Assembly: GCA_964291315.2 (NCBI GenBank) | Contig: OZ219753.1 | Coordinates: forward strand, 1,888,001-1,952,000 | Reading direction: 5' to 3' | From: Candidatus Poribacteria bacterium | GTDB lineage: Bacteria; Poribacteria; WGA-4E; WGA-3G | DNA: 64,000 nucleotides | Part shown: piece by piece, positions 1 to 64,000 of the stretch | Layout of the letters: the number at the start of each line of letters is the position of its first letter | Numbering within the stretch: position 1 is the first letter of the stretch | Position numbers and translations under genes: made by a program | The notes under the pieces: model-generated | The model's database searches: none | The model's input: the letters and a program-made list of their open reading frames with translations, nothing else | What the model was told of the DNA's origin: nothing

Positions 1-1
1 C

Positions 2-895
2 GAAGGTATGATCTCCGCACTCCTCGCAATCATTAACCCCAGCGACGAAATTATCATCTTTGAACCTTTTTATGAAAACTACGGGCCAGATACAATTATC
101 TCTGGGGCAACACCCGTCTATGTCGCATTGCAAGAAACAACCGCAGCTGATGGCACTATCCGTTTTACCTATGATGATGCCGAACTTCAAGCAGCTTTCT
201 CTCCCAACACAAAGGCAATTGTCATAAACACGCCTAACAATCCACTCGGTAAGGTATTCACCATAGATGAACTTCAGCAAATCGCCGACCTCTGCTGTGA
301 ATACGACTGCCTCGCTATAACTGACGAGATATACGAACACATGATCTATGATGAAAAACCGCATACCAGCATCGGGGCTCTCCCGCAAATGCAAGATCGC
401 ACAATCACGGTGTCAGGTTTGAGCAAAGCCTATTCGATGACAGGATGGCGATTAGGATACGTCATCGCACCAGAAGTTTTAACCAACGGTATCCGTAAAA
501 TGCATGACTTCCTCACTGTCGGAGCACCGCATCCACTCCAACACGCTGGAACCGTTGCACTTAATTTGCCAACAAGTTACCACCAAGATCTGGTCGCCAA
601 ATATGACAAAAATCGCAAACGTCTCCTAGCGAGTCTCACGCAAGCAGGATTTCAATGCCACCAACCTGAAGGCGCTTATTATATCATGACAGATATTGCT
701 GCCTTTGGCTTTTCGAATGATACAACCTTTGCACACTGGTTGGTGAAGGAAATTGGTGTAGGCGGCGTACCAGGATCCAGTTTCTATAGGCATTCACACC
801 TCGGCAAAACAAAACTCCGATTTATGTTTAGCATAGCGGACAATATTCTCGAAGAAGCAGCAGAACGGTTGATACAGATCAAAACCAAAATCTAA
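2..895 (+). CDS. PLP-dependent aminotransferase class I/II, 5'-truncated by window edge
   Basis: Frame open from base 2; motifs NTPNNPLGK, DEIYEH, SKAYSMTGWRLGY (PLP lysine). Confidence 0.92.
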   Translation, partial: EGMISALLAIINPSDEIIIFEPFYENYGPDTIISGATPVYVALQETTAADGTIRFTYDDAELQAAFSPNTKAIVINTPNNPLGKVFTIDELQQIADLCCEYDCLAITDEIYEHMIYDEKPHTSIGALPQMQDRTITVSGLSKAYSMTGWRLGYVIAPEVLTNGIRKMHDFLTVGAPHPLQHAGTVALNLPTSYHQDLVAKYDKNRKRLLASLTQAGFQCHQPEGAYYIMTDIAAFGFSNDTTFAHWLVKEIGVGGVPGSSFYRHSHLGKTKLRFMFSIADNILEEAAERLIQIKTKI

Positions 896-960
896 AAATA
901 GGATGTATACAGCACCGGTTCCCCGTTCGCAATTTTTAGACACACTAGAGAGGCACTAAT

Positions 961-1167
961 ATGGATATTTCCCTTGAAAATGAGACACGAAACATCTACA
1001 GAAAAGAAATTCAGTCACTTATTCAGCAAGAAAAAAAGTATAGAACCCTCAATACTGACGACCTTGAGGCAATTGTGAAAACGTTCGAATTTACGCTAAC
1101 AAACGGGCGAGAGAAAGTTCGAGCCCAGATGATTCACGACCTCATTCACGAAAAGAGAGACACCTGA
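961..1167 (+). CDS. small hypothetical protein (68 aa), coupled to downstream SMC-like ATPase
   Basis: GAGAGG RBS upstream; stop codon 1 nt before next ATG. Confidence 0.7.
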   Translation: MDISLENETRNIYRKEIQSLIQQEKKYRTLNTDDLEAIVKTFEFTLTNGREKVRAQMIHDLIHEKRDT

Positions 1168-1168
1168 T

Positions 1169-3049
1169 ATGCAGTTAGAACGGATCCGCCTTAAAACTTT
1201 CGGATGCTTCCAACAACAAGATTTTGAACTTCATAACGGTGTTAATCTCATCTTTGGTCCCAATTTCAGCGGGAAAAGCACGCTCGTCAACGCGATTTTC
1301 TTCGCATTGACAGGAAAACCAATCGTGCCACGAGTAGATGCCTCAGCAATAAAAAACGCTAACGCTTATAGCGGCACCGCCGGACTTCAGTTCGTCGCTG
1401 CAGGAGAACGTTACCAGCTTTACCGGGCAACCGCTAAACGTACCCAACTTCGCTCTGAAAAAAATGGCATGTGGCATGTCCTTTTCGACGAAAAACGGAT
1501 CAAAGCAACCGAAGCAATGCTCAGAGAGCGATTCGGTATTATGCACGAGCAGCTCGCCCTGACGACCTTTCTCCGAGAAGGCGAGATATTTGAATTTCTC
1601 GCCCGTCAATCTACTAGCCGACGCGACATACTCCACACACTTCTCGGTATCGATAGGTTAATAGAAGTGCGGGAGCGGTTCATCGACGCACGCCGCATCG
1701 CAAAACGTGAACAAGGAAGAATACGGGCACATCAGAGCAGCTTACGTTTCAAAGCACAGAACGTTCACGAAACCGAAATCACACGAATTGAAGAGAAACT
1801 CAACCACTTGGAGGCAGCTTACGGCACTAACACTGGAGACGCTGAACTCATCGCAGAATGGACACACAACCGAAAGCGCCTGCAAAGCCATCTAGCGACC
1901 CTCAAACGCCAGCAGAGCGAAGCTTTAAATCGGGTCAATGATATCAACCATCTTCACGAGGTAATATCCAAAATTGAGACCACTATTCAGGAAGCCGCGG
2001 GGTTGGAAATGAAACGCGAGGAACTTATACAGCAAATCGGACGGCTCGAATCCCAAATTACCGCATTGACAAACGTCTGTAATACCCTCCGATCCCTTAT
2101 TGAAAGCGAAGATCAGCACTGCCCAACCTGTTACCAACACGTTGAAAAAGGGATCGTCCAACACATTATTGATGAAAAAGAACAAGAAAAATCGAAAATC
2201 TGCGATGAACTTGAAAGGTATAAGAAATCCCTAGAGGCGGAAACCCAAAATTTGAAGAGCAGGCAGGCCCTCGAACAACGCCTTGAGATCTTGCATGCAC
2301 GCGCCACTCAATTTCAGCAAAGCACACAGGAAATTGAGATCGCTCAAAACGAACTTACCACACTCGCAGCACGGTTGAAGGAGAAAGGTATCCAACAAAA
2401 CCAACCACAGAACCCAAAAACCCTTGCAACCCATGACAAATCTAAATTGAAAACCCAAATCGATCACGAACGGAAGCGACTCGACAGACTCAAGCAAGAG
2501 GAGGCTGTTCGATTAGATAGGATCGCCTCTCTCCATCGCGTAAACACGGACGCAGCACGCAGCGAAAAGACGCTGCTTAGTTTAGAACTTGCCTGTGCAG
2601 GAGTTGACAAGACCATCGCAACCCTCCAAAAACAAATTCTCAGACCTGCCGAAGAAGAACTCCATCGCTGGCTTGAAAAAATGCAACTCTTCTCTAATTC
2701 TCACGGCGTTAGTGGAGCAACTCGCGTTGACTTACAACGACAATACCTACTTCCCGCACTTACTATAGACGGCGTAGACCGAAGCTTAATGCTGCTGAGT
2801 GGCAGCGAGAAGATGTTCCTCTACCTCTGCTTCAAAGTCGCTCTCGCTAATGTATTGGGCAACCCCGGCTTCTTTGTATTTGATGATCCAACGCTTCATT
2901 TAGATGGCGAACGAAAAGCTTTGATGGTCGATTTTATCCATCAACTCGCTGAAGAGCATCAGGTAGTCGTGACGAGTTATGATGAAGGAGTGCGCACAGG
3001 ATTAGAAGGCGCACATCTCATTGAAATGAAGCGACACGTCGATGAATGA
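1169..3049 (+). CDS. Rad50/SbcC-like SMC-family ATPase
   Basis: Walker A GPNFSGKS, coiled coils, central zinc-hook CPTC, signature LSGSEK, Walker B FVFDDPT, D-loop LD. Confidence 0.88.
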   Translation: MQLERIRLKTFGCFQQQDFELHNGVNLIFGPNFSGKSTLVNAIFFALTGKPIVPRVDASAIKNANAYSGTAGLQFVAAGERYQLYRATAKRTQLRSEKNGMWHVLFDEKRIKATEAMLRERFGIMHEQLALTTFLREGEIFEFLARQSTSRRDILHTLLGIDRLIEVRERFIDARRIAKREQGRIRAHQSSLRFKAQNVHETEITRIEEKLNHLEAAYGTNTGDAELIAEWTHNRKRLQSHLATLKRQQSEALNRVNDINHLHEVISKIETTIQEAAGLEMKREELIQQIGRLESQITALTNVCNTLRSLIESEDQHCPTCYQHVEKGIVQHIIDEKEQEKSKICDELERYKKSLEAETQNLKSRQALEQRLEILHARATQFQQSTQEIEIAQNELTTLAARLKEKGIQQNQPQNPKTLATHDKSKLKTQIDHERKRLDRLKQEEAVRLDRIASLHRVNTDAARSEKTLLSLELACAGVDKTIATLQKQILRPAEEELHRWLEKMQLFSNSHGVSGATRVDLQRQYLLPALTIDGVDRSLMLLSGSEKMFLYLCFKVALANVLGNPGFFVFDDPTLHLDGERKALMVDFIHQLAEEHQVVVTSYDEGVRTGLEGAHLIEMKRHVDE

Positions 3050-3195
3050 TTGTAACAATGACCACAAAACTGTTTTGATAGAGTTCTCACGGCAACGCCG
3101 AATATGCTTATTGTGAAGCAGGCTTTTCGGTAGTTCCTATCGAACACACCCGCTATATCTCGCCCTTCTCCCGCACTAAGCAAAAGGATAGCTTT

Positions 3196-4641
3196 CTAAA
3201 ACCGCTCCAGATAGATATCACCCTTATCTTCTTGCATATTGCTCCATACCACAGCCCACGCTCCATTTCCAATAGATACCACAAACGGTGGATGATGCAT
3301 CCCTTCGCTAGTAGAGATAGGAACACCGGTGTCTTCCCATAGCAACGTACCCGATAAGTCAATTTGCTGTCCGTAGATAGCATCTCTACTCTCTTCACCG
3401 AAGTCTTCTCGGTAGTCTACCCACGCCATAAAAAAACGATCTTTCCCGGTTCGTACGATAAACGGCTTGTCTTGATGACCCCCCGCTGTGCAGATAGGGA
3501 TACCATCCGCTTCCCAGGCGAATGTACCATCACCATGAACACGCTGGGCATATAGATCAGAATACACATCGCGCTCATCACGCCAGACAGCAATAAATCC
3601 ACCGCTACCATCGCTGACAACCGAGGCATGTTTCTGAATGCCATGGGCAACACATACCGGGATACCTTCTTCATGCCACATCTTGCTTCCGTCAGGCGCA
3701 ATCCGTTGTGCATAGAGCTGATCATTGATGAAATTGTCGTAGACCTGCCATAAGACAATGATGCCGCCTTCCCCATCCGCAACTACACGCGGTTCACCTT
3801 GCATGCCTTCCCTGGGGGTGACAAAAATCGGAGACTCCCACAACGGCTCAGCCTCAAGACTTAACCGATATGCCTTTAAATGCCATGCCTCATAGCCGAT
3901 AACGTCCCACCAAACGATGTAAAACCCGTTCGCCTCATCTCTAACCAGAATCGGGGCGCTCTGCAACGATTCTGATGGAAAAACAGGAATACCATCCGCC
4001 TTCCACATCAGTTCACCCGCTGCGCTAACCCGCTGGATATATAAGTCCTGAAATTCAGAGCTACGACGTTCATCTTCCCAAACGCAAATCGCACCACCTT
4101 GACCATCACTCATAATTGCTTGAGTGGATTGATCGGCTGTATCTACACAGATAGGGATACCATCCGTTTGCCAGAGGATGTCACCATTCAAATTCACTGC
4201 TTGCGCGTAAATGTCCCAATTGCTTCTATCTCGCCTATCGTTCCACACAACAATGGCGTGTTTATTGTATCGAATCATTCGCAAGCGACGTTGATTCCTA
4301 TCAGCGGTGCATATTGCCAATCCATCTAATTTCCAACGTGTTTTTTCACCACTATCAACGCGTTGGGCGTAGACATCCCAATCTTTCCCCGTACGATAAT
4401 CTTCCCACATGACAATAACCCCGCCCTCCCCGTCGTCCACAACCCACGGTAGAAATTGTCCATCTGCAGCAGTCGAAACCGCAATTTCTGCCGATGCAAC
4501 GCCATACAACGCACAAAAACCGGCAAGCCAAAAAAGTATTAATCCTACGATTGGTTTTGTTGGATACCTTTCTCCTTCAACCGTGCTGCGAGTGTGGTAA
4601 GACGGTCTAACTAGATCCTGAAAATTGTTTTGGGAGTCCAT
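3196..4641 (-). CDS. exported repeat protein, probable beta-propeller (start uncertain)
   Basis: About 7 repeats of ~59 aa (DIYAQRV-G-W-DGIPIC-Q-P-DG-GG-VVW-D-R) after a hydrophobic N-terminal segment. Confidence 0.75.
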   Translation of the reverse strand: MDSQNNFQDLVRPSYHTRSTVEGERYPTKPIVGLILFWLAGFCALYGVASAEIAVSTAADGQFLPWVVDDGEGGVIVMWEDYRTGKDWDVYAQRVDSGEKTRWKLDGLAICTADRNQRRLRMIRYNKHAIVVWNDRRDRSNWDIYAQAVNLNGDILWQTDGIPICVDTADQSTQAIMSDGQGGAICVWEDERRSSEFQDLYIQRVSAAGELMWKADGIPVFPSESLQSAPILVRDEANGFYIVWWDVIGYEAWHLKAYRLSLEAEPLWESPIFVTPREGMQGEPRVVADGEGGIIVLWQVYDNFINDQLYAQRIAPDGSKMWHEEGIPVCVAHGIQKHASVVSDGSGGFIAVWRDERDVYSDLYAQRVHGDGTFAWEADGIPICTAGGHQDKPFIVRTGKDRFFMAWVDYREDFGEESRDAIYGQQIDLSGTLLWEDTGVPISTSEGMHHPPFVVSIGNGAWAVVWSNMQEDKGDIYLERF

Positions 4642-5108
4642 AAGTTGACTAAGATCCCCTCTGTGTACAAATCAAGTGCTTCCCAACTTTCGATAGGAAG
4701 CTCAATGTGAACAAGTGCCGCTGTTGGCATCCGTTGAATATGGCCTGTTAGATGATTCACAAGCTGCTCCATTGTCGGGTTATGTCCAACCACCAAGACG
4801 CGCCGGTATTTCTCAGAAAGCGATTGTAGGACTTCAAAGTAAACCCCTGAAACAGTATCGTAAAGCACTTCCAGTTTCTTCACTTTTCCAGTGTAACCGG
4901 ACGCTTTTGCGACTTTAACTGCTGTTTTTCGAGCACGCCTTGCCGATGAGGTAAGAATCCGGTCGGGAACCAGACCCGCCTGACGCAAGTGCTCCCCGAG
5001 GCGAGGAGCATCTCGTTTACCGCGGGCATTAAGAGGACGATCGTAATCTGCAAGCCCTGGGTGATTCCAACTCGATTTTGCATGTCTCATAATTAAAAGT
5101 GTTTTCAT
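4611..5108 (-). CDS. sixA: histidine phosphatase, SixA-like
   Basis: MKTLLIMRHAKSSW, RPLNARG, VVGHNP motifs; start placed at ATG 5108. Confidence 0.85.
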   Translation of the reverse strand: MKTLLIMRHAKSSWNHPGLADYDRPLNARGKRDAPRLGEHLRQAGLVPDRILTSSARRARKTAVKVAKASGYTGKVKKLEVLYDTVSGVYFEVLQSLSEKYRRVLVVGHNPTMEQLVNHLTGHIQRMPTAALVHIELPIESWEALDLYTEGILVNLWTPKTIFRI

Positions 5109-5379
5109 AGGGTCTCCAGTTAATATAGCTGTCCAACCTTTTGCGTATTGTATCACAATAGCATCTACATGTCAACCCGGATCGCGGCAACCTTGATTCA
5201 GATCAATAAACCACTTAACTTCCGTACCTGAGAATATTTTGTCTTGCATTCCTAACCGTTTTGTGATATTATTTAATGATAATGAGAAGTCTGTCAACGT
5301 TTTCAGCCATATATCCGTTACAGTGTTCAGATCAAATATAAAGTTCAAATCTAATACAAACTCTGGAGGATATAAACCC

Positions 5380-6168
5380 ATGTTGTTCAAAATTAACAGC
5401 ATCCGCTCTATACTACTTCTCACGATCCTATCTGCCACTGTCAGTGGATGTTACGTTGATACCGATGATGAACCACCCGCTACGCCCCGCGGTGTCCGAA
5501 CTATCACAGGCGACGAGGAAGTCCTTGTTAAATGGTATCCTAATAGAGAGCGTGACTTAGGGGGCTATAAGGTCTGGCGTAGTAAAGACGGTGTCAATTT
5601 TAACGATCTATTGATAGAAGTCCCGGAATATACCAAGTCCTACACAGATACAAATGTGCAAAATGGGAAAACTTATTACTATGCTGTTTCTGCTTATGAT
5701 GGTGATGGAAATGAGAGCGATTTGAGCCCAGAAAATGCGTGGGATACCCCACGGCCAGAAGGACGAAATATTGCCCTTGATGATTATATTCTTTTTCCAG
5801 AGAGGAGTGGTTTTGACTTTTCGCAGCCACACAAAGGAAGTATCCCATGGGACGCGCCCGAAACCGACATCTATTTCGGACTTGATGACGCAATCGGCGT
5901 TACCTACCTCTATTCAGACAATGAAACCCTCATGCAAGATTTAGGGTATCATGAAGACTTCGAAGCCGTTGATGTCGTTCCAGAATATGGGTATACAACG
6001 CTATTTGTCGAACTCATTGAAGGGCATATCTATGCTATCTACACACCTGACAGAAATTTTGCGAAACTTCAGGTGCGCGAGCTTTTTGATGACGGAGTCA
6101 TTTTCGATTGGGCATACCAGACCGACCCTGATAACGTCCAATTAGCTCCACCCCTCAACAGACCTTGA
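5380..6168 (+). CDS. lipoprotein with fibronectin type III domain
   Basis: GGAGGA RBS before ATG 5380; lipobox VSGC; Fn3 motifs W..N.E.DL.GY.VWRS and YYYAVSAYD..GNES. Confidence 0.8.
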   Translation: MLFKINSIRSILLLTILSATVSGCYVDTDDEPPATPRGVRTITGDEEVLVKWYPNRERDLGGYKVWRSKDGVNFNDLLIEVPEYTKSYTDTNVQNGKTYYYAVSAYDGDGNESDLSPENAWDTPRPEGRNIALDDYILFPERSGFDFSQPHKGSIPWDAPETDIYFGLDDAIGVTYLYSDNETLMQDLGYHEDFEAVDVVPEYGYTTLFVELIEGHIYAIYTPDRNFAKLQVRELFDDGVIFDWAYQTDPDNVQLAPPLNRP

Positions 6169-6183
6169 TAAGGAGTACATTTT

Positions 6184-6822
6184 ATGAAAAAAAATCGCGG
6201 GACAGCGCAGATGGCACCTCTATATCTAACCCTCCCGTTTCTACTCTTTTTCACCACCGCACAAATTGAGGCGGATACCCGCAAAACGGAGTCTAACACT
6301 GACACTCAGAGAATGTCACCTTTTATCCAGTATGACATGCCGGAAACCAAAGCCGAGCAGGAAGCTGATTACCCGCTGTTCCGTGACCATTCAGAGCGTT
6401 ACTACCCCCAACTCGATGTTAAAAAAGCGACTCGACTATCAACTTTTATGCCCGGTCTAGGGCAAGCCTACGCCGGTAATTATGCAAAAGCGACGCTTTT
6501 CCTCAGCACTGAATTGGGCACTTTCGCACTCGCCGGCTACAATATTGCACGCGCTTTGCATTACAACAAACAAAACGTCTTTGAGACAGGGTTCCTCGAC
6601 TCACGCACCGGCGAATTTTTAACATACGAGCAAGGACAAGCACGCATGCGGAATCACACCTTTTTCAGTGGCATATTTCTTGCAGCCGGTATCGGATTGC
6701 ATATATGGAATATCCTCGATGCACCAAAGACAGCCGAGGCGTATAATGACCGAAGATTTTCTGTACAGACGCAACAAACCGGGAACGGCAGCCAATCTCT
6801 GACTGTTACCCATAGATTTTAA
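6184..6822 (+). CDS. DUF5683-like membrane/exported protein
   Basis: AAGGAG RBS; LSTFMPGLGQAYAG motif; HIWNILDA; C-terminal Phe. Confidence 0.65.
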   Translation: MKKNRGTAQMAPLYLTLPFLLFFTTAQIEADTRKTESNTDTQRMSPFIQYDMPETKAEQEADYPLFRDHSERYYPQLDVKKATRLSTFMPGLGQAYAGNYAKATLFLSTELGTFALAGYNIARALHYNKQNVFETGFLDSRTGEFLTYEQGQARMRNHTFFSGIFLAAGIGLHIWNILDAPKTAEAYNDRRFSVQTQQTGNGSQSLTVTHRF

Positions 6823-6873
6823 TTCAGGAGATATCAGATTTGGCTACCTAGTGAACCGGCGGCGAACAGAAAA

Positions 6874-7641
6874 ATGGATTACCTCAAACATTTAACCCTC
6901 CTCTTTTTTTTCATAGGATGCCTTGGCGCAAATGGAGAGGCCACTTCTCTTGTTGAGAGCAGCCGAACCTCTCCGCAACCCTTACGCCTTGGTGAAAAAT
7001 TAACCTATAATATTAGTTGGAAAAAATTACCCGCAGGAAAAAGAACAGATTGGATCGCTGAAACATTGACGCTCAACGGCGAGTCTGTCTATCATATCCG
7101 ATCTGAAATGAAGACACGCGCACTCTTCAGATTCTATAGCTTCCAAAGCCAGCAAGAAACATATTTTAATCCTACTACTCTCGCCCCCATCCAATTTCGG
7201 AATCATCTACAAGATCGCAAATTTCGCGCCACCGTCGCAATCGACTTCCGAGACGGTGAAGCACAATACAAAAGAATTTCACAGCAAAATCCGAAATCAA
7301 TTCAAAAACGCGAGGCGAAAACACTTAACATACCAATCGGGGCACAAGATGAACTATCAACCATCTACTTTCTACGTTCTAAACAACTTGTGATCGGTAA
7401 GACCTATTTCTTTCCTGTCGTCGTGAAAGGAAACGTCCAAAAAGTTACACTCACCGTCGAACGCAAAGAGGTTATTAAGACCAAGACATTAGGAACTATC
7501 AGAACGCTCGTTCTGCGCACCTCACAAGGCGACCTTTTCTGGCTTACAGATGATGAACGGCGGTTACCTGTCAAAATGGAAGCCAAAAGCAAAATCGGAA
7601 GGTTCAAAGCCACATTAGCAGATATCGAATTCGAAAATTAA
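6874..7641 (+). CDS. DUF3108-like exported protein
   Basis: GEKLTYNISW, QDELSTIYFLR, WLTDDERRLPVK motifs; signal peptide. Confidence 0.75.
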   Translation: MDYLKHLTLLFFFIGCLGANGEATSLVESSRTSPQPLRLGEKLTYNISWKKLPAGKRTDWIAETLTLNGESVYHIRSEMKTRALFRFYSFQSQQETYFNPTTLAPIQFRNHLQDRKFRATVAIDFRDGEAQYKRISQQNPKSIQKREAKTLNIPIGAQDELSTIYFLRSKQLVIGKTYFFPVVVKGNVQKVTLTVERKEVIKTKTLGTIRTLVLRTSQGDLFWLTDDERRLPVKMEAKSKIGRFKATLADIEFEN

Positions 7642-7750
7642 GGAATAGCGATTGCCAATTAGCCAGCGGTAAAAGCAGTTTGATGAAGCCGAACACCTCT
7701 TTACCGACCCCCAGCAGCTAAACGTCATTCGCCAACAGCAGCAATATACC

Positions 7751-10700
7751 GTGATAGACCTTTTACGCAATATAGATAATTATCAAATACTTGTATCACG
7801 CCTCAAAGAGGGTAAAAAACTCCCATGGATCAGAGGACTGGTGAACGCATCTACTGCCTACCTTCTAGCAACATTGATTGACGATTTTCCAGAAAGATCC
7901 TTCCTAATTTTGCTCCCCTCACAGCGTGAAGCCGAACAAATACTCGAAGAAATCTGTACATATCGCGCATATCCCACGCTAGAGAGCACCCCCACACCTA
8001 ACGCCTATCCTGAACTTAATTTCTTTCCAGGATGGCACCGCAAATTCGTTGAAGGGGTCGCACCCTCCAAAAACATCACCACCGACAGAATGCGATGCCT
8101 CGACCGTTTGCTGCGTCAAGAACGGACCGTTATTGTCACAACAAGTCAAGCCCTACTCTATAAGCTGCCCTCACGCAAGCACCTCGCCGCCGCCTGCCGC
8201 ATCCTTAAACTCGGGGATGAAACCGATCCCGACACCATCGCCCTTGCCCTCAGGCGCGGCGGATACCAGAACGTTGAACTTGTAGAAGTCAAAGGACAAT
8301 TCGCACGCAGAACAGATATCTTGGACGTGTTTCCACTCACCGCGGACGCACCTGTACGGATCGACTTTTTCGGCGATGAAGTTGATGCTATCCGCACTTT
8401 TGACCCTATGTCGCAACGTTCAACAGAACCTCTCGAATCCGTCACACTCACACCGATCCGAGAAATCTTTGCAGTTGATCCATCAATAGATTATTGGCAG
8501 GCACAAACCGACACCGTCATTCAGCAACACCCCAACCCCAAACTCCTAAACACCGTCCGAGAGATCACAAAACATCTAACGGAAAGCATATCGTCCGGTT
8601 ATGGTCTCGCTGCCGGAGGATTAAACACTGAACTCGGCACGTTCTTACCGATGCTCACCCCGGAAGTCGATAGCCTCACAGACTACCTACACGACGATAC
8701 AATCATTTGCACGATCGAACCACAGTGGCAGAAACGGGATGCAATGCAACTTCACGAAAAAACACAAGAAGTGGTTCAACAAAAACTTGAGGAATCTCAT
8801 TTTGTCGCGCCAGCAGACAAACTCTTAATCCCATTTGAAACGATCGCAGCACAAATAGAAGACTATCCTGTTATCTCCTTCTCTTTAGCACCTCCGCGTG
8901 AGATCTCACACAATGAATTGGCACCGCTGCCTTTTGAAATGAAACCACTCGCCCTGCCATCAGGAAACTATCAAACCGTTATCAATCAAATCAAAACCTG
9001 GAGACAAGAACAAAATAGAGTCCATCTTTTCTGCGAAACACCGCAGCAGTCTAAGCGGGTCTCTGAAATCCTAGCCGAACGCGGATTATTAGATATTAAC
9101 ATCAGTATAGGAGCAATTAGCCAAGGCTTTCTCCACGAATCATTAAACCTCGTCGTTATCTCCGAAGATGAGCTCTTCGGAAATCGACACCACCGTTCAA
9201 TCCGGCGGCGTCCACCAGCAGATGGAACACCCTTACTGAGCCTAATGGACCTAAAGGCTGGAGACTATGTGGTCCACGTCTCTCACGGTATCGCTGTTTA
9301 TGACGGTATCCGCCGATTGGATATTGACGGTAAATCACAGGATTTCCTGGTTCTCAAATACAGTGCAGACGATATTCTCTATGTCCCTACCTATCAGGTT
9401 GATCTGGTTCAGAAGTATATCGGTAGCAAGGAGGAAACATATAAACCGCGCCTTGACCGCCTCGGTGTCCCCGCATGGCACCGCCGAAAAGAACGAGTCA
9501 AAGCCTCAATACAAGAAATGGCCGATGAACTCCTCAACTTGTACGCACTCCGACAAGCACGCAAAGGATATCCTTTCCCATCTGAAGTCCCGTGGCAAAC
9601 CGAGTTCGAAGCCCTCTTTCCATATCAAGAAACCGACGATCAACTCCAAGCCATCGAGGACGTTAAAGCAGACATGGAAAGTGAACAACCAATGGATAGA
9701 CTCGTCTGTGGTGACGTCGGATATGGGAAAACTGAAGTCGCTCTCCGAGCTGCCTTCAAAGCCGTTATGTCAGAAAAACAGGTTGCCGTTCTGGTTCCAA
9801 CAACCATTCTCGCACTTCAACACTACGATACCTTTGAAAAACGTTTCCAGGCTTTTCCTGTCCATGTTGAAATGCTAAACCGTTTTCGAACACCGAAGGA
9901 AATAAAGCAGATTAAGGAAAGATTGGCAAAAGGCACTGTTGATGTCGTGATCGGAACCCATAGCTTGCTCTCAAAAACCGTAACGTTTGACAACCTCGGC
10001 CTCCTAATCGTTGACGAAGAACACCGTTTTGGCGTTAAACACAAGGAAAAAATCAAACAATTTAAAGAGACCATTGACGTACTTACATTGACAGCTACAC
10101 CGATCCCACGAACGCTCCACATGTCGCTTGTCGGTATCCGGGATTTCAGTGTTATCAATACCCCACCCGCAGACCGCTTACCAATTCAAACCTATGTGAT
10201 GCCCTACGACACCGAGATCATCCGGGAAGCTGTCACCGCGGAATTAAGCCGCGGCGGACAAGTGTTTTTTGTTCACAATCGCGTGCAGGATATCCAAAGC
10301 ATTGCCCTAACCGTACAGCAACTCGTTCCTGAAGCACGGGTTGCTGTCGCACACGGACAAATGCCAGAACGTGAACTAGAAAACGTTATGCTTGAGTTTG
10401 TCCGACACAAACACGACATCCTCGTCTGCACTATGATTATTGAATCTGGGCTCGATATACCCAACGTTAACACAATCCTGATTAACCGAGCAGATGCCCT
10501 CGGTTTGGCACAACTCTATCAGCTACGAGGACGTGTTGGCAGGGCAACCGCACAAGCTTACGGCTATCTGTTTTACCCACAGAACCACGCAATTACCGAA
10601 GAAGCAGAAAGAAGACTACGAGTCATCGAAGAATTCACTGACCTCGGCTCAGGCTTTAAAATAGCTCTCCGCGACCTTGAAATTCGCGGCACAGGAAATA

Positions 10701-11251
10701 TCCTCGGAGCAGAACAACACGGGCATATTGTTACCATCGGTTATGAACTTTATTGCAAGCTCCTCGAAGAAGCTGTCATGGAACTCAAGGGCGAAAAAAT
10801 TGAGAAGACTCTCGAAACACGAATCACTTTGCCCATCGAAGCCTATCTGCCCGATAATTATGTGCCAGATAGCCGGCAGAAAGTCTCTATCTACAAAAAA
10901 ATCGCTAGATTGAAAAACGATGAAGGCCTCCAAGAACTCCGCGCAGAACTGCAAGACCGCTACGGCTCTATCCCTGAACCGGTTGAAATGTTGCTTGAAA
11001 TCGCCGACCTGAAGAAAATCAGCAACTGCCTCGGTATTACCGCCATTGTTGCTGGACGCGAACAGGTAAAAGTCACCTTTGATGAGAAAAACCCCAAAAT
11101 TAATCTGAAGAAATTCATTGAAACTGTACACAAAAATAAGAACCTTCAGCTGCAACCGCCAGCACAACTCAAAATCCGGATGCACGGAATGACTGGGGCA
11201 AATATGTTAACTGAATTGCAGCAAACCCTGAAATTGTTTGTGGATATGTAA
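7751..11251 (+). CDS. mfd: transcription-repair coupling factor Mfd
   Basis: UvrB-like N-terminus, RID (GDYVVHVSHG), CGDVGYGKTEVA, DEEHRFG, QLRGRVGR, TRCF C-terminus. Confidence 0.97.
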   Translation: MIDLLRNIDNYQILVSRLKEGKKLPWIRGLVNASTAYLLATLIDDFPERSFLILLPSQREAEQILEEICTYRAYPTLESTPTPNAYPELNFFPGWHRKFVEGVAPSKNITTDRMRCLDRLLRQERTVIVTTSQALLYKLPSRKHLAAACRILKLGDETDPDTIALALRRGGYQNVELVEVKGQFARRTDILDVFPLTADAPVRIDFFGDEVDAIRTFDPMSQRSTEPLESVTLTPIREIFAVDPSIDYWQAQTDTVIQQHPNPKLLNTVREITKHLTESISSGYGLAAGGLNTELGTFLPMLTPEVDSLTDYLHDDTIICTIEPQWQKRDAMQLHEKTQEVVQQKLEESHFVAPADKLLIPFETIAAQIEDYPVISFSLAPPREISHNELAPLPFEMKPLALPSGNYQTVINQIKTWRQEQNRVHLFCETPQQSKRVSEILAERGLLDINISIGAISQGFLHESLNLVVISEDELFGNRHHRSIRRRPPADGTPLLSLMDLKAGDYVVHVSHGIAVYDGIRRLDIDGKSQDFLVLKYSADDILYVPTYQVDLVQKYIGSKEETYKPRLDRLGVPAWHRRKERVKASIQEMADELLNLYALRQARKGYPFPSEVPWQTEFEALFPYQETDDQLQAIEDVKADMESEQPMDRLVCGDVGYGKTEVALRAAFKAVMSEKQVAVLVPTTILALQHYDTFEKRFQAFPVHVEMLNRFRTPKEIKQIKERLAKGTVDVVIGTHSLLSKTVTFDNLGLLIVDEEHRFGVKHKEKIKQFKETIDVLTLTATPIPRTLHMSLVGIRDFSVINTPPADRLPIQTYVMPYDTEIIREAVTAELSRGGQVFFVHNRVQDIQSIALTVQQLVPEARVAVAHGQMPERELENVMLEFVRHKHDILVCTMIIESGLDIPNVNTILINRADALGLAQLYQLRGRVGRATAQAYGYLFYPQNHAITEEAERRLRVIEEFTDLGSGFKIALRDLEIRGTGNILGAEQHGHIVTIGYELYCKLLEEAVMELKGEKIEKTLETRITLPIEAYLPDNYVPDSRQKVSIYKKIARLKNDEGLQELRAELQDRYGSIPEPVEMLLEIADLKKISNCLGITAIVAGREQVKVTFDEKNPKINLKKFIETVHKNKNLQLQPPAQLKIRMHGMTGANMLTELQQTLKLFVDM

Positions 11252-11353
11252 CCAAAGATCTTCGACCACCGGTTAAAGAGGCTTTTGATGATCACAAGCC
11301 CCTTAACTGATAACCGATAAACAATAGCTGATAACTGAAAGGAAAATTATCAC

Positions 11354-12325
11354 ATGAAAAAAACGATTACTGTTTTTGTAATTGTTGCTGTGACATGCCT
11401 ACTCACATGGCGATACGTTCAGTCTGACGGCCAGGAACAATCCATGGCCGCTGTGGATGAAAGCCACCTGATTTTGGCAACATACACATGGAACGGTGAA
11501 ATGTATCAAATCTCACTGGCACAACTAAACGCCGCAATCGCAGAATTACCCACTTACCGGCAGCGGAACTATCAAAACCGAGCGGACAAAGCCGAGTATC
11601 TTGAGGAATTAATAGATGAACGCCTCAAAATCCACCGCGCTACCGACGACAATTTCGATGTGCTTCCCGAGCACCTTCAGAAACTCGAAGATTACACACA
11701 CCAACTCATGGTTGAAAAATTAACCGAGACTGAAGTCGATGCCAAAGTTGTCTATACTGACGAAGAACTCATGGCACATTATCAAGCAAACCTCAGCGAG
11801 TACGTTGAGGACGCAAAGGCCCGCGCAACTTGTATCTCACTCGATGATGAGACGCTTGCCTACGAAACGCTCGATGCTATTAAGGCAGGAAAAGACATCA
11901 TCGAGATGGCCAAAGAGCTCTCCGAAGCAGGGAAACTTGCCCCCGGCCCCGGCAGCACCGACTCCGAGGACCCCGGCAATACTTACTTTTTCACGAAAAC
12001 CGCTTCTGCACGCTGGTCCGAATTCATTGACGCTGTTTTCGCTCAAGAAGTCGGCGAAATGACAGACACTATCTTTGAAACCGAAGTTAACGATACAGTC
12101 TTCTACCTCATATTCCGGAAAGAGGAGTATCAACCGCAACGTCAGAAGGAATTTGACGAGGTTAAAGATGATGTCCAACGCACCGTTGAACGCGAAAAGA
12201 AACGAGCACGCATCAATCAATGGGTCACAGAAATCTCTGAAAAAGGTAAGTTGAAAACCTATCCTGAAAACATTCCAGAACCACCGCAACCTCAGGAAGC
12301 GGAAACCCAGGAGTCAGACGAGTAG
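11354..12325 (+). CDS. PrsA/SurA-like parvulin-type chaperone
   Basis: N-terminal signal/anchor, SurA_N-like helices, parvulin-like segment (FIDAVFAQEVGEMT), KEFDEVKDDV. Confidence 0.75.
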   Translation: MKKTITVFVIVAVTCLLTWRYVQSDGQEQSMAAVDESHLILATYTWNGEMYQISLAQLNAAIAELPTYRQRNYQNRADKAEYLEELIDERLKIHRATDDNFDVLPEHLQKLEDYTHQLMVEKLTETEVDAKVVYTDEELMAHYQANLSEYVEDAKARATCISLDDETLAYETLDAIKAGKDIIEMAKELSEAGKLAPGPGSTDSEDPGNTYFFTKTASARWSEFIDAVFAQEVGEMTDTIFETEVNDTVFYLIFRKEEYQPQRQKEFDEVKDDVQRTVEREKKRARINQWVTEISEKGKLKTYPENIPEPPQPQEAETQESDE

Positions 12326-12394
12326 CCATTCCCATTTTGTGGAAGCAACCCCTTAGCCATAGTACTAAGTGGATAAAAGGAGCTAGAATTAAAA

Positions 12395-13456
12395 ATGTTC
12401 ACAGAAATTATCTCTCCTATCAACAAGAGGGAGGGCCGGAATCTCCATAGCGATCGACGTATCGGGCAAAAACGACTTCCGGTTATCCCCCTACTTTTAA
12501 TCGCGGTCATTGCTATACACCCCGTCTTCTATAGCTGTGGAGACAAAGCAATCGGAGCAGACGGCACGGTCATCGCAGAGTTCGAATGGAACGGCAAACA
12601 GCGCATCACTCTCGAAGAAATGATGCAGGAAATTAGCGAACTCCCAGAATATAAACAACGCCAATATCAGGACAAAGAGGGACTCGAAACTTACATGCTC
12701 CTCATGGCAGAAAGCCGCCTGATTCTAAACCTCGCTCGCGACCAAAAACTCAACGAAGACACCGAAATTCTCAAAAAGGTCCAAGATTATCTTCATGAGC
12801 TAATGGTTAAGAAAATTACCGCACAAGAAGTTGATGATAAACTCGTCTTAACTGAAGAAGACTACCTCCAGTACTACGAGGCGAATAAGGCAGAACACGT
12901 CCGCCCAGCACAAGTCAGACTCATGTGCATCACACTTACAAATAAAGAACGGGCAGACGAAACTTATGCCCAAATTAAAGAAGGCGGAGACATCGCAGTA
13001 CTTGCACAAGAACTATCTGATAAGGGCGAACTCGTCGGGCCCGGCGCGAACCCAGCCAGTCCCGGGGACACCGACTACATTAGCAGGGAATCCTTTCCAT
13101 CCGGCACTGAACCTTTTTTGGATGCTGCTTTCTCTGCAGAAATCGGAGCACTACATGAAGGTGTTATCGAAGTTGATGTCCAAGGACAAAAATACTATAT
13201 GATGTTCCGGAAAGATGAAGCTCGGGATGCTTACCAGAAGCCTTTTGAGGATGAAGACGTCCGTAGAAATGTAGTGCGGAAAGTTGAACGCGAGAAGCGA
13301 GAGGCACTCATGGAAGAATGGATCCACCAGCTCCGCAATCGCGCCGAAGTTAAAACCTACATCGAGCGCATCCCAGAAGCCCCCGCTGAAGAGGAAGCAA
13401 CCGAGGAACCACCTGAAACCGAGGAAACCCCCACTGAGGGCCAACCTGAAGAATAG
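12395..13456 (+). CDS. PrsA/SurA-like parvulin-type chaperone, paralog of upstream gene
   Basis: Same architecture; possible lipobox FYSC; FLDAAFSAEIG; acidic tail. Confidence 0.75.
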   Translation: MFTEIISPINKREGRNLHSDRRIGQKRLPVIPLLLIAVIAIHPVFYSCGDKAIGADGTVIAEFEWNGKQRITLEEMMQEISELPEYKQRQYQDKEGLETYMLLMAESRLILNLARDQKLNEDTEILKKVQDYLHELMVKKITAQEVDDKLVLTEEDYLQYYEANKAEHVRPAQVRLMCITLTNKERADETYAQIKEGGDIAVLAQELSDKGELVGPGANPASPGDTDYISRESFPSGTEPFLDAAFSAEIGALHEGVIEVDVQGQKYYMMFRKDEARDAYQKPFEDEDVRRNVVRKVEREKREALMEEWIHQLRNRAEVKTYIERIPEAPAEEEATEEPPETEETPTEGQPEE

Positions 13457-13598
13457 CAATTCATGGCGATTGGCAGTTCGCTACTACAGATTGGAAACCA
13501 CCAGGCCGTAAGAGAAGGCTATTTATCAGAAATCTCTTTAACCAATACTCATTTTGCTAATTGCCAATCGCTATTTATCCCAAATAGGAAGTGTAGAC

Positions 13599-14903
13599 AT
13601 GATTCACCGTATACCTGTCTATCCCTTTATCTGTCTCTTACTTATTGTCAGCGGATTCACCCCGGCTACTGCTCGTACCTTCGATAAAATCATCGCTTAT
13701 GTCAATGACGATATTGTAACCAAGCGAGAAATTGATACCCTAGTCAACCAACGCGCAATAGAGCTCCAGCAGGTTTACCGTTTCACCGAACGCGAGGCAC
13801 GCACCGAAGCCGAACGACAACGCGCTGAACTCCTCGACCGCCTTATCCGTCAAATGCTGCTTTTAGAAGCCGCATTAACACTGCAACTCACTGTCAGTGA
13901 CGCAGAAGTAGAACAATACGTACAAGAATTTAAAAAGAGATACCAGATTGAAACTGACGAAGCGTTTAAGGAGCAGCTAAATAGAGAAGGAATGACTATC
14001 ATCGCTTTTCGTGAACAAGCAGAACGGAACCTTAAAGCCGAAAAACTTGTTATGGGACGAATTGTCCCCCGATTGCAGGTCCGAGAAAGTGAAATACAAC
14101 AATTTTTTGAGGAAAATCGGGATCAATTACCAGTTAAAGCAGACAAAATCCATCTGCGACACATCTTTATCGCATTTCAACCAACCGACGCTGACCGAAA
14201 TGCCGCTAACGCTAAAGTCAGCAAAGCCCGCAATGAAATATCAGCAGACAACGCTAATTTCGAGGAAATAGCAAAACGTTATACCGCAAAGCAAAACTCA
14301 ACCTCCCAAGCCGGAATCCTCATCGAAGCCACAACGGAAGAACTAAGTAAGTTTCCACAGATATTTCAGAACGTGCTGACGAATTTAGAGGCAGGCGAAA
14401 TCAGTGAACCAATTGAAGGTAATGAAGGACTCTACCTTTTTAAAGTCGAAACAAAGCATAAGCAGATGATTAGCTTCCGCTACCTCATTGTACCGCTTGA
14501 AATTAGCACGGAAGCGATACAGGCAGCGCGCGAACGGAGTGTCGAGGTTTTCAAAAAATTGGAAAACGAGGAAGACTTTAATACACTCGTTGTAACCTAC
14601 TCTGACGACGCAGAAACGCGCGGAAACGCAGGGGACCTTGGAGTCCGATCCCTTACCGAACTCAATCCAAAAACCCGTAAAATCGTTGAACCACTCGCAT
14701 CCGGGGCACATAGCAGTCCACATGAAACCGACTCCGGACTCCACATCTTCAAGGTTGATGAACGAAATACACCCGAGCTCAGCGAAGCCGAAAAGCAACA
14801 GATCACTGCTATCCTCCGACAGCAACGTTTTCAAGAAGAATGGGACGCATACACCGACAGCCTCATCGGGAACGCTTATATCCAAATTAAATTGAAAGAG
14901 TAA
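13599..14903 (+). CDS. surA: SurA-like chaperone/PPIase
   Basis: DKIIAYVNDDIVT SurA N-terminus; two parvulin domains (HLRHIFI, AGDLG, GLHIFKV); start placed at ATG 13599. Confidence 0.85.
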   Translation: MIHRIPVYPFICLLLIVSGFTPATARTFDKIIAYVNDDIVTKREIDTLVNQRAIELQQVYRFTEREARTEAERQRAELLDRLIRQMLLLEAALTLQLTVSDAEVEQYVQEFKKRYQIETDEAFKEQLNREGMTIIAFREQAERNLKAEKLVMGRIVPRLQVRESEIQQFFEENRDQLPVKADKIHLRHIFIAFQPTDADRNAANAKVSKARNEISADNANFEEIAKRYTAKQNSTSQAGILIEATTEELSKFPQIFQNVLTNLEAGEISEPIEGNEGLYLFKVETKHKQMISFRYLIVPLEISTEAIQAARERSVEVFKKLENEEDFNTLVVTYSDDAETRGNAGDLGVRSLTELNPKTRKIVEPLASGAHSSPHETDSGLHIFKVDERNTPELSEAEKQQITAILRQQRFQEEWDAYTDSLIGNAYIQIKLKE

Positions 14904-14910
14904 GAAATAC

Positions 14911-17900
14911 GTGAAAAAAAGCCAGTCCGATCTGTCTACCTATTACCAACAGCCCTCTCGAAAAAAAAGGCACGCAGGGACAGGAAACAAGGCATCGCGC
15001 CGACTTCTCACGCTTGCTAACCCGCCCTCAATCGCCGTCATAGCATTCGGCATTTTTACCATTTTTTTATACCTCCTTTGGCCCTTACAACCGCTGGGCG
15101 CCCAAGACACACCACCACAAGAACAAGTACCTGCTGATGCAAAAACACCGAATGCTCCAGATAGCGAGCCAGACGAAGATACCCCCACTGAACGCCTGAA
15201 CCCAGAAACAGATGTTCCTGAAGAAGGAACCGTAATCGGTGACGGGGACAATGTATCAATGCTAGATAATTTTGTTCAAATTCACGGCAACGCCCTCGTC
15301 AAATATGGAGACGTCATTCTGCAAGCCGACCACATCTGGGCCGACTTCGACGATAACTTGATGCGCGCCTCAGGCAACGTTCGCCTCAAAATCGGTGACG
15401 AAGAAACCTACTCCGATGAACTCGTCTTCAATCTCGAAACAAAAAAAGGAATCGCCAGAAATGGATTTACCTACAGCGACCCTTGGTACTTTGGCGGCAG
15501 CGAAATCTTTAAAATAGAAGAAGATAAATCTTACGTCCGCGGAGCAACACTCACAACCTGTTCACTCGAACACCCGCACTACTACTTCAGCGTTTCCGAA
15601 GTGATCGTCCGAGTCAATCAAGAGTTGATTGCTAAGAACATTGTGCTACGCATTGGCGGATTTCCGCTCTTCTATTTTCCAGCTATTCGCCGGGACCTAC
15701 GAAAAGGAAAAATTGCCAAGATTATCGTCAAAGTCGGCACAGATAGTTACCAGGGCCCCTACATCAGTATTATCCAGCCGCTTGCCCGCAAACGGCGCTA
15801 TGATGCAGCACTCCTTTACGATAGAAGCGCACGACGCGGGCAAGGTTTCGGGATCGAGGGAAAGTACCGCTTTCGAGACACCCAATTTAAAGAGATACAT
15901 ATCCCTATCCCGCCCGATGCAACACCAAACCAACGCACTAAATTAGAAGAGAAAGCAAACGAATTACAAGACCGACTTGACGGTAAATATGATCGCTATT
16001 GGCTGAAGCAGCTCTTCCTCGAATATAAAATCACCGATGCCGACATTGATAGCGCCAGAAAGCGCGCCGAAGAAATCCATACACAGACCTTAGCGGAGAA
16101 CTCAAACTTTCCACAACTCGCCCAAAGCAATTCCGACCACTCCGAAACCCGTTACGAAGGCGGAGACATCGGGTTCCTCGTGCCCGGAGAAACCGATAAA
16201 GATGGCAACCCCAAACTTAACGCTGCCCTAGAGACAGCCGCATTCACATTGCAAGAAGGTGAAATTAGCCCCGTTATACAAACAGAATCGGCTTTCCATA
16301 TCCTCAAAGCCGATCAGGTGGTTGACATTTACGGCGAACGTGAGGTTAGACTTCGCCGCATTGACATCAATATTACCGCAAGCAACGAAACCAAAACGAT
16401 GCTCCGTGAACTAGCAGATGACCTGCTACAACGTGCTCACGAAGGCCAACCCTTTGAGGAACTTCTGCAACGCGCTAATACCCTCTCTGATTTTGTTCAA
16501 GCCACCTTGTCTGAGGTCAATCAAAAACAAGGACTGCCCCTAAATGAGATGGATTCCTCTTGGCAGTACTCCATCAGACGTATGGAAAACCCCGGCGATG
16601 TTACTGAACGCCGCCCCGTTTCCACACCTGAAGGACTGTACATCTTCCAATTAATTAAGAAAGAGGAAACACCCACTTTTGAAATCCTCGCCGAGGAATT
16701 TCAAGCAGAATGGCAGACGTTTTACGAAAACATTATGAATCCAGTCCCAGAGGACGATGAAAAAAATACCGATACACAAAAATCCGAGGATGGAGATGCA
16801 GAAGAAGCCGATGTGACACCCGATGAACCGGAACAAGGACATGTATCTGACACCGCGCAGGCAACTGAAAATGCAAAAAAAACAGAGGCAACTGCACCGG
16901 AAAGTGAGGCCAACGAAAAGAGACAACCCACAAAAACGACTATGCTAGAAAATAATCCAGAACCGGAGACAGAAAACGAAAATGTCATTTCTGCCGACGC
17001 AAACAAGAAAGAGACAGAAACCGAAGAACAGGTCTACAGACAACACGACTTTCGTGGAAGATGGGAAGACCCAAGCCCCGTGGCATCCGAAGCACAAACT
17101 TTATATACGGGGGAACACAGCCGCCGCCCAATTAAAACAAAAAGAGCGTTTCGTCTTATCAAAGTCGATAAAAAACGAGCATACCGCGGGGATCTCTACC
17201 TTTACGGCGCAGACCGCTATTCTTACGAACGGCAGAACGCCACACGAATCGGCAGAAGCTGGATTATGCGATGGGCCCATACCCAATCCTTCTTTACACC
17301 ATGGGATAGCCGAGAAGCCGGCAGACGACCCATTAGCTTCAACGGACGCACAGAATTACGAGCCCTAAATTATAAAGAAGAACTACAACTCCCCGGCGAA
17401 TCTACGCTCAACTCGTTCGGCATACTTACCTACGGCACCGCCTTCTCCGCCTACAGTCCAAACGACCTTGACGATAATGGCAATCTCAGGTTTTCGCGGG
17501 AAACCATCGGAGATTTCACAGGCAGAATCGAAGCTCGACACATTCACGACTTCACGGGCGAAGGCACAGTCTCATTGCAGAAACTCCCACAACTTACTTT
17601 AAACTTCTCGCGAGTGCGGCTAAGCGCCTTCCCGCTCTTTGAAACCCTTAACGACACTATGGTTTCTGCCGCAGAAAAACTCAAAACTGACACCCCATTT
17701 CTCTCAATGTTTACAGTACCAACCCTCGAAAGCACCAGCCTCGATTTAGATATTGAGCTCGGAAACTTCTTTAGAGAAGTCTTTAACGGTAAAGCCGGCG
17801 AAGAAAGAGATGTATTTCTGCAAACAATGGACCTCGGGTTTGATGTACGCAAACAGTCAACCCTCCTTATCGCCCCGCTCCGTGAACTCCAGCTCAGCCT

Positions 17901-18861
17901 CTACTTCAACACAAACGCCATTTGGCACGACCGAGATCAAGACCAAAATAGAAACATTCTCCGCGGCGTTTATAGCATCAACGGAACCCTTACCAACACC
18001 CTCTTTCGCATCTTCAACATAAGCTATCTCCCCGGGTTGACGAAACTGCGCCACGAAATGCAATCATCGCTCCGATTTGATTATCAACCCCCGGTGGATG
18101 AGAATGATAACCTCTACCCCTTCGGACCCAGCACCTATTTCTTTGAAAGAAAGAGACTAACTTATAACTTCAACACAAGTATCGAAATTAAAACCCGACG
18201 GAGCCAGTCGCCGCACAGAGTCTTATATTTTGATACACGCCTTACCGCCGATTTTACTGACTTTGATCCATTATATAGACGCAAGTACGAACCCATCGAG
18301 AGTGACTTTACTTTTATACCACTCCCCAGTCGAAATCTGAACGTCACTATCCGATTTACACATGATCCAAACCCACATCCCGTGGACCAAAAGACCTTCA
18401 AAATGGTCGGGTTCCGTTCCAATATACGCTATACGCGCCAGGCCTGGAACGTAAGCCTCGGAAGCTCTTTTAGTAAACGGCATACCTCAAGGCAAGCCTC
18501 CCGTTCTATTACCGCTAACGGACGTTATCGCGTCAATCGGAACCTTGAATTTGATGTCAATCTCATCTACTACCCGCTTGAAAGACAGTTTTATTCACAA
18601 CGCATTATGATGACACGGAATCTTCACGATTGGAATTTACGAATATCATGGAACCGCATCGGCCTTAAACGCGAAGACTCACCTTACAACAACGTCCGTC
18701 AGGATTTCACATTTCAAGTTAGCCTGATTCAGGAACCCGCGATCTCGATGGGCGCAGGGTACGATGCCACCACCGAAACCTGGGGCATCCGCACCTTGCC
18801 CGCAGGCATGCCCTACAACGCCTTCGGCGTCGGCAACTCGCTCGGCAGATCCTATTTCTAA
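14911..18861 (+). CDS. lptD: LptD-like outer-membrane protein with inserted parvulin domains
   Basis: OstA-like N-terminal jellyroll (LQADHIW, ASGNVRL, TTCSLEHPHY, PLFYFP) and C-terminal beta-strands (RNLHDWNLRISW); ~435-aa insertion. Confidence 0.75.
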   Translation: MKKSQSDLSTYYQQPSRKKRHAGTGNKASRRLLTLANPPSIAVIAFGIFTIFLYLLWPLQPLGAQDTPPQEQVPADAKTPNAPDSEPDEDTPTERLNPETDVPEEGTVIGDGDNVSMLDNFVQIHGNALVKYGDVILQADHIWADFDDNLMRASGNVRLKIGDEETYSDELVFNLETKKGIARNGFTYSDPWYFGGSEIFKIEEDKSYVRGATLTTCSLEHPHYYFSVSEVIVRVNQELIAKNIVLRIGGFPLFYFPAIRRDLRKGKIAKIIVKVGTDSYQGPYISIIQPLARKRRYDAALLYDRSARRGQGFGIEGKYRFRDTQFKEIHIPIPPDATPNQRTKLEEKANELQDRLDGKYDRYWLKQLFLEYKITDADIDSARKRAEEIHTQTLAENSNFPQLAQSNSDHSETRYEGGDIGFLVPGETDKDGNPKLNAALETAAFTLQEGEISPVIQTESAFHILKADQVVDIYGEREVRLRRIDINITASNETKTMLRELADDLLQRAHEGQPFEELLQRANTLSDFVQATLSEVNQKQGLPLNEMDSSWQYSIRRMENPGDVTERRPVSTPEGLYIFQLIKKEETPTFEILAEEFQAEWQTFYENIMNPVPEDDEKNTDTQKSEDGDAEEADVTPDEPEQGHVSDTAQATENAKKTEATAPESEANEKRQPTKTTMLENNPEPETENENVISADANKKETETEEQVYRQHDFRGRWEDPSPVASEAQTLYTGEHSRRPIKTKRAFRLIKVDKKRAYRGDLYLYGADRYSYERQNATRIGRSWIMRWAHTQSFFTPWDSREAGRRPISFNGRTELRALNYKEELQLPGESTLNSFGILTYGTAFSAYSPNDLDDNGNLRFSRETIGDFTGRIEARHIHDFTGEGTVSLQKLPQLTLNFSRVRLSAFPLFETLNDTMVSAAEKLKTDTPFLSMFTVPTLESTSLDLDIELGNFFREVFNGKAGEERDVFLQTMDLGFDVRKQSTLLIAPLRELQLSLYFNTNAIWHDRDQDQNRNILRGVYSINGTLTNTLFRIFNISYLPGLTKLRHEMQSSLRFDYQPPVDENDNLYPFGPSTYFFERKRLTYNFNTSIEIKTRRSQSPHRVLYFDTRLTADFTDFDPLYRRKYEPIESDFTFIPLPSRNLNVTIRFTHDPNPHPVDQKTFKMVGFRSNIRYTRQAWNVSLGSSFSKRHTSRQASRSITANGRYRVNRNLEFDVNLIYYPLERQFYSQRIMMTRNLHDWNLRISWNRIGLKREDSPYNNVRQDFTFQVSLIQEPAISMGAGYDATTETWGIRTLPAGMPYNAFGVGNSLGRSYF

Positions 18862-18927
18862 TAGAACCGCACCCAACCCCTACATAGGTATGAATAGAGA
18901 AAACTTGGATACCAAATTCTCTGATTA

Positions 18928-20130
18928 TTACCCAATCTCATTGATCGTAATCAGTTGATCGTCCAAGCTCCTATCCGGGCGCGGCAAGTCCCCAAACAAC
19001 GGACGGAAGTAACCCGCACCTGCCGGCGAAATCTGATAGCGTCCAGCATCGTAGAACCGCAGATCTAAACTTCTCCGAATGACATGTCCAGACGTATCAC
19101 GCTTCAACACCTGTCCCAACGGCAGCAAAGTCGGCTCAATGCCAGTATCCGTCCGCGTAATAGTCGCAACCCCGTTGAACATGCCATCTGAGAGCGCCTG
19201 CACCGCAAGAGCACCAGCTTTCATCGCAGCGTCCCTATCTAGCGGAATCGGACTACCGCACCGTTGCAGATAACCCAGAATCAACGCACGGAACGCTGAA
19301 CTCGAAATTCCGGGCAGACGTTTTTTCATCGCCTCAACGATAATCTCGGAACATCCACCCGGTTTTGTATGGCCAAAAGCATCGAGCTCCGCTTGCGAAC
19401 TAATCATCAATTCCCCCGCATCGTTCCGAATACCTTCCGATACAACAACAATCACGTTGCCCCGCTCAGCGTGTTTCTCGCGAATAGCTTCCGCTAACCT
19501 ATCCGGCTGATACGGTATCTCCGGCACAACAATCAAGTCCGCCTGACCGTAGGCTGCAGATAACGTCAACCAACCAGCATCACGTCCCATCGCCTCAACA
19601 ACAATCACTCGATCGTGAGAGTAGGTAGTCGTCCGTAAGTCGCGAACCGCATTGATAACGCTCTGCGCCGATGATGGAAAACCAGGACAGAAATAGTTGA
19701 CCATCTTAGAGTAATCAACCGCATCCCCCTCCGGCGGATTTATACCCACATCGTTGTCAATCGTTTTGGTTACAAAGGTGGTCGTAAATTGATCCGACAG
19801 AGCCGTCCCAACTGTTAAAGTATCATCGCCCCCGATTGGAATAAGACCACTGATGCCCAATTTTTTCAGGTTGCTCACTGCTTCATCTAACTTATTATCT
19901 TTAATTAGATTCGTGCGAGAGCTCTTCAGCAGCGTCCCGCCACGGTTTTCATCAATCAGATCCGGAGACAACGTAAAGTAGCGGCCACCTTTCAGAACGC
20001 CGCGCCACCCCTCCATGAATCCAACCAATTCAAAACCGAGTTCTTCCGCTTTTAAGGCAATACCTTTAAGTGTAGCGTTCAACGCACTCGTATCACCTCC
20101 GCCCGTTAAAACCCCGATCTTTTTGAGCAT
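18928..20130 (-). CDS. phosphofructokinase, probably PPi-dependent
   Basis: LTGGGD, GGTLLKSSR, GGDDT, KTIDND, EAMGRDAGW, LGYLQRCG. Confidence 0.9.
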   Translation of the reverse strand: MLKKIGVLTGGGDTSALNATLKGIALKAEELGFELVGFMEGWRGVLKGGRYFTLSPDLIDENRGGTLLKSSRTNLIKDNKLDEAVSNLKKLGISGLIPIGGDDTLTVGTALSDQFTTTFVTKTIDNDVGINPPEGDAVDYSKMVNYFCPGFPSSAQSVINAVRDLRTTTYSHDRVIVVEAMGRDAGWLTLSAAYGQADLIVVPEIPYQPDRLAEAIREKHAERGNVIVVVSEGIRNDAGELMISSQAELDAFGHTKPGGCSEIIVEAMKKRLPGISSSAFRALILGYLQRCGSPIPLDRDAAMKAGALAVQALSDGMFNGVATITRTDTGIEPTLLPLGQVLKRDTSGHVIRRSLDLRFYDAGRYQISPAGAGYFRPLFGDLPRPDRSLDDQLITINEIG

Positions 20131-20300
20131 GTTACAACTCCTTTATTTTATACATATTTTTATTCCTACATCTAACGCTGCAATCATCTCTAGCAAGGAT
20201 TCTCTACCCTGACGTTTGGATCGGTTTCTCAACCCTATCCTTCTTTATCTTACCGAAGATTCCAGAATCCTGAACTTCTAAGGGACCTAACTCTCAGAAA

Positions 20301-21860
20301 CTACTTCACAACTTCGACAAGTACCGGTTTATCTAAGGCGAGCGCCTTTTCAAAAGTCGGCTTGAAATCGTTCAGATCCTCAACACGTAACCCAATCGCC
20401 CCGAATGACTCAGCAAATTGCACAAAATCCGGGTTAGCGAGCTCAACTCCGATCCGTTTACCAAAACGCCGAAGTTGGCCACGTTCAATCGAGGTATACC
20501 GATTATCGTTCATCACAAGCGTTACAACCGGCAGTTCATATAGCACAGCCGTGGCGAGGTCTGGAGACGACATCAAGAAACCGCCATCACCACTAAGTGC
20601 AACGACTTTGCGCTCCGGGTAAGCAACTTGGGCACCAATAGCCCCGGTCAATCCGATCCCCATCGCAACAGAAACACCCGAAAAAATATAGCTCCCAGGA
20701 TAATAACACGGAAAATGATGCAGCGCGCCATATCCAGTGATATTAACATCAACCGATAAGATAGCATCGCGAGGCATCACATCACGCATCTCCTTGAGAA
20801 TTCGAGGCGACTCAATTGCGGTGAATCGACGGCGTAATTCGCGTAAACCCTCACCCCAGCCCCCTATTCGTTTTTCATCGCGCAGTGCCGCGTTCAACTG
20901 GCGCAAAACCAGTTTCGGATTCGCACCAATGCCGACAGTAGCAGGATATTCCTTGTGAATCTCCGCTGTGTCTGCCTCGATGTGTAGCAGCGGCTGCGGA
21001 ATCTTGAGACTCCAGTTTCCCGTATCACGATAGTTGAACCGCGTACCAACAGCAACCAGAAGATCAGAGGCCTCCATCGCCGCTTGGGCAACACCATCAC
21101 GAAAGATACCGATCACATTCGGTGAGTCTTCAGGCACAGAACCCTTCCCAAAACCTGTCATCACAATCGGCGCATCTAATAATTCCGCGAACGCCAACAT
21201 CTCCGCAGTTGCCCGTGTATGATTGATACCACCACCAGAGATAAGTAACGGACGCTCAGATACACTTAGGAGCGCCAAAGCCGCATCTATATCTTCTGAG
21301 CTCGCTGGCATCTGGATACCGACGTTACGAGATAGGATTGGTGGATCGATCTCTGTGTCCAATGCATCTTTAGCCAGCTCAATCAACACCGGGCCCGGCC
21401 TACCTGAGCGAAGGGCACCGAAACTCCGATGGATTGCACCCGGAATCTGATCAACACGATGCACAATCTCCAAGTGTTTCGTCATCGGAGCAAAGGCAGC
21501 CTGCTGATCCAAACCGTGGAAACTCTTCCTTGGATCACGCGAGGCCAAATAAGACGGATTCTGACCTGTAATCCACAGAACCGGCGAAGACGCAGTATTC
21601 GCCTCACCAATGCCGATGGAGGCATTATTAGAACCCGGCCCCGGGACAGTCATGCAGACCCCGACATCACCAGTCGCACGCGCATAACCGTCTGCCATAA
21701 ACGACGCACCGCCCTCATGACGCGTAACGTAGTGCCGAATGCTAGCTCGATTGTTATATAATGCTTCATAGACGGTGTCCAGATGGTTACCCGGCAAACC
21801 GAAAATGACGCTAACACCTTGTGCCTTCAAACCTTCAACAAAAAGATCTCCACCCGTCAT
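20301..21860 (-). CDS. thiamine-pyrophosphate-dependent enzyme (acetolactate synthase-like)
   Basis: FGLPG, RHEGGASFMADGYARATG, GDGGF...N TPP motif. Confidence 0.92.
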   Translation of the reverse strand: MTGGDLFVEGLKAQGVSVIFGLPGNHLDTVYEALYNNRASIRHYVTRHEGGASFMADGYARATGDVGVCMTVPGPGSNNASIGIGEANTASSPVLWITGQNPSYLASRDPRKSFHGLDQQAAFAPMTKHLEIVHRVDQIPGAIHRSFGALRSGRPGPVLIELAKDALDTEIDPPILSRNVGIQMPASSEDIDAALALLSVSERPLLISGGGINHTRATAEMLAFAELLDAPIVMTGFGKGSVPEDSPNVIGIFRDGVAQAAMEASDLLVAVGTRFNYRDTGNWSLKIPQPLLHIEADTAEIHKEYPATVGIGANPKLVLRQLNAALRDEKRIGGWGEGLRELRRRFTAIESPRILKEMRDVMPRDAILSVDVNITGYGALHHFPCYYPGSYIFSGVSVAMGIGLTGAIGAQVAYPERKVVALSGDGGFLMSSPDLATAVLYELPVVTLVMNDNRYTSIERGQLRRFGKRIGVELANPDFVQFAESFGAIGLRVEDLNDFKPTFEKALALDKPVLVEVVK

Positions 21861-23742
21861 AGTTGCCTCCTTTCATATCGCGTGATTTCGATCTCAAACT
21901 TGACAAAACCTCAAAAAGGTGACCCTGCTTAGGGACAAACACACTATTTAAATACGTCTTTCCGTCAGCCTCCCAAAAATCAACATCTTTCTTTCTGCCC
22001 TCAAATATATCCCACTCCACAATACTCGTAGTCTCTCGCCGTAATTCAATCAACGTATCAAGGGTTAAATTGTCTCTGTTGAATAGGTAGAAAAGTTCGG
22101 ACGCTCCTGTGTCTCTATGGTGAACCTGAACGGCACCCGTCTCTTGATTTTCCGGTTTTATGTACACTGACACGGTCGGCTGCACCCATTTTCGCAGACA
22201 TCTCTCAAGTTTTACCGCTTTTTCATCGGAGGGGCCCCGGAGAATAGTCGCACGGCGTCCGTAGATCAGCCGTTCCAACGGATACGGTTCAAGTCCAATC
22301 TTGCCGTTGAGTAGATACGGCGTTGGTTCATCTGCGATCAATCGCCCCTTCGCCCTTGTGAAAGCTTTCAGGCACTGCACTGTCTCCTCCTGAAGCGATA
22401 CACAACTCGGAAGTAGAACTATGCCGTAGGCCTCTTTAGCACCGAAGCGCTTATTGTTTAGGCAGAGAACACCATTTCCAGGACCACGTCTTCCCTTGCG
22501 CAAAGAACCACCTATAATCTCTGCTGAAGCCAGTTCCCGTTCAGAAACAATCCTGAAATCGTAACCTAATTCCCAGATCCTTTGGCAGAGCCACCCCCAC
22601 GCTTTCGTTACTTGCCCCCATGATTTTCTATCCGGCTTTGTCCAAAGACTTTGTGTCGGTGCCACCATCAAAAGCGGTCTCCTCGGGTAGCCCGACGCTA
22701 ACAATTGTGATAATTTTGATAGCCGCATATCAGATCTTCCCGATCTACCTCCATTTCTGTGTATCCAGAGGTTAAAACCGAGACTCGCGTCTCTTTTCAG
22801 CGTCTGCAGATCTGTCTGCTGTGTATCCTTGCGTGAAATTCCAACGTGCCGTGTGTTGCTGCAGATCCATTTGGCAACCACAAACCGTTTTGCAGTATCT
22901 ATTTCAGTCACATTTAGAATAGGACAATCCACCTGCGCCAACATCGATCCCAATTCAAACTCCAGCGCCTGGGCACTCGCCGGCAGGCTTAAGGCAAACC
23001 GGAGTCCCTCCTGATGACAAAAATCATGTAAGCCACACAGAAAATGAGTCGCGAATCGCTCCGTTAATTCACACCAAACCTTATTCCTGACAGCCGCTGA
23101 GTTGTATGTCTCATAAAACACCAGAGGCAAATAGGCAGCGACTGTCTCTTCCGCTGTTTCCAACAACACCGGACTCCACGGGATTGAAGACGTTCCTGCT
23201 TCTAAAACGCTCATTAACGACAAAAACTTGGGTAATTCGCAACTAAAACCCACAAGATTTTGCTTTCCATAAGTCGCTAAATATCCTTTCAGCATGGATT
23301 CCACAAATCTTGAAACGCCGCTGGCGCTTAAAAGGTCTGCTATCGGTTCCTCGGTCTGGTAGAGCGTGATTAATGTCCTCCCGCGAAGCCGCTCAGCAAT
23401 TTCGAGATCCCCCGCTAGACATCTCCGAATGTAATCGCTGATATGATAGCACGGGGCATCAGCTTGTGGTTGCGCAATGAGATAGTGCCGATATACGTCT
23501 GCTTCCTGCGTCTGAGACCACTGCCGAAGTACAGATTGGATTACCGTCGTTTCCTCCGTATCTCCGAAGGTGTGTTCCAACGCATTCAAGCGATAACGGG
23601 TTTTCAATAAAGTAGACGGCAACTGAATCCACACACTTTCACCGAGTTGCCTGAGCCGCATTAATTCTGCCCTGTGTGCCGTGGGCGCCTGTCTCTTATT
23701 CCACAACAGCACGCTACTTGTATTAAAAGAATCCATCTGCAC
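21835..23742 (-). CDS. hypothetical protein, possibly degenerate GH106/GH2-like hydrolase
   Basis: ELTERFATHF..LHDFC and C-terminal GYDFRIVSE...YGIVLLP (GATase-like trimerisation domain resemblance); weak. Confidence 0.45.
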   Translation of the reverse strand: MQMDSFNTSSVLLWNKRQAPTAHRAELMRLRQLGESVWIQLPSTLLKTRYRLNALEHTFGDTEETTVIQSVLRQWSQTQEADVYRHYLIAQPQADAPCYHISDYIRRCLAGDLEIAERLRGRTLITLYQTEEPIADLLSASGVSRFVESMLKGYLATYGKQNLVGFSCELPKFLSLMSVLEAGTSSIPWSPVLLETAEETVAAYLPLVFYETYNSAAVRNKVWCELTERFATHFLCGLHDFCHQEGLRFALSLPASAQALEFELGSMLAQVDCPILNVTEIDTAKRFVVAKWICSNTRHVGISRKDTQQTDLQTLKRDASLGFNLWIHRNGGRSGRSDMRLSKLSQLLASGYPRRPLLMVAPTQSLWTKPDRKSWGQVTKAWGWLCQRIWELGYDFRIVSERELASAEIIGGSLRKGRRGPGNGVLCLNNKRFGAKEAYGIVLLPSCVSLQEETVQCLKAFTRAKGRLIADEPTPYLLNGKIGLEPYPLERLIYGRRATILRGPSDEKAVKLERCLRKWVQPTVSVYIKPENQETGAVQVHHRDTGASELFYLFNRDNLTLDTLIELRRETTSIVEWDIFEGRKKDVDFWEADGKTYLNSVFVPKQGHLFEVLSSLRSKSRDMKGGNYDGWRSFC

Positions 23743-24051
23743 AAGTGTCTACTCCTGATATAAAGCCCAGAAAATTTGCAATCCTTGAAGTTTCTATGAT
23801 ATACTTTATGATATTATGACATTGAGGTGTGCTATAGTGGATCCGCTTTCTCTTCTTAGATCGATCTCTTATCTATTAATCAGTTTAGCACACGCTTTAG
23901 AATTCATGCAATCAAAACTTTTAGGAGTCGAGAATCGGAGATCCCTCCGACAGAGGACATCGTCGCTATTTCCAAACGCTGCCTCTTGATTGACGTTACT
24001 GATAGGCGTGGTTCCCTAACCCTACTGCTTCATCTATAAAAAAGGAAAAAC

Positions 24052-25302
24052 ATGAAAACCCTCGAAAATCTGATCTCAGCGTTTTCCATCTTCCGCGCGA
24101 GTAAACTCCGCACAATTCTCACACTTTTAGCCATTACCATCGGGATAGCTGGGGTGATTGCTATGATGTCTTTTGGTGCAGGTGCCGAGAAACTGCTCAT
24201 GATGGAGATTGACAAAATCGGTGGACCCAGTATGTTTGGCGTTTATCGACCGGGGTATATCCATAAAAACGGACGCTGGCAACGCAACAACAGTCCACAC
24301 TACTTGGAAATGGACGACCTCCGTGATGTCCTAACAGACTGCCCATCTGTTGAAGTCGCTACTGTGGAAGGAAGCTACTACATCGCCCTGGGGGTTGACG
24401 GCAAATTCCAGCCGACGTATCTCCGGGCAACAACAAATGAATATCAAGCCGTTCGCGACTGGCACACACAATACGGCAGATTCCTTGCTGACACCGACAT
24501 GGACACTTGGACCAAGGTCTGTGTGATCGGCTCCAAAATCTGGAAAGAGCAATTTAAAGGACAAGACCCCATCGGCAAAGAAGTTATAATCAACAATCAT
24601 GGAAAACACAACCGTTTTACTGTCATCGGGATCATGCAGAGCCGAGGGGATGGACTAGAACCCGGAAAAAGTGACGATAACATGATCTTCATACCCATCA
24701 CAACCGCACAGAAACGGTTTTGGGGACACGATCACGTCGGACATATCATGGTCCGCGCCAAGAGCCCGCTTTTAGTCGAGCAAGCCCTCAAAGAGGTAAA
24801 GATGACTATCATGCGCAACCACGGCGGAGATGAAACCTTCTTCCGAACGTGGTCAGCGAAAAAAGGAATCGAACAATCCAAAAAAATGATCTTTATCATA
24901 GAGACGGTGCTCGTCGTCATCGCATCCATCTCTCTCATTGTAGCGGGAATCGGCATCCTTAATATTATGCTCGTCTCAGTGACAGAACGCATTCCAGAAA
25001 TCGGGCTGCGAAAAGCAGTAGGCGCAAAAAGTCTCGACATCCGACTACAGTTCCTCACAGAGTCCGTACTCTTATGCCTGATCGGCAGCCTGTTAGGGAT
25101 CGCTCTCGGCGCAGTCGTCGGCAAAGGTTTCGTGTGGATAGTCGGCCGGCTCCTACAAGATATATCCTGGCCCTCTGTGATCACACCCGAAGCTGTGCTA
25201 CTCTCTGTCTGCGCAGGCGCAGCCGTCGGCATTTTTTTCGGGTACTATCCGGCGAGCCAAGCCGCTAAAATGACCCCCATTGATGCCATTCGGCACACAT
25301 AG
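24052..25302 (+). CDS. MacB/FtsX-family ABC transporter permease
   Basis: RTILTLLAITIGIAGV, GIGILNIMLVSVTERIPEIGLRKAVGA, FFGYYPA. Confidence 0.93.
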   Translation: MKTLENLISAFSIFRASKLRTILTLLAITIGIAGVIAMMSFGAGAEKLLMMEIDKIGGPSMFGVYRPGYIHKNGRWQRNNSPHYLEMDDLRDVLTDCPSVEVATVEGSYYIALGVDGKFQPTYLRATTNEYQAVRDWHTQYGRFLADTDMDTWTKVCVIGSKIWKEQFKGQDPIGKEVIINNHGKHNRFTVIGIMQSRGDGLEPGKSDDNMIFIPITTAQKRFWGHDHVGHIMVRAKSPLLVEQALKEVKMTIMRNHGGDETFFRTWSAKKGIEQSKKMIFIIETVLVVIASISLIVAGIGILNIMLVSVTERIPEIGLRKAVGAKSLDIRLQFLTESVLLCLIGSLLGIALGAVVGKGFVWIVGRLLQDISWPSVITPEAVLLSVCAGAAVGIFFGYYPASQAAKMTPIDAIRHT

Positions 25303-25489
25303 GTTCGAAATCCCGCTGTAGTAACAACATCCAGAACAAAACCAAAAATGTGTAGACATTCCGAGAACCAGCGCACAATCTGTTCGCTTAGGTTTTCATA
25401 AATCTTGCAAGGCTCATAAGGAGTGCATCGCGTCTCTTTTAGAAGACCGCCCGCACAATCCTGAAAAAGACGAAGTGCAACAGGATAAA

Positions 25490-26620
25490 ATGAGTAACAG
25501 TACTGCACGCCCCCCGTTTCCGCATACACCCACCACACAAAGCATTAAATACATCGGTTCCAAGCTGAAGCTGATTCCCCACATCCTCCAACTCCTCAAA
25601 AAGGTGGATGCCAAAACAGTGCTCGACGGATTCTCAGGAACAACCCGCGTCTCACAAGCACTCGCTAAACTCGGGTATACTGTCATCTGCAACGATGTCG
25701 CCCCCTGGTCCAAAATCTTTGGAACTTGCTACCTCCTCAACACGAAACCGAGCGAAACCTATCAACCCCTGATCGATCACCTCAACGCCTTGGCACCTGT
25801 TAATGGATGGTTCACAGAACACTACGGAGGATACGCCAACGACGGTCACGCTGTCCAAGCCGACGGCCTAAAAAAACCGTGGCAGCTCCACAACACCCGA
25901 AAACTTGATGCAATCCGACAAGAAATCGAAAATCTTAACCTCGACCCGGTTCACAAAGCCGTTGCACTCACAAGCTTAATCCTCGCACTCGACCGGGTCG
26001 ATAGCACCCTCGGGCACTTTGCCGCCTATCTTAAAAATTGGGCACCCCGCGCCTATAGAAAACTCGTACTTAAGGTTCCAAACATCTTCACTTCAAAAAG
26101 AAACCACCAAGTTTATCAAACCGACATTTTTAAACTCGCACCACGTGTTACCGTGGACCTCGCCTACTTCGACCCACCTTACGGTTCAAACAACGAAAAA
26201 ATGCCCGCCTCCCGTGTCAGATACGCAGCATACTACCACCTCTGGAAAAGCGTCGTCTGCTTCGACAAACCCGCTCTCTTCGGCAAAGCAAAACGCAGAG
26301 AAGATACATCAGACCCCCGCGCCGCGTCTATCTTCGAAGAATTCCGACGAAATGATAACGGACGTTTCATCGCTGTTGAAGCCATTGCAACCCTCATTCA
26401 AAGGACGCAAGCACGCTGGATACTCCTATCCTACAATTCCGGCAGACGCGCTATTGCTGAACAACTCAACGCAGTCATGCAACATAGTGGAAACCTCCGC
26501 GCCGTCCTCGAACTTGACTACAAAAAAAACGCCATGGCAAATATGAAATGGACATATGAATGGACAAATACAGATGAAGAACCCAACCGAGAATACCTAT
26601 TCTTACTCGAGAAAAACTAA
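25490..26620 (+). CDS. DNA adenine methyltransferase (D12/FokI-like), orphan
   Basis: IKYIGSK, DGFSGT (motif I), YFDPPY (motif IV); start at ATG 25490 or GTG 25475. Confidence 0.88.
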   Translation: MSNSTARPPFPHTPTTQSIKYIGSKLKLIPHILQLLKKVDAKTVLDGFSGTTRVSQALAKLGYTVICNDVAPWSKIFGTCYLLNTKPSETYQPLIDHLNALAPVNGWFTEHYGGYANDGHAVQADGLKKPWQLHNTRKLDAIRQEIENLNLDPVHKAVALTSLILALDRVDSTLGHFAAYLKNWAPRAYRKLVLKVPNIFTSKRNHQVYQTDIFKLAPRVTVDLAYFDPPYGSNNEKMPASRVRYAAYYHLWKSVVCFDKPALFGKAKRREDTSDPRAASIFEEFRRNDNGRFIAVEAIATLIQRTQARWILLSYNSGRRAIAEQLNAVMQHSGNLRAVLELDYKKNAMANMKWTYEWTNTDEEPNREYLFLLEKN

Positions 26621-26708
26621 GCCGTGACCCGCTGCATTGAGAACATATATTGCAGCAAACCCTTGAATAGCATCTTTAACTTGTACAATTTTCCCAAGCT
26701 TTGCCCGC

Positions 26709-27752
26709 TTAGCGACTGATACGCACACTTCCAGCCTGCAACGCTTTTTCTGCCTCTTCTGCTGTCGCCCAATTGAAGTCGCCCGGGAAGGTGTGTGCCA
26801 GCGCCGAGTAACCCCCAGCGAAATCCACCGCCTCCTGCGTCGATCTTCCGTTCAGTAGACTATAGATCAATCCCGACGAGAAACTATCACCGCCACCCAC
26901 CCGATCCACAAGTTCCAAATCTTCATAGATACGAGACAGATAGAACTCTTCACCATCAAACAGGAGCGTCCGCCAATCGTTGAGCCAACCGGTCTTCGCA
27001 TCGCGGAGAGTTGTCCCAATCATCTCAATATTCGGGAAAGCCTCCTTGACTCGCTTCGCCATCTCTTTGTAACTGTCAGGTTCAAGCTTGCTATACGACT
27101 CGGTTGTCCCTTCCGCCGCAAAACCGAGGGATTTCTCAAAGTCTTCCTCGTTACCGATGAGAACCGAAACATATTCCATCATCGGCCGGTTCACCGCTTG
27201 CGCTTCTTCCGCACGCCAGAGTTTGGAACGAAAGTTCAAATCGTAGCTGGTTTTGAGCCCCGCCGCGCGCGCCGCCCGTAGCGCCTCTGCTGAAACAGCC
27301 GCCGCAGACACCGATAACGCAGGCGTAATGCCGCTAAGATGAAACCAGCGCGCCTCACTGAATATAGACCCCCAATCAATCTCTCCAACCTGCACATTGC
27401 AGATCGCTGAATAGCCGCGATCATAAGTGACACTACTCGCTCGCGGCCCCGCACCTAACTCAAGATGATAAAAACCGTTCCGCTCCAAGCCGATCCCATC
27501 AAAATCCACCCAAACGACGTTTGACATATCCACACCGAGCTCACGCCCTTTGTTACGGATATAGCGACCAGACCAATTATCCACAAGGCGCGATACCCAA
27601 GCAGTCCGCAAGCCAAGTTGCGAAGCGTTAACTGCAACATTCATCTCCGCACCCCCCGCCGTCATTGACAACGTGGCTGCGTTCTCAAGACGCATAAATT
27701 CAGGCGAGGTCAGACGAATCATCGCTTCCCCAAATGTGACCAAATCGTACAT
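26709..27752 (-). CDS. PfkB-family sugar kinase (KdgK-like)
   Basis: VTFGEAMIRL, GGAEMNVA, YDLNFRSKLW, DRVGGGDSF. Confidence 0.9.
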   Translation of the reverse strand: MYDLVTFGEAMIRLTSPEFMRLENAATLSMTAGGAEMNVAVNASQLGLRTAWVSRLVDNWSGRYIRNKGRELGVDMSNVVWVDFDGIGLERNGFYHLELGAGPRASSVTYDRGYSAICNVQVGEIDWGSIFSEARWFHLSGITPALSVSAAAVSAEALRAARAAGLKTSYDLNFRSKLWRAEEAQAVNRPMMEYVSVLIGNEEDFEKSLGFAAEGTTESYSKLEPDSYKEMAKRVKEAFPNIEMIGTTLRDAKTGWLNDWRTLLFDGEEFYLSRIYEDLELVDRVGGGDSFSSGLIYSLLNGRSTQEAVDFAGGYSALAHTFPGDFNWATAEEAEKALQAGSVRISR

Positions 27753-27755
27753 AGC

Positions 27756-28025
27756 TCATTCTCCTGTTACGATGTCCGTTTTATTCTCGTATTCGTGATA
27801 GAGGTCTTTTATACACGCCCCACAAAAGCAGTAGACCCGACCGTAGCCACCAACCTCTTTTTCAAGCAATTCTGTCAGCGGAAAGTCATGCTGACACATC
27901 GCACAAACTTCTATCGGGGCTTCCGGCTCAGACGCTCCTGAACCCGATTCCTGCCGAGTGGACACAAAATACAAGATTAACCAAACGGTGATAGGTATGA
28001 GAATTACAAAAATAACAAAGAGCAC
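27756..28025 (-). CDS. small membrane-anchored protein with Cys motifs (CxxC...CxCxxC)
   Basis: N-terminal TM helix; CAMC and CFCGAC; stop 3 nt before kinase start. Confidence 0.65.
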   Translation of the reverse strand: MLFVIFVILIPITVWLILYFVSTRQESGSGASEPEAPIEVCAMCQHDFPLTELLEKEVGGYGRVYCFCGACIKDLYHEYENKTDIVTGE

Positions 28026-28214
28026 ACACTGCCCCCTTCATGACAACGGACAGACACTCGTATTTCCGTTACTATAGTGGATAACCGCAAACATGTCAAC
28101 AGAATTATTTTGGCTAATTTGGAGGGATTATGCTAAAATGTTGTCAACGTTCCAAGCAGATCCACACCATAGAAATTCAACAATAAAAAACATTAACGAA
28201 TACCGAATTCACAG

Positions 28215-29354
28215 ATGCATAGAATAGCACACATAAACGTTTATCCGACTGCTGTCGGAATGAAAGATGTCTTTAATATCGGCACCGGTTTCGTCGGGAA
28301 TACCGACTCCGCAGGCGATCACGTCTTCGTCAAAATCACAACAGACGACGGCTACGTCGGATGGGGCGAACAACGCGCTCTCCCTTCATGGAGCTACGAA
28401 ACAATCCACTCCATCACAACCACTATCCGCTATCACATCGCACCACTGCTGCTCGGACGTGATCCCCTCAATCTCAACGAAATCCACCACGCCATCTATA
28501 ACGCTTTGAAGCCAGCCGTCAGCAACGGGCATCCGTTCGCCAAAGCCGCAGTAGACATCGCTTTGCAAGACCTCCGCGGACGAATCCTCGAGGTACCACT
28601 ACACGCCCTCTTCGGCGGAAAACGACACAACACACTACCGCTTTGCTACGCCCTGAGTATAGATAAACCAGAAATCATGGGCTTAAAGGCGAAAGCATTG
28701 TCACCATGCTCCTGCTTCAAAGTAAAAGTTGCAGGAAACCCGCCACAAGATGAAGAACGACTACGCGCTGTGCATGAAGCCATGCCAAATGCTAAACTCT
28801 GGATAGACGCGAATCAATCCTATACCCCCTCCAATGCACTTGAATTACTCAAGCGAGTCGCCGACATCCGCCAAATTTACTGTATGGAGCAACCCGTCGC
28901 AAGCCAGGATTGGTTCGGTATGAAGCGAGTCCGAGCGGATGCACCACTTCCAATTGCTATCGACGAAGGATGCTTCACACACTTCGACCTGGCGAAAATC
29001 GCTCATCTAGCATGTGCAGACGCTGTCGTTCTCAAACTCTGTAAATCTGGCGGTTTAGCGGACTGCCTCAAAAGCGTCCATGTCGCTGAAGCCAATGCCA
29101 TAGAACTCCTCGGCAGCGGGCTAACCGAAGCCGGAATAGGCTTTATCGCCAGTGTCCACCTCTTTTCAACGCTCAATCTGGCTCTCCCCGCCGAACTTAA
29201 CGCCCCCGCTTTTCTGGAGACCTTGGCAGTGCACGGCATCGAAATCCGTGATCACGTCGTGACAGTACCAGACGGCCCCGGACTCGGGGTTACGCCGGAT
29301 GAAGACTATATTAAAGCGAACCTCCTGAAGACTGGTGACCCCTCAGAAGGATAA
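28215..29354 (+). CDS. enolase-superfamily enzyme (muconate lactonizing / dipeptide epimerase subgroup)
   Basis: FKVKV, DAN, EQP, DEG, K..KSGG, PGLG. Confidence 0.9.
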   Translation: MHRIAHINVYPTAVGMKDVFNIGTGFVGNTDSAGDHVFVKITTDDGYVGWGEQRALPSWSYETIHSITTTIRYHIAPLLLGRDPLNLNEIHHAIYNALKPAVSNGHPFAKAAVDIALQDLRGRILEVPLHALFGGKRHNTLPLCYALSIDKPEIMGLKAKALSPCSCFKVKVAGNPPQDEERLRAVHEAMPNAKLWIDANQSYTPSNALELLKRVADIRQIYCMEQPVASQDWFGMKRVRADAPLPIAIDEGCFTHFDLAKIAHLACADAVVLKLCKSGGLADCLKSVHVAEANAIELLGSGLTEAGIGFIASVHLFSTLNLALPAELNAPAFLETLAVHGIEIRDHVVTVPDGPGLGVTPDEDYIKANLLKTGDPSEG

Positions 29355-30510
29355 ACACCTCTACCAGAATCGCAAACGCAACTCCCACCGCACAGAGCAG
29401 ATACGGACTCTGCACACCGAACCGTGAATCCGCTAATATACCACCGAAGAGCGGGCCCAACAGAATCCCGACACCCAAGATCGCTTCGTGCCACCCGCTC
29501 TTGTTCCCTTTGTCCGAATGCCGATCCAATCCGTAGTAGAGGCTGCTGAAGTAGGTGAAAGCGACAGAAACACCGATACTTCCAAACGCGAAGCTCCAGA
29601 GAAGTGTATGTTGAACGTGCCATATGCCGAGAAAGCTCACGATCGCTAACAATTGAACCACAAGGAACGGGGCAAAGCGATAGTGCCACCGAGTCGAGTA
29701 GCCCGTACCCAAAACCACAAACGCCAACGTCTGCACACCACCGAGCATCAACATCAAATTGCCAAACGTCGTTGGAAGCATTCCCGCCTCTTTGGTAAGC
29801 TTCGGAGCAAGCCGCCTTAACACACCCAGCACAAACCAAGAGGCGAAATTCGCACACCGCGCCAAGTTAAGATAAACACTCCGAACAGATGAAGACGGAT
29901 ACAACGTTTCCGGAGATTCCGATACAGCTGTCTTAGCGATACCAGAGGCACCAAAATTGCCGCTAAATATCGCCACCAACGTGAAAAGAACCGAAATCCC
30001 CGCAAGATAGAAAGGTATAAACGGATTTGTATCGCTATACAGATAACCTGATATCGCCGGACCTAAGGTAACACCGCTGCTCCAGAACAGGTTAAAGAGC
30101 ATCACCCGTTCGACCAGATGCCCCTCGCCTTCGCGCTCAGCAAGCCACGCTTCATACGCCGGCCAAAACAGCGCCATACTGATGCCAAGCGCCGGGAAAA
30201 CCATCAGGAGATGTACACTGCTTCGACACCTCGGCAGCCCGATACTCGCAACCCCTAATACCAGACACGCCGCATAAAGAACATGAGACCGTTCTATGCT
30301 ATCCGACAACCGACCGAACGGAATCGCAAACGCAGCAAAGAAGCCGGTCGTGACCGCCATCAACATACCCAAAAAGGTTGAGGAAAGCCCTAAACGACTT
30401 GTGTAAAAGGCGGCGTTCGTTAAAACACTGCTAAACGCGAAATCGATGAGCAGCACCGGAAAATAGACCGTAAACAGCTGCTTCAACTTTAGGTTTAGGT
30501 TAAGGTGCAT
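29311..30510 (-). CDS. MFS transporter
   Basis: ~12 hydrophobic segments; FGRLSD motif A-like. Confidence 0.88.
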   Translation of the reverse strand: MHLNLNLKLKQLFTVYFPVLLIDFAFSSVLTNAAFYTSRLGLSSTFLGMLMAVTTGFFAAFAIPFGRLSDSIERSHVLYAACLVLGVASIGLPRCRSSVHLLMVFPALGISMALFWPAYEAWLAEREGEGHLVERVMLFNLFWSSGVTLGPAISGYLYSDTNPFIPFYLAGISVLFTLVAIFSGNFGASGIAKTAVSESPETLYPSSSVRSVYLNLARCANFASWFVLGVLRRLAPKLTKEAGMLPTTFGNLMLMLGGVQTLAFVVLGTGYSTRWHYRFAPFLVVQLLAIVSFLGIWHVQHTLLWSFAFGSIGVSVAFTYFSSLYYGLDRHSDKGNKSGWHEAILGVGILLGPLFGGILADSRFGVQSPYLLCAVGVAFAILVEVFILLRGHQSSGGSL

Positions 30511-30534
30511 ATCTTAGCGTCCCGCACCTGACCC

Positions 30535-31527
30535 TTACGGCGTTACAATCGCTGCATCAATCATGTGATAGCCTGCTGCACCAACCGGGGCTATCTCAAG
30601 TCCAATCTCATCTTGCGTGACACCGCTCTGACCCGTCGCCCGCGCATAGATTTCGACAGGCCCAGCTTCTACGGGTACCTGCCAATCCCATTTCCAGAGC
30701 ACCCACGCGAGCGGCGTATCCTTCGCCCAAATCTCCGCCTCCTCCCACGTTTGACCGTAGTCAATGCTCACCTCGACTTTCCGGATACCACCGTGGTTCC
30801 CTGCATCGAAGGCTGCACCACTGACGGTATACACCGCACCACCGGGAATCTTTTCACCCTCGCTCGGGGTCCCAATCATCGTGGCAAGCTTCACTTGTGC
30901 GATCGGATCCCACCCCCGTTTTTCCCAATAGCTTTCATGCTCCGCTGCCAATTGAATATTGATTATCCACTTCGGGTTTTTCGTACCGTAGTTACCAGGG
31001 TTTAACAACCGAATGGGGAAGCCATGCTCTGTCGGAAGCGTGACACCGTTCATCTCATAAGCAAGCAACGTCTCTTCCTGCATCGCCTCTTCCAAGGGAA
31101 TTGCCGTATGATAGCCGTCGGCGCAACGGAAAACAACAACTTCCGCTTCAGGTTTTGGACCAGCTTTCTCAAGCAGATCACGGAGACGAACCCCCTTCCA
31201 TACCGCATTGCTCATCTGCTCCGTCCCGATGGGGTCCCCGATACACTTCAACGTCCGCATTGCCGTAACCGGCTCCATCGCTGTGAGCTCCTCAAGCCCC
31301 AACGGGCGCATCGGTTTTTCAATCAACCCCGTGATTGCCATGCGCCACGTCACACCGTCAAGCACAGCAGGATCCCCGATTTGTAGAACATAGAAGTCCC
31401 CATTCGGTGTTATAAGGGCACCCGGTTTCAGAAGCGGCATCGCCTCTGTTTCTCCCTCAACTTGAATCGGCAAAACCAACCCCGCAGCACTAATCGCGCT
31501 CAGTTTTATGAACCTTCGTCTTTTCAT
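30535..31527 (-). CDS. Tat-exported sulfite-oxidase-family molybdoenzyme
   Basis: RRRFIK twin-arginine signal; LKCIGDP Mo-ligand Cys; HGFPIRL, KNPKW. Confidence 0.88.
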   Translation of the reverse strand: MKRRRFIKLSAISAAGLVLPIQVEGETEAMPLLKPGALITPNGDFYVLQIGDPAVLDGVTWRMAITGLIEKPMRPLGLEELTAMEPVTAMRTLKCIGDPIGTEQMSNAVWKGVRLRDLLEKAGPKPEAEVVVFRCADGYHTAIPLEEAMQEETLLAYEMNGVTLPTEHGFPIRLLNPGNYGTKNPKWIINIQLAAEHESYWEKRGWDPIAQVKLATMIGTPSEGEKIPGGAVYTVSGAAFDAGNHGGIRKVEVSIDYGQTWEEAEIWAKDTPLAWVLWKWDWQVPVEAGPVEIYARATGQSGVTQDEIGLEIAPVGAAGYHMIDAAIVTP

Positions 31528-31714
31528 CTCTTCTCCTATGCGCTTGCATTCGCATCGTAATCTTTACAACACCTCGCACCATGATCACCGTACCACCACC
31601 CAAAAACAGGGGCAGCCCCCATACCCAACCCAAGAAAAAGTAGGCAATGAAGCTCACACACGTTAAAGCAATGAAGGTGTTTAGGAATCCTTTATTCTCG
31701 TACCATTTCTGCAT
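31490..31714 (-). CDS. small membrane protein
   Basis: Two hydrophobic helices, overlaps downstream gene start. Confidence 0.55.
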   Translation of the reverse strand: MQKWYENKGFLNTFIALTCVSFIAYFFLGWVWGLPLFLGGGTVIMVRGVVKITMRMQAHRRRDEKTKVHKTERD

Positions 31715-31945
31715 CTGTTTAGATATCTATTCTCTCTAATCACTATCCCGCTTTCTAGAGGAAACCAGCCTCGACTATTGCCTAAATGATACTATATCCA
31801 CGCCGGAATGTCAACAAAAACAGACTACTGATGCTTGACAATCGCGCGCGCAAAGACCCATTGTATTTTTTTTCAATATCTGGTATGTTACGCCTAACAG
31901 ATCTAAAACTGAATAAATTATGCCATCTGAAAGGACAGAACCGCC

Positions 31946-33433
31946 ATGCCACAACAGCCGAATATCCTCTTTCTTATGACCGACCAGCAACGTTTTGACA
32001 CAATCCGTGCCCTGGGCAACCCGCTTATCCAGACACCCGCCCTCGACCGTCTAGTCCGCGACGGAACAAGTTTTACCTCTGCCTACTGTCCATCTCCCGT
32101 GTGTGTCGCATCGCGCTGCAGCTTCCTGCTCGGACAATGGCCACATCAAACCGGATGTACAACCAATTCACCCATGCCTCAGGATCGAACCTCGCTGATG
32201 GAATTGCTCAACGAATCAGGCTATCAGACCCACGGTATTGGTAAAATGCATTTCACGCCACAAGGGCGCAAATTGTGGGGATTCGAAACACGCGACTATT
32301 CCGAAGAAGGATCCGGACCAGATGACTTTACACAATTCCTACATGAAAACGGCTATGACCATGTCGTCGCACCACACGGAGAACGCAGCGAATACTACTA
32401 TATCCCGCAACCTTCGCAACTCCCAGCCCGACTACACCAGACACAGTGGGTAGGCGATAAAACAATCCAATTCCTCTCGCGACGCGATACAAACCGCCCC
32501 TTCTTCTGCTGGTCCAGCTTTATCAAACCGCATCCACCCTTTGAATCACCAGTGCCGTGGAACCGACTCTACCGCACCGTCGAAATGCCGCTCCCATTCC
32601 TGCCACCCGACTATCAGCATCTGCATACTTACTGGAACCGACATCAAAACCGATATAAGTATCGGGACCAAGGACGAGATATGAATCTCCTGCGCACTAT
32701 GCGGGCAGCATACTACGCCGCCATCTCTTTTATTGACTATCAGGTCGGACGAATTCTTGAATATCTCGAATCCACGAAAATCTTAAATAACACGCTGATC
32801 GTCTACACATCAGACCACGGCGAATTGCTCGGCGACTACAACTGCTACGGGAAACGCGCCTTCCTTGACGCAGCCGCCCGAATCCCGCTACTCGTCCGAT
32901 ATCCAGAACGTTTCCAACCACACACACAGTGCGACACACCGACCAGTCTCGTAGATGTACTGCCTACCTGCCTCGCTGCAGCCGGACTACCCCCGCAAAC
33001 AGAGCAGAGCGGCACAGACCTCGCAGATATCGCCAACGGAAAAGCACAACGCGAAGCTATCATCGGACAACTAGCACAAGAAGCCACCGGACTCTATATG
33101 TTCCTGACAAGCCAATATAAATATATCTATTCCGCTGCAGACCGTCAAGAGTGGCTCTTTAAACGTTCCCCAGGCAGACTCGATGAACGAAACCTCGCCG
33201 GAAATCCAGGATACAGTAGAATTCTCACAGATTACCGAAAACGCCTGATAGAACAATTCCGCAACGAACGTTACGAACGCCCGCTCAACGGCAATACTTG
33301 GCGAGACTTCCCACCACCTGCCGAACCTGAAAACCCCGATGCTGACCAACTGTTTCAAGACGGACGTTCCGTGAGCGATCAGTTCCCTCAAGGCTATTCC
33401 CCCAACATTGACACACTTAGACCGCAGTCTTAA
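31946..33433 (+). CDS. sulfatase (formylglycine-dependent)
   Basis: PNILFLMTDQQR, CVASR (CxAxR), GKMH, KPHPP, SDHGELLG. Confidence 0.93.
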   Translation: MPQQPNILFLMTDQQRFDTIRALGNPLIQTPALDRLVRDGTSFTSAYCPSPVCVASRCSFLLGQWPHQTGCTTNSPMPQDRTSLMELLNESGYQTHGIGKMHFTPQGRKLWGFETRDYSEEGSGPDDFTQFLHENGYDHVVAPHGERSEYYYIPQPSQLPARLHQTQWVGDKTIQFLSRRDTNRPFFCWSSFIKPHPPFESPVPWNRLYRTVEMPLPFLPPDYQHLHTYWNRHQNRYKYRDQGRDMNLLRTMRAAYYAAISFIDYQVGRILEYLESTKILNNTLIVYTSDHGELLGDYNCYGKRAFLDAAARIPLLVRYPERFQPHTQCDTPTSLVDVLPTCLAAAGLPPQTEQSGTDLADIANGKAQREAIIGQLAQEATGLYMFLTSQYKYIYSAADRQEWLFKRSPGRLDERNLAGNPGYSRILTDYRKRLIEQFRNERYERPLNGNTWRDFPPPAEPENPDADQLFQDGRSVSDQFPQGYSPNIDTLRPQS

Positions 33434-33441
33434 GGTGAATC

Positions 33442-34782
33442 ATGCCAATCCGTGACTCTCTCAAGACATTGCTCTCAAAGACAGCATGGCACGCCTACAA
33501 TACCTACCGCCAAGGCGTAAGGTACAACCACCAACTTTCACAAACAGCAACGTTGTTGAATGGGGCACGCGAAACAATCATGACGTTTCAGGCAGAACGC
33601 CTCAAAAAACTCCTTCGACACGCATACCGGACAACCCCATATTACCGAGACCTGCTTAAAACAGAAACACCAGACATAGCCCAGATCCCACCCCTCGAGA
33701 AACAGCACATCCGCGCGCATCTAGACCGCCTCTGTTCGGAAACCTTCACTGCGAATCAACGAATTAAAAACGCCACCGGCGGCTCAACAGGAACACCCCT
33801 TACCTTCTATCAAGATAGATACTACTGGAATCAACGAAACTTAAGTGTCTACTACTTCGACCAATGGGCAGGCTGGAACTTCGGTGAACCGCAACTAGTC
33901 ATCTGGGGAGCCCCCACAGACCTAAAAAACGACGGACACTGGAAACATCAACTGAGCAAATTCTGGCGAAACCAATATTGGCTCAACGGCTTTCACCTCA
34001 CAGACGAGGCAATGCAAACAACGTTTGACAATATGCACCAATACCGACCACAAACAATCCTCAGCTATCCCTCTTCGCTCTATCAATTCGCTAAATTTCT
34101 CTCCGATAACCACTTGAAGCCGAAGTGGAAATTGAAAGGGATTATCGCTTCAGCCGAGATGCTCCATTCGCATTACCGCGAATTAGCGGAAACTGTTTTT
34201 GAAACGAAGGTCTTCAACCGATACGGCGGAAGAGAAGTCGGATTAATCGCCATGGAATGTACTGCAGGCAGGATGCACCTCAACTGCCGGGACCTCTACG
34301 TTGAAACAGACAGCCACACGCCATATAACGCACCAGGTGATGTGCTGATAACACAGCTCAACAACTACGTGATGCCTTTTATCCGCTACCGAATTGGAGA
34401 TATTGGCGTTCTCTCTGACGAAAGGTGTCCATGTGGCAACGAATCGCCTGTTCTAGCCGACCTACTCGGGCGCTCCACGGCAACATTCCAAACAAAAACC
34501 GGCACGCTGATACACGGCGGTTATTTCACCAAACAGTTCTACCACATCACAGGAGTGAATCAGTTCCAGCTCATTCAAGAAACCCTTCATCGATGCCTCT
34601 TGAAACTGGTTATTAACGAAGCGTGGACACAGGAAACCCGCCGCTATCTCGTCGAGAGTATCCAAAACGTGCTGGGGCCGGATGTTGCTGTCAGTATAAC
34701 GTTTGTGGATGAGATCCCACTTTCCGATTCAGGCAAACGAGAATTCACGATTTCAAAAGTCTATACGGATACGAATCGCTAA
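33442..34782 (+). CDS. phenylacetate-CoA ligase / CapK-like adenylate-forming protein
   Basis: TGGSTGTP, RYGGREVG, MPFIRYRIGD, SGK motifs. Confidence 0.85.
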   Translation: MPIRDSLKTLLSKTAWHAYNTYRQGVRYNHQLSQTATLLNGARETIMTFQAERLKKLLRHAYRTTPYYRDLLKTETPDIAQIPPLEKQHIRAHLDRLCSETFTANQRIKNATGGSTGTPLTFYQDRYYWNQRNLSVYYFDQWAGWNFGEPQLVIWGAPTDLKNDGHWKHQLSKFWRNQYWLNGFHLTDEAMQTTFDNMHQYRPQTILSYPSSLYQFAKFLSDNHLKPKWKLKGIIASAEMLHSHYRELAETVFETKVFNRYGGREVGLIAMECTAGRMHLNCRDLYVETDSHTPYNAPGDVLITQLNNYVMPFIRYRIGDIGVLSDERCPCGNESPVLADLLGRSTATFQTKTGTLIHGGYFTKQFYHITGVNQFQLIQETLHRCLLKLVINEAWTQETRRYLVESIQNVLGPDVAVSITFVDEIPLSDSGKREFTISKVYTDTNR

Positions 34783-37202
34783 ACATCCATCCTGCTACAG
34801 AGCTCCCGAAGCGTCGCGACACGCGCCGTGCCACCCGGCAGATACGCCAAAATCAAGCCATCAATCGGTAGACTACGGTCGGCGACAACCCCCGTGCTCC
34901 GCTCCGCTGTCACACCTTTGGAAAGAAGTAGATAGAAGGTATCCTTCTTCCAACCCGGAGTCGTAAAAAAATTTCCCTGCCCCTTTGAAATAACCACATC
35001 CGCCTCTACCACGGCATTGAAAAACTCAGCCGTTCCATGATACAGATTCGTCCCAATTGTCTTTGCCCCTGACGATAGCAACCGCACCTCTCCATGCTGA
35101 ATAGCCGTCTGAAGCTCCCGAAATTGCGGGTAACCCGCTATTTCATGCAAATCCGCAACCGTTGCATCGTTGCTAGCGTTCTCCGCTTTTCCAACAACCG
35201 TGATACGATGTCCACATGCCAAGAGGTCCTGAATGAACGCAATATCAAAGATCACTTCACCATCGTTATCGACAAGCCAGAGAATCGACTGCGCGGATCC
35301 GTCGATAACCCTCTCCCGGAACACTTCATAACAGTCTATAGCAAAAGGGGCATCCACCGCCGCCCGCAGCACCTCCGAAAAGTAGTCCGGATCCGCCTTT
35401 AACCGCTTCATAACCCGTTCACTGTTGTAATCAACGATATTTCCAGTGATAACCAGTTTGAGACGTTGCACCCAGTCGTCGCCCCAAAACTCCGGGAGCA
35501 GTTCCAGGGCAGTCTGCCTCGCCCTACGTTTATCGTGGTGGTAAGGGTTCGGATTGCCGCTATGAAGCGTTACCATCTCGAAAACGCTTCCCCAAATCTC
35601 TTCAGACGTGAGAGATTCAATCAGATACCCACCGTCGCAGCGGCGCATATCCAATAACGTTCGAACCGCCTCACACATAACCTCCTGGAGCTCCGGTGCG
35701 CGGGCTGCTCGCGGAATCAGCTCTGTAGCACTGTGCGACAGCACATGCTCACGAAGCTTCTCCCAATCCGGGAGTCCCCTCTTTTCACCAAACGTGAAGA
35801 TCCCCGGGATATACCCAGGTGACACAACCTCATCAAAAAGCAGCTTCGGTACCGAGGGCGGGGCTTCCGCCCGCGGTACACCCAGCGTTTTGTCCATCAA
35901 CGTCATACCCGCAGGAATTACAGTGCCGCGCGCCACAACCGACGATAGCTGAACGCTGCCCCCAACGTTTACCGCATCAAATCTAGAATCTTTAATCCAA
36001 CTCGCAGTCGCAAGACCCCGCACCGGGTCCGTGAGCACCTCAGGCAACCGGCTTGCCTCAAAGAGGGTATCGTTTGCAGAAACGTCCTTCAATCCAACCG
36101 ATGTACCTACCCGAGTCGCACCAAGCAGCGTCACATCTTCAAGTCTGCAATAGTCGCCAATCCGCACGTTCTCACCCAGATGCACCCGACCGATGAAATA
36201 GCACGCTGTCCCAATTTCAACGGACTCGCTCCCCAACATTATCTGTGCATCCGGATGAACGCGCATCCCCTTCCGAGCCAGAAACTCCCGCGTTCGTTCA
36301 AAGACAGCTTGCTCCCCCGCTAAAACGTTCGACCAGCGGTTCACGCCCGACAACACTTCGTCACGATAGATAAAAGCGTGCGTTTTCAACCCATCCTCAT
36401 AGCAGTGCCGAATGAGATCCACATGATGACGTTCGTTATTCCGATTCGCATGCGGTTGTAACCGATCTATTCTCTCTAACAAGACATCTTTGCGAATGAG
36501 CGTAATGCCGGTATTGGTATACGCTTCATCGTCGCACCACAGAGTCCACATGTCCTGTTTTTCTCCCACCGTCATATCGTACCACTCTTTAGTCCCGGTG
36601 AGGTTTCCATCCATGTCAAAGAACAGAGCGCCTTTGTCCACAACAGTTTCAGGGACTTTCCCGCATAAAGTGACATCTGCTCTGGAGATAAAGTGGGCGA
36701 GGAGGGTTTGTGCGAAAATCTCTCTCTCTAAAAACGGTTCATCCCCGAACGAGACACCAATCCATTCAGCGTCCGATTCACGGAGGAGCGGAAGCGCTGC
36801 CCGTAACGCCCCACCCGTCCCGTCCATCTTTTCTTGGACACAGAAAACCGCGTTCGAACCTAACAACCGCTCTGCAGATTCGCGACCCTCAATTCTAGCT
36901 GCCATCTCTGGATTGATAACTATAATATCCGGGCGAGTCCCCGGCAGATACCGGCGAGAACGTTGAAGCATATTCTGCTCCCCAAATGTGATGTCCAACG
37001 TCTTACTCAAACGTCCAGTGGGATCGATACGGGTGCCCTTACCCGCCGCCAGCACCACCCACTGAGGCGTAAGCTGATTCTTAAACGCATCTGTCGGAAG
37101 TGAGGAAAGGAAAGTTTCAAGTGTCTCTATATCTGCCTCGATCGCCTCAAGTGTGTCTTCTAATTTGCAACCGAGCAGGTTCTCAAGAAAGTCTGTTTTC
37201 AT
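34779..37202 (-). CDS. fusion: GlmU-like nucleotidyltransferase + DUF89/ARMT1-like phosphatase
   Basis: VLAAGKGTRI, GTGGAL, GVN, short hexapeptide segment; C-terminal GNIVDY, DNDGEVIFD, NDAT, SKGQGNF. Confidence 0.8.
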   Translation of the reverse strand: MKTDFLENLLGCKLEDTLEAIEADIETLETFLSSLPTDAFKNQLTPQWVVLAAGKGTRIDPTGRLSKTLDITFGEQNMLQRSRRYLPGTRPDIIVINPEMAARIEGRESAERLLGSNAVFCVQEKMDGTGGALRAALPLLRESDAEWIGVSFGDEPFLEREIFAQTLLAHFISRADVTLCGKVPETVVDKGALFFDMDGNLTGTKEWYDMTVGEKQDMWTLWCDDEAYTNTGITLIRKDVLLERIDRLQPHANRNNERHHVDLIRHCYEDGLKTHAFIYRDEVLSGVNRWSNVLAGEQAVFERTREFLARKGMRVHPDAQIMLGSESVEIGTACYFIGRVHLGENVRIGDYCRLEDVTLLGATRVGTSVGLKDVSANDTLFEASRLPEVLTDPVRGLATASWIKDSRFDAVNVGGSVQLSSVVARGTVIPAGMTLMDKTLGVPRAEAPPSVPKLLFDEVVSPGYIPGIFTFGEKRGLPDWEKLREHVLSHSATELIPRAARAPELQEVMCEAVRTLLDMRRCDGGYLIESLTSEEIWGSVFEMVTLHSGNPNPYHHDKRRARQTALELLPEFWGDDWVQRLKLVITGNIVDYNSERVMKRLKADPDYFSEVLRAAVDAPFAIDCYEVFRERVIDGSAQSILWLVDNDGEVIFDIAFIQDLLACGHRITVVGKAENASNDATVADLHEIAGYPQFRELQTAIQHGEVRLLSSGAKTIGTNLYHGTAEFFNAVVEADVVISKGQGNFFTTPGWKKDTFYLLLSKGVTAERSTGVVADRSLPIDGLILAYLPGGTARVATLRELCSRMDV

Positions 37203-38669
37203 TCAAGTATTGTTCTCTAATTCTGTCTGGATATTCTGAAATTGAGCCAACGTTGCCTCTAAATTCTCAGTAATCTCTGCTATTAAGACCTCCGGAGCCG
37301 GAAGGTCTACCGCATCTTCAGCCGCATCCTCATTTAACCAGAAAATATCAAGGTTGACATGCTCCCGCTCAATAAGCTCCTGATAACCAAACGCACGAAA
37401 TCGCTCTGTCTCCATACGCGCGCCGCGGTCCTCCGGTCTATAGACAGAGATAAAATCTTGCAAATCCGTCTCTTGCAGCGGATTCGTCTTGAGCGTAAAA
37501 CGTTTATTTGTGCGTAAATCGTAGATCCAAAGCTTCTCTGTCCACGGTTCTTCGCGCGCCGGCCTCTTATCGAAAAAGAGAACGTTGGCTTTGACACCTT
37601 GCGCATAGAAAATGCCGGTCGGCAGACGTAAAAGCGTATGCACATCAAATTGATTGAGCAGCTGATGCCGAATCGTCTCTCCCGCACCCCGCTCAAACAG
37701 CACATTATCCGGCAGCACCACAGCGGCGCGCCCATCTGTTTTCAGGAGAGTCTTGATATGCTGCAGGAAGTTGAACTGCTTATTTGACGTCGTCGCCCAA
37801 AAATCATCACGTTCATAAGTCGACGATGTAACCCGCCGCTTACGCCCCTCAGCACTGATCGAAATGCTGCTCCTATTCCCAAACGGCGGATTGGTCAGCA
37901 CAATGTCATAGCGAGCCCCTGTGTCGCGACTCAGGCTATCCGCAGTCGTTATGGGACTCTCGCTGCCACCAACACCGTGCAAATATAAATTCATCACACA
38001 CAGGCGAACAACATTATCCACGATGTCTGTGCCAGCGAAGGTGTTAAATCTAAGAAATTCTTTCTGCTCACGCGTCATCCTACTGCCATAATTCTCGGAG
38101 ATATAGTCGCGCGCCGCAAGAAAAAAACCACCCGTGCCACACGCAGGATCACAGATAGTCTGCATCGGCACCGGACGCATCACAGCCACCATCGCTTTGA
38201 TGAGCGGGCGCGGCGTAAAATATTGACCCGCCCCGCTCTTCGTATCTTCAGCATTTTTCTGTAGAAGCCCCTCATAAATCGTGCCTTTAATGTCCGCAGT
38301 CAGCCCGCTCCAATTCTCCGCATTGATAAGACCAATAAGCCGCTGCAGACTCGCAGGAGTCTGAATGCGATTCTGCGATTTCCTGAAGATGACACCCAGT
38401 AACCCCGCCGCATTGCTCAATTCGCTTAGAATTTTAACATACTGCGTCTCTAACGCAGCACCGCTCTCCTTGAGCAGGCTCTCCCAATCCAAACCTGCTG
38501 GAATTGTTGAACGCTTATTGAAAGGCGGTTTGGTCTGTTCATCAGCAAGTTTCAAAAATAGGAGATACGTCAACTGTTCAACGTAATCTCCATAACTCAC
38601 CCCATCATCTCGAAGCACGTTACAGAAATTCCAAAGCTTTTGAACAATCGTAGCCGATTCATTTGCCAT
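37203..38669 (-). CDS. hsdM: type I R-M methyltransferase subunit
   Basis: GQYFTPR, DPACGTGGF, NPPF. Confidence 0.95.
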   Translation of the reverse strand: MANESATIVQKLWNFCNVLRDDGVSYGDYVEQLTYLLFLKLADEQTKPPFNKRSTIPAGLDWESLLKESGAALETQYVKILSELSNAAGLLGVIFRKSQNRIQTPASLQRLIGLINAENWSGLTADIKGTIYEGLLQKNAEDTKSGAGQYFTPRPLIKAMVAVMRPVPMQTICDPACGTGGFFLAARDYISENYGSRMTREQKEFLRFNTFAGTDIVDNVVRLCVMNLYLHGVGGSESPITTADSLSRDTGARYDIVLTNPPFGNRSSISISAEGRKRRVTSSTYERDDFWATTSNKQFNFLQHIKTLLKTDGRAAVVLPDNVLFERGAGETIRHQLLNQFDVHTLLRLPTGIFYAQGVKANVLFFDKRPAREEPWTEKLWIYDLRTNKRFTLKTNPLQETDLQDFISVYRPEDRGARMETERFRAFGYQELIEREHVNLDIFWLNEDAAEDAVDLPAPEVLIAEITENLEATLAQFQNIQTELENNT

Positions 38670-38720
38670 TTTTTGTGATAATTCTCCCTCAGTTGCCGGG
38701 GGCAGTGTGTATAATAATTT

Positions 38721-39044
38721 TCATGATTCAGACGAATCACAATCTGTCAAACCATTTTGATTTTGGTACTCAGCCAGCACAGCGGCTGCAATATAGTCAT
38801 CGTGCCGTTCACCGATATCCGTAACATCAGCTTGCAACGTCCCTGCCAACGCAAGCAACGGATCCGGGTCATCTTCCGACCCCTTAACCACCCGTATCTC
38901 CGGCGGAAATGCGACATCTGACGTAGCCATATCACTCCAGTTAAGCGTCCCCGCAAGTGCAAGGAGCGGATCGGTCTCTACTGTCTGTCCCAGTGCCTCT
39001 TCCCGTTTGACCCTACGCATCTGATCCATTCTATTTTCCCTCAT
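38721..39044 (-). CDS. small hypothetical protein with duplicated DPLLALAGTL motif, antitoxin-like
   Basis: Motif occurs twice; C-terminal DIGERHDDYI. Confidence 0.55.
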   Translation of the reverse strand: MRENRMDQMRRVKREEALGQTVETDPLLALAGTLNWSDMATSDVAFPPEIRVVKGSEDDPDPLLALAGTLQADVTDIGERHDDYIAAAVLAEYQNQNGLTDCDSSES

Positions 39045-39126
39045 CAGTAGTAACTGTCATCATTCAGTGAACGACTTCCCAATCATACAACTTCATTTTA
39101 ACACAGACATTCAATTCAATGCCATG

Positions 39127-40419
39127 TTAATGTTCTGTCTCCATTCGCGCCAGAATCCGCTCTGCCGGCTCATCTGTCGAATCCTGCGCAACGAGTTCAC
39201 CGGAGAACGCGTGCTGCAAAATAGACCGCCGCAAACGTTCAGCACGCGTCAGCTCTGCCGTGATGGTCGCTTCAACCTCATCAGCAGCTGAAAGGCATCG
39301 CTCAACTTCAGAGAGGATGTGCTCTTGCTCTGCCAGTGACGGAAGTGGAATCTCAACTTTCAACGGAAAATTACGAGAGATACCACCAACAGTAGCTCCT
39401 CGAAAATCTGAAAGGATCTCTTGCTGCCCGTTGCTACTAAAAAGATAATAAAACACGAATTTTGGGAAGGCAATCTCTGAGTCTACCCGCACAATAAACA
39501 GATGCTCATTAACCGCAGCCTCTTCATATGGGAAATCGCTATCAACAAAACTGGTTTTCCCAGTTGTTGCTCCATCTTTCACAACGATAATGTCGTTTGG
39601 GTAAATACGTCCTCTGTTCAGTGATTTAAAAAACGCTGCAGGAATATATCTTATTTTTTCAAAGTTAAAACGGCCATCTGCATTTAAGTGTTCGCCGCCA
39701 AGGCTGGGTATTCCTTCAAGAATTCCACGGACTCCGCCTCGTGGGCGTGAGCCACTTTCAAGCGTGATGCATTCACTCAACTTCATGCTTTGCCAAGCCC
39801 CTGTGTGTGCTTCCCGCCATTCCTTCGTCAACGCTCCTTCGAACGCAGCTTTGAGGATCGACCGCCTATACTGCTGCAGCTGCACTTGCACGTTTTTGAG
39901 GCAGGCAACCGCTGCGTCTAAGTGTGTAAAGAGCACCTCTAGCTTGGATACAATGCGACGCTGCTCCGCCAGCGGTGGAAGCGAAAAAGTGAATTTTCCT
40001 AAAGCGTTCCATGAAGTCCTTGGAAGCGTTATACCTGACGATGTCGACACAGCGTAACGCCTGAAAGACCGACTGTGGAGAAAATAGACCAGAAATCTCG
40101 GGATCACTTTTGAATTAGCAGTCAAAACTAGAATATCGGTGGAGCAAACACCTTCTATCTCAGCAATAACCACTTTATCTAGATACGGCCTCAATCTACC
40201 ATACAAAACATCATTAGGATAAAAACGAGCTTTCACACTTCTTACCTCCGAGGCATCGCCCCAACGTTCCAGATAGCTCACCCCTGAATCAATATGCTTA
40301 AGGCCTACAAAGTTTAAGCGCCCGCTCCTCTCCTCAGGTTGCATGTTCTCACGCCTTAAATTAACTATCTCTTTGAGTTGGACGGTTTCCCAATGATCCG
40401 GCGAAATCCGTTTGTTCAT
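39127..40419 (-). CDS. hsdS: type I R-M specificity subunit
   Basis: Two TRDs each followed by conserved LPPLAEQRRIV / LPSLAEQEHI helices. Confidence 0.93.
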   Translation of the reverse strand: MNKRISPDHWETVQLKEIVNLRRENMQPEERSGRLNFVGLKHIDSGVSYLERWGDASEVRSVKARFYPNDVLYGRLRPYLDKVVIAEIEGVCSTDILVLTANSKVIPRFLVYFLHSRSFRRYAVSTSSGITLPRTSWNALGKFTFSLPPLAEQRRIVSKLEVLFTHLDAAVACLKNVQVQLQQYRRSILKAAFEGALTKEWREAHTGAWQSMKLSECITLESGSRPRGGVRGILEGIPSLGGEHLNADGRFNFEKIRYIPAAFFKSLNRGRIYPNDIIVVKDGATTGKTSFVDSDFPYEEAAVNEHLFIVRVDSEIAFPKFVFYYLFSSNGQQEILSDFRGATVGGISRNFPLKVEIPLPSLAEQEHILSEVERCLSAADEVEATITAELTRAERLRRSILQHAFSGELVAQDSTDEPAERILARMETEH

Positions 40420-40555
40420 CGTGTTCCGCTCCCGTTCAACCGTATCTGTATCAACATATTTCTTGATGTCTTTTCCCTCTTTTCCACTATTTGCAATTTC
40501 ATTTGCGATTGTGATAATCTCCTCTATACCTACTTTTCTGCCACACAGAGAGAAA

Positions 40556-42967
40556 TCAAGAAACCAAGCTCTCGGTTAGATCCTTTAAGAGAGCATCTAA
40601 ACCCTCCCCAAAAAGCTCATAGATTTTCGCACCGTTCCCCAACTCTACAAAAGGCGGATCCTCAAAGTCGGACCTCCGAATATCAAGCGAAGTGGCAATA
40701 TGATCCCGTATCATCCCCAGCCACTCTCTTTGTTCATCTGTGATGTTTTTCCCATGCAACCATTCAACAAAACGACGATTCACCGTCTGCCTGAAAGGCT
40801 CCAGAAAACCGTTCTCTCCTACGGCATACCGCACGAGAGAAATAAGATCCATACGCTGCTCCGTATCTCCGCGAACGTTTTCTGGATACCGTCTTTTGTA
40901 GGCCAACCATACCGCCTCGCGACTCAAACTGTTTGAATGCCCTTGCAAAGCCTCCTCTAACGTTTTCAAGTTGCCCTCGCTTAGCCGCCCGCTCGCCCCT
41001 GGCACCCTACACAGAATTTGCAACGCTGATAATTCCGCTACATTTTCATTAATAAACGCTTTAAAGGCGTGCAGCACCGCAGCCACCTGCGTGAAACTTT
41101 GATCGTCAAAACCGGCGCCAATCACCCGATCCTCGCTAATATCGTCAATTAACTGGTCCGGATCTCTCCTCGGTACGTCGCTTGCATCAGCTGGAGGCGG
41201 TGCATCCGAAAGCGGTTGCGAATCCGTTTTGACAGACTCAATGACACCGACAGCATCAACAACGATAAAATGCGTCTTGCCAACCGCATCACCCGTGACA
41301 GCCCGCAAATCGTCACGACTAATGACGCGCACCCCGCGCCCAATCATCTGCTCAAAATAGCCGCTAGAACGCACAACACGCATAAAAACCAAACATTCAA
41401 GCGGTTTTATATCCGTACCCGTAGAAATCATATCCACACTCACCACGATCCGCGGATTTAATTGTGTCCGAAAACTTCTGATCAAATCCTCCGGCCTATC
41501 GCTCTGATACGTAATCTTTTGGCAGAACGCATCCCCCTTCGCGAACACCTCCCGAACAATACCCACAATATCCTCGGCATGCGTATCGTCTTTCGCAAAA
41601 ATAAGCGTCTTCGGAACAATACCTCTGCTCGGGAAAAGGTCACTAAAAAGTTTATCCTTGAACGTCTGAATCACCTTCCGAATTTGGTCTACGGCAACCA
41701 CATCCCGATCCAACTGGTGCCCCGTATATTCAACATCAGCATCCAATTCATCCCAATGGAGGCGACGGCTCTCCTTCTCTCGCCTTGCCACATAATGCCC
41801 GGCTCCAACCACGCCGCCGCTTCGTGTAATCTCGGTCTGAATCTGATAAACGTAGTAACCAACATTTACATCGTCTGCAACCGCCTCCTCATGCCGGTAT
41901 TCATAAACAAGGTTGTGATCAAAAAATCCGACAGTCTGTCTATACGGGGTTGCAGTGAGTCCAATGATAAACGCGTCGAAGTATGTGAGCACATGCTGCC
42001 ACTTCCCGTAAATAGAACGGTGACACTCATCCACGATGATAACATCGAAGGTATCCATCGGAATTGACGGATTATACGCAACCTCCAGCGTCTGCTCGTC
42101 TTCATGTTCAAACGCAGAGGCCTCCTCAGCGTCTGTTTCGTACGTGGTTTCCCCTTTTAACATGGCGTAGAGACGTTGGATAGTCGTGATACAGACCGCA
42201 GTGGCCTCATCAATAACGTTGCTGGAGAGGTGTTGAACGTTGTAAAGTTCCGTAAATCTTCTGCCATCGTCAGACGTTGTATAATTCTCGAACTCGTTGA
42301 GCGTTTGTCTACCCAAGTTCCGCCGGTCTACAAGAAACAACACCCGTTTGACCCCGGCGAATTGGATCAGCCGATAGGCGGCAGTCACAGCAGCGTGTGT
42401 TTTCCCGCTACCCGTCGCCATCTGGATTAACGCCCGAGGCCGCGACTCTTTTAAAGAGACTTCAAGCTGCGTTATCGCCTCAAATTGGCACGCTCTCAGC
42501 GATCCTTTCTCTAACGGCGGTAAATCCGCCTTAAGTCTCTCCCGAAGAGTCCTCGGCTCAACCGCCCGACGAGACAACGTATCCGGGGTATGGAACGTGA
42601 ATACCCGGCGCGAATTCGCATCTGGATCCCGAACATCACAGAAGTAGGTCTCAACGCCCGTTGACGCATACGAAAACGGCACATTAGCAAAACGTTTTAA
42701 GCCATCCGGTAAACTGGCACGATACCGAGCCGCCTGCTGAATGCCCCCACTGAGCGTTGTCCCCTCCGCTTTCGCTTCTATAACGCCCACAGCAGTCCTA
42801 TTGATAAAAAGCAGGTAATCCGCTCGATAACCGGATTTCAACGGATACTCGCGCACCGCAACCCCACCCGCAGCAGCCGGGGCACACCCAGCATAATCTT
42901 CTATCAGCCATCCCGTAGCTGCCAGCATACTGTCTATCTTATCTCTTGCTTTCTCTTCAGGAGTCAT
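40556..42967 (-). CDS. hsdR: type I R-M restriction subunit (EcoAI/EcoEI-like)
   Basis: Start MTPEEKARDKID; ADYLLF..VIEAK nuclease; MATGSGKT, DECHRS, GLTATP, QMIGRG. Confidence 0.93.
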   Translation of the reverse strand: MTPEEKARDKIDSMLAATGWLIEDYAGCAPAAAGGVAVREYPLKSGYRADYLLFINRTAVGVIEAKAEGTTLSGGIQQAARYRASLPDGLKRFANVPFSYASTGVETYFCDVRDPDANSRRVFTFHTPDTLSRRAVEPRTLRERLKADLPPLEKGSLRACQFEAITQLEVSLKESRPRALIQMATGSGKTHAAVTAAYRLIQFAGVKRVLFLVDRRNLGRQTLNEFENYTTSDDGRRFTELYNVQHLSSNVIDEATAVCITTIQRLYAMLKGETTYETDAEEASAFEHEDEQTLEVAYNPSIPMDTFDVIIVDECHRSIYGKWQHVLTYFDAFIIGLTATPYRQTVGFFDHNLVYEYRHEEAVADDVNVGYYVYQIQTEITRSGGVVGAGHYVARREKESRRLHWDELDADVEYTGHQLDRDVVAVDQIRKVIQTFKDKLFSDLFPSRGIVPKTLIFAKDDTHAEDIVGIVREVFAKGDAFCQKITYQSDRPEDLIRSFRTQLNPRIVVSVDMISTGTDIKPLECLVFMRVVRSSGYFEQMIGRGVRVISRDDLRAVTGDAVGKTHFIVVDAVGVIESVKTDSQPLSDAPPPADASDVPRRDPDQLIDDISEDRVIGAGFDDQSFTQVAAVLHAFKAFINENVAELSALQILCRVPGASGRLSEGNLKTLEEALQGHSNSLSREAVWLAYKRRYPENVRGDTEQRMDLISLVRYAVGENGFLEPFRQTVNRRFVEWLHGKNITDEQREWLGMIRDHIATSLDIRRSDFEDPPFVELGNGAKIYELFGEGLDALLKDLTESLVS

Positions 42968-43081
42968 CGCACAGTTCCGGTAGGCGCACACCCAACCTTT
43001 ATCTGCTAACATGAAATACGGGCAAGGCAGCTCTTTTGTAGCATAACCTGTTAGGTTGGACAATTTACCTGCTAACCATAA

Positions 43082-43126
43082 GATAGGGGCAGGCAAAAGC
43101 ATAGAACAGAGAAACCCGCCCCTATC
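43082..43126. repeat. REP-like palindrome GATAGGGGCAGG...CCCGCCCCTATC
   Basis: 12-bp imperfect inverted repeat, intergenic. Confidence 0.55.
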
Positions 43127-43143
43127 CGCCCACTTAGGCATCT

Positions 43144-43899
43144 TTAAACATTACACACATCAAACGCATGCTGCATCGCCTCAAACGCATCGCCCTTCGG
43201 GCCAAACTCATGCCCAACGTAAAGCTCATACCCCGTATCGACGATCGCACGCATCACAGCCGGATAGTAAATCTCTTGCTCGTCATCGAGATCGTGACGA
43301 CCCGGATTACCCGCTGTATGATAATGCCCAATGTATTCACTATAGTCCGTGATGTTCCGAATGAGGTCGCCCTCCATGATCTGCATGTGGTAGATGTCGT
43401 AAAGCAGCTGCGCCCGCGGCGAACCAACCCCTTTACAAACCTCAACGCCCCATGCTGTCTTATCGCACTGATAATCCGGATGGTTAACCTTACTATTGAG
43501 CAGCTCAATACACAGGTTGATACCCTTCTCTTCAGCAGCTTTCGTAACGCGGGACAAGCCCTCTATCGTGTTATCACGACCCTCTTCTTCCGACCTGCCC
43601 TCCCGGTTACCAGAAAAACAGATGAGCCCCGGAATATCGTTCTCCGCTGCAATATCAATATTTCGAAGAAGCTCATCTTCAATCCGAGCATGGTTACTCG
43701 GATCGTTTAAGCCCGACGGAAGCGAAGCGTGACCCACTATAATCGCAACACGCATCCCATGATCCTTCACCACAGGCCAATACTCTGCAGGAAGCATCTC
43801 AACCGATTTATAACCGATCTCAGCAGCTCGCTTGATAACCGCAACAGGATCCCTGCCACGACTGAAACCACCAAAACAGATAGACTGATTAATTGGCAT
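43144..43899 (-). CDS. hydroxypyruvate isomerase family TIM-barrel protein
   Basis: ELLNSKVNHPDY, LYDIYHMQIMEGD, HYHTAGNPGR, GHEF. Confidence 0.9.
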   Translation of the reverse strand: MPINQSICFGGFSRGRDPVAVIKRAAEIGYKSVEMLPAEYWPVVKDHGMRVAIIVGHASLPSGLNDPSNHARIEDELLRNIDIAAENDIPGLICFSGNREGRSEEEGRDNTIEGLSRVTKAAEEKGINLCIELLNSKVNHPDYQCDKTAWGVEVCKGVGSPRAQLLYDIYHMQIMEGDLIRNITDYSEYIGHYHTAGNPGRHDLDDEQEIYYPAVMRAIVDTGYELYVGHEFGPKGDAFEAMQHAFDVCNV

Positions 43900-43998
43900 A
43901 ATCCCCTCTTTCTCTCTTACGCTTAAATCAAATTAAAAAAATTAGAAGGCATGCTCCGGCCCGCTGCAAGCGCAACGCCTCATGCCTACGTGTTATCT

Positions 43999-44964
43999 CT
44001 ACAGGTCTACCGCCTTACCCGTCCGGAAAGACGTGCTCGCTGCAAGCATAATGCGCAGCGTCTCTAACGCATCGCTATACGGAGATAGAATCTGTGAACC
44101 ATCCCCACTCTTCACAGCATCAATGAAAACACGATCCCGATCCTGACCGCCCTCGTTAGAAAGCGACTCCGTCTCGCCCCCGCGATTCACATTGTTCGAG
44201 CCACCCACAGTGACAACCAATCCACGCGTGAACACCTCAAGGTGAACACGACCGAAACCTTCCATCGCGCAACAAGAAGCGATGTTCGCCACAGCCCCAT
44301 TTTTAAACGCAATGTTCACCATGCTGATATCGTCCACATCGTAGTTCTCCACATGCGTCATGCTACCGCTCGCAGCGACACCGTGCACAGTTTCACCATC
44401 ACTGCCAACAAGGAAACGCGCAAGATCAAAAATATGCGTCGTCTGCTCAACATGCTGACCACCCGACTGCGCACGAACACGCCACCACGGCGTACCAGGC
44501 ATCCCGCCCATCCAATAACCGAGCGCACCCAGAACCTGCGGCTGATCTTCAAGCAGCGCCTTCGCATGCTGAGCATTGCCACCATAACGCCAATGATACC
44601 CAACACTCGTGATCACACCGCTCCGCTCAATGTCTTCGTTGATAATAAGCGCGGGTTCTAATTCACTGTGAATCGGCTTCTCAATGAACATCGCAACGCC
44701 TTGTTCACAAGCAATCCGCTCCTGTTCACCATGCGCAAAAGGCGGCGTGCAAATGTAAACCGCATCCAGATCCTCGCTCTCATACATCACACGATAGTCA
44801 CTGTAAGCATTCCCACCAAATTCCGCAGCACGCTGTTTCGCACGCTCCTCGGAAATATCGCACATCGCAGAAAACTCAACATCCTCAAAATTATCCTTAA
44901 GATTACGCATGTGCGCACTTGCCATACCGCCGGTTCCAATAAAACCGAGTTTCACTTTATCCAT
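43999..44964 (-). CDS. Gfo/Idh/MocA oxidoreductase
   Basis: GFIGTGGMA, ICTPPFAH, EKP, EQTTHIFD. Confidence 0.92.
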   Translation of the reverse strand: MDKVKLGFIGTGGMASAHMRNLKDNFEDVEFSAMCDISEERAKQRAAEFGGNAYSDYRVMYESEDLDAVYICTPPFAHGEQERIACEQGVAMFIEKPIHSELEPALIINEDIERSGVITSVGYHWRYGGNAQHAKALLEDQPQVLGALGYWMGGMPGTPWWRVRAQSGGQHVEQTTHIFDLARFLVGSDGETVHGVAASGSMTHVENYDVDDISMVNIAFKNGAVANIASCCAMEGFGRVHLEVFTRGLVVTVGGSNNVNRGGETESLSNEGGQDRDRVFIDAVKSGDGSQILSPYSDALETLRIMLAASTSFRTGKAVDL

Positions 44965-45137
44965 ATTTTCTCCTTAAAAATGTAGATAGTTGGAAAAATC
45001 CCTAAATTTTCAAATATAGTTTAGCAAACGCAGCGGTTATATAGCAACTATTTTTTTCAGGTTGTGCTATAATACTTTAAAATAACGTGAGTTTGAAAAA
45101 ATGTGAATCGGGTTTTCTTGTAGCATAAGCTGCTCGC

Positions 45138-45161
45138 GTAGCATAGACTGTCCGTCTGTGC
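45138..45161. repeat. GTAG-type REP-like palindrome GTAGCATAGACTGTCCGTCTGTGC
   Basis: Near-identical to copy at 61499-61522; GCATAGAC/GTCTGTGC stem. Confidence 0.7.
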
Positions 45162-45290
45162 CTCTTTAGTTTCATTCTCTTGGGCAAGAGACCCTTCATC
45201 TAAAGATGAACCCAATAATTATCACGCTCGCGTTTAAATAGGCTGTCGAACCGGCAGCCGATCCCCAAAAACCAAACATGGAGGAACACA

Positions 45291-46085
45291 ATGAATTTCA
45301 AATTTGGATATAGCACGTTACGCTGGCAAACCCCAGATTTTGAGGAACTATTGACCCAACTCAAAGACGCAGGTTGGGACGGCTGGGAGATGCGTCAATC
45401 CTTAGATTGGGTCGGAACACCGCAACGTATCCGACAAATATGCAACAATGTCGAGCTACCCATCGCTGCCGTGACCGCACGCGGGCTCCCTATCGATAAA
45501 AACAGAGAACAAATGGAACTCAATAAGCGACGTATCGACTTCGCCGCAGAAGTCGAAGCAGACTGCTTCATGTTCATGGGCGCAGCAAAACCTAAAAACC
45601 GCCCAGTGAATAACACAGACCTCGCCGCACTCGCCGATGTCTCCGAAACATGGGCAGAATACGCCGAACAATACGGACTACACGTCTGTTATCATATACA
45701 TACCAACACCACCGTCGATTCCATCGCACACTGGGCAAAATACATGAGCCTCCTCCGAAAATGTAAACTCTGCATAGACGTATCACACTCCGCCCTCTGG
45801 GGATATGACCCCATCGAGTCCATTCACCGTTATAGCGATGCCCTCGTCTACGTCCACCTTCAAGACTATTGTAACGTCACCGGCGGCAAAAACCACACAC
45901 CTTACGAAGTCAGCTGGGTCGACATCGGCACAGGCACTGCCATGGATTTCCCTGGCATCATGTCTACACTTCAAAAACTCAAATACGACCGATGGATTAC
46001 AGCATGCCCCGGACAAGTCGAAGAACGCTCGGACATCGAACGCATGAGAATCAACCGCGAGTACCTACGCCAATTGGGCTACTAA
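45291..46085 (+). CDS. sugar phosphate isomerase/epimerase (xylose isomerase-like TIM barrel)
   Basis: GGAGG RBS; GWDGWE, YHIH, CIDVSH, VHLQD, DIGTG..DF. Confidence 0.85.
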   Translation: MNFKFGYSTLRWQTPDFEELLTQLKDAGWDGWEMRQSLDWVGTPQRIRQICNNVELPIAAVTARGLPIDKNREQMELNKRRIDFAAEVEADCFMFMGAAKPKNRPVNNTDLAALADVSETWAEYAEQYGLHVCYHIHTNTTVDSIAHWAKYMSLLRKCKLCIDVSHSALWGYDPIESIHRYSDALVYVHLQDYCNVTGGKNHTPYEVSWVDIGTGTAMDFPGIMSTLQKLKYDRWITACPGQVEERSDIERMRINREYLRQLGY

Positions 46086-46232
46086 TCCCTATATCACCAG
46101 CAGCACTCATAACCACCATGCTCCGAACCTACACTATTACAAGCATTCAAGGCAGCTTCTCAAGCCGGGAATACAGTGCCAAATACCGAATAAAATTCTG
46201 AAAACCCAACCCACCCATAGGAGATAAAGTGT

Positions 46233-48053
46233 ATGAACAAACCAGCGGCAGAAATCCGCTCCATTCTGGCAACCGATTGCGGCAGCACAACAACAAAGGC
46301 CATCCTCATTGAAAAACGAGGAAACCAATATCAACTCATCGTCCGCGGCGAAGCACCCACCACTGTCGAAACCCCCGTCGAAGACGTAACAGCCGGCGTT
46401 ATCAACGCCATCACTGAAGTCGAGGAACTCGCCGGACGAAAACTCCTCCATAAGGGCGGCATCCTCAAACCCCAACACGGAGACGAAGGCGTCGATATTT
46501 ACATATCAACCAGCAGCGCCGGCGGCGGACTCCAAATGATGGTAGCAGGCGTCGTACGAAACCTCACAGCAGAAAGCGCCGAACGCGCCGCACTCGGCGC
46601 AGGCGCAATTGTCATGGACGTTATCGCCTCCAACGACAAGCGACTCCCACACCAAAAAATAGAACGCATCCGACACCTACGCCCCGACATGCTACTCCTC
46701 TCCGGCGGCGTTGACGGCGGAACAACCTCACACGTCGTCGAACTCGCAGAAATTATCGCAGCCGCACGCCCAAGACCCCGATTGGGCAACGCTTATGAAC
46801 TCCCACTCATCTACGCAGGAAACAAAGACGCACGCCAAGCCGTCCAAGAACGACTACACAACCTGATGACCCTAGAGATTGTGGAAAACCTAAGACCCGT
46901 CTTAGAACGCGAAAACCTCATGCCGACTCGCCATAAAATCCAAGACCAATTCTTGGAACACGTCATGGCACACGCCCCCGGCTACAAAAAATTAATCCAA
47001 TGGACAGACGCACCAATTATACCCACACCCGGAGCCGTCGGCGAAATTATACAGACCGTCGCCGCACAACAAAATATCGCCGTCGTCGGCGTCGATATCG
47101 GCGGCGCAACAACCGACGTCTTCTCTGTTTTTAAAAACCAAGCAGATCAACCCATCTTTAACCGAACCGTCAGCGCCAACCTCGGCATGAGCTACAGCGT
47201 CTCAAACGTCCTCGCCGAAGCCGGCATCCAAAACGTTCTCCGCTGGGTACCCTTCGATATTGAAGTCGGCGACCTCCGAAACAGAATCAAAAATAAAATG
47301 ATCAGACCAACCACAATCCCACAAACCTTGCAAGAGCTCATCCTCGAACAAGCAATCGCACGAGAAGCACTCCGCCTCGCTTTTCAACAGCACAAGCAAC
47401 TCGCAGTCGAATTGCGCGGCGTCCAACAACAACGCACCATCTCCGAAGCCTTCGCTCAAACCGAAAGCGGCCAAACCCTCGTCGATATGATCGACCTAGA
47501 CATGATCGTCGGAAGCGGCGGCGTCTTATCACACGCACCCCGCCGTCAACAAGCCATGATCATGATGATAGACGCTTTCCAACCCGAAGGTATAACCCGC
47601 CTTGCCGTCGACAGTATCTTCATGATGCCCCAACTCGGCGCACTCGCACAAGTCAATCCCGAAGCCGCTACCCAAGTCTTCGAACGAGACTGCCTCGTCC
47701 ATCTCGGCACTTGCATCTCCCCCATCGGCACCGGCAAGCCAGGAGAACAGTGTCTCTCTGTCGAACTCAACCTCCCAGGGAAACCCCCTATCGTTCAGGA
47801 CGTACCTTACGGCGAAATCCAGCTCTATCCGCTCGAATCAGGTCAAAAAGCAGCAGTAAAACTCCAACCCGCACGACGATCTGACCTCGGCGCCGGGAAC
47901 GGCACCCAAATCGAGACAGAAGTGATCGGCGGCGTTGTCGGAGTAGTTATTGATACCCGCGGGAGACCCCTCGAAATCCCAACCGATTCCAATCAGCGAG
48001 TCACACAGCTGACAAAGTGGCAAGCCGCATTAGATGCATATTCCTCACCCTAA
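46233..48053 (+). CDS. glmL: GlmL/MutL-type glutamate mutase accessory ATPase (actin-like fold)
   Basis: DCGSTTTK, SSAGGGL, SGGVDGG, DIGGATTDVFS, RTVSANLG. Confidence 0.85.
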   Translation: MNKPAAEIRSILATDCGSTTTKAILIEKRGNQYQLIVRGEAPTTVETPVEDVTAGVINAITEVEELAGRKLLHKGGILKPQHGDEGVDIYISTSSAGGGLQMMVAGVVRNLTAESAERAALGAGAIVMDVIASNDKRLPHQKIERIRHLRPDMLLLSGGVDGGTTSHVVELAEIIAAARPRPRLGNAYELPLIYAGNKDARQAVQERLHNLMTLEIVENLRPVLERENLMPTRHKIQDQFLEHVMAHAPGYKKLIQWTDAPIIPTPGAVGEIIQTVAAQQNIAVVGVDIGGATTDVFSVFKNQADQPIFNRTVSANLGMSYSVSNVLAEAGIQNVLRWVPFDIEVGDLRNRIKNKMIRPTTIPQTLQELILEQAIAREALRLAFQQHKQLAVELRGVQQQRTISEAFAQTESGQTLVDMIDLDMIVGSGGVLSHAPRRQQAMIMMIDAFQPEGITRLAVDSIFMMPQLGALAQVNPEAATQVFERDCLVHLGTCISPIGTGKPGEQCLSVELNLPGKPPIVQDVPYGEIQLYPLESGQKAAVKLQPARRSDLGAGNGTQIETEVIGGVVGVVIDTRGRPLEIPTDSNQRVTQLTKWQAALDAYSSP

Positions 48054-48088
48054 GGCAACCTTCTAGCAATTCCGTAAATTTATTTTAT

Positions 48089-48117
48089 TTGACAAATTTT
48101 TATTAAAAATATAAGAT
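48089..48117 (+). promoter_or_regulatory. sigma70-type promoter
   Basis: TTGACA-N17-TAAGAT. Confidence 0.65.
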
Positions 48118-48251
48118 ATGCGTGTAATGTGGAAATTTTCCACTAACCTTTGAAAAATACCAGATGTTTTCTGGTTTAAACCCCTCGGTGAATCCAAATT
48201 TTGCTTAGGTTCACCAAACTGTATTACAAAACGCAAAGGAGACAAATTTTA

Positions 48252-49085
48252 ATGAAAAGCTTTTATCTATGGACAATAGGAATCGCCACGATCCTACTAC
48301 TCCCTATCGCAACCTTACAACCCGTATTCGCACAAGCAAACGATATCGTCGGAGGCCCCTTGAAAAAAGACGAACTCATGGAAGACCCACAACCCAACGC
48401 TGACGGCCAGAGAGAGAGTCACAATGACGTTGATACGTGGATTACCAAGTGGTACGGCCCCGACGGCAATTACGAAAACAATGGAGGGTTTCCCGCCTCC
48501 GCACCCAAAGACCTGATCGACGAAGGCACTGGCGGTAAATTGACGCAAGTCAAACTTTCCACAAGTGCAGGATTACAGCTCACCCAAACCGTTGATATGA
48601 AATGGAAGGGAGCGAACGGCGGAACTCGAAAATGGACCGTCTTTGAGCTCGACCCCGCAGACGGAAACAACATGAACCGGGGCGGTCCCGTAGATAACAT
48701 TGACACTTATGGGATTATCGTCCTTAACTCGCCTGCCGCCCAAAAAGCCATCATGTCCCCCGCACACGACGATCACGCCCAAATTTGGATCAACGGCGAA
48801 AAGTGGTACAATAACTCCAAATGGACAGGCGCAGCACAAACAGTGCTTCACAACGTCGAAATTGACTTGAAAAAAGGAGCTAACATCCTCCTCTACCGAG
48901 TCGGCGAATCAGGCGGATCCGCTTATATCAACCTCCATTTTGATGAAGACACCCACAAATCCGTTAAAATCTATCCAGACAAATCCGACGACCAAGACAG
49001 CTTCTTTCAAGAAATCCAAGGAGTACTTGATGTCGAACCGAAAGGTAAGCTCACAACCGTTTGGGCAGACGTTAAACGGAAATAA
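48252..49085 (+). CDS. exported protein with C-terminal GKLTTVWADVKRK motif
   Basis: AAAGGAGA RBS before ATG 48252; signal peptide (VFA-Q); HDDHAQIWING beta-sandwich-like core. Confidence 0.8.
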   Translation: MKSFYLWTIGIATILLLPIATLQPVFAQANDIVGGPLKKDELMEDPQPNADGQRESHNDVDTWITKWYGPDGNYENNGGFPASAPKDLIDEGTGGKLTQVKLSTSAGLQLTQTVDMKWKGANGGTRKWTVFELDPADGNNMNRGGPVDNIDTYGIIVLNSPAAQKAIMSPAHDDHAQIWINGEKWYNNSKWTGAAQTVLHNVEIDLKKGANILLYRVGESGGSAYINLHFDEDTHKSVKIYPDKSDDQDSFFQEIQGVLDVEPKGKLTTVWADVKRK

Positions 49086-49125
49086 AACCGAAAAGCGCCC
49101 TATTTTTCAGCTCACCATAATTCGC

Positions 49126-49155
49126 TTGACAAGCTGACACATAGGACGTTATAAT
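49126..49155 (+). promoter_or_regulatory. sigma70 consensus promoter
   Basis: TTGACA-N18-TATAAT. Confidence 0.7.
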
Positions 49156-49272
49156 AACAAGTTATAAGGCGCTGTTTGAGCGTCTTATAACCGAAAGAAA
49201 ATTAGGGAGCAACCAACGCAACCTAATTATGTCTAACCTTTAATCAATCTAAAAAAAGGACGTAGTACCAGA

Positions 49273-50106
49273 ATGAAAAGATTTGATACCTTAGCACTCA
49301 CAATCGTGACGGTCTTCGCGTTAAGTATGACCTTATCACACCTCGCATTCTCACAGGCCAACCTCATCCAGGGCGGACCGCTAGCTGAAGACATGCTCCT
49401 AGAAGACCCCGAACCTAACGCCGACACACAGAGAGAAGACCGCAGCGCCGTAGACACCTGGATCACCAAGTGGTACGGACCCGACGGCAACTATGAGGAA
49501 AACGGCGGCTTCGCAACTTCAGCACCAATGGACCTGATCGACGAAGGCACCGGCGGCACACTCAACCAAGCATCGCTCTCAACCCTCAATGGACTCCTCA
49601 TGACGCAAGACATGGTCGTGGAATGGGGCGACGACCACGGCGGCCCAAGAAACTGGTCCGTTTTTGAAATCGACCCCACCGACGGAAATAACATGAACCG
49701 TGAGGGACCCGCGGATAACTTCGATGGATACGGGATTATCGTCATCGATTCACCCAGCGATATGACTGCTATCATGTCGCCCGCACATGATGACCACGCA
49801 CAAATCTGGATCAACGGCGAAAAATGGTACAACAACTCCCGATGGACAGGCGCAGCACAAACAATCCTTCACGATGTCGAAGTTGAATTGCAAAAAGGTG
49901 CCAACGTTCTCGTCTACCGACTCGGCGAATCAGGCGGGTCTGCATACTTGAACTTGCACTTTGATGCCGCAACAACCGATGCGGTTACCATCTATCCACA
50001 CGATGCAACCGATCAAGCCAGCTTCTTCGACGAAATCCTCCCACTGGCTGCCGTCGAAGCCACCGGAAAACTAACCACTACCTGGGCAGATATCAAACGC
50101 AAGTAG
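49273..50106 (+). CDS. exported protein, tandem paralog, C-terminal GKLTTTWADIKRK
   Basis: Long identical blocks with upstream gene (DTWITKWYGPDGNYE, MSPAHDDHAQIWINGEKWYNNS). Confidence 0.85.
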   Translation: MKRFDTLALTIVTVFALSMTLSHLAFSQANLIQGGPLAEDMLLEDPEPNADTQREDRSAVDTWITKWYGPDGNYEENGGFATSAPMDLIDEGTGGTLNQASLSTLNGLLMTQDMVVEWGDDHGGPRNWSVFEIDPTDGNNMNREGPADNFDGYGIIVIDSPSDMTAIMSPAHDDHAQIWINGEKWYNNSRWTGAAQTILHDVEVELQKGANVLVYRLGESGGSAYLNLHFDAATTDAVTIYPHDATDQASFFDEILPLAAVEATGKLTTTWADIKRK

Positions 50107-50127
50107 ATATCTTCTCCTATTTTTCGC

Positions 50128-50155
50128 AGGCGCGCTCACACAGCGCGCCTTTTTT
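50128..50155 (+). terminator. intrinsic terminator
   Basis: AGGCGCGCT-CACAC-AGCGCGCCT followed by T-run, just after stop codon. Confidence 0.85.
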
Positions 50156-50183
50156 GTTCTCATGTCCAAATCGCGCACAACGC

Positions 50184-50212
50184 TTGACAAATGCAAATCA
50201 ATACGTTAAAAT
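50184..50212 (+). promoter_or_regulatory. sigma70-type promoter of batC-batD
   Basis: TTGACA-N17-TAAAAT. Confidence 0.65.
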
Positions 50213-50272
50213 ATCTTCCAGCCAATCCACACAACCAACAAGCACACGCGCAAAAACAACAGGTGACACCGC

Positions 50273-50902
50273 ATGCAGAACAAGTGGCTCATAATTTACG
50301 CCTCGATCCTCTTATCCACCGCCTTGATCGGATGGGGCAGCGGATGGACACGCTTCGTGAAAACCGGCAACGAAGCATATTCGCACGCACGTTACGACGA
50401 AGCACATACCGCTTTTCAGCAAGCAACCCTTGAAAACACCGACAACCCCATTCCACCTTACAACCTCGGCACCGCACTCTATAAAAAACATAGATTTCAA
50501 GAGGCAACCCGCGCATTTCAGGAAGCACTCTCAAGACACAGCACGCAGACCGAAGACCTCCCACATCTCGCGGATATCTATTACAATCTGGGAAACGCCC
50601 AATTTAAAATGGGCGACCTCAGAGATTCCATCGAATCTTACAAACACACTCTCCGATTGAATCCACAAGACACCGATGCCCAATACAACCTCGCATTGGC
50701 ACAGCAACTCCTCAGACAGCAGGCTGAAGCACCACAACAGCAACCGAACGAAAAGGCTGCACACCAAACCGAACCCCGAAAAGGCAGCGAGGCAGAAGCC
50801 CTGCGCCACTTGGAACGTTTGAGTCAGAATGAAAATAGACTACGGCAAAAATTACTACACAAACAGAGCAAAAGTGGGCCTCGGCGTGAAAAAGATTGGT
50901 AA
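50273..50902 (+). CDS. TPR protein, BatC-like
   Basis: TPRs (YNLGTALY, YYNLGNAQF, AQYNLALA); C-terminal EKDW. Confidence 0.85.
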   Translation: MQNKWLIIYASILLSTALIGWGSGWTRFVKTGNEAYSHARYDEAHTAFQQATLENTDNPIPPYNLGTALYKKHRFQEATRAFQEALSRHSTQTEDLPHLADIYYNLGNAQFKMGDLRDSIESYKHTLRLNPQDTDAQYNLALAQQLLRQQAEAPQQQPNEKAAHQTEPRKGSEAEALRHLERLSQNENRLRQKLLHKQSKSGPRREKDW

Positions 50903-52700
50903 GCTACCCCGCGCTTTTGTAGCACACATCAGCAGTTTGCGCCGTACCACGCTGAAATGCACCAGGAAATCACCCAAAAAAACGCCTAAACCAACCTGGG
51001 CACTCCTTCTCTTCCTAACACTCCCCTTTTTGGCAGCTGCCCAACAGATGCAAAACACAGTAGCAGCGCAACCCACTGTCAATATCGCAGCCGTCATCAA
51101 ACCGCGCCACATCCAATTCGGAGAAAAGGCGCGCTTGGAACTCACAATCTCCGGGAATACCCATATCCAACACATCAAAACGCCCAAATTCAACTTTTTA
51201 CCCGCGTTCCTCGCAGTCCCAATCCACTCCCAAACCATACCACAACTCGAAGCAGACAAAATCGCCGTCTCCATGGCATGGATCTATGAACTTATCCCAC
51301 AAGCCGTCGGCGACTTCGCCCTCTCCGACATCCGTTTCGCCTATCAAGACAATCTCTATTTCGCCAACCCAGGTTCAATCCGTGTCACCGGCGCTGACAC
51401 CTACCACGAAGCCTCAACCGGCGGCGTTCACCGCATCGAAGTCCAAGTCGATACCGAAAAACCGTACCTCAACGCCCCCTTTAACTATACCTTCCGCTAC
51501 CTCTACACCACCGTACTCCCCACTCGCGACACACTAACCCCGCGACTGCCAACGTTTCACAACTGCTCCCTCGGGAAATCGCAAAAACCACCCTTATATA
51601 CACGCAACGTTCGCGGGAAAACATTTTGGGTCAACGAACAAACACACACCTTATATCCACAGAAAACCGGACTGATAAACCTTCAACCCGCCGAACTGCT
51701 ATTGCCGCTACCGCAAGCACACAAAATCTTGAAAACCGAACCCTTGACGCTGAACGTGCAACCCATACCGGAAACAGGCAGACCCGCAAACTTCAACGGC
51801 GCCATCGGCGAATACCAAATCTCAGCCCAACTGGAACGCGGACGAATAGAAATCGGACACGCACTCACGCTCACAGTGCATATTGCCGGACGCGGCAACA
51901 TGCAGACAGTCACACCCCCTGAATTGCCAACACTCCCCGGAATCAATGTAAGCGGACCCAATTCCCAAACCGCCGATACATCTGATCTCACGCCTACAAG
52001 CCGAAACTACGTCTATACGCTAACACCAAAACGAATTGGAACACTGCGGATCCCGCCAATTCTCTATAGCTACTTCGATCCGAACCGCGCAACGTATGCA
52101 ACCACGCAGACTGCCGAGATCCCCCTCTCTGTCTATACCGATCCGACGCGTGTGGATCCGAATACCATCGAAAACGACGGGAGAGCTTGGAAAGTCTGGA
52201 TCGTCATCTTAATCGCGAGCGCCCTCTTAATCGCACTGCTTGTCGGATTCCTCCGATATCGTTCGAACTTGAAAATATTTTCAAGACGGGTTGCAAGCCA
52301 CCTGATTGGAAAGACTCCATCCGACCCCGATAAAACGACAGAGATGGAAACCGACACACCAGCAGCACAAGCACAACAGACAATCGCCGCTCTCGCTTCT
52401 ACCAACACCACCACACGCGAAGCAGCTGCGTTCACACATACGCTCACACAAACGCTCTATCGCTACTTAGAAAGCACACTGCCACTCTCACAACCCAATA
52501 TAGAGACCCTTCAACAGATAGGCACACACGCACACGTTGCCAACGATGTCCTAGAGGAATTGGTCGATCTCTTAAAGAAGTGTGACTACTATCGATTTGC
52601 CCCTGTACCGCTCAGTAACTACGAACGGGATACCCTCATCACTCGCGCTCAAGCCATCATCGACCATATTGAAAACCGCCAAAACGCTCATAGCAAGTGA
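50829..52700 (+). CDS. BatD-family protein (true start probably downstream, e.g. TTG 50937)
   Basis: FNGAIGEYQI, GRGN, YSYFDP, single TM, CDYYRFAP. Confidence 0.8.
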   Translation: MKIDYGKNYYTNRAKVGLGVKKIGKLPRAFVAHISSLRRTTLKCTRKSPKKTPKPTWALLLFLTLPFLAAAQQMQNTVAAQPTVNIAAVIKPRHIQFGEKARLELTISGNTHIQHIKTPKFNFLPAFLAVPIHSQTIPQLEADKIAVSMAWIYELIPQAVGDFALSDIRFAYQDNLYFANPGSIRVTGADTYHEASTGGVHRIEVQVDTEKPYLNAPFNYTFRYLYTTVLPTRDTLTPRLPTFHNCSLGKSQKPPLYTRNVRGKTFWVNEQTHTLYPQKTGLINLQPAELLLPLPQAHKILKTEPLTLNVQPIPETGRPANFNGAIGEYQISAQLERGRIEIGHALTLTVHIAGRGNMQTVTPPELPTLPGINVSGPNSQTADTSDLTPTSRNYVYTLTPKRIGTLRIPPILYSYFDPNRATYATTQTAEIPLSVYTDPTRVDPNTIENDGRAWKVWIVILIASALLIALLVGFLRYRSNLKIFSRRVASHLIGKTPSDPDKTTEMETDTPAAQAQQTIAALASTNTTTREAAAFTHTLTQTLYRYLESTLPLSQPNIETLQQIGTHAHVANDVLEELVDLLKKCDYYRFAPVPLSNYERDTLITRAQAIIDHIENRQNAHSK

Positions 52701-52786
52701 GCAGATACTAAAATCAGCAGTTAGAATCAAATCTGCACTATAGCAACTCTTAACACTTTGACAACACCCGAAAGGAGTCATGAAAA

Positions 52787-53293
52787 ATGGAAATACTCTC
52801 ACTTTTTGTTCTCTGGTTGCACGTCATCGCTGCCGTTACCTGGATCGGCGGCAACCTCATCTTAGCCACAGTAATTGTGCCACACTTCAGGCAGAACCTA
52901 CCGCCTGTCCAACGCATCCAACTGCTAACACAGATAGGCAAACGTTTTGAACCCATCGTGTGGGGCTGTGTCGGTATCCTGTTTTTTACCGGTATTGTTA
53001 ACATCTTCTCTGCTGTAGACCTCACCTCTCCCGATGCACTCTCAGGCGCGTTTATGCGGACACTGCTTATCAAGCTCGGACTCTTCTTCCTGCTGGTTAT
53101 CCTTACAGCACTACACGGCATGCTCTTCGCACCGCAACTGTCCGCTGCAATTGAGAACTTGGACCCAGACGCAGAGGAGCTACCGCCCGAACTTAAACCC
53201 CTCCGGGCGCGAATGGCAATAGTATCCAGTCTGATGGGCGGCGTCTCCCTACTCGTCTTGCTCGCCGCAGTCGCCCTCCGCATGGGAATCTGA
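52787..53293 (+). CDS. CopD/DUF4149-like 4-TM membrane protein
   Basis: WLHVIAAVTWIGG, TGIVN, LLIKL. Confidence 0.75.
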   Translation: MEILSLFVLWLHVIAAVTWIGGNLILATVIVPHFRQNLPPVQRIQLLTQIGKRFEPIVWGCVGILFFTGIVNIFSAVDLTSPDALSGAFMRTLLIKLGLFFLLVILTALHGMLFAPQLSAAIENLDPDAEELPPELKPLRARMAIVSSLMGGVSLLVLLAAVALRMGI

Positions 53294-53336
53294 GCTATAC
53301 CGATCAGCTATCAACAACCCGTAATTCACACTTGCC

Positions 53337-53364
53337 GCAGGCGAGGTCTACCTCCCTCGCCTGC
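53337..53364. repeat. perfect 10-bp hairpin upstream of cas6 (REP-like or terminator)
   Basis: GCAGGCGAGG-N8-CCTCGCCTGC. Confidence 0.6.
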
Positions 53365-53382
53365 TAACTTGGAGATAACCTG

Positions 53383-54135
53383 ATGCGAATCAAAATCCTC
53401 GCTGATGTTAAAGGCGGACTCACGCTCCCGATCAACTACAACCACACCCTCACCGGCGTTATCTACCATTACCTTGCCGAATCCGACCCAAAATACGCCA
53501 ATTTCCTACACAAGAAGGGTTACGTCAACGAGCGCAAACAGTTCAAACTCTTCACCTTTTCGCAGCTCATGGCGGAACACAGAAGCCTCATCGGCGACCG
53601 AATCCACTTCGGCTCAACCTTAACCTGGTACGTCTCCTCTCCGGTAGAGACCTTCCTACACCACTTCGCCAATACGCTGCTAACGGGGGGCACCTTGAAC
53701 CTAGGAGAACACCGGCTGCCAATCAAAAATGTTAATGTGCCTCGTACACCGCGCTTCCAACCACAGATGCGTTTTCGGTGCCTCTCCCCGATGGTAATGA
53801 CCACCGTGCGTGAGCGAGCCGGAAAACGAGTCATGCACTACTGCCTCCCGGACGACCCCGCATTCTCCGATCTCGTCCGTCAAAACCTAATTCGCAAGCA
53901 TGAGGTCATCCACGGCCGTCACCCAACCGATGCGACCTTCACCCTCGAATTCGACAAGAATTACATCGCTAGAAGACACGGGCGCGTCACACGTCTCGTA
54001 GACTACAAAGGTGTCAAAATCCGGGGGATCTTATGTCCACTGACTATTTCTGGCAGTAGGGCATTGATTCAAACCGGCTACGAGTGCGGCTTCGGCGACA
54101 AGAACAGCGCCGGCTTCGGCATGGTAGAAGTCTAA
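53383..54135 (+). CDS. cas6: CRISPR endoribonuclease Cas6
   Basis: LPINYNH, FKLFTFSQL, G-rich loop GFGDKNSAGFGMV. Confidence 0.95.
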   Translation: MRIKILADVKGGLTLPINYNHTLTGVIYHYLAESDPKYANFLHKKGYVNERKQFKLFTFSQLMAEHRSLIGDRIHFGSTLTWYVSSPVETFLHHFANTLLTGGTLNLGEHRLPIKNVNVPRTPRFQPQMRFRCLSPMVMTTVRERAGKRVMHYCLPDDPAFSDLVRQNLIRKHEVIHGRHPTDATFTLEFDKNYIARRHGRVTRLVDYKGVKIRGILCPLTISGSRALIQTGYECGFGDKNSAGFGMVEV

Positions 54136-54147
54136 ACAAATTTTAAT

Positions 54148-54176
54148 TTGTATTAAATGGGTAAAGGTTGTATAAT
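54148..54176 (+). promoter_or_regulatory. internal promoter upstream of cas8
   Basis: TTGTAT-N17-TATAAT; AAAGGAGG RBS downstream. Confidence 0.6.
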
Positions 54177-54211
54177 ACATATGTTACATTTTTGAAAGGA
54201 GGTTAGGCTTC

Positions 54212-55624
54212 ATGCCAATCTATGAAAAACTAATGGGAAATCCATTTGTTGATGCCGGGGTATCTGGTATCTGTGAATGGTTGGGACGCAGTGTCCAACC
54301 GGAACAGATTACTGAAAAGGATCTTGGGAAAATTGTCGACGAATTCCTTCCTATGGCGACAAACTGGGAAAAGTGGACTTCAATTTTCACAATAAACCAT
54401 CCATTGACAAACGGTAGAAAGAGCGAGCGTGTGCCACAGTTCAAGAGAAGACTACTTGGATACATTGACCAAACTATAGAGCTCGGAAAAGTTGGGGATT
54501 GTATGGGATGTGGTAGACGTGATGTAGGTGAAACACCTTTACTTGACAGAACAGGAGCTCCTTTAACAGGCGGGAAGAATAGTAACTTTTTCCCGATCTT
54601 TTCAGAGGGAGCCGGTTATTGCGCCGCTTGCAGCTTTGCGATCCAGTTCTTACCTCTTTCCTTAGTTGCGACTGGTAGTAGTGGTGGCAGATTCCTAATG
54701 CTTCACTCCCAGTCTTGGGAACTTATGCAGGTTTGGACAATATGTTGTCTCAAAGGTTTTCGACAACAATACACTCAACAAAAATTGAGCAGCTGTTTTA
54801 AGCCTAATTATGAAAATTCTCGCAACGGTCTGTTTTACATGGTACGAGAGATGATTATCGAACTTGAGGAAAGGCAGCTCGATGACGAAATCGATAAAGA
54901 TGTATCCATGGAGGTCTATTCCTTTACAAATAACAATCAGTACCCTGGTATCGATATTTTTTATATCCCATCTTCAGTCTTTAAATTTCTGTGTCAGGCT
55001 GAACAGAATCCCTATAAAGAGGACTGGCACAGAATTGTCAAAATCGGTTATGGAAAAGGGAGACCTGAAAAACACTACCAGAAAACAAGAAACCTTGTAT
55101 ATGAGTATTTATTAGAAGACAGATCTATTCGTGGTTTTTTTCTCAATCGACGAGAACAAAAATCACGCGGAAATTGGAAATTGCTCTCTCTTTACTTAAT
55201 GGAGGTAAGAAAAATGAAGCCAGCACGGATTGAGAAAATCAAGCAGGTCGGCGATTTAATTGCAGAAAGTATCCGTAAATCTGAAAAACGCGGCAAAACG
55301 AGACTTGGGAATCTTGCAGACGCCGAAACGTACGCCGACTGCCGCAAAGCTTTATTACGCATCGTTGAAGATAGAATTCGGCAAAAAGAAGCTGAACCCT
55401 TATTTTCATTCGATGATTGTGTCGAACATATTTTCATTTCAGACGATGATATTGTAACTTGGAGCGACGAATTGGATGATGGTGAACTAGATGATGAACA
55501 AAAAGAACAGTTCATGCATGCTGTGAGCGATAACGTCACGTTTTGGCGTGAGACTCGCGACCTATTACTCTTTCGGATTTATGAAAAACTTCACAACTGG
55601 TTAACTGAACAGGAGGAAGATTAA
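54212..55624 (+). CDS. cas8b1: type I-B large subunit Cas8b1/Cst1
   Basis: GNPFVDAG, CxxC...CxxC (CMGC, CAAC), position between cas6 and cas7. Confidence 0.85.
   Translation: MPIYEKLMGNPFVDAGVSGICEWLGRSVQPEQITEKDLGKIVDEFLPMATNWEKWTSIFTINHPLTNGRKSERVPQFKRRLLGYIDQTIELGKVGDCMGCGRRDVGETPLLDRTGAPLTGGKNSNFFPIFSEGAGYCAACSFAIQFLPLSLVATGSSGGRFLMLHSQSWELMQVWTICCLKGFRQQYTQQKLSSCFKPNYENSRNGLFYMVREMIIELEERQLDDEIDKDVSMEVYSFTNNNQYPGIDIFYIPSSVFKFLCQAEQNPYKEDWHRIVKIGYGKGRPEKHYQKTRNLVYEYLLEDRSIRGFFLNRREQKSRGNWKLLSLYLMEVRKMKPARIEKIKQVGDLIAESIRKSEKRGKTRLGNLADAETYADCRKALLRIVEDRIRQKEAEPLFSFDDCVEHIFISDDDIVTWSDELDDGELDDEQKEQFMHAVSDNVTFWRETRDLLLFRIYEKLHNWLTEQEED
55214..55624 (+). CDS. cas11: putative internally translated small subunit Cas11
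   Basis: GGAGGT at 55201-55206 and in-frame ATG at 55214; 136-aa helical C-terminal domain. Confidence 0.7.
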   Translation: MKPARIEKIKQVGDLIAESIRKSEKRGKTRLGNLADAETYADCRKALLRIVEDRIRQKEAEPLFSFDDCVEHIFISDDDIVTWSDELDDGELDDEQKEQFMHAVSDNVTFWRETRDLLLFRIYEKLHNWLTEQEED

Positions 55625-55626
55625 CC

Positions 55627-56652
55627 ATGTCTAAGCACCTTATTGGATTAACCCTAATTGATGCGCCTTATTCCGCGTTGAACAATGATGAAGAACCAAG
55701 GAATAGCCGGTATGATAATCAAGTTGTTGTCAAAACCCTTAAGAAAGGACGTAGGCTAGGTATCTATCCCTATGTTTCCGGGCAAGCATGGCGGAACTGG
55801 TGGCGGACCACACTTGTGCATGAGTTTGACAATTGGAATAATTCACCGATTGAGCGCGCAGACAAAGTTGCCTATACTAAGGCTGATCCCGTAACATATG
55901 ATGACGACGATGTGTTTGGGTATATGCGGGCGGAAAAAAGAGAGGACACTGATGTGACAGTAACTCGTTTATCGCCCCTTAAATGTTCCCCCCTTATCTC
56001 CATTTCTCCACAAATTCCAACGAATGATTTTGGAGTCATGGCCCGCCAAGACGGTGATCCTGTACCTTATAAACACCAATTTTACTCTTGTGTTTTACAA
56101 GGCATCTTTTCCTTAAATCTCGACGCAGTTGGTGTGTTCTCAGCTATAAACAGAACAGGCTATAAAAATATTCTCCACAGCTATATTCCAACTATTGAAG
56201 CCGCGCATGGAACAAGAGAGAATGAAAATTCCCCGTGGGTTCTCCCCAAAGAAACTCGCGTTCGGCGTTGTAGACAAACCCTCGAAGCACTTCCTATCCT
56301 TACGGGAGGGGCTAACCTGACTTCACACCTCACTGACGTTACACCGAAATTGATCATTCTATCGGTGCTTAACGGCGGCAACCACCCCTTCATGAACCTG
56401 GTTGTCGAACGAGACGGAGCAGGACAACTCAGTCTTGAGGCACTCCGCGAGGTCGTTAACGATTATGCCGACCGCTTCTGTGATGCAATTTACATCGGCA
56501 GACGCACCGGATTTATGGATGAACGCCATACCGATCTGACTGAATTCGCAAATGACACAGCTCTCCCCTGCGATGTGGTTTACGATACGCCCAACAATGT
56601 CATCGCCCAACTTTCACAAACGCTAGAGAACCACATCGGAGATTCGCCATGA
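55627..56652 (+). CDS. cas7: Cas7/Cst2/DevR backbone subunit
   Basis: YPYVSGQAWRNWWR, DDDVFGYMRA, TRLSPLK, TDVTPK. Confidence 0.93.
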   Translation: MSKHLIGLTLIDAPYSALNNDEEPRNSRYDNQVVVKTLKKGRRLGIYPYVSGQAWRNWWRTTLVHEFDNWNNSPIERADKVAYTKADPVTYDDDDVFGYMRAEKREDTDVTVTRLSPLKCSPLISISPQIPTNDFGVMARQDGDPVPYKHQFYSCVLQGIFSLNLDAVGVFSAINRTGYKNILHSYIPTIEAAHGTRENENSPWVLPKETRVRRCRQTLEALPILTGGANLTSHLTDVTPKLIILSVLNGGNHPFMNLVVERDGAGQLSLEALREVVNDYADRFCDAIYIGRRTGFMDERHTDLTEFANDTALPCDVVYDTPNNVIAQLSQTLENHIGDSP

Positions 56653-57443
56653 AAGTAATTCGGGTTCATCTCACCGGTTGGGTCGCGTCTTTTCGGAATC
56701 CGCTATTTATTAGCGGATTCCAACCGACGCTCCCTTTACCGCCACTCTCGACACTCTATGGATTGCTTACCGCTGCAAAAGGGGACTGGATTACACCACA
56801 TGATGCCAAAATCGGGTTTGTCTTCCAAAGCAACGGGAAAGGGGTTGACCTAGAAACTGTCTACGAGTTTGACCAAACTTTGAGCCCAAAATCTAGGATA
56901 AACCAGCAGCAATCTGGCTCCGGGTCTTCAAGAACGTTCTACTCAATGTCTATGAAACCTAACATAAAAAAACGTGAATTTCTTGTCGATCCCCAACTTT
57001 ATCTCTATAGCCCAGAAATGTGGTTACAAGAAGCATTTGAAAGACCATACTATCCCATACTATTAGGACGATCCTCTGATCTGGCAACTGTGAAATCCAT
57101 AGAGAAAATTGAGTTGGAAAGCAGAACGGAAACAACTTATCGAGACACAATAGTACCCTTTCCTGATCCGCAACTTTATGGACAAATGCTGGCACTCCCT
57201 ACGCACTTCACATCAGAGATACCTCGTAGACCCTGCGGCACCCGCCCTTACTACCTCATAACGGAACCGATTCCGTACACCGGTAATGTATTACATGACC
57301 CTGACATGAATTGGGGAGTCTATCTGCACCAACGCATTCCAGGGGAGTTTGTGATCCCAACTCTTCCAACGAGGAGACCTGTTGACAAAAACCATTCAGT
57401 TCCCGACCTGAACGGAGAACAGATGCCGCTCTTTGACTACTAA
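56649..57443 (+). CDS. cas5: type I-B Cas5 with C-terminal extension
   Basis: ASFRNP, TLPLPPLSTLYGLL, REFL, LLGRSSDL. Confidence 0.93.
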   Translation: MKVIRVHLTGWVASFRNPLFISGFQPTLPLPPLSTLYGLLTAAKGDWITPHDAKIGFVFQSNGKGVDLETVYEFDQTLSPKSRINQQQSGSGSSRTFYSMSMKPNIKKREFLVDPQLYLYSPEMWLQEAFERPYYPILLGRSSDLATVKSIEKIELESRTETTYRDTIVPFPDPQLYGQMLALPTHFTSEIPRRPCGTRPYYLITEPIPYTGNVLHDPDMNWGVYLHQRIPGEFVIPTLPTRRPVDKNHSVPDLNGEQMPLFDY

Positions 57444-57461
57444 TCAATTGGAGGAACTTGC

Positions 57462-59714
57462 ATGTCCATGCTATTGGCAAAGAGTCTTCCCAAAGTGGAA
57501 ACTCTTCACGAACACACAGAGAATTGCCTTGACATATACAACAGCCTCAAAGAACGAATGCCGTTCTTAGCTGAAATTGCAAAAAACCCTGATTTCTTTA
57601 ATCACCTCTTTTATGCCGTTGCACTACACGATTTCGGAAAAGCAGCGACGGGATTTCAAAAGCAACTTACCCATCGTAAGCAATGGAACTACCGCCACGA
57701 GATTCTCTCCGCTGGGTTTGTTGCGGGGCTTCAACTCCACAAATCAGAAAAAGAGGCAATCGGACTTGTCATTTTAACGCATCATAAAGACGTTGATACC
57801 CTCAGACATACCTACCGCCATTATCCTGAGAATATTGAAGGATTTCAAATCTGGCAAGAGAAAATCGAAGAATTAGAAGAACATTGGGAACAGTTAATGA
57901 TAATTCAGAAACAAGTGACTATTTGGTGCCCCATGGAAGAATGTTTATGGACCCCAGTCGCTTCAACTGACCAACTTGTTAACGGTTACCAACATTTTCT
58001 ACTGCCTTATCGTAAGGATAAAAGAAAGACTGAAAGAACCGGTGAAAGGACTTCTTTACACAGCACATACGGCATGCTCCTCCGCGGATGCATGATCGCC
58101 TGTGACCATCTCGCTTCAGCCGGAAAAAACGAAATCCATACCGCACTCGACAACATGGAAGCAAACCTTATACAACACCTCGAAAATAGAATGACAGAAA
58201 GAGGACAACACTTTCAGGACTGGGAGGACTTTCAAAAAACCGCCAGCCAAACAACCACACAACTCATGCTCTCCGCACCAACAGGATCCGGCAAAACCGA
58301 AGCCGCACTCCTCTGGTCACATAAAAACCAGTCTGAAACACTCGGCAACCGTGTTTTCTATGTTTTACCCTACACCGCAAGCATCAATGCCATGTATAAG
58401 CGCATAAAAGAAATTGTATCTGACGAAAAAATCGGTATGCTGCACGGCAAAGCCTCCTACTTCGTTTATCAGCAGCTCGCTGACAAAAGTTGTAACTACC
58501 GAGAAGTCGCAGCCGAAGTCCGAACGCAGCAGAACCTGACCAAAAAAATCTGTCGCCCTTACAAGGTCCTAACCCCCTTTCAGCTCCTGAAAGCCTTCTT
58601 CGGGATCCGCGGCTTCGAAATGCAAATGGCAGAAATGTCTAAAGGGCTCTTTATCTTTGATGAAATCCACGCTTACGACCCGCACACAACCGCCCTCATC
58701 TTAACAATGATGAAGAGACTCAAGAATGACTACGGCGCAAAATTCTGCATCATGACCGCTACAATGCCACACTTCCTCAAACAGAAAATTAGCGAAGTAC
58801 TTGGCGAACCTACACAAATTGAAATGGCAGCCGAAGAACGCGATAAATTTACACGCCACCGGGTGCAATTAATAGATGGAAACATCCAAACTACAACTCC
58901 CTTGATTCGAGAACGCCTCACACAAGGAAATACGGTATTGGTCGTTTGCAATACTGTCCGCCAAGCTCAAACCATGTTTAAAGAATTGCGGGACGTAAGC
59001 GACAACGCAAAAATACTTCACAGCCGATTTATTCTAAAAGACCGCGAGCGGATTGAAAAAGAACTCGATAACACCAATTTACTGGTAGGAACACAAGCAG
59101 TGGAGGTATCGCTGGATATTGATTTCGACTGCCTCTTTTCCGAACCCGCACCCATCGATGCCCTCATCCAACGTTTCGGTCGAATCAACAGAAAACGCCA
59201 AAAAGGAATCTGTGATGTCTACATCTGCAAAAACGGAGGCGAAAACGATCACTTCATCTATTCCACACAAAGAATTCAACGCACCCTAAACGCATTGAGA
59301 ACTGTAGACACCCTGCACGAATCCAAAATTCAGAACCTAATTGATGCTGTCTACTGCAAAGGTTACAATGAAAAGGAACAGGAGAAATATGACAAAGCAG
59401 AACAAGCGTTCGATCACCACCTGAAAAACATTTTTCCCTTTATCGAGGACAAATCCGGACGGGACGAATTTGGGGAACTTTTCAAAAGCATCAGTGTTGT
59501 CCCCTCTATTTTTGAGAACAATTACTTAGCTCATATCACAGCGAAAGAGTATTATGAGGCCATGGCTTATGTGGCACAAATTCACGCCTATCAATTTAAA
59601 CAGCTGCGTCAAGACGGGCAACTCTATGAACTTAAAAAGCAATGGTTCACAAAACTTGACTATGATGAAACACTCGGTCTAATTTTAGAAAAACACAGCA
59701 CAAATATTTTATAG
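57462..59714 (+). CDS. cas3: Cas3 HD nuclease-helicase
   Basis: HDFGK, RHE, HH, DHLAS; APTGSGKT, DEIH, MTAT, QRFGRINR. Confidence 0.96.
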   Translation: MSMLLAKSLPKVETLHEHTENCLDIYNSLKERMPFLAEIAKNPDFFNHLFYAVALHDFGKAATGFQKQLTHRKQWNYRHEILSAGFVAGLQLHKSEKEAIGLVILTHHKDVDTLRHTYRHYPENIEGFQIWQEKIEELEEHWEQLMIIQKQVTIWCPMEECLWTPVASTDQLVNGYQHFLLPYRKDKRKTERTGERTSLHSTYGMLLRGCMIACDHLASAGKNEIHTALDNMEANLIQHLENRMTERGQHFQDWEDFQKTASQTTTQLMLSAPTGSGKTEAALLWSHKNQSETLGNRVFYVLPYTASINAMYKRIKEIVSDEKIGMLHGKASYFVYQQLADKSCNYREVAAEVRTQQNLTKKICRPYKVLTPFQLLKAFFGIRGFEMQMAEMSKGLFIFDEIHAYDPHTTALILTMMKRLKNDYGAKFCIMTATMPHFLKQKISEVLGEPTQIEMAAEERDKFTRHRVQLIDGNIQTTTPLIRERLTQGNTVLVVCNTVRQAQTMFKELRDVSDNAKILHSRFILKDRERIEKELDNTNLLVGTQAVEVSLDIDFDCLFSEPAPIDALIQRFGRINRKRQKGICDVYICKNGGENDHFIYSTQRIQRTLNALRTVDTLHESKIQNLIDAVYCKGYNEKEQEKYDKAEQAFDHHLKNIFPFIEDKSGRDEFGELFKSISVVPSIFENNYLAHITAKEYYEAMAYVAQIHAYQFKQLRQDGQLYELKKQWFTKLDYDETLGLILEKHSTNIL

Positions 59715-59806
59715 GGAATCTTACACTTTGCACCAAACTATAGTGGGTTTTATATGGGACAAACTCATTATTCTGAGGTGTTTTTCTACCCTAAAAGAGG
59801 CACACA

Positions 59807-60316
59807 ATGCAAAACCCAGAATATACCAACATCACCGGCACAGCCATTAACTATCTCTACGTCTGCACACGCAAACTCTGGCTCTATCAACACCATCTTG
59901 AAATGGAGCATACCTCCGAAGCTGTGAACCTCGGACAGCACCTTCACGAACAGAGCTACACCCGTGAAAAACGCAGAGAATGGCGTATCGACGACCTCAT
60001 CCAAATAGACTTTGTCGATAAACACGGCGTCCTTCACGATATCAAGTCCGGCCCAGCGATGGAAACCGCACATATCATGCAGCTCTGTTATTATCTGTAT
60101 CTGCTAAAACAGAAGGGCGTACCCAACCGGAAAGGGGTCATCAACTATCCACGCCAACGCCGCACCACAGAAGTCGAACTCACGCCAGAAAGAGAACAGG
60201 AACTCGAAACCGCCATTGAAAAAGTGAACCACATCGCCACGCTGCCAACACCACCCCATGCCGACTACATGAAAATATGCAAGTCATGTAGTTATCAAGA
60301 GCTCTGTTGGAGCTAA
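59807..60316 (+). CDS. cas4: Cas4
   Basis: YVCTRKLW, QLCYY, CKSCSYQELC. Confidence 0.94.
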   Translation: MQNPEYTNITGTAINYLYVCTRKLWLYQHHLEMEHTSEAVNLGQHLHEQSYTREKRREWRIDDLIQIDFVDKHGVLHDIKSGPAMETAHIMQLCYYLYLLKQKGVPNRKGVINYPRQRRTTEVELTPEREQELETAIEKVNHIATLPTPPHADYMKICKSCSYQELCWS

Positions 60317-60412
60317 AGCGAATAAACACGCGCGGTGTGCTGCCCGCAATATAAACGCTGGCGCACAACTCTTAGCACTTATTCTTATAGCTATGCATCA
60401 AGGAAACAAATT

Positions 60413-61408
60413 ATGTCACGCAACTACTACATCACTCAACCCGGCAGCTTGCGACGGAAAGATAACACACTTTATCTACAACCAGAGCAGGCTCCTCGTA
60501 TCCCCATTCCCATAGAGGATGTCGACGCACTCTACTTCTACGGGGAACTCGACCTCAACACAAAGCTCCTTAATTTTCTTGCACAGAAGCACGTCGCCTT
60601 TCACGTCTTCAACTACTACGGCTACTATTCCGGCAGTTATTATCCGAGAGAATATCTCAATTCCGGTTCGCTTCTCGTTAAACAGGTGCAGCATTATGAA
60701 AAGAGGACCAAACGCATGTCACTCGCTCACGAGTTTGTCGCCTCCGCGGGATTCAACATGCTGCGAGTCTTGCGCTATCATACCAATCGCGGTAAAGATT
60801 GCAACCCACAAATCCAAACAATAAAAAAAATACTCACAGAAGCCCGCACCGCGAAAAATACCAACGAATTGATGGGATATGAAGGCAGCATCCGAGACCT
60901 CTACTATACCGCTTTCAATACCATCCTTACCTTACAAACACCCTTGCAAACCCGCACACGGCGCCCACCCGATAACCCTATTAACGCCGCAATCTCCTTC
61001 GGCAACTCCCTGATGTACGCCGCCTGTCTAACCGAAATCTATAGAACCCAGCTCAACCCAACCATCAGCTTCCTACACGAACCCGGCGACAGACGATTCT
61101 CCCTCAGCCTCGACCTCGCAGAAATCTTTAAACCCCTGATTGTCGACCGTATCATCTTCCGACTCTTCAACCGAAAACAGCTCAACGAATCAAAACACTT
61201 TCAAACCGAAGTCGGAGCATGCTACCTCAATCAAACCGGACGCAAAGTGTTTATCGCAACATTTGATGAACAGCTCAAGCAGACCATCTCACACCGAAAA
61301 TTGAAACGCCACGTCTCCTATCAACGCCTTATCCGGCTCGAGTGCTATAAACTCATCAAGCACCTCATGGATATAGAGACCTACCAAGCCCTTCGACCGT
61401 GGTGGTAG
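60413..61408 (+). CDS. cas1: type I-B Cas1
   Basis: RRKDNTL, FNYYGYYSGS, RRPPDNPINA.ISFGN, FLHEP, DLAEIFKP; start at ATG 60413. Confidence 0.96.
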   Translation: MSRNYYITQPGSLRRKDNTLYLQPEQAPRIPIPIEDVDALYFYGELDLNTKLLNFLAQKHVAFHVFNYYGYYSGSYYPREYLNSGSLLVKQVQHYEKRTKRMSLAHEFVASAGFNMLRVLRYHTNRGKDCNPQIQTIKKILTEARTAKNTNELMGYEGSIRDLYYTAFNTILTLQTPLQTRTRRPPDNPINAAISFGNSLMYAACLTEIYRTQLNPTISFLHEPGDRRFSLSLDLAEIFKPLIVDRIIFRLFNRKQLNESKHFQTEVGACYLNQTGRKVFIATFDEQLKQTISHRKLKRHVSYQRLIRLECYKLIKHLMDIETYQALRPWW

Positions 61409-61435
61409 AAACAATCCGATGCTTCTACCATACCT

Positions 61436-61522
61436 TGTTAGTCTGTGCGTCTATTAGCCTTGTAGCATAGACTGTCAATCTGTGTATCTATTAGCCTTGT
61501 AGCATAGACTGTTAGTCTGTGC
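61436..61522. repeat. tandem 37-bp units carrying GTAG-type REP palindromes between cas1 and cas2
   Basis: TCTATTAGCCTTGTAGCATAGACTGT occurs twice with period 37, plus a partial first unit. Confidence 0.8.
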
Positions 61523-61554
61523 ATCCATAGCATCACCATAAGGAGCTACCGATA

Positions 61555-61818
61555 ATGTATATCATTCTCGTCTATGATATTCAAACCGATCGCGTCGCAA
61601 AAGTCTGTAAGTATCTGCGACAACATCTCAACTGGATCCAAAATTCTGTTTTTGAAGGACACTTAACCAAAGCCCAGCTCGCGCGCGTCAAATCTGGGTT
61701 AGCCGCACTCACCGATCTCGAAAAAGATTCTATTATTATCTATCAACTCCGCGATGCACGCTGGATGAATAAAGAGGTGATGGGTGTAGATAAGAACCCT
61801 GCCACCAACTTACTTTAA
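61555..61818 (+). CDS. cas2: Cas2
   Basis: AAGGAG RBS; ILVYDI, WIQNSVFEG, DSIIIY. Confidence 0.96.
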   Translation: MYIILVYDIQTDRVAKVCKYLRQHLNWIQNSVFEGHLTKAQLARVKSGLAALTDLEKDSIIIYQLRDARWMNKEVMGVDKNPATNLL

Positions 61819-62029
61819 ACGCGTTTTTAGCCAGAATCTAACCGCTAAACCTGCTGTCGACCGCTCTTAATTGCCTGCCTCGCGAGAACAAATCCTCCAT
61901 GGTGTTTAACGGAAAAGCAGAACCGACCTTGGCACCATAAAGAGCAGTCAACCTGCCAGCAATTTTGCACGACCGGCGGTTGACACGGTGCTTACGGATC
62001 GAGCGGCATATATACGTAGCTTTCATAAC

Positions 62030-62129
62030 CTCTTTATCGAACCAATATGGAACAAAACAAGCATTGATCGAACCCATCAAAACCCACCCGGCCAGCCACT
62101 TTTAATAGAGGCCAGCGTGAAATCTAAAA
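62030..62129 (+). CRISPR. degenerate mini-array (pseudo-repeat, 40-nt spacer, pseudo-repeat)
   Basis: 62030-62058 matches repeat ~25/30, 62099-62129 ~23/30 by hand alignment; preceded by a leader-like copy. Confidence 0.7.
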
Positions 62130-62188
62130 AATAGACTTGACACGGTTGATAAGGATCTAGTATAATATATTAATGGCTTCCATAAAGC
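62130..62188 (+). promoter_or_regulatory. CRISPR leader with promoter
   Basis: TTGACA (62137)-N18-TATAAT (62161), AT-rich, abuts first repeat. Confidence 0.8.
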
Positions 62189-64000
62189 CTTTTAATCGAA
62201 CCAGTATGGAATCGAAACTATTAGCAAGCGTTTTAGGCGGTATTGTGTGCGAAATACTTTTAATCGAACCAGTATGGAATCGAAACGCAGTTGACAGGCT
62301 TCGTAAAGCTTTTGGATTTAAACTTTTAATCGAACCAGTATGGAATCGAAACACACCGGATGCTTATTATGCATTGTTAGAAGGTCTTTTAATCGAACCA
62401 GTATGGAATCGAAACCTGTATCCGCTATCCTAAAAATACCACGCATATCCGACTTTTAATCGAACCAGTATGGAATCGAAACCTGTGTGCGGGGATCAGG
62501 TCGATCGAGATAGCGTTCCTTTTAATCGAACCAGTATGGAATCGAAACTCGCGACACTTTGCTAGCAGTAGAGAGCATGCGTGACAACGACTTTTAATCG
62601 AACCAGTATGGAATCGAAACTGTGGTCATCGTGTCGAAGTCACGATGACAAGCGGAAACTTTTAATCGAACCAGTATGGAATCGAAACTCTTTCTAAATC
62701 CTTTTTGAATGGTGCCCCGCCGTTCTTTTAATCGAACCAGTATGGAATCGAAACGGGCTTTACTGGAACGGTGTCTGTTGTGAGAGTAGTCTTTTAATCG
62801 AACCAGTATGGAATCGAAACCTTAGAATCACGTGAATAACCCAACGGCATCTCAAACTTTTAATCGAACCAGTATGGAATCGAAACTTTTGAATGAGGCC
62901 CCGCCGTTTCGGGCGGGGCGGGGCTTTTAATCGAACCAGTATGGAATCGAAACGAGGTTCAACTTGGCAGGTTTAGGCGTTTTCAAGCTTTTAATCGAAC
63001 CAGTATGGAATCGAAACAATCCAACTTCCAATTCTACGGGGAGACTATCCCCGCTTTTAATCGAACCAGTATGGAATCGAAACCTCCTCGAACCCACCAT
63101 CACCATCGCTGACGATGCACTTTTAATCGAACCAGTATGGAATCGAAACGTTTCTCTAGCCAGCGCAGGCAATCTATCCGAGATAGCTTTTAATCGAACC
63201 AGTATGGAATCGAAACTAGTGGTATCGGCTCTATAACTCGTCACGCCTTGCCTTTTAATCGAACCAGTATGGAATCGAAACTGAACAACGATATATTAAC
63301 TGGCAAATAATCTAACCCTTTTAATCGAACCAGTATGGAATCGAAACCTGGCAAGAAGCGATTTCACAATTAGGGTTGGACCCGCTTTTAATCGAACCAG
63401 TATGGAATCGAAACGATGTTATGCCTACGGAGCAACGTTGGCAACGACACTTTTAATCGAACCAGTATGGAATCGAAACCACCGCTACTGCGGAATACAG
63501 CACCCCTTCCTTAACTTTTAATCGAACCAGTATGGAATCGAAACTTCAGTATCGGGTCGAAGGTAGATCAGTTTTGCTGGCTTTTAATCGAACCAGTATG
63601 GAATCGAAACTCGGCAACGGTGGATAACAACACAGTTTATCTTTACCTTTTAATCGAACCAGTATGGAATCGAAACTCGGCACGCCGTTTGTTTACACCA
63701 AGACCTCGCCTTCTTTTAATCGAACCAGTATGGAATCAAAACCGCGATAACCTTTCGCATCTTTCCACCAGAAATCGCTTTTAATCGAACCAGTATGGAA
63801 TCAAAACGATACTCATTGAGTGTGATACCGCGGTTCTTCGCTTGCTTTTAATCGAACCAGTATGGAATCAAAACTCGTCTAACTCATGTGCTTCGACGTA
63901 AGCATCCACTTTTAATCGAACCAGTATGGAATCAAAACTTGATACGAAGATCAATTGCTTCTGTGAAGGAAAATTCCTTTTAATCGAACCAGTATGGAAT
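62189..64000 (+). CRISPR. CRISPR array, repeat CTTTTAATCGAACCAGTATGGAATC(G/A)AAAC, 28 repeats (last truncated), 27 spacers of 33-42 nt
   Basis: Direct count; 3' ATCGAAAC handle and upstream leader indicate + orientation; continues past window end. Confidence 0.99.

Follow-up and report, generated by a model that had tools for sequence, protein, structure and literature searches.

An LptD-type translocon of Poribacteria with a predicted nested parvulin module inserted in its barrel

INTRODUCTION

LptD is essential and a drug target, and no outer-membrane protein is harder to assemble: model bacteria rely on SurA, LptE and a disulfide rearrangement to build it. What, then, should be made of a gene in which an LptD-like barrel is interrupted by a long stretch of parvulin-like sequence? 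Such a gene lies in the window analysed here, that is, the whole stretch of 64,000 nucleotides from a Candidatus Poribacteria bacterium. We ask whether the gene is intact, whether it encodes LptD, where the parvulin domains sit and what they may do there.

RESULTS

The gene is intact and conserved across the phylum

The gene closes a series of parvulin-encoding neighbours on the forward strand:

11354..12325, + strand: parvulin-type gene between mfd and surA (Pfam Rotamase_2, E 3.6e-8)
12395..13456, + strand: second parvulin-type gene between mfd and surA (Pfam Rotamase_2, E 5.5e-9)
13554..14903, + strand: surA, 449 aa, encoding a SurA_N core and two parvulins (Pfam SurA_N_3 E 1.9e-15, Rotamase E 1.5e-31)
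14911..18861, + strand: whole gene, LptD orthologue with parvulin insert (ORF list, 1316 aa, GTG start)

As in Proteobacteria, for which the first-pass annotation names lptD and surA as neighbours, surA is the immediate neighbour; here it lies upstream, ending 8 bases before the lptD-type gene. The order surA then lptD recurs in the relative L012, and surA is likewise upstream in G002, G004 and G006. Scanning 11000-19200 for promoters and terminators gave fewer sites than shuffled sequences (3 vs 8.6 and 10 vs 12.3) and so does not bear on the operon structure.

The frame contains no internal stops in translation, and all motifs quoted in the first-pass annotation are present in it. Its product has 361 homologues, with lengths of 1187-1441 aa among the matches listed (120). 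The architecture with the parvulin insert was found in one open frame in 121/121 sampled genomes of the phylum, representing 19/19 genera, many of them on a single contig. In the five deepest genomes the insert is present in 5/5, within one frame of 1120-1319 aa in four and split over two contigs in the fifth. The parvulin domains are about as conserved as the barrel. Contigs of three runs, all from one study, bridge both insert junctions with no joints or indels. The unusual length of the gene and the breaks of Logan contigs in the acidic low-complexity stretch 16736-16817, which overlapping pieces nevertheless tile, could speak for an assembly chimera or a dead gene. This candidate is excluded, as near to certainty as such data allow, by the 121 genomes, the 361 homologues, the bridging contigs and the uninterrupted frame.

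The protein is an LptD

From N- to C-terminus, the protein comprises an LptA-like jellyroll, four barrel strands, the insert of ~434 aa, 22 further strands and a tail of 44 aa. Its parts outside the insert are:

14911..15240, + strand: N-terminal region, aa 1-110, with a basic start, a hydrophobic segment ending PLGAQ and a Pro/Asp/Glu-rich linker (translation)
15271..15696, + strand: LptA/LptC/OstA-type β-jellyroll, aa 121-262 (model, with ten strands)
15724..15876, + strand: predicted barrel strands β1-β4, aa 272-322 (DSSP strands of the model)
17179..18726, + strand: predicted barrel strands β5-β26, aa 757-1272 (22 strands in the model)
17632..17712, + strand: helical segment in periplasmic turn T5 (β10-β11), aa 908-934 (helices in the model)
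18727..18858, + strand: conserved C-terminal tail, aa 1273-1316, GYD..W..LP..PY.AF...LGRSYF (alignment)

The first 110 residues are probably a signal peptide followed by a spacer, the signal peptide being suggested by the sequence. The jellyroll superposes on LptA 2r1a_H (VIA Z 13.3, 110 aligned, rmsd 2.3) and on LptH 4uu4 (Z 13.2). The NCBIfam LptD model PRK04423 matches aa 111-336 at E 1.1e-8; Pfam LptD_N has no match on the ORF. A phmmer search with aa 111-338 against solved chains did not return LptD (chance matches, E 0.7 or worse), so that a profile search was needed to reach the solved LptD proteins. The family profile does so, with E values of 4.9e-22 for 8h1r_A and 1e-18 for 7omm_A. 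The predicted fold of the full protein is of moderate quality (pLDDT 76, pTM 0.59), and its best Foldseek matches are all LptD: 4q35_A (E 1.3e-19), 8h1r_D and 9rpr_A. In the VIA comparison the top 29 rows, at Z 16.7-19.8, all belong to LptD chains or models; their alignments cover 385-616 residues and span the insert. These rows and the profile match bear out the earlier reading of the locus as an LptD-type translocon.

The Pfam models of the family count on the other side. On the 1316-aa protein PF19838 (LptD_2) stays below its cut-off (19.8 bits vs 22.5, 17746-18114), PF04453 finds nothing, and separate scans of the first 330 aa and the last 576 aa give no family at E <= 10. PF03968 matches other loci of the genome only; LptA-like frames are present. 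The relative L012 lies above the PF19838 cut-off (35.9 bits), and several homologues are annotated with this family in the precomputed domain list. A search with the C-terminal barrel gave 36 matches; when the ten longer insert-less ones among them were scanned, LptD_2 was found in 10/10 and LptD in 8/10. The genome, 95.2 % complete, contains this single LptD-like locus and no other LptD candidate, and LptF/G are present. The protein Atlas, taken as a source of leads, places the family's own clusters at 0.98-0.99 and the next LptD clusters at 0.82. Together, the LptD identity of the Poribacteria protein and its insert architecture are very nearly certain.

The insert interrupts a periplasmic turn of the predicted barrel

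The predicted barrel consists of 4 + 22 DSSP strands, i.e. 26. Barrel-only LptD chains align from model residues 148-154, corresponding to E. coli/Shigella residues 224-231, and span model 148..1158 with VIA Z 17.6-19.5; for 4rhb_A (Z 18.5), model 153..1158 corresponds to chain 230..762. These alignments support an LptD-type barrel for the C-terminal part of the model. The motif GFGIEGKYRF lies within strand β4 (aa 310-332), and strands restart at YRGDLYLY. The published LptD numbering (PMC4353691) puts T12 between β24 and β25. With four strands before the insert and 22 after it, the insert falls between β4 and β5, i.e. in the periplasmic turn T2. In agreement, profile positions 302 and 629 correspond to residues 313 and 329 of 7omm_A, inside one turn. 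The first-pass proposals of an insertion within the barrel sequence and at a periplasmic turn hold in the model, and the parvulin module very probably faces the periplasm. Turn T5 takes up such a domain in some relatives: deep-branching ones carry a fourth parvulin there, between query aa 933 and 936 in G002, G004 and G006, and also in P0130 and L012.

Three parvulin folds, one of them split by the other two

The insert of ~434 aa covers aa 323-756, or 15877-17178, close to the limits of 15874-17180 first given to it. It divides as follows:

15877..15978, + strand: N-fragment of the predicted outer parvulin, aa 323-356, with β1 continuous with barrel β4 and then helix α1 (model)
15994..16329, + strand: inner parvulin P1, aa 362-473 (Pfam Rotamase; family HMM E 5.5e-37)
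16336..16665, + strand: inner parvulin P2, aa 476-585 (family HMM E 1.4e-31, alignment, tandem fold match)
16678..16737, + strand: helix α2 of the predicted outer parvulin, aa 590-609 (helix in both models)
16738..17034, + strand: acidic disordered loop within the outer parvulin, aa 610-708 (pLDDT under 50)
17035..17178, + strand: C-fragment of the predicted outer parvulin, aa 709-756, with β2, α4 and β3-β4, the last strand continuous with barrel β5 (models)

Pfam Rotamase matches aa 375-468 at E 6.1e-22 (78.8 bits vs a cut-off of 21.7), and the insert scanned alone gives three Rotamase stretches. The second fold (aa 476-585) ends in GLYIFQL and the third in AFRLIKV (aa 746-752). Modelled alone, the insert reaches pLDDT 80.5, rising to about 90 or above once the disordered loop is set aside. 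Among solved structures it is most like parvulin chaperones, such as 8hm4_B (Foldseek E 3e-10), SurA 1m5y_D (VIA Z 13.2) and Pin1 (Z 11.3, 96 aligned, rmsd 2.3); its tandem P1-P2 superposes on 8hm3_B (Z 16.0, 206 aligned), and PpiD 8zht_A is matched as well (Foldseek E 1.8e-5). Taken singly, its parvulin domains give Z 10.5-13.2; P1 aligns with PrsA 5tvl_C over 85 residues (Z 12.5, rmsd 1.2). The parvulin match of the insert is far beyond chance.

The three domains recognized in the first-pass annotation are all found, although they do not simply follow each other. In the models, a discontinuous outer parvulin encloses P1-P2 between its helices α1 and α2 and, further on in the present lineage, the acidic loop of ~100 aa. 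This nesting is deduced from two observations. Whole PPIase domains of Pin1 and PrsA align over the insert-model range 1..433/436 with 87-97 residues, and split matches of the family parvulin HMM flank P1-P2. Positions 3-35 of this HMM match before P1, weakly (E 0.07-0.2), in four of six LptD proteins (P0122, P0128, P0130, L012); the 1316-aa protein and P0124 show no such match. Positions 36-103 match at E 1e-10 to 1e-13 in P0124, P0128, P0130 and L012, and no better than E 0.05 in the 1316-aa protein. Helix α2 aligns with the F..LA..YS helix of relatives. A search for tandem repeats in the acidic loop (D/E, 30/99 residues) found none; the stretch aligned with it is 75-180 aa long within the close clade and 9 aa long in the ten distant relatives.

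The inner tandem is colinear with P1-P2 of the neighbouring SurA by BLASTP, both in L012 (31 % identity over 230 aa, E 2e-22) and in the window (21 % over 275 aa, E 5e-9). Descent of the tandem from surA was examined in a tree of 16 parvulin domains, in which only 1/13 branches is supported. The surA next door carries SurA_N, SurA_N_2 and SurA_N_3; none of the three was detected in the lptD-type ORF (E <= 1) or in its pieces, insert included (E <= 10). The idea of a 'built-in chaperone' is only partly supported, and not in the form first given to it: parvulin domains do lie at a predicted periplasmic turn, but no SurA_N core was detected and catalytic histidines are mostly replaced. A chaperone-like binding of clients by these parvulins is possible.

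Catalytic positions are mostly replaced

Catalytic positions were assigned by alignment to the neighbouring SurA and to PrsA, together with what we take to be the catalytic residues of Pin1. Residues were counted in 55 aligned sequences, 42 of which come from a close group sharing 58-73 % identity across the insert, so that the counts overstate independence. In P1 the first catalytic His is replaced by Gln in 49/55 and kept in 4/55; the second is kept in 45/55, within a Ser-x-x-His on the last strand, and 50/55 retain the S-D motif Asp. In P2, which has lost the GGD motif in the present lineage, the His positions hold Arg in 49/55 and Tyr in 53/55, and the last-strand His of the outer parvulin is Arg in 53/55. 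P2 and the outer parvulin are each without the histidine pair in the majority of sequences. In deep-branching relatives the domains are closer to the canonical form, with GGDLG motifs and in some cases the first His. Judged from these residues, the module is rather probably non-catalytic in the main; PPIase activity is dispensable even in SurA, according to PMC3747590.

A conserved tail, a single cysteine and no detected LptE

The C-terminal end measures 42-44 aa in 5/5 full-length insert-bearing proteins vs 14-18 aa in 4/4 insert-less LptD_2 proteins. It is the most conserved region, with identities of 82/61/52/41 % vs 53/43/35/27 % for the barrel. In the full model it has pLDDT under 50, and a complex prediction of insert and tail, run without controls, gave no answer (score 0.00 vs a mark of 0.32).

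The 1316-aa protein has a single cysteine, C217, and so cannot form the inter-domain disulfides of proteobacterial LptD. In E. coli-type LptD, as PMC4353691 describes it, T12 disulfides hold the N-terminal domain, one disulfide being essential, and these bonds mark proteobacterial LptD, not the whole LptD family. Pfam PF04390 found no LptE at E <= 0.1 in this 95.2 %-complete genome, although control genomes were matched. LptE sequences diverge fast; since, moreover, one model was used, this non-detection is weak evidence.

DISCUSSION

Relation to known proteins

Proteobacterial LptD (4q35, 4rhb, 5iv9, 8h1r, 7omm) likewise has an LptA-like jellyroll followed by a 26-strand barrel, and superposes on the Poribacteria model with VIA Z 18-20 over 440-616 residues, at a sequence identity of 10-15 %. 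In N. gonorrhoeae LptD (7omm_A), however, T2 is short (about 15 residues) where Poribacteria have the nested module of ~434 aa. The Poribacteria protein further differs from proteobacterial LptD by its one cysteine, the absence of a detected LptE and the extra 44-aa tail. Its nearest insert-less barrel relatives (E 1e-8 to 9e-4) are LptD_2 proteins of PF19838, e.g. P0148 (from a cluster named candidate division TA06), P0145 and P0155. They are alignable to it over the jellyroll and β1-β4, measure 669-1169 aa, give Rotamase in 0/10 at E <= 0.01 and finish with the short C-terminal end of 14-18 aa.

On the side of the module, the P1-P2 tandem superposes as a unit on SurA (1m5y) and on 8hm3/8hm4, which we presume from the title word 'BfUbb' to be Bacteroides fragilis proteins (Z 15-16, 206-209 aligned). 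The N+C core of SurA, which holds clients and docks to BamA according to PMC3747590 and PMC11366764, is not detected in the ORF; and, unlike in SurA, the tandem sits inside a third parvulin, which in turn is built into a membrane barrel. The single parvulins of PrsA, PpiD and Pin1 share the fold predicted for all three insert domains. They differ in that the histidines of the insert are mostly replaced and that one of its domains is interrupted twice, by a domain insertion and by a disordered loop. Literature searches for an LptD with parvulins inserted in the barrel found no description, in line with the first-pass remark that the architecture was not recognised as described.

Possible role of the module

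We incline, by a small margin of belief, to see in the whole of these results a Poribacteria LptD whose nested periplasmic module serves as a non-enzymatic scaffold or binding platform. This folded scaffold, or peptide-binding platform, would be fixed to the translocon rim, close to the jellyroll and to the seam between β1 and β26. More tentatively, and here we stop short of an even chance, the module could act in cis, in the assembly or stability of LptD itself. A fast-folding soluble domain could pre-form the β4-β5 hairpin in register, and it might keep the N-terminal part, which is assembled last (jellyroll, β1-β4), in order during construction of the remaining 22 strands by BAM. Once LptD is complete, the module could brace the jellyroll, an idea that comes from the single cysteine and consequent want of inter-domain disulfides, the undetected LptE and the restriction of the tail to insert-bearing proteins. 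A barrel that brings its own assembly device, with module and tail as an autonomous unit of folding and quality control in place of the dependence on SurA, the plug formed by LptE and the disulfide checkpoint of proteobacterial LptD, seems unlikely.

A role in trans, which widens the first-pass idea, was also considered: the parvulins, as a tethered chaperone or dock, would bind unfolded outer-membrane proteins, free SurA or BAM, and the translocon would double as an outer-membrane-anchored, SurA-like holdase or a hand-over site. The colinearity of the inner tandem with P1-P2 of the neighbouring SurA and its superposition as a unit on the two-parvulin periplasmic PPIase 8hm3_B agree with this, as do the structure of SurA P1 in complex with aromatic peptides (2pv1_A, which matches the insert at Z 12.7) and the position of the gene within a run of three parvulin-type chaperone genes. 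Yet the ORF shows no SurA core; in E. coli both chaperone activity and contact with BAM reside in this core, the SurA parvulins having no intrinsic chaperone activity (PMC3747590, PMC11366764). A complete free SurA is moreover encoded next door, which leaves no evident need for another general chaperone, and we consider this role unlikely. An active prolyl isomerase at the translocon, acting on LptD or on passing envelope proteins, is improbable on the residues present. The strong Rotamase match of P1, its conserved Ser-x-x-His and S-D Asp, and the GGDLG motifs, sometimes with the first His, of deep-branching relatives would favour it; the Gln in place of the first His of P1, the loss of both histidines from most copies of P2 and the outer parvulin, and the dispensability of the activity even in SurA (PMC3747590) speak against it.

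Little more probable is a plug or gate of the lumen, with one or more parvulin domains or the tail folded into the 26-strand barrel as a substitute for LptE. A parvulin is a small α/β domain, presumably smaller than LptE; the unmatched LptE and the tail, confined to insert-bearing proteins and the most conserved part of them, fit as well. In the model, however, the outer parvulin prolongs β4/β5 and is thereby anchored at the rim, with no long tether, and the tail is predicted with pLDDT under 50. The insert-less LptD_2 relatives, besides, come from phyla in which we take LptE to be hard to detect.

Implications

Should module and tail form such an autonomous unit, against our expectation, no earlier barrel protein would be known in which a soluble domain templates one of the barrel's own hairpins. 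The protein offers a clean case of domain-in-domain-in-barrel insertion, with a β-hairpin of the barrel running on into a soluble fold to supply its core strands. Public records label such LptD proteins 'peptidylprolyl isomerase' or 'hypothetical', so that genome surveys may score Poribacteria as being without LptD. A parvulin fusion kept throughout a phylum, with neither the cysteines nor a recognisable LptE, is a natural experiment on the roles of the helpers of LptD.

LptD identity and position of the insert

The ORF analysed here has a GTG start and encodes 1316 aa in one open frame of even base composition. The genes and segments discussed below are the following.

Features of the lptD locus (window positions)
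7751-11251, + strand: mfd, upstream of the lptD ORF
11354-12325 and 12395-13456, + strand: two Rotamase_2-domain genes, between mfd and surA
13554-14903, + strand: surA, complete (SurA_N core and two parvulins), stopping 8 bases 5′ of the lptD ORF
14911-18861, + strand: lptD ORF
16738-17034, + strand: acidic loop, aa 610-708, D/E 30/99, disordered
18727-18858, + strand: conserved C-terminal tail, 44 aa, modelled at pLDDT under 50
downstream of the lptD ORF, convergent: phosphofructokinase gene

A Pfam scan of the whole ORF detects parvulin alone (Rotamase E 6.1e-22, aa 375-468), and its N-terminal 330 aa and C-terminal 576 aa, scanned separately, match no family at E <= 10. The NCBIfam LptD model PRK04423 is matched partially (E 1.1e-8, aa 111-336 on model positions 63-291 of 799) and the chlamydial CT351 barrel family more weakly. 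In profile searches of its own genome (4.4 Mb, 4 contigs, 95.2 % complete), PF04453 has no match anywhere, PF19838 (LptD_2) matches a single place, within the ORF (17746-18114; 19.8 bits, below the 22.5 cut-off), and PF03968 matches are limited to two 322-aa frames outside it, which by these profiles leaves the ORF as the sole LptD candidate. LptF/LptG were also found. The two frames, LptA-like LptD_N matches at G000:C1:649474-649701 and G000:C4:3243781-3244008 (L002, L003), lie on different contigs with equal scores of 28.7 bits and are either a gene duplicate or one region assembled twice. Against PDB sequences, the family profile retrieves LptD first (8h1r_A E 4.9e-22; 7omm_A E 1e-18), followed by SurA (E 3e-16). 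In the gonococcal LptD 7omm_A, residues 313 and 329 correspond to profile positions 302 and 629; the whole insert is therefore one short turn there.

The first-pass annotation had proposed an LptD-like translocon with parvulin domains inside the barrel, and the fold model (aa 120-1316, 59-row alignment; pLDDT 76, pTM 0.59) bears this out. Solved LptD chains lead the Foldseek search (4q35_A E 1.3e-19; 8h1r, 9rpr, 9ia0, 5iv9 and 7omm, each E <= 2e-13), and the top 29 VIA-align entries are all LptD chains or models (Z 16.7-19.8). Alignments to full-length chains span model residue 1-3 to ~1155; those to barrel-only constructs begin at residues 148-154 (4rhb_A: Z 18.5, 453 aligned, model 153..1158 on chain 230..762). 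The jellyroll is matched by LptA (2r1a_H, Z 13.3) and model residues 241-468 by the two-parvulin PPIase 8hm3_B (Z 16.1). DSSP of the model gives ten jellyroll strands, four barrel strands (aa 272-278, 282-293, 297-306 and 310-332), the insert and 22 further strands, for a predicted barrel of 26. In LptD barrels the strands are numbered β1-26, the extracellular loops L1-13 and the periplasmic turns T1-12, with T12 connecting β24 to β25; the jellyroll is periplasmic (accessible text of PMC4353691). By strand count in the model, alignment to solved barrels and this numbering, the β4-β5 insertion site would be turn T2, on the periplasmic side that the annotation had favoured.

An assembly chimera is ruled out. 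Contigs of three public runs from one study, the best-matching of which may be the source sample, cross the two junctions with no joint, indel or loose end, apart from two adapter-like tails (5′ junction: X1 15600-16765, X2 15653-16045, X3 15600-16433; 3′ junction: X1 16788-17500, X2 16786-17500, X3 16979-17435). At the 5′ junction X3 carries 22 substitutions, i.e. it is a different strain. Contig breaks are confined to the acidic stretch, which overlapping short pieces tile. Within 16738-17034 the Logan contigs of each of the three runs end or fork, which points to differences in length or sequence of this loop between strains.

A nested parvulin module

Modelled alone (aa 322-757, 55-row alignment; pLDDT 80.5, pTM 0.64), the insert forms ordered blocks at ~84-97 pLDDT each, with insert-model residues 294-383 disordered. 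By Foldseek it comes closest to parvulin chaperones (8hm4_B E 3e-10, PpiD 8zht_A E 1.8e-5, SurA 1m5y_B E 4.4e-4). Two-parvulin chains align by VIA to insert-model residues 37-267 (8hm3_B Z 16.0, 206 aligned), and whole single PPIase domains range over 1..433 or 1..436 with only 87-97 residues aligned (Pin1 residues 53-163: Z 11.3, rmsd 2.3). For a domain of ~110 residues to be spread so widely, the beginning of the insert must supply the first strand and helix and the end of the insert the remainder. An HMM made from the inner parvulins of seven diverse family members behaves likewise: P0128, P0130 and the deep-branching locus L012 show a weak fragment (positions 3-37, E 0.07-0.2), two complete domains and a fragment 36-103 (E 1e-10 to 1e-13); P0124 shows two domains and the C-fragment, its N-fragment being unmatched, and P0122 has weak fragment matches alone (E 0.08 and 0.68). 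The outer fragments of the window's protein are barely visible to the HMM (E 0.05), yet modelled at high confidence. The split structural and HMM matches point to a nested architecture, predicted as barrel β4, outer parvulin β1-α1, the inner tandem P1 and P2, outer parvulin α2, loop, β2, α4 and β3-β4, then barrel β5. Two long strands of the model, aa 310-332 and aa 746-770, pass continuously from barrel into parvulin sheet.

The acidic loop is 75-180 aa long in 45 window-clade sequences and 9 aa in ten more distant ones; no tandem repeat was found in it. In deep-branching Poribacteria LptD proteins, periplasmic turn T5 (β10-β11) contains a fourth parvulin, seen in L012 (6782-10567, protein aa 746-893), P0130 (aa 771-917) and genomes G002, G004 and G006. 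It matches family HMM positions 28-102 first and 2-38 after, and so looks circularly permuted or trailed by a partial copy. At this site (17632-17712) the window's protein has just two short helices.

Distribution and gene neighbourhood

A word-indexed protein search returned 361 homologues; among the 120 listed, lengths are 1187-1441 aa and identities 69-100 %. HMMER with the C-terminal 576 aa against 1.84 billion cluster representatives gave 36 proteins at E <= 0.001. Sixteen of these, the longer ones, were scanned with Pfam: six (P0122, P0124, P0128, P0130, P0142, P0150) have Rotamase without an LptD model, and ten have LptD_2 (E 3e-10 to 1.1e-69) without Rotamase, eight of them also PF04453. 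By these scans the barrel is of the LptD_2 type, though diverged, and the insert is the mark of one clade. Its named members (P0124, P0150, L012) are all Candidatus Poribacteria; one insert-less cluster belongs to candidate division TA06.

The first-pass annotation had called for a check on conservation of the insertion in homologues, and it is conserved. The gene is present in 121/121 genomes sampled evenly across the phylum (19/19 genera, 8 families), with open frames of 1125-1450 aa among the matches listed. The five most distant genomes all have N-terminal part, insert and barrel, in a single frame of 1120-1319 aa in four and split across two contigs in the fifth. The protein is an LptD in which turn T2 has become a compact module of three parvulins, maintained by selection phylum-wide.

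The order mfd, parvulin gene, surA, lptD recurs in L012, a distant phylum member, and a SurA-like frame lies immediately 5′ of lptD in G002, G004 and G006. In the window a run of three parvulin-type genes (11354-14903: two Rotamase_2, then complete SurA) separates mfd from lptD; 5′ of mfd lie a DUF3108 protein (6874-7641, E 7.5e-34), a DUF5683-like protein and an fn3-containing protein. Compared with P1-P2 of the neighbouring SurA, the inner tandem is colinear both in L012 (31 % over 230 aa, E 2e-22) and in the window (21 % over 275 aa, E 5e-9). An offset alignment scores almost equally and a parvulin-domain tree gave no resolution, leaving descent from surA as a possible origin.

Other features accompany the insert. 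The jellyroll of enterobacterial LptD is secured by two disulfides from T12, one of them essential (PMC4353691, accessible text), whereas the window's protein has a single cysteine, C217. A search of the genome (95.2 % complete) with one Pfam model found no LptE. A C-terminal tail of 42-44 aa, ending ...GRSYF (or ...SMYY), is present in 5/5 full-length insert-bearing proteins of the alignment of diverse relatives and absent from 4/4 insert-less ones, two truncated rows lacking the C-terminus being excluded. It is the best-conserved region, with 82, 61, 52 and 41 % identity to P0122, P0124, P0128 and P0130, against 53, 43, 35 and 27 % for the barrel.

Possible roles of the module

Catalytic positions were assigned by alignment to the neighbouring SurA and PrsA and counted over 55 sequences, a set in which 42 close relatives, sharing 58-73 % identity in the insert, predominate. 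The first histidine of P1 is Gln in 49/55 and His in 4/55, the second is retained in 45/55; the P2 positions are Arg in 49/55 and Tyr in 53/55, and the last-strand position of the outer parvulin is Arg in 53/55. We infer a periplasmic, mostly non-catalytic and rigidly attached module; an active isomerase, for which the retained P1 histidine might speak, is very doubtful, and a plug function hardly less so. In SurA, on which LptD strongly depends, it is the N+C core that acts as chaperone, the parvulins show no such activity of their own and PPIase activity is dispensable (PMC3747590), and N-terminal residues of the core contact BAM (PMC11366764; both in their accessible text). A domain scan found no SurA_N-type core in the ORF; on these sources the insert is therefore comparable to SurA's accessory half and not to its working core. 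Of the built-in periplasmic chaperone proposed at first pass, the parvulins at a periplasmic turn stand and no core was found. A trans-acting holdase or dock is accordingly unlikely, if less so than the plug.

A role in cis, in which the module organises LptD's own N-terminal part and braces the jellyroll, is quite possible and is the reading that we tentatively prefer. In E. coli LptD the N-terminal part is assembled last on BAM. Here the soluble outer parvulin would pre-form hairpin β4-β5 and act together with the tandem to organise that part; in the finished protein the module would brace the jellyroll, the protein having no disulfide lock.

In the openly accessible full-text literature, judged by result listings and abstracts, no description of an LptD with parvulin domains was found. 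The parts are ordinary and their combination is unusual, of clear interest for outer-membrane biogenesis. Public records name the family 'peptidylprolyl isomerase' or 'hypothetical protein', the named members among the matches listed being Candidatus Poribacteria. Because of these names, and because curated LptD models miss the family, automated surveys may count Poribacteria as lacking LptD.

Follow-up and report, generated by a model that had tools for sequence, protein, structure and literature searches.

The cas5 gene of a CRISPR-Cas locus in a sponge-symbiont bacterium, Candidatus Poribacteria, continues past the apparent end of the Cas5 fold and closes with a short peptide, QMPLF, that resembles the motif found in clients of the bacterial beta sliding clamp, DnaN. 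The beta-clamp-binding consensus is Q1-L2-x-L4-F5; it is often C-terminal and, according to PMC4549789, has been gained convergently by IS transposases. The same paper reports that motifs of this kind bind clamps from other phyla. The question raised by this locus is whether the Cas5 tail is a genuine docking element and, if so, whether the clamp is its partner.

Organization of the locus and of its Cas5 protein

The window, meaning the whole 64,000-nucleotide stretch of DNA analysed here, contains a complete type I-B cas operon and a CRISPR array on the + strand, as assigned by Pfam and NCBIfam profile matches. The genes follow the order cas6-cas8b-cas7-cas5-cas3-cas4-cas1-cas2, with the array downstream (Table 1). 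A repeat search returned CRISPR repeat families of 28-29 copies within the window. Counted by exact matches to a 25-nt core, the repeat has 27 copies in the window, delimiting 26 spacers, and 33 on the contig (C4), the last at C4:1952243. The two leader-proximal spacers each gave 0 protospacer matches in viral_contigs; within the genome, the sole self-match was a repeated spacer farther down the array itself.

The Cas5 protein has 264 residues and the C-terminal end ...WGVYLHQRIPGEFVIPTLPTRRPVDKNHSVPDLNGEQMPLFDY, directly before the stop codon. It matches the Cas5b profile TIGR01895 at 136.6 bits (cut-off 96.7), with residues 1-221 aligned to profile positions 1-217 of 217, and TIGR02593 at 51.4 (cut-off 17.8). 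Because residues 1-221 exhaust TIGR01895, the family model does not extend into the tail. The structural prediction divides the protein in the same region: in an AlphaFold2 model built on a 121-sequence alignment, residues 1 to ~228 are folded (mean pLDDT 78.8), and residues 231-264 are without secondary structure (block-mean pLDDT 42-52). The best Foldseek matches of the model are Cas5 chains of type I-E, I-A, I-B and I-C Cascades, with a probability of 1.00 for the Cas5 chains of 4tvx, 9cro, 8fcj, 8ip0 and 7tr6; there are 25 matches at E <= 0.001, with modest TM-scores of 0.35-0.58. Taken together, the profile matches, the RAMP fold and the operon placement with Cas8b, Cas7, Cas3 and the array identify this protein as a type I-B Cas5.

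The core ends at WGVYLH, and in tailless relatives the stop codon follows 0-11 residues past this point. The initial annotation had described a Pro-rich extension of 37 residues after WGVYLH, with QMPLF at 57420-57434, and the ORF translation agrees in length, composition and position. This pentapeptide fits the pattern Q1-[L/M]2-x-[L/F]4-F5. It stands on the flexible tail segment, with two residues between the motif and the C-terminus.

Table 1. Features of the type I-B locus and of the Cas5 protein, in window coordinates
Feature	Positions	Strand	Basis or description
cas6	53383..54135	+	TIGR01877, E = 2.2e-40
cas8b1 (Cst1)	54212..55624	+	TIGR01908, E = 5.7e-35
cas7 (Cst2/DevR)	55627..56652	+	TIGR02585, E = 7.5e-60
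cas5b	56649..57443	+	264 aa + stop; TIGR01895, TIGR02593, PF09704 matches
Cas5 core fold, residues 1-227	56649..57329	+	profile cover 1-221; last AF2 strand 222-224
WGVYLH, residues 222-227	57312..57329	+	end of core
C-terminal tail, residues 228-264	57330..57440	+	37 aa, 6 Pro, predicted disordered
Proximal conserved segment R-I-P-G-[DE]-F-x-[VI]-P, residues 229-237	57333..57359	+	column conservation
Variable linker, residues 238-245	57360..57383	+	entropy to 2.4 bits; 3-11 aa indels in relatives
Distal conserved segment D-K-[DN]-Y-x-[VI]-P, residues 246-252	57384..57404	+	here DKNHSVP
Clamp-binding-motif-like peptide G-E-Q-M-P-L-F, residues 256-262	57414..57434	+	QMPLF = residues 258-262
cas3 (HD nuclease + helicase)	57462..59714	+	TIGR01587, E = 8.7e-86; TIGR01596, E = 9.8e-24
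cas4	59807..60316	+	PF01930, E = 2e-53
cas1 (type I-B)	60335..61408	+	TIGR03641, E = 5e-136
cas2	61555..61818	+	PF09827, E = 6.4e-22
CRISPR array	62189..64000	+	30-nt repeat, 33-42-nt spacers; continues past window end

Conservation of the terminal motif

A match of five residues may be a coincidence, as the initial annotation allowed, and the pentapeptide taken alone is weak evidence. Genome-wide, the pattern Q[LMIV]x[LMF]F falls in the last 12 residues of 5/4590 ORFs (ORFs of at least 120 aa were counted), and 200 shuffles of the termini gave a mean of 2.4. Counts of at least 5 arose in 20/200 shuffles, so the genome-wide excess is not significant, and enrichment of C-terminal motifs was dropped as evidence for this reason. 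A looser hexapeptide, Q[LMIV]x[LMF]x[LIMF], was also dropped, since its matches are mainly unrelated enzymes. Anywhere in the proteins of the genome, QM.LF is observed 8 times (4.35 expected). What places the Cas5 motif above chance is its conservation in relatives: the C-terminal pattern by itself is not significantly commoner than in shuffles, but the terminal motif is kept in 113 of the 120 best homologs.

These homologs come from a word-indexed search that returned 807 sequences, of which the best 120, 64-100% identical, were examined; wherever the sources name them, they are Candidatus Poribacteria. The homologs are related to one another and the counts that follow are not independent. 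Among the best 120 of 807, 74 end in C-terminal Qxx[LF]F and 39 in the alternative Qxx[LF]P[GS][IL], which together make up the 113. In the first group, exactly two residues follow the F in 62/74 and the F is terminal in 8/74. Seven of the 120 fit neither form: three QMQLD[IL], one QTPLF, one QGQLPGI, one with L in place of Q, and one truncated record.

Column by column, the same 120 sequences separate anchors from freely varying positions. G256 and Q258 are each kept in 118/120. At position 259, 116/120 have M (96), I (15) or L (5); at position 261, 119/120 have L (89) or F (30); and position 262 holds F in 76/120 and P in 40/120. Meanwhile, linker columns reach entropies of 2.0-2.4 bits, and the two residues past F262 vary as well (2.0 and 2.6 bits), the higher value belonging to position 264, where I (45), S (24) and L (19 of 120) prevail and Y264 is not conserved. 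The initial annotation had asked after a terminal QxxLF that is held while the linker diverges, and this is the pattern found here, with 74/120 of the Qxx[LF]F form and 39/120 of the PGI type.

Conservation also extends upstream. In the proximal segment, R229 is kept in 119/120, G232 and F234 in 120/120, and P237 in 118/120; in the distal segment, the figures are 111/120 for K247, 108/120 for Y249 and 107/120 for P252. The proximal segment, RIPG-F--P, may pack on the Cas5 core. Together, the two segments go beyond what a pentapeptide clamp motif explains.

Saturation of dS makes the dN/dS estimates rough; the core has 0.073, the tail 0.227 and the motif 0.174. They derive from 28 of the 31 tail-bearing genome sequences, three having been dropped because the start-codon pattern missed them. 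A tail value well below 1 indicates that the tail is translated and under constraint. A lost stop codon, which the initial annotation had named as a possible origin, is not borne out: with a dN/dS of 0.23, the tail is a clade-specific accessory.

Clamp motifs of the host

The motifs of the host's own candidate clamp clients provide a reference. The host DnaE (1173 aa) carries GQMSLFG at residue 911, and a phmmer alignment places it column for column on GQLDLFG of the Pol III alpha chain 5fku_A, which is common to entries 5fku, 5fkv and 5fkw. We take these entries to be alpha-clamp-exonuclease-tau complexes in which GQLDLFG is the internal clamp-binding site. LQMTLF lies at residue 853 of the host MutS (895 aa), 43 residues before the end of the protein, and the same site in 30 same-family genomes reads QMALF in 25, QLALF in 4 and QMTLF in 1.

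QMSLF in DnaE and QMTLF in MutS have the same anchor residues as Cas5, namely Q, M, L/F and F. Because DnaE and MutS share Met-2, this residue, the sole departure of the Cas5 motif from the textbook Q-L-x-L-F, is the normal flavour of the lineage. A Y-family polymerase was sought as an additional reference, and its profile PF00817 was not found in the 95%-complete genome. A search for the PGI variant in other proteins of the genome found nothing relevant.

In this genome, dnaN is present as two tandem genes with 97% identity. Among the other genomes of the taxonomic family, dnaN is present in 110/111, mostly in 2-5 copies.

A proposed tether to the sliding clamp

Judged from these sequence patterns, the Cas5 tail probably ends in a true, if still putative, beta-clamp-binding motif, by which Cascade would be tethered to DnaN on DNA, as the initial annotation had suggested. 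The proposed tether would consist of a flexible linker of ~30 residues ending in Q-M-x-L-F, which alternates in the lineage with Q-M-x-[LF]-P-G-I. Each type I-B Cascade has a single Cas5, and through this motif the subunit would bind in the hydrophobic pocket that receives clients on DNA-loaded DnaN.

In solved Cascades, Cas5 occupies the PAM-proximal foot, where the 5'-handle lies, and has Cas8 as its neighbour. Given this position, the linker would be expected to reach a clamp that encircles the flanking duplex. Since clamps build up on freshly replicated DNA and so mark it, a tether of this kind would concentrate Cascade on replicating phage or plasmid replicons, and Cascade might also scan while the clamp slides. 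Either enrichment or sliding could speed target finding in interference and possibly in primed adaptation; which of the two steps gains from the tether is a matter of speculation.

Support for the clamp motif comes from the conserved anchors, the tail end kept in a 41%-identical cluster (P0151, described below), the host-matched flavour, the predicted disorder, the purifying selection, the DNA-acting nature of all five ORFs with the strict C-terminal pentapeptide, the lack of a gained receptor domain in the other Cas proteins, and the published consensus. Several observations count against it. About one third of the homologs (40/120) carry Pro at the position of Phe-5 (QMQ[LF]PGI), a form with no counterpart in any other protein of this genome. 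The count of C-terminal motifs is not above chance, the tail holds two extra conserved segments, it is missing from Cas5b proteins outside the clade, and it has been lost repeatedly.

Origin, loss and alternative roles of the tail

Beyond the closest homologs, an exhaustive search of representatives gave 297 hits. Among the best 150 of these 297, the tail is carried by three fragments of the same clade and by one divergent protein, P0151 (41% identical). The remaining 146/150 have no tail, and the full-length ones among them end no more than ~10 residues past the equivalent of WGVYLH. The P0151 cluster has 15 members, which without exception end ..IDKDYVIPT[VF]T[GS]VQELMF. The distal segment is thus kept there as IDKDYVIP, and two members with an 11-aa insertion in the linker still keep the GVQELMF end.

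Across the phylum, 61/176 species genomes contain a Cas5 match. Cas5b-type C-termini could be read at 50 loci, 31 with a tail (14 LF, 13 PGI and 4 degenerate) and 19 without. Maximum-likelihood analysis of the core groups the tail-bearing proteins in one clade of 38 rows with support of 100/99 and a branch length of 0.52. The sister clade is tailless: its genes end WGVYLHGNSR and a stop codon, and cas3 starts directly after. The PGI type is found in the basal members of the tail clade. Switches between LF and PGI have taken place several times; the LF form of the window is sister to a PGI form (support 97/94).

Within the clade, the tail has been secondarily lost in 7/38 members. In one genome (G083), a stop codon falls exactly at the Q, and a remnant, ...MQLFDS and a stop, is still readable. 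Another (G078) has a deletion of the tail, with cas3 immediately downstream. Among the other losses are truncations with repeat-like DNA behind them. The initial annotation had considered a tail that is absent or unconserved in relatives. Absence holds for the sister clade, for distant Cas5b proteins and for these 7/38 members; lack of conservation does not hold among the 120 best homologs, 113 of which keep the motif.

The remainder of the operon is the same with or without the tail. In the tailless operons of three sister-clade genomes and of G078, Cas6, Cas8b, Cas7, Cas5 and Cas3 are collinear and full-length, and likewise Cas4, Cas1 and Cas2 where the stretch covers them. Lengths are similar in both groups (Cas8b 456-470 aa, Cas3 742-777 aa), and the proteins align end to end. 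In this alignment against tailless systems, no receptor domain or segment gained by other Cas proteins of tail-bearing systems is visible. The tail is therefore a single-origin add-on of one clade to an otherwise unchanged Cascade. The losses and the collinear tailless operons make it dispensable for operon integrity, and its absence outside the clade together with loss in 7/38 members makes any benefit conditional.

These comparisons bear on whether the tail docks a partner other than the clamp, be it Cas3, Cas8b or a small-subunit product, Cas1-Cas2-Cas4 or a host factor, with the clamp likeness being coincidental. We consider this unlikely, although several features point towards it: RIPG-F--P (229-237) and DK[DN]Y-[VI]P (246-252) exceed the needs of a pentapeptide; the distal segment is kept even in the 41%-identical P0151 cluster; the tail clade stands on a long branch (0.52), as if Cas5 had changed along with something; and Pro replaces Phe-5 in a third of the tails. 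Weighing more heavily, the end-to-end alignment of the other Cas proteins reveals no new receptor segment, G078 lost its tail and its cas6-cas8b-cas7-cas5-cas3 genes are still intact, and the anchors Q, M, L/F and F are those of host DnaE and MutS.

It is less likely still, indeed quite improbable, that the tail has no partner at all. In that case the protein would tolerate a disordered extension that arose as the stop shifted into what had been the cas5-cas3 spacer, or its C-terminus would control the amount of Cas5 by acting as a signal for stability or degradation. Restriction to one clade with repeated loss, relaxed selection relative to the core (dN/dS 0.23 vs 0.07) and genome-wide C-terminal matches no commoner than in shuffles are all compatible with such an origin. 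However, a neutral extension is not expected to hold G256, Q258, M259, L261 and F262 beside freely varying neighbours, nor to have a dN/dS well below 1. A terminal degron needs the extreme C-terminal residues, yet these are the most variable (2.6 bits at position 264).

Two other known peptide types were rejected. The PIP box of archaeal and eukaryotic PCNA clients is Q-x-x-[ILM]-x-x-[FY]-[FY], and the Cas5 tails have no conserved aromatic pair at 7/8 and two varying residues past F262; the SSB-type C-terminal tip is an acidic run followed by a terminal hydrophobic-Pro-Phe, and here no acidic run precedes the motif and the F is terminal in 8/74 only.

Other proteins with clamp-like C-termini

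The five ORFs of the genome with the strict pentapeptide at the C-terminus, Cas5 among them, all encode DNA-acting proteins. The other four are DprA (QIGLFEE), a C5-methyltransferase (QLLLFRELR) whose gene adjoins a HindVP-type endonuclease, an N6/N4-methyltransferase (QMAFFESKQ), and an ABC-type ATPase (AAA_21/AAA_15; QLDLF) whose gene adjoins those of a DUF4276 protein and a type III restriction-modification pair. The ATPase is present in 123/176 genomes of the phylum. At 30 loci, Q-L-x-L-F is kept in 22/30 and one-residue variants stand in the same place in 8/30; a basic stretch of 15-17 residues follows the motif in 27/30.

An extension of the clamp-binding reading would make the clamp an immunity hub in this lineage, with Cascade (through Cas5), the DUF4276-paired ATPase and the HindVP-type C5-methyltransferase each having gained a putative docking tail and the dnaN paralogs serving as dedicated platforms. 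We offer this tentatively and regard it as doubtful. If it were true, defence would be directed to DNA under replication.

Comparison with known systems

A Cas5 that binds the clamp would touch on two open problems: how Cascade finds rare targets fast enough, and how replication forks are linked to interference and primed adaptation. It would be a natural, testable example of an RNA-guided effector physically coupled to the replisome processivity factor. Should the motif work in this way, such tails could be grafted onto engineered type I effectors, biasing them to replicating DNA. Searches of openly accessible full-text papers turned up no account of a clamp-binding motif in Cas5 or in another subunit of Cascade, in line with what the initial annotation had stated. 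What is new here is the combination, not described before in the literature searched, of a known effector family with a known kind of docking motif.

The nearest parallel is the targeting of replicating DNA by Tn7 TnsE and many IS transposases. TnsE is a beta-clamp client with a C-terminal Q-L-x-L-F motif (PMC10734217). Both TnsE and the IS transposases, the latter as described in PMC4549789, resemble the Cas5 tail in placing a short motif on a flexible terminus of an enzyme that does not belong to replication. In contrast to transposase and polymerase clients, the candidate client here is an RNA-guided surveillance complex, its motif has Met-2, and Q-M-x-[LF]-P-G-I occurs as an alternative form.

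The host DnaE and MutS share the same Q-M-x-L-F, but in internal or sub-terminal linkers, and their own clamp binding is inferred by positional homology. With the PIP box, the Cas5 motif has in common Q-1 and the aliphatic position 4, and QMPLFDY of the window even has an aromatic residue at 7. In contrast to the PIP box, the Cas5 family keeps no aromatics at 7/8, and the host clamp is DnaN, not PCNA.

Among CRISPR systems, the solved type I-B Cascades (8ip0, 8h67 and 8fcj) have the same Cas5b family, fold and operon order as this locus. Their Cas5 chains have 209-212 residues, and the Cas5 of the window adds to this a predicted-disordered tail of 37 residues with a terminal motif. The Cas5-HNH Cascades (8zlu, 8zp7, 9jxs and 8yb6), which are among the best fold matches, likewise have a Cas5 that carries an extra module. 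Going by the entry titles, the added part there is a folded nuclease domain that replaces the function of Cas3. Here, by contrast, Cas3 is present, and the addition to Cas5 is a predicted-disordered linker with a putative docking peptide at its end.

Motif-bearing termini in the source genome

The C-terminal QMPLFDY of Cas5 resembles the motif, Q-[L/M]-x-[L/F]-F, by which proteins dock on the DnaN sliding clamp, and similar peptides end several other proteins of the same genome. One belongs to an ABC-type ATPase (AAA_21/AAA_15), a protein that occurs in 123 of the 176 genomes of the phylum. In the C-terminal region of this protein, Q-L-x-L-F is kept in 22 of the 30 loci read, and the other eight carry one-residue variants there. 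Motif-like termini are also found on DprA and on two DNA methyltransferases. A HindVP-type restriction endonuclease directly adjoins the C5 cytosine methyltransferase, so here the clamp-motif-like tail belongs to a type II restriction-modification methylase; no endonuclease is visible near the N6/N4 methyltransferase in the locus read.

Motif-like peptides also occur away from C-termini. A 221-aa ORF (C4:1431327-1431992) starts with MAAKQLDLFPEAF, an N-terminal clamp-motif-like peptide, and the three ~1025-aa paralogs have ARQ[MI]ALFAP in common at residue 426.

Features of the window and of the source genome (G000, GCA_964291315.2; C1, C3 and C4 are its contigs, C4 carrying the window; L numbers are loci read)
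Feature	Location	Strand	Size or sequence
Cas5 insertion	window 56898-56963		22 residues, 84-105; INQQQSGSGSSRTFYSMSMKPN
Adjacent paralogous ORF 1	window 48201-49085		294 aa
Adjacent paralogous ORF 2	window 49273-50106		277 aa
Paralogous ORFs (n=3)	C4:1826134-1829214; C4:2894860-2897937; C4:2609189-2612260		~1025 aa
C5 cytosine DNA methyltransferase	C3:195257-196234 (L072 4258-5235)	minus	C-terminal QLLLFRELR
N6/N4 DNA methyltransferase	C4:2907596-2908513 (L071 4097-5014)		C-terminal NQMAFFESKQ
DprA	C4:199465-200457 (L008)		C-terminal EQIGLFEE
dnaN tandem pair	C4:2845782-2846876; C4:2847112-2848206 (L001)		370 aa each
ABC-type ATPase (AAA_21/AAA_15)	C1:329557-330825 (L003; L070 5058-6326)		C-terminal QLDLF
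DUF4276 protein, after the ATPase	L070 6369-7007

Clamp and polymerase complement

The two tandem dnaN products are 97% identical, with 12 differences over 369 aligned residues. Several of these differences fall in segments that we take to line the client pocket, the proposed docking site of the motif. Among the 111 other genomes of the family, 110 have dnaN, mostly in two to five copies and often in tandem. A Y-family polymerase (PF00817) was not found in the whole source genome, which is 95.2% complete.

The cas5 gene and its surroundings

The Cas5 of the window shares the 22-residue insertion with its closest relatives (261-272-aa forms). The 240-252-aa majority lacks it, and it falls in a lower-confidence part of the predicted structure model. 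In the window, cas3 lies 18 nt after cas5. Many relatives (L021, L023, L024, L028, L030, L033-L035, L038-L040 and others) instead have a recurring element, with the translation ..YIVGARSPRP.., immediately 3' of cas5.

Upstream of the cas operon, both adjacent paralogous ORFs have signal-peptide-like starts and share long stretches, for example VDTWITKWYGPDGNYE.NGGF and HDDHAQIWINGEKWYNNS.WTGAAQT. One spacer of the operon's CRISPR array is duplicated (window 63808-63844 and C4:1952142-1952178, just past the window end); apart from this duplicate, no spacer matches were found elsewhere in the source genome.

Neighbours and weak matches of the ATPase

In the source genome, the QLDLF-ending ATPase lies between a type III restriction-modification pair (N6_N4 methylase and ResIII), which comes first, and the DUF4276 protein. 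Beyond AAA_21/AAA_15, the matches of the ATPase are MADS3/PtuA-like, and weak.

Follow-up and report, generated by a model that had tools for sequence, protein, structure and literature searches.

In Candidatus Poribacteria, the leader of a type I-B CRISPR array is preceded, on its cas2 side, by a block of leader-like and repeat-like sequence that is probably a decaying relic, namely a lineage-specific, microhomology-bounded duplication of the array promoter and the first repeat(s). The block comprises, in this order, a decayed leader copy (L′), a first pseudo-repeat (psiR1), 8 nt, an internally deleted repeat, 15 nt, a second pseudo-repeat (psiR2) and 7 nt, after which the working leader (L) begins. 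We infer that microhomology determined its origin and that it is without function. Two readings had been put forward in an earlier note on this DNA, a decayed leader-end duplication and a regulatory crRNA-like gene. The first is favoured because the promoter in L′ appears dead, no target rises above chance, relatives lack the block, the would-be handles are damaged and variable, and the putative spacer contains a deleted repeat; the second is not supported, and each test that was feasible indicates decay rather than use. The window, i.e. the whole stretch of 64,000 nt that was analysed, corresponds to G000:C4:1888001-1952000, and coordinates without a contig label refer to it.

Genomic setting

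The window harbours a type I-B CRISPR-Cas locus, with a complete set of eight cas genes and an adjoining array (Table 1). The array is built on a 30-nt repeat, with spacers of 33–42 nt. Its transcription on the + strand is deduced from two facts: the sole sigma-70-like promoter lies on this strand, and the most degenerate repeat, with 3 changes, is the last one. Repeats 1–23 carry the 3′ end ATCGAAAC, 10 of repeats 24–34 carry ATCAAAAC and repeat 28 has ATCTAAAC; the switch from ATCGAAAC to ATCAAAAC is located within 63713-64402, and single variants occur in repeats 28, 33 and 34. Spacer 25 (63808-63844) is identical to spacer 30 (64142-64178, past the window end), and the spacers at 62703 and 62887 have a 22-nt stretch in common at 91%; both cases are evidence of in-array duplication or repeated sampling.

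Three tandem 37-nt units occupy 61422-61532 in the cas1–cas2 gap and are members of a repeat family that is scattered over the genome (92 BLAST pieces); the strain variants X1 and X2 described below skip 55 nt there, and contig depth piles up. Directly upstream of the cas operon, a 623-aa ORF (50829-52700) is without NCBIfam match.

Table 1. Coordinates of the cas genes, the array and the elements of the block upstream of the leader
Feature	Coordinates	Strand	Remarks
Type I-B cas operon	53383..61818	+	NCBIfam matches above curated cut-offs for all eight genes
cas6	53383-54135	+	NCBIfam
cas8b1/cst1	54212-55624	+	NCBIfam
cas7	55627-56652	+	NCBIfam
cas5	56649-57443	+	NCBIfam
cas3	57462-59714	+	NCBIfam
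cas4	59807-60316	+	NCBIfam
cas1	60335-61408	+	NCBIfam
cas2	61555-61818	+	NCBIfam
Conserved leader inverted repeat (hairpin)	61943..61985	+	3′ arm ends TTGAC(A), the exact start of L′
L′, decayed promoter/leader copy	61980..62029	+	69% identity to L; -35 TTGACA kept, -10 lost
Pseudo-repeat 1 (psiR1), 29 nt	62030..62058	+	5 edits from the 30-nt repeat
Putative spacer, 40 nt	62059..62098	+	Deleted repeat 62067-62083 and remaining 15 nt 62084-62098
Pseudo-repeat 2 (psiR2), 31 nt	62099..62129	+	8 edits from the repeat; weak alone
L, working leader promoter and leader–repeat junction	62137..62188	+	TTGACA, 18 nt, TATAAT; conserved in relatives
Main CRISPR array	62189..64000, continuing 402 nt beyond the window end	+	34 repeats, 33 spacers

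The leader promoter and its apparent copy

The promoter of L (62137-62166) matches sigma-70 elements at 12 of 12 positions and is the sole such site found by a promoter scan of 61400-62300. When L′ is aligned with L, 36 of 52 columns are identical, with z = 7.5 and a score that none of 2000 shuffles attains. This bears out the ~70% leader copy described in the earlier note, whose coordinates and sequence strings also agree with the DNA. A whole-genome BLAST of the intergenic region pairs L′ plus psiR1 with L plus the first repeat (56/75, E = 4.8e-6). Homologous to L and directly abutting psiR1, L′ is, to judge from its sequence, a copy of the CRISPR leader promoter. At the position of the -10 box, it has CGGCAT versus TATAAT in L, with four mismatches in a row over the box, and the sigma-70 scan of 61400-62300 does not call it as a promoter. 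The -10 box is thus degraded, as had been claimed, and the promoter in L′ is predicted to be dead.

Upstream of L′, the leader hairpin is kept in all 14 related leaders aligned and folds at -15.2 kcal/mol (z = -2.4). Its arms read GTCAACC.../...GGTTGAC, and a direct copy of the arm motif, GTCGACC (61856-61868), is found ~90 nt upstream. In this leader family, hairpin and upstream motif copy may serve to bind a protein or to guide integration.

A terminator scan finds no + strand terminator between cas2 and the block, so that read-through transcription of the block is possible. This would suit an alternative in which the block encodes a crRNA-like regulator of the CreR/CreA type that arose recently in this lineage. 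Its transcripts would come from cas2 read-through or start at a weak promoter, and Cas6 would cut them in psiR1 and psiR2. The resulting RNA would load type I-B Cascade and repress a promoter via a short seed match. Existence of such a regulator is quite unlikely, and the proposed mode of repression is no less so: the cas operon is intact and transcription could reach the block, but a promoter of its own was not found.

Pseudo-repeats and the 40-nt segment

The 30-nt repeat was compared by edit distance with all 8.79 million genome positions. At 5 edits, psiR1 is the sole site in the genome, and outside both arrays only two orphan repeats are closer to the repeat. The likeness of psiR2 is weak, since its 8 edits are reached by 32 genome sites and ~34 non-array sites are at 8 or better. 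What distinguishes psiR2 is its position: a site of this grade at a spacer-length offset (33–42 nt) behind psiR1 has p ~4e-5, by arithmetic from the genome scan counts. Accordingly, the claim that a pseudo-repeat lies at each side of a 40-mer holds, clearly for psiR1 and weakly for psiR2. Spacing and asymmetry, with a well-kept psiR1 and a degraded psiR2 40 nt apart, correspond to the geometry of described regulatory mini-arrays; they count in favour of a regulator and against a relic. That the whole block reflects chance similarity or an assembly artefact is of negligible probability. On its own, psiR2 is no better than 32 other sites, but the score of L′ against L, the uniqueness of psiR1 and the independent contigs from three runs that span the block contradict this explanation.

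The two pseudo-repeats have decayed in different ways. In psiR1, a 1-nt deletion falls inside the last 8 nt, i.e. in the would-be 5′ handle; psiR1 also has the A16 and A26 states, found otherwise only in the oldest array repeats. In psiR2, the repeat sequence is unchanged over the first 8 nt and kept at 10 of the first 12, a preservation of the 5′ end that counts for a regulator and against a relic. In haloarchaeal CreA, the best conserved part of psiR1 is its last 8 nt, the Cas5-binding 5′ handle, and the first 12 nt of haloarchaeal I-B repeats, the Cas6-binding part, are kept in CreA psiR2, according to the parts of PMC9458426 relied on here. By this comparison, the deletion in psiR1 argues against function and the retention of 10 of the first 12 nt in psiR2 argues mildly for it. 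For the canonical repeat, folding gives a small hairpin in two parts (-4.0 kcal/mol). Both pseudo-repeats fold at -0.6 kcal/mol; psiR1 retains 3 pairs, the outer stem being lost, and psiR2 has none of the repeat's pairs. The missing outer stem of psiR1 counts for a relic.

The segment between them had been taken for a spacer-sized 40-mer. Its positions 62067-62083 consist of ATCGAACC (repeat positions 7–14), 1 nt, and ATCAAAAC (repeat positions 23–30), so that 1 nt stands in place of 8. The pattern ATCGAACC, 0–14 nt, ATC[A/G]AAAC has 37 matches in the genome, of which 36 are array repeats and 62067-62083 is the only one outside. The 40-mer therefore does not stand as a spacer: it is not a clean one, and its 5′ half is a third, internally shortened copy of the repeat. 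Because it holds this deleted repeat, the block is better seen as repeat debris than as a repeat–spacer–repeat unit, which also weighs against a regulator.

Other searches with the block returned nothing of significance. None of the 33 array spacers is a significant twin of the 40-mer (best local score 19, p = 0.08), and a likeness to spacers 31 and 33 noticed by eye is not significant. Phage records give no BLAST match to 62030-62130. Rfam reports nothing in the block, its only hits being sub-threshold matches of CRISPR-DR2 to canonical repeats and a spurious one of Histone3. Metagenome contigs hold no exact match to the deleted-repeat part of the 40-mer or to the 3′ end of psiR1. An 80-aa minus-strand ORF with a TTG start (61838-62080) was rejected as a gene; it is without NCBIfam match and spans sequence missing in relatives.

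Comparison with related species

A search of relatives recovered homologues of cas2, leader and array in many congeners, with some match in 25 of 41 genomes, G000 counted. From the start of the hairpin to the end of repeat 1, the distance is 159 nt in each of the 13 loci from the same genus and 147 nt in a single locus from a different genus, versus 272 nt in G000. The leader of G000 is thus 113 nt longer than those of the same-genus loci, and the extra segment starts right after a shared TTGACA. In relatives, the leader consists of a hairpin ending in TTGACA, ~39 nt, and then the -35 TTGACA of the promoter; in G000, the TTGACA of the hairpin doubles as the -35 box of L′. Hence the extra 113 nt begin at a 6-nt microhomology.

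The earlier note had named absence from related loci, together with lack of transcription or processing, as a sign of a neutral relic, and here the comparison goes against a conserved function: none of the 14 homologous leaders in related species has the block, and a search with 61940-62140 finds it in none of 64 other genomes of the genus. Nine of the latter do give a match, which covers the hairpin only in seven, an ordinary leader with repeat 1 in G074, and 20 nt in G068. The exact 20-nt match in G068, with no repeat or leader nearby, is ascribed to chance.

The boundary on the right-hand side is less sharp. The 39-nt segment of relatives is not repeat-like (12–15 edits; null mean 13.9), and therefore the likeness of psiR2 to the repeat is a trait of this lineage. 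A robust alignment of G000 with relatives before the -35 box is limited to the last ~19 nt. The 3′ part of psiR2 and 62130-62136 align with the relatives' segment directly upstream of the -35 box. MAFFT sets the 39-nt segment against psiR2 and hmmalign sets part of it against psiR1, so that the right-hand junction differs by aligner. The 3′ half of psiR2 may be either repeat-derived or ancestral leader.

The paralogous locus and relative timing

Outside the window, C4:724724-725382 carries a second, decayed CRISPR locus, which has a leader copy of its own and ~4 repeats that all belong to the ATCAAAAC type. A 257-nt cas1 fragment, 89.9% identical to 60838-61094, is joined there straight to the equivalent of 62062-62200 (84.9%). 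Thus, cas2, hairpin, L′ and psiR1 are deleted, and the retained part is 84–85% identical overall, a background level. Identities with the window amount to 32/37 for the 40-mer, 23/31 for psiR2 (copy at C4:725015), 5/7 for the linker and 46/52 for L. Between the paralogues psiR2 is the worst-kept segment and no segment is better kept than the promoter, although 11 of the first 12 nt of psiR2 are identical in both copies. The loss of L′ and psiR1 from the paralogous locus counts for a relic, and the loss of psiR1 in particular against a regulator. An ORF resembling ZorA of the Zorya anti-phage system lies ~360 nt downstream of this locus.

The paralogous locus also provides a relative chronology. 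Since the 40-mer, psiR2 and L are present there, this second half of the block is older than the locus split. Divergence between L′ and L is 31%, and that across the locus split 12–16%. An A is found at repeat position 26 in psiR1, in the deleted repeat and in the first three full-length repeats of the paralogous array. In the main array, this position is A in 10 of the 11 oldest repeats (24–34; repeat 28 has T) and G in the 23 newest. The simplest order of events would be the duplication, then the locus split, then an A-to-G change in repeat 1, and finally 23 spacer acquisitions. The block is older than much of the array. Having outlasted both the split between the two loci and at least 23 spacer acquisitions, and being present in three strain-level variants, it shows a persistence that counts against a relic.

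A further explanation takes the block as the remnant of an older array head. In that case, the array would at first have been headed by L′ and three or more repeats, a new leader–array module would have been joined downstream by illegitimate recombination, and the old head would have decayed via internal deletions. Three repeat-derived pieces lie indeed behind L′, and psiR1 and the deleted repeat have A26, like the oldest repeats 24–34 and the paralogous array and unlike the 23 newest. This explanation is nevertheless unlikely. L and the leader of the A26-type paralogous array are sisters (46/52) and have derived bases in common that are missing in L′; L is hence no foreign element, and one A-to-G substitution in repeat 1 is enough to account for the switch. 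Moreover, the ~39 nt found in relatives between hairpin and promoter are missing before L′, and the older-head model thus needs an extra deletion.

Strain variants

Independent contigs from three runs of one study (X1–X3) span the block and represent three strain-level variants. The X2 contig (404 nt, 61812-62216) has 9 differences and 1 gap, and the X3 contig (315 nt, 61903-62215) has 32 differences, most of them not itemised, and 1 gap. Intergenic identity is 97.5% versus 98.8% for cas2 in X2, and about 90% versus 94.7% in X3, i.e. the intergenic sequence is about twice as divergent. In the X1/X2 variant, five substitutions occur within 61988-62107, at 62018, 62030, 62045, 62058 and 62077. 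Three of the five (62030, 62045 and 62058) are inside the 29 nt of psiR1. The C>T change at 62058 affects the final base of the would-be handle of psiR1, that at 62045 returns the canonical G, and that at 62077 hits the handle-like octamer of the deleted repeat.

Spacer conservation across strains, a check named earlier, has a mixed outcome: the block is present in the variants, with substitutions in psiR1 and in both candidate 5′ handles. Its persistence in strain variants favours a regulator. On the other hand, a would-be 5′ handle with both a 1-nt deletion and a polymorphic last base is at odds with CreA, where the handle is the best-conserved part of psiR1, and absence from 14 homologous leaders and 64 congeneric genomes restricts the block to the strain level. 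Metatranscriptome contigs (run X18) contain only cas2-like sequence (~85% identity) and repeats; they leave 61851-62137 uncovered and hence are uninformative on expression of the block.

Target searches

Targets were sought with a seed defined as positions 1–5 and 7–11, on both strands and without PAM filter. Genome-wide, there are 9 non-self seed matches versus 9.7 in shuffles; none exceeds 13 nt and none is in the window, in agreement with the earlier report that the window holds no convincing target. An alternative spacer start gives 4 genome-wide matches versus 7.3 in shuffles, again none longer than 13 nt and none in the window, and the 15-nt alternative 'spacer' behind the deleted repeat gives 5 versus 5.0. 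In the cas locus (48000-61979), no site matches at 9 or more of the 10 seed positions, versus ~1 in shuffles, and the longest exact match is 9 nt, versus a shuffle mean of 9.8. The genome-wide check suggested in the earlier note, conceived for PAM-flanked seeds and run here without PAM filter, thus yields matches at or below shuffle level, which weighs against a regulator. Regulatory guides require only ~10–11 matching bases, so that a genuine target may escape such statistics.

A variant of the functional reading exploits this point. A leader-end duplication would have delivered a promoter remnant and repeat copies in one step, as a newborn regulatory mini-array whose putative RNA is cotranscribed with cas2 and processed by Cas6. 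This birth of a mini-array is improbable. So, to a similar extent, is the role that its RNA would play, either in titrating Cas6/Cascade or in repressing a target through a seed too short for statistical detection.

Comparison with known mini-arrays

The closest parallel is CreA/CreR of Haloarcula hispanica and relatives, also of type I-B (PMC9458426; bioRxiv 10.1101/2023.03.10.532045). As far as the portions of these reports used here go, CreA/CreR and the block are alike in having two degenerate repeats about one spacer length apart and in being part of a type I-B locus, in the orientation of its array. Unlike CreA/CreR, the block has no promoter of its own that was found and no seed match to a cas or toxin promoter in the search without PAM filter. 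Its psiR1 handle is damaged, whereas that of CreA is conserved. It is found between cas2 and the leader, not in the cas6–cas8 region, its 'spacer' contains a deleted repeat, and it is not conserved beyond strain level.

I-B mini-arrays with a well-kept upstream and a degraded downstream repeat, which can adjoin an array, are described by Shmakov et al. 2023 (bioRxiv 10.1101/2023.03.03.530964), in the part of the preprint considered here. These mini-arrays occupy a conserved position, and their targets, flanked by a PAM, are in the cas6 promoter. Many standalone repeats are regarded in the same source as spurious duplications, probably functionless. The block fits this picture as a repeat-like match outside the array with the upstream copy kept and the distal copy degraded. 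It differs in two respects from what these sections report: it carries a copy of the leader promoter at the leader end, whereas the origin proposed there is duplication of the terminal unit or array truncation, and no target was found, whereas the conserved I-B cases target the cas6 promoter.

Another parallel is offered by the other end of arrays. At the trailer end, the terminal repeats of a CRISPR array degenerate by neutral decay once they are not renewed by spacer acquisition. The same neutral decay would account for the block, although it lies upstream of an active leader and not at the trailer. A full-text literature search found no description of an active leader that is preceded by a duplicate of itself, which is not proof that none exists.

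Possible origin and implications

If the block is a duplication of the leader end that has since decayed, a copy of the promoter and first repeat(s) would have come to stand directly behind the TTGACA of the hairpin, with microhomology between two TTGACA boxes guiding the placement. This may have happened in one step, by template switching, or in two, with a tandem duplication and a subsequent deletion of 44 nt. The array would have remained under the control of the downstream promoter L while the upstream copy decayed. L′ would then have lost its -10 box, psiR1 would have gained 5 edits, the handle deletion among them, and 7 internal bases would have been deleted from the second repeat; the third is now barely recognisable.

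The case is a caution, in that a visually convincing regulatory mini-CRISPR looks like a decaying duplication once related loci are compared, and the block supplies a relative timeline for the locus. More generally, microhomology-bounded leader-end duplications can yield promoter-plus-repeat modules, raw material that could be recruited into genes of the CreA/CreR type. If functional, the block would be an unusually young regulator in an unusual place, between cas2 and the leader; if a newborn mini-array, it would give a rare snapshot of how a CreR/CreA-type gene originates.

Orphan repeats

Two repeat-like sequences occur elsewhere in the genome. At C4:2414190-2414214, an orphan repeat with 4 edits is located in the 159-nt fabH–fabD gap of a fatty-acid synthesis operon, both genes being NCBIfam-confirmed. 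A second one, with 3 edits, is intergenic (C4:2527934-2527961), and ~38 nt downstream of it a 21-nt stretch resembles the tail of L′ at 17 of 21 positions, a likeness that is not significant alone.
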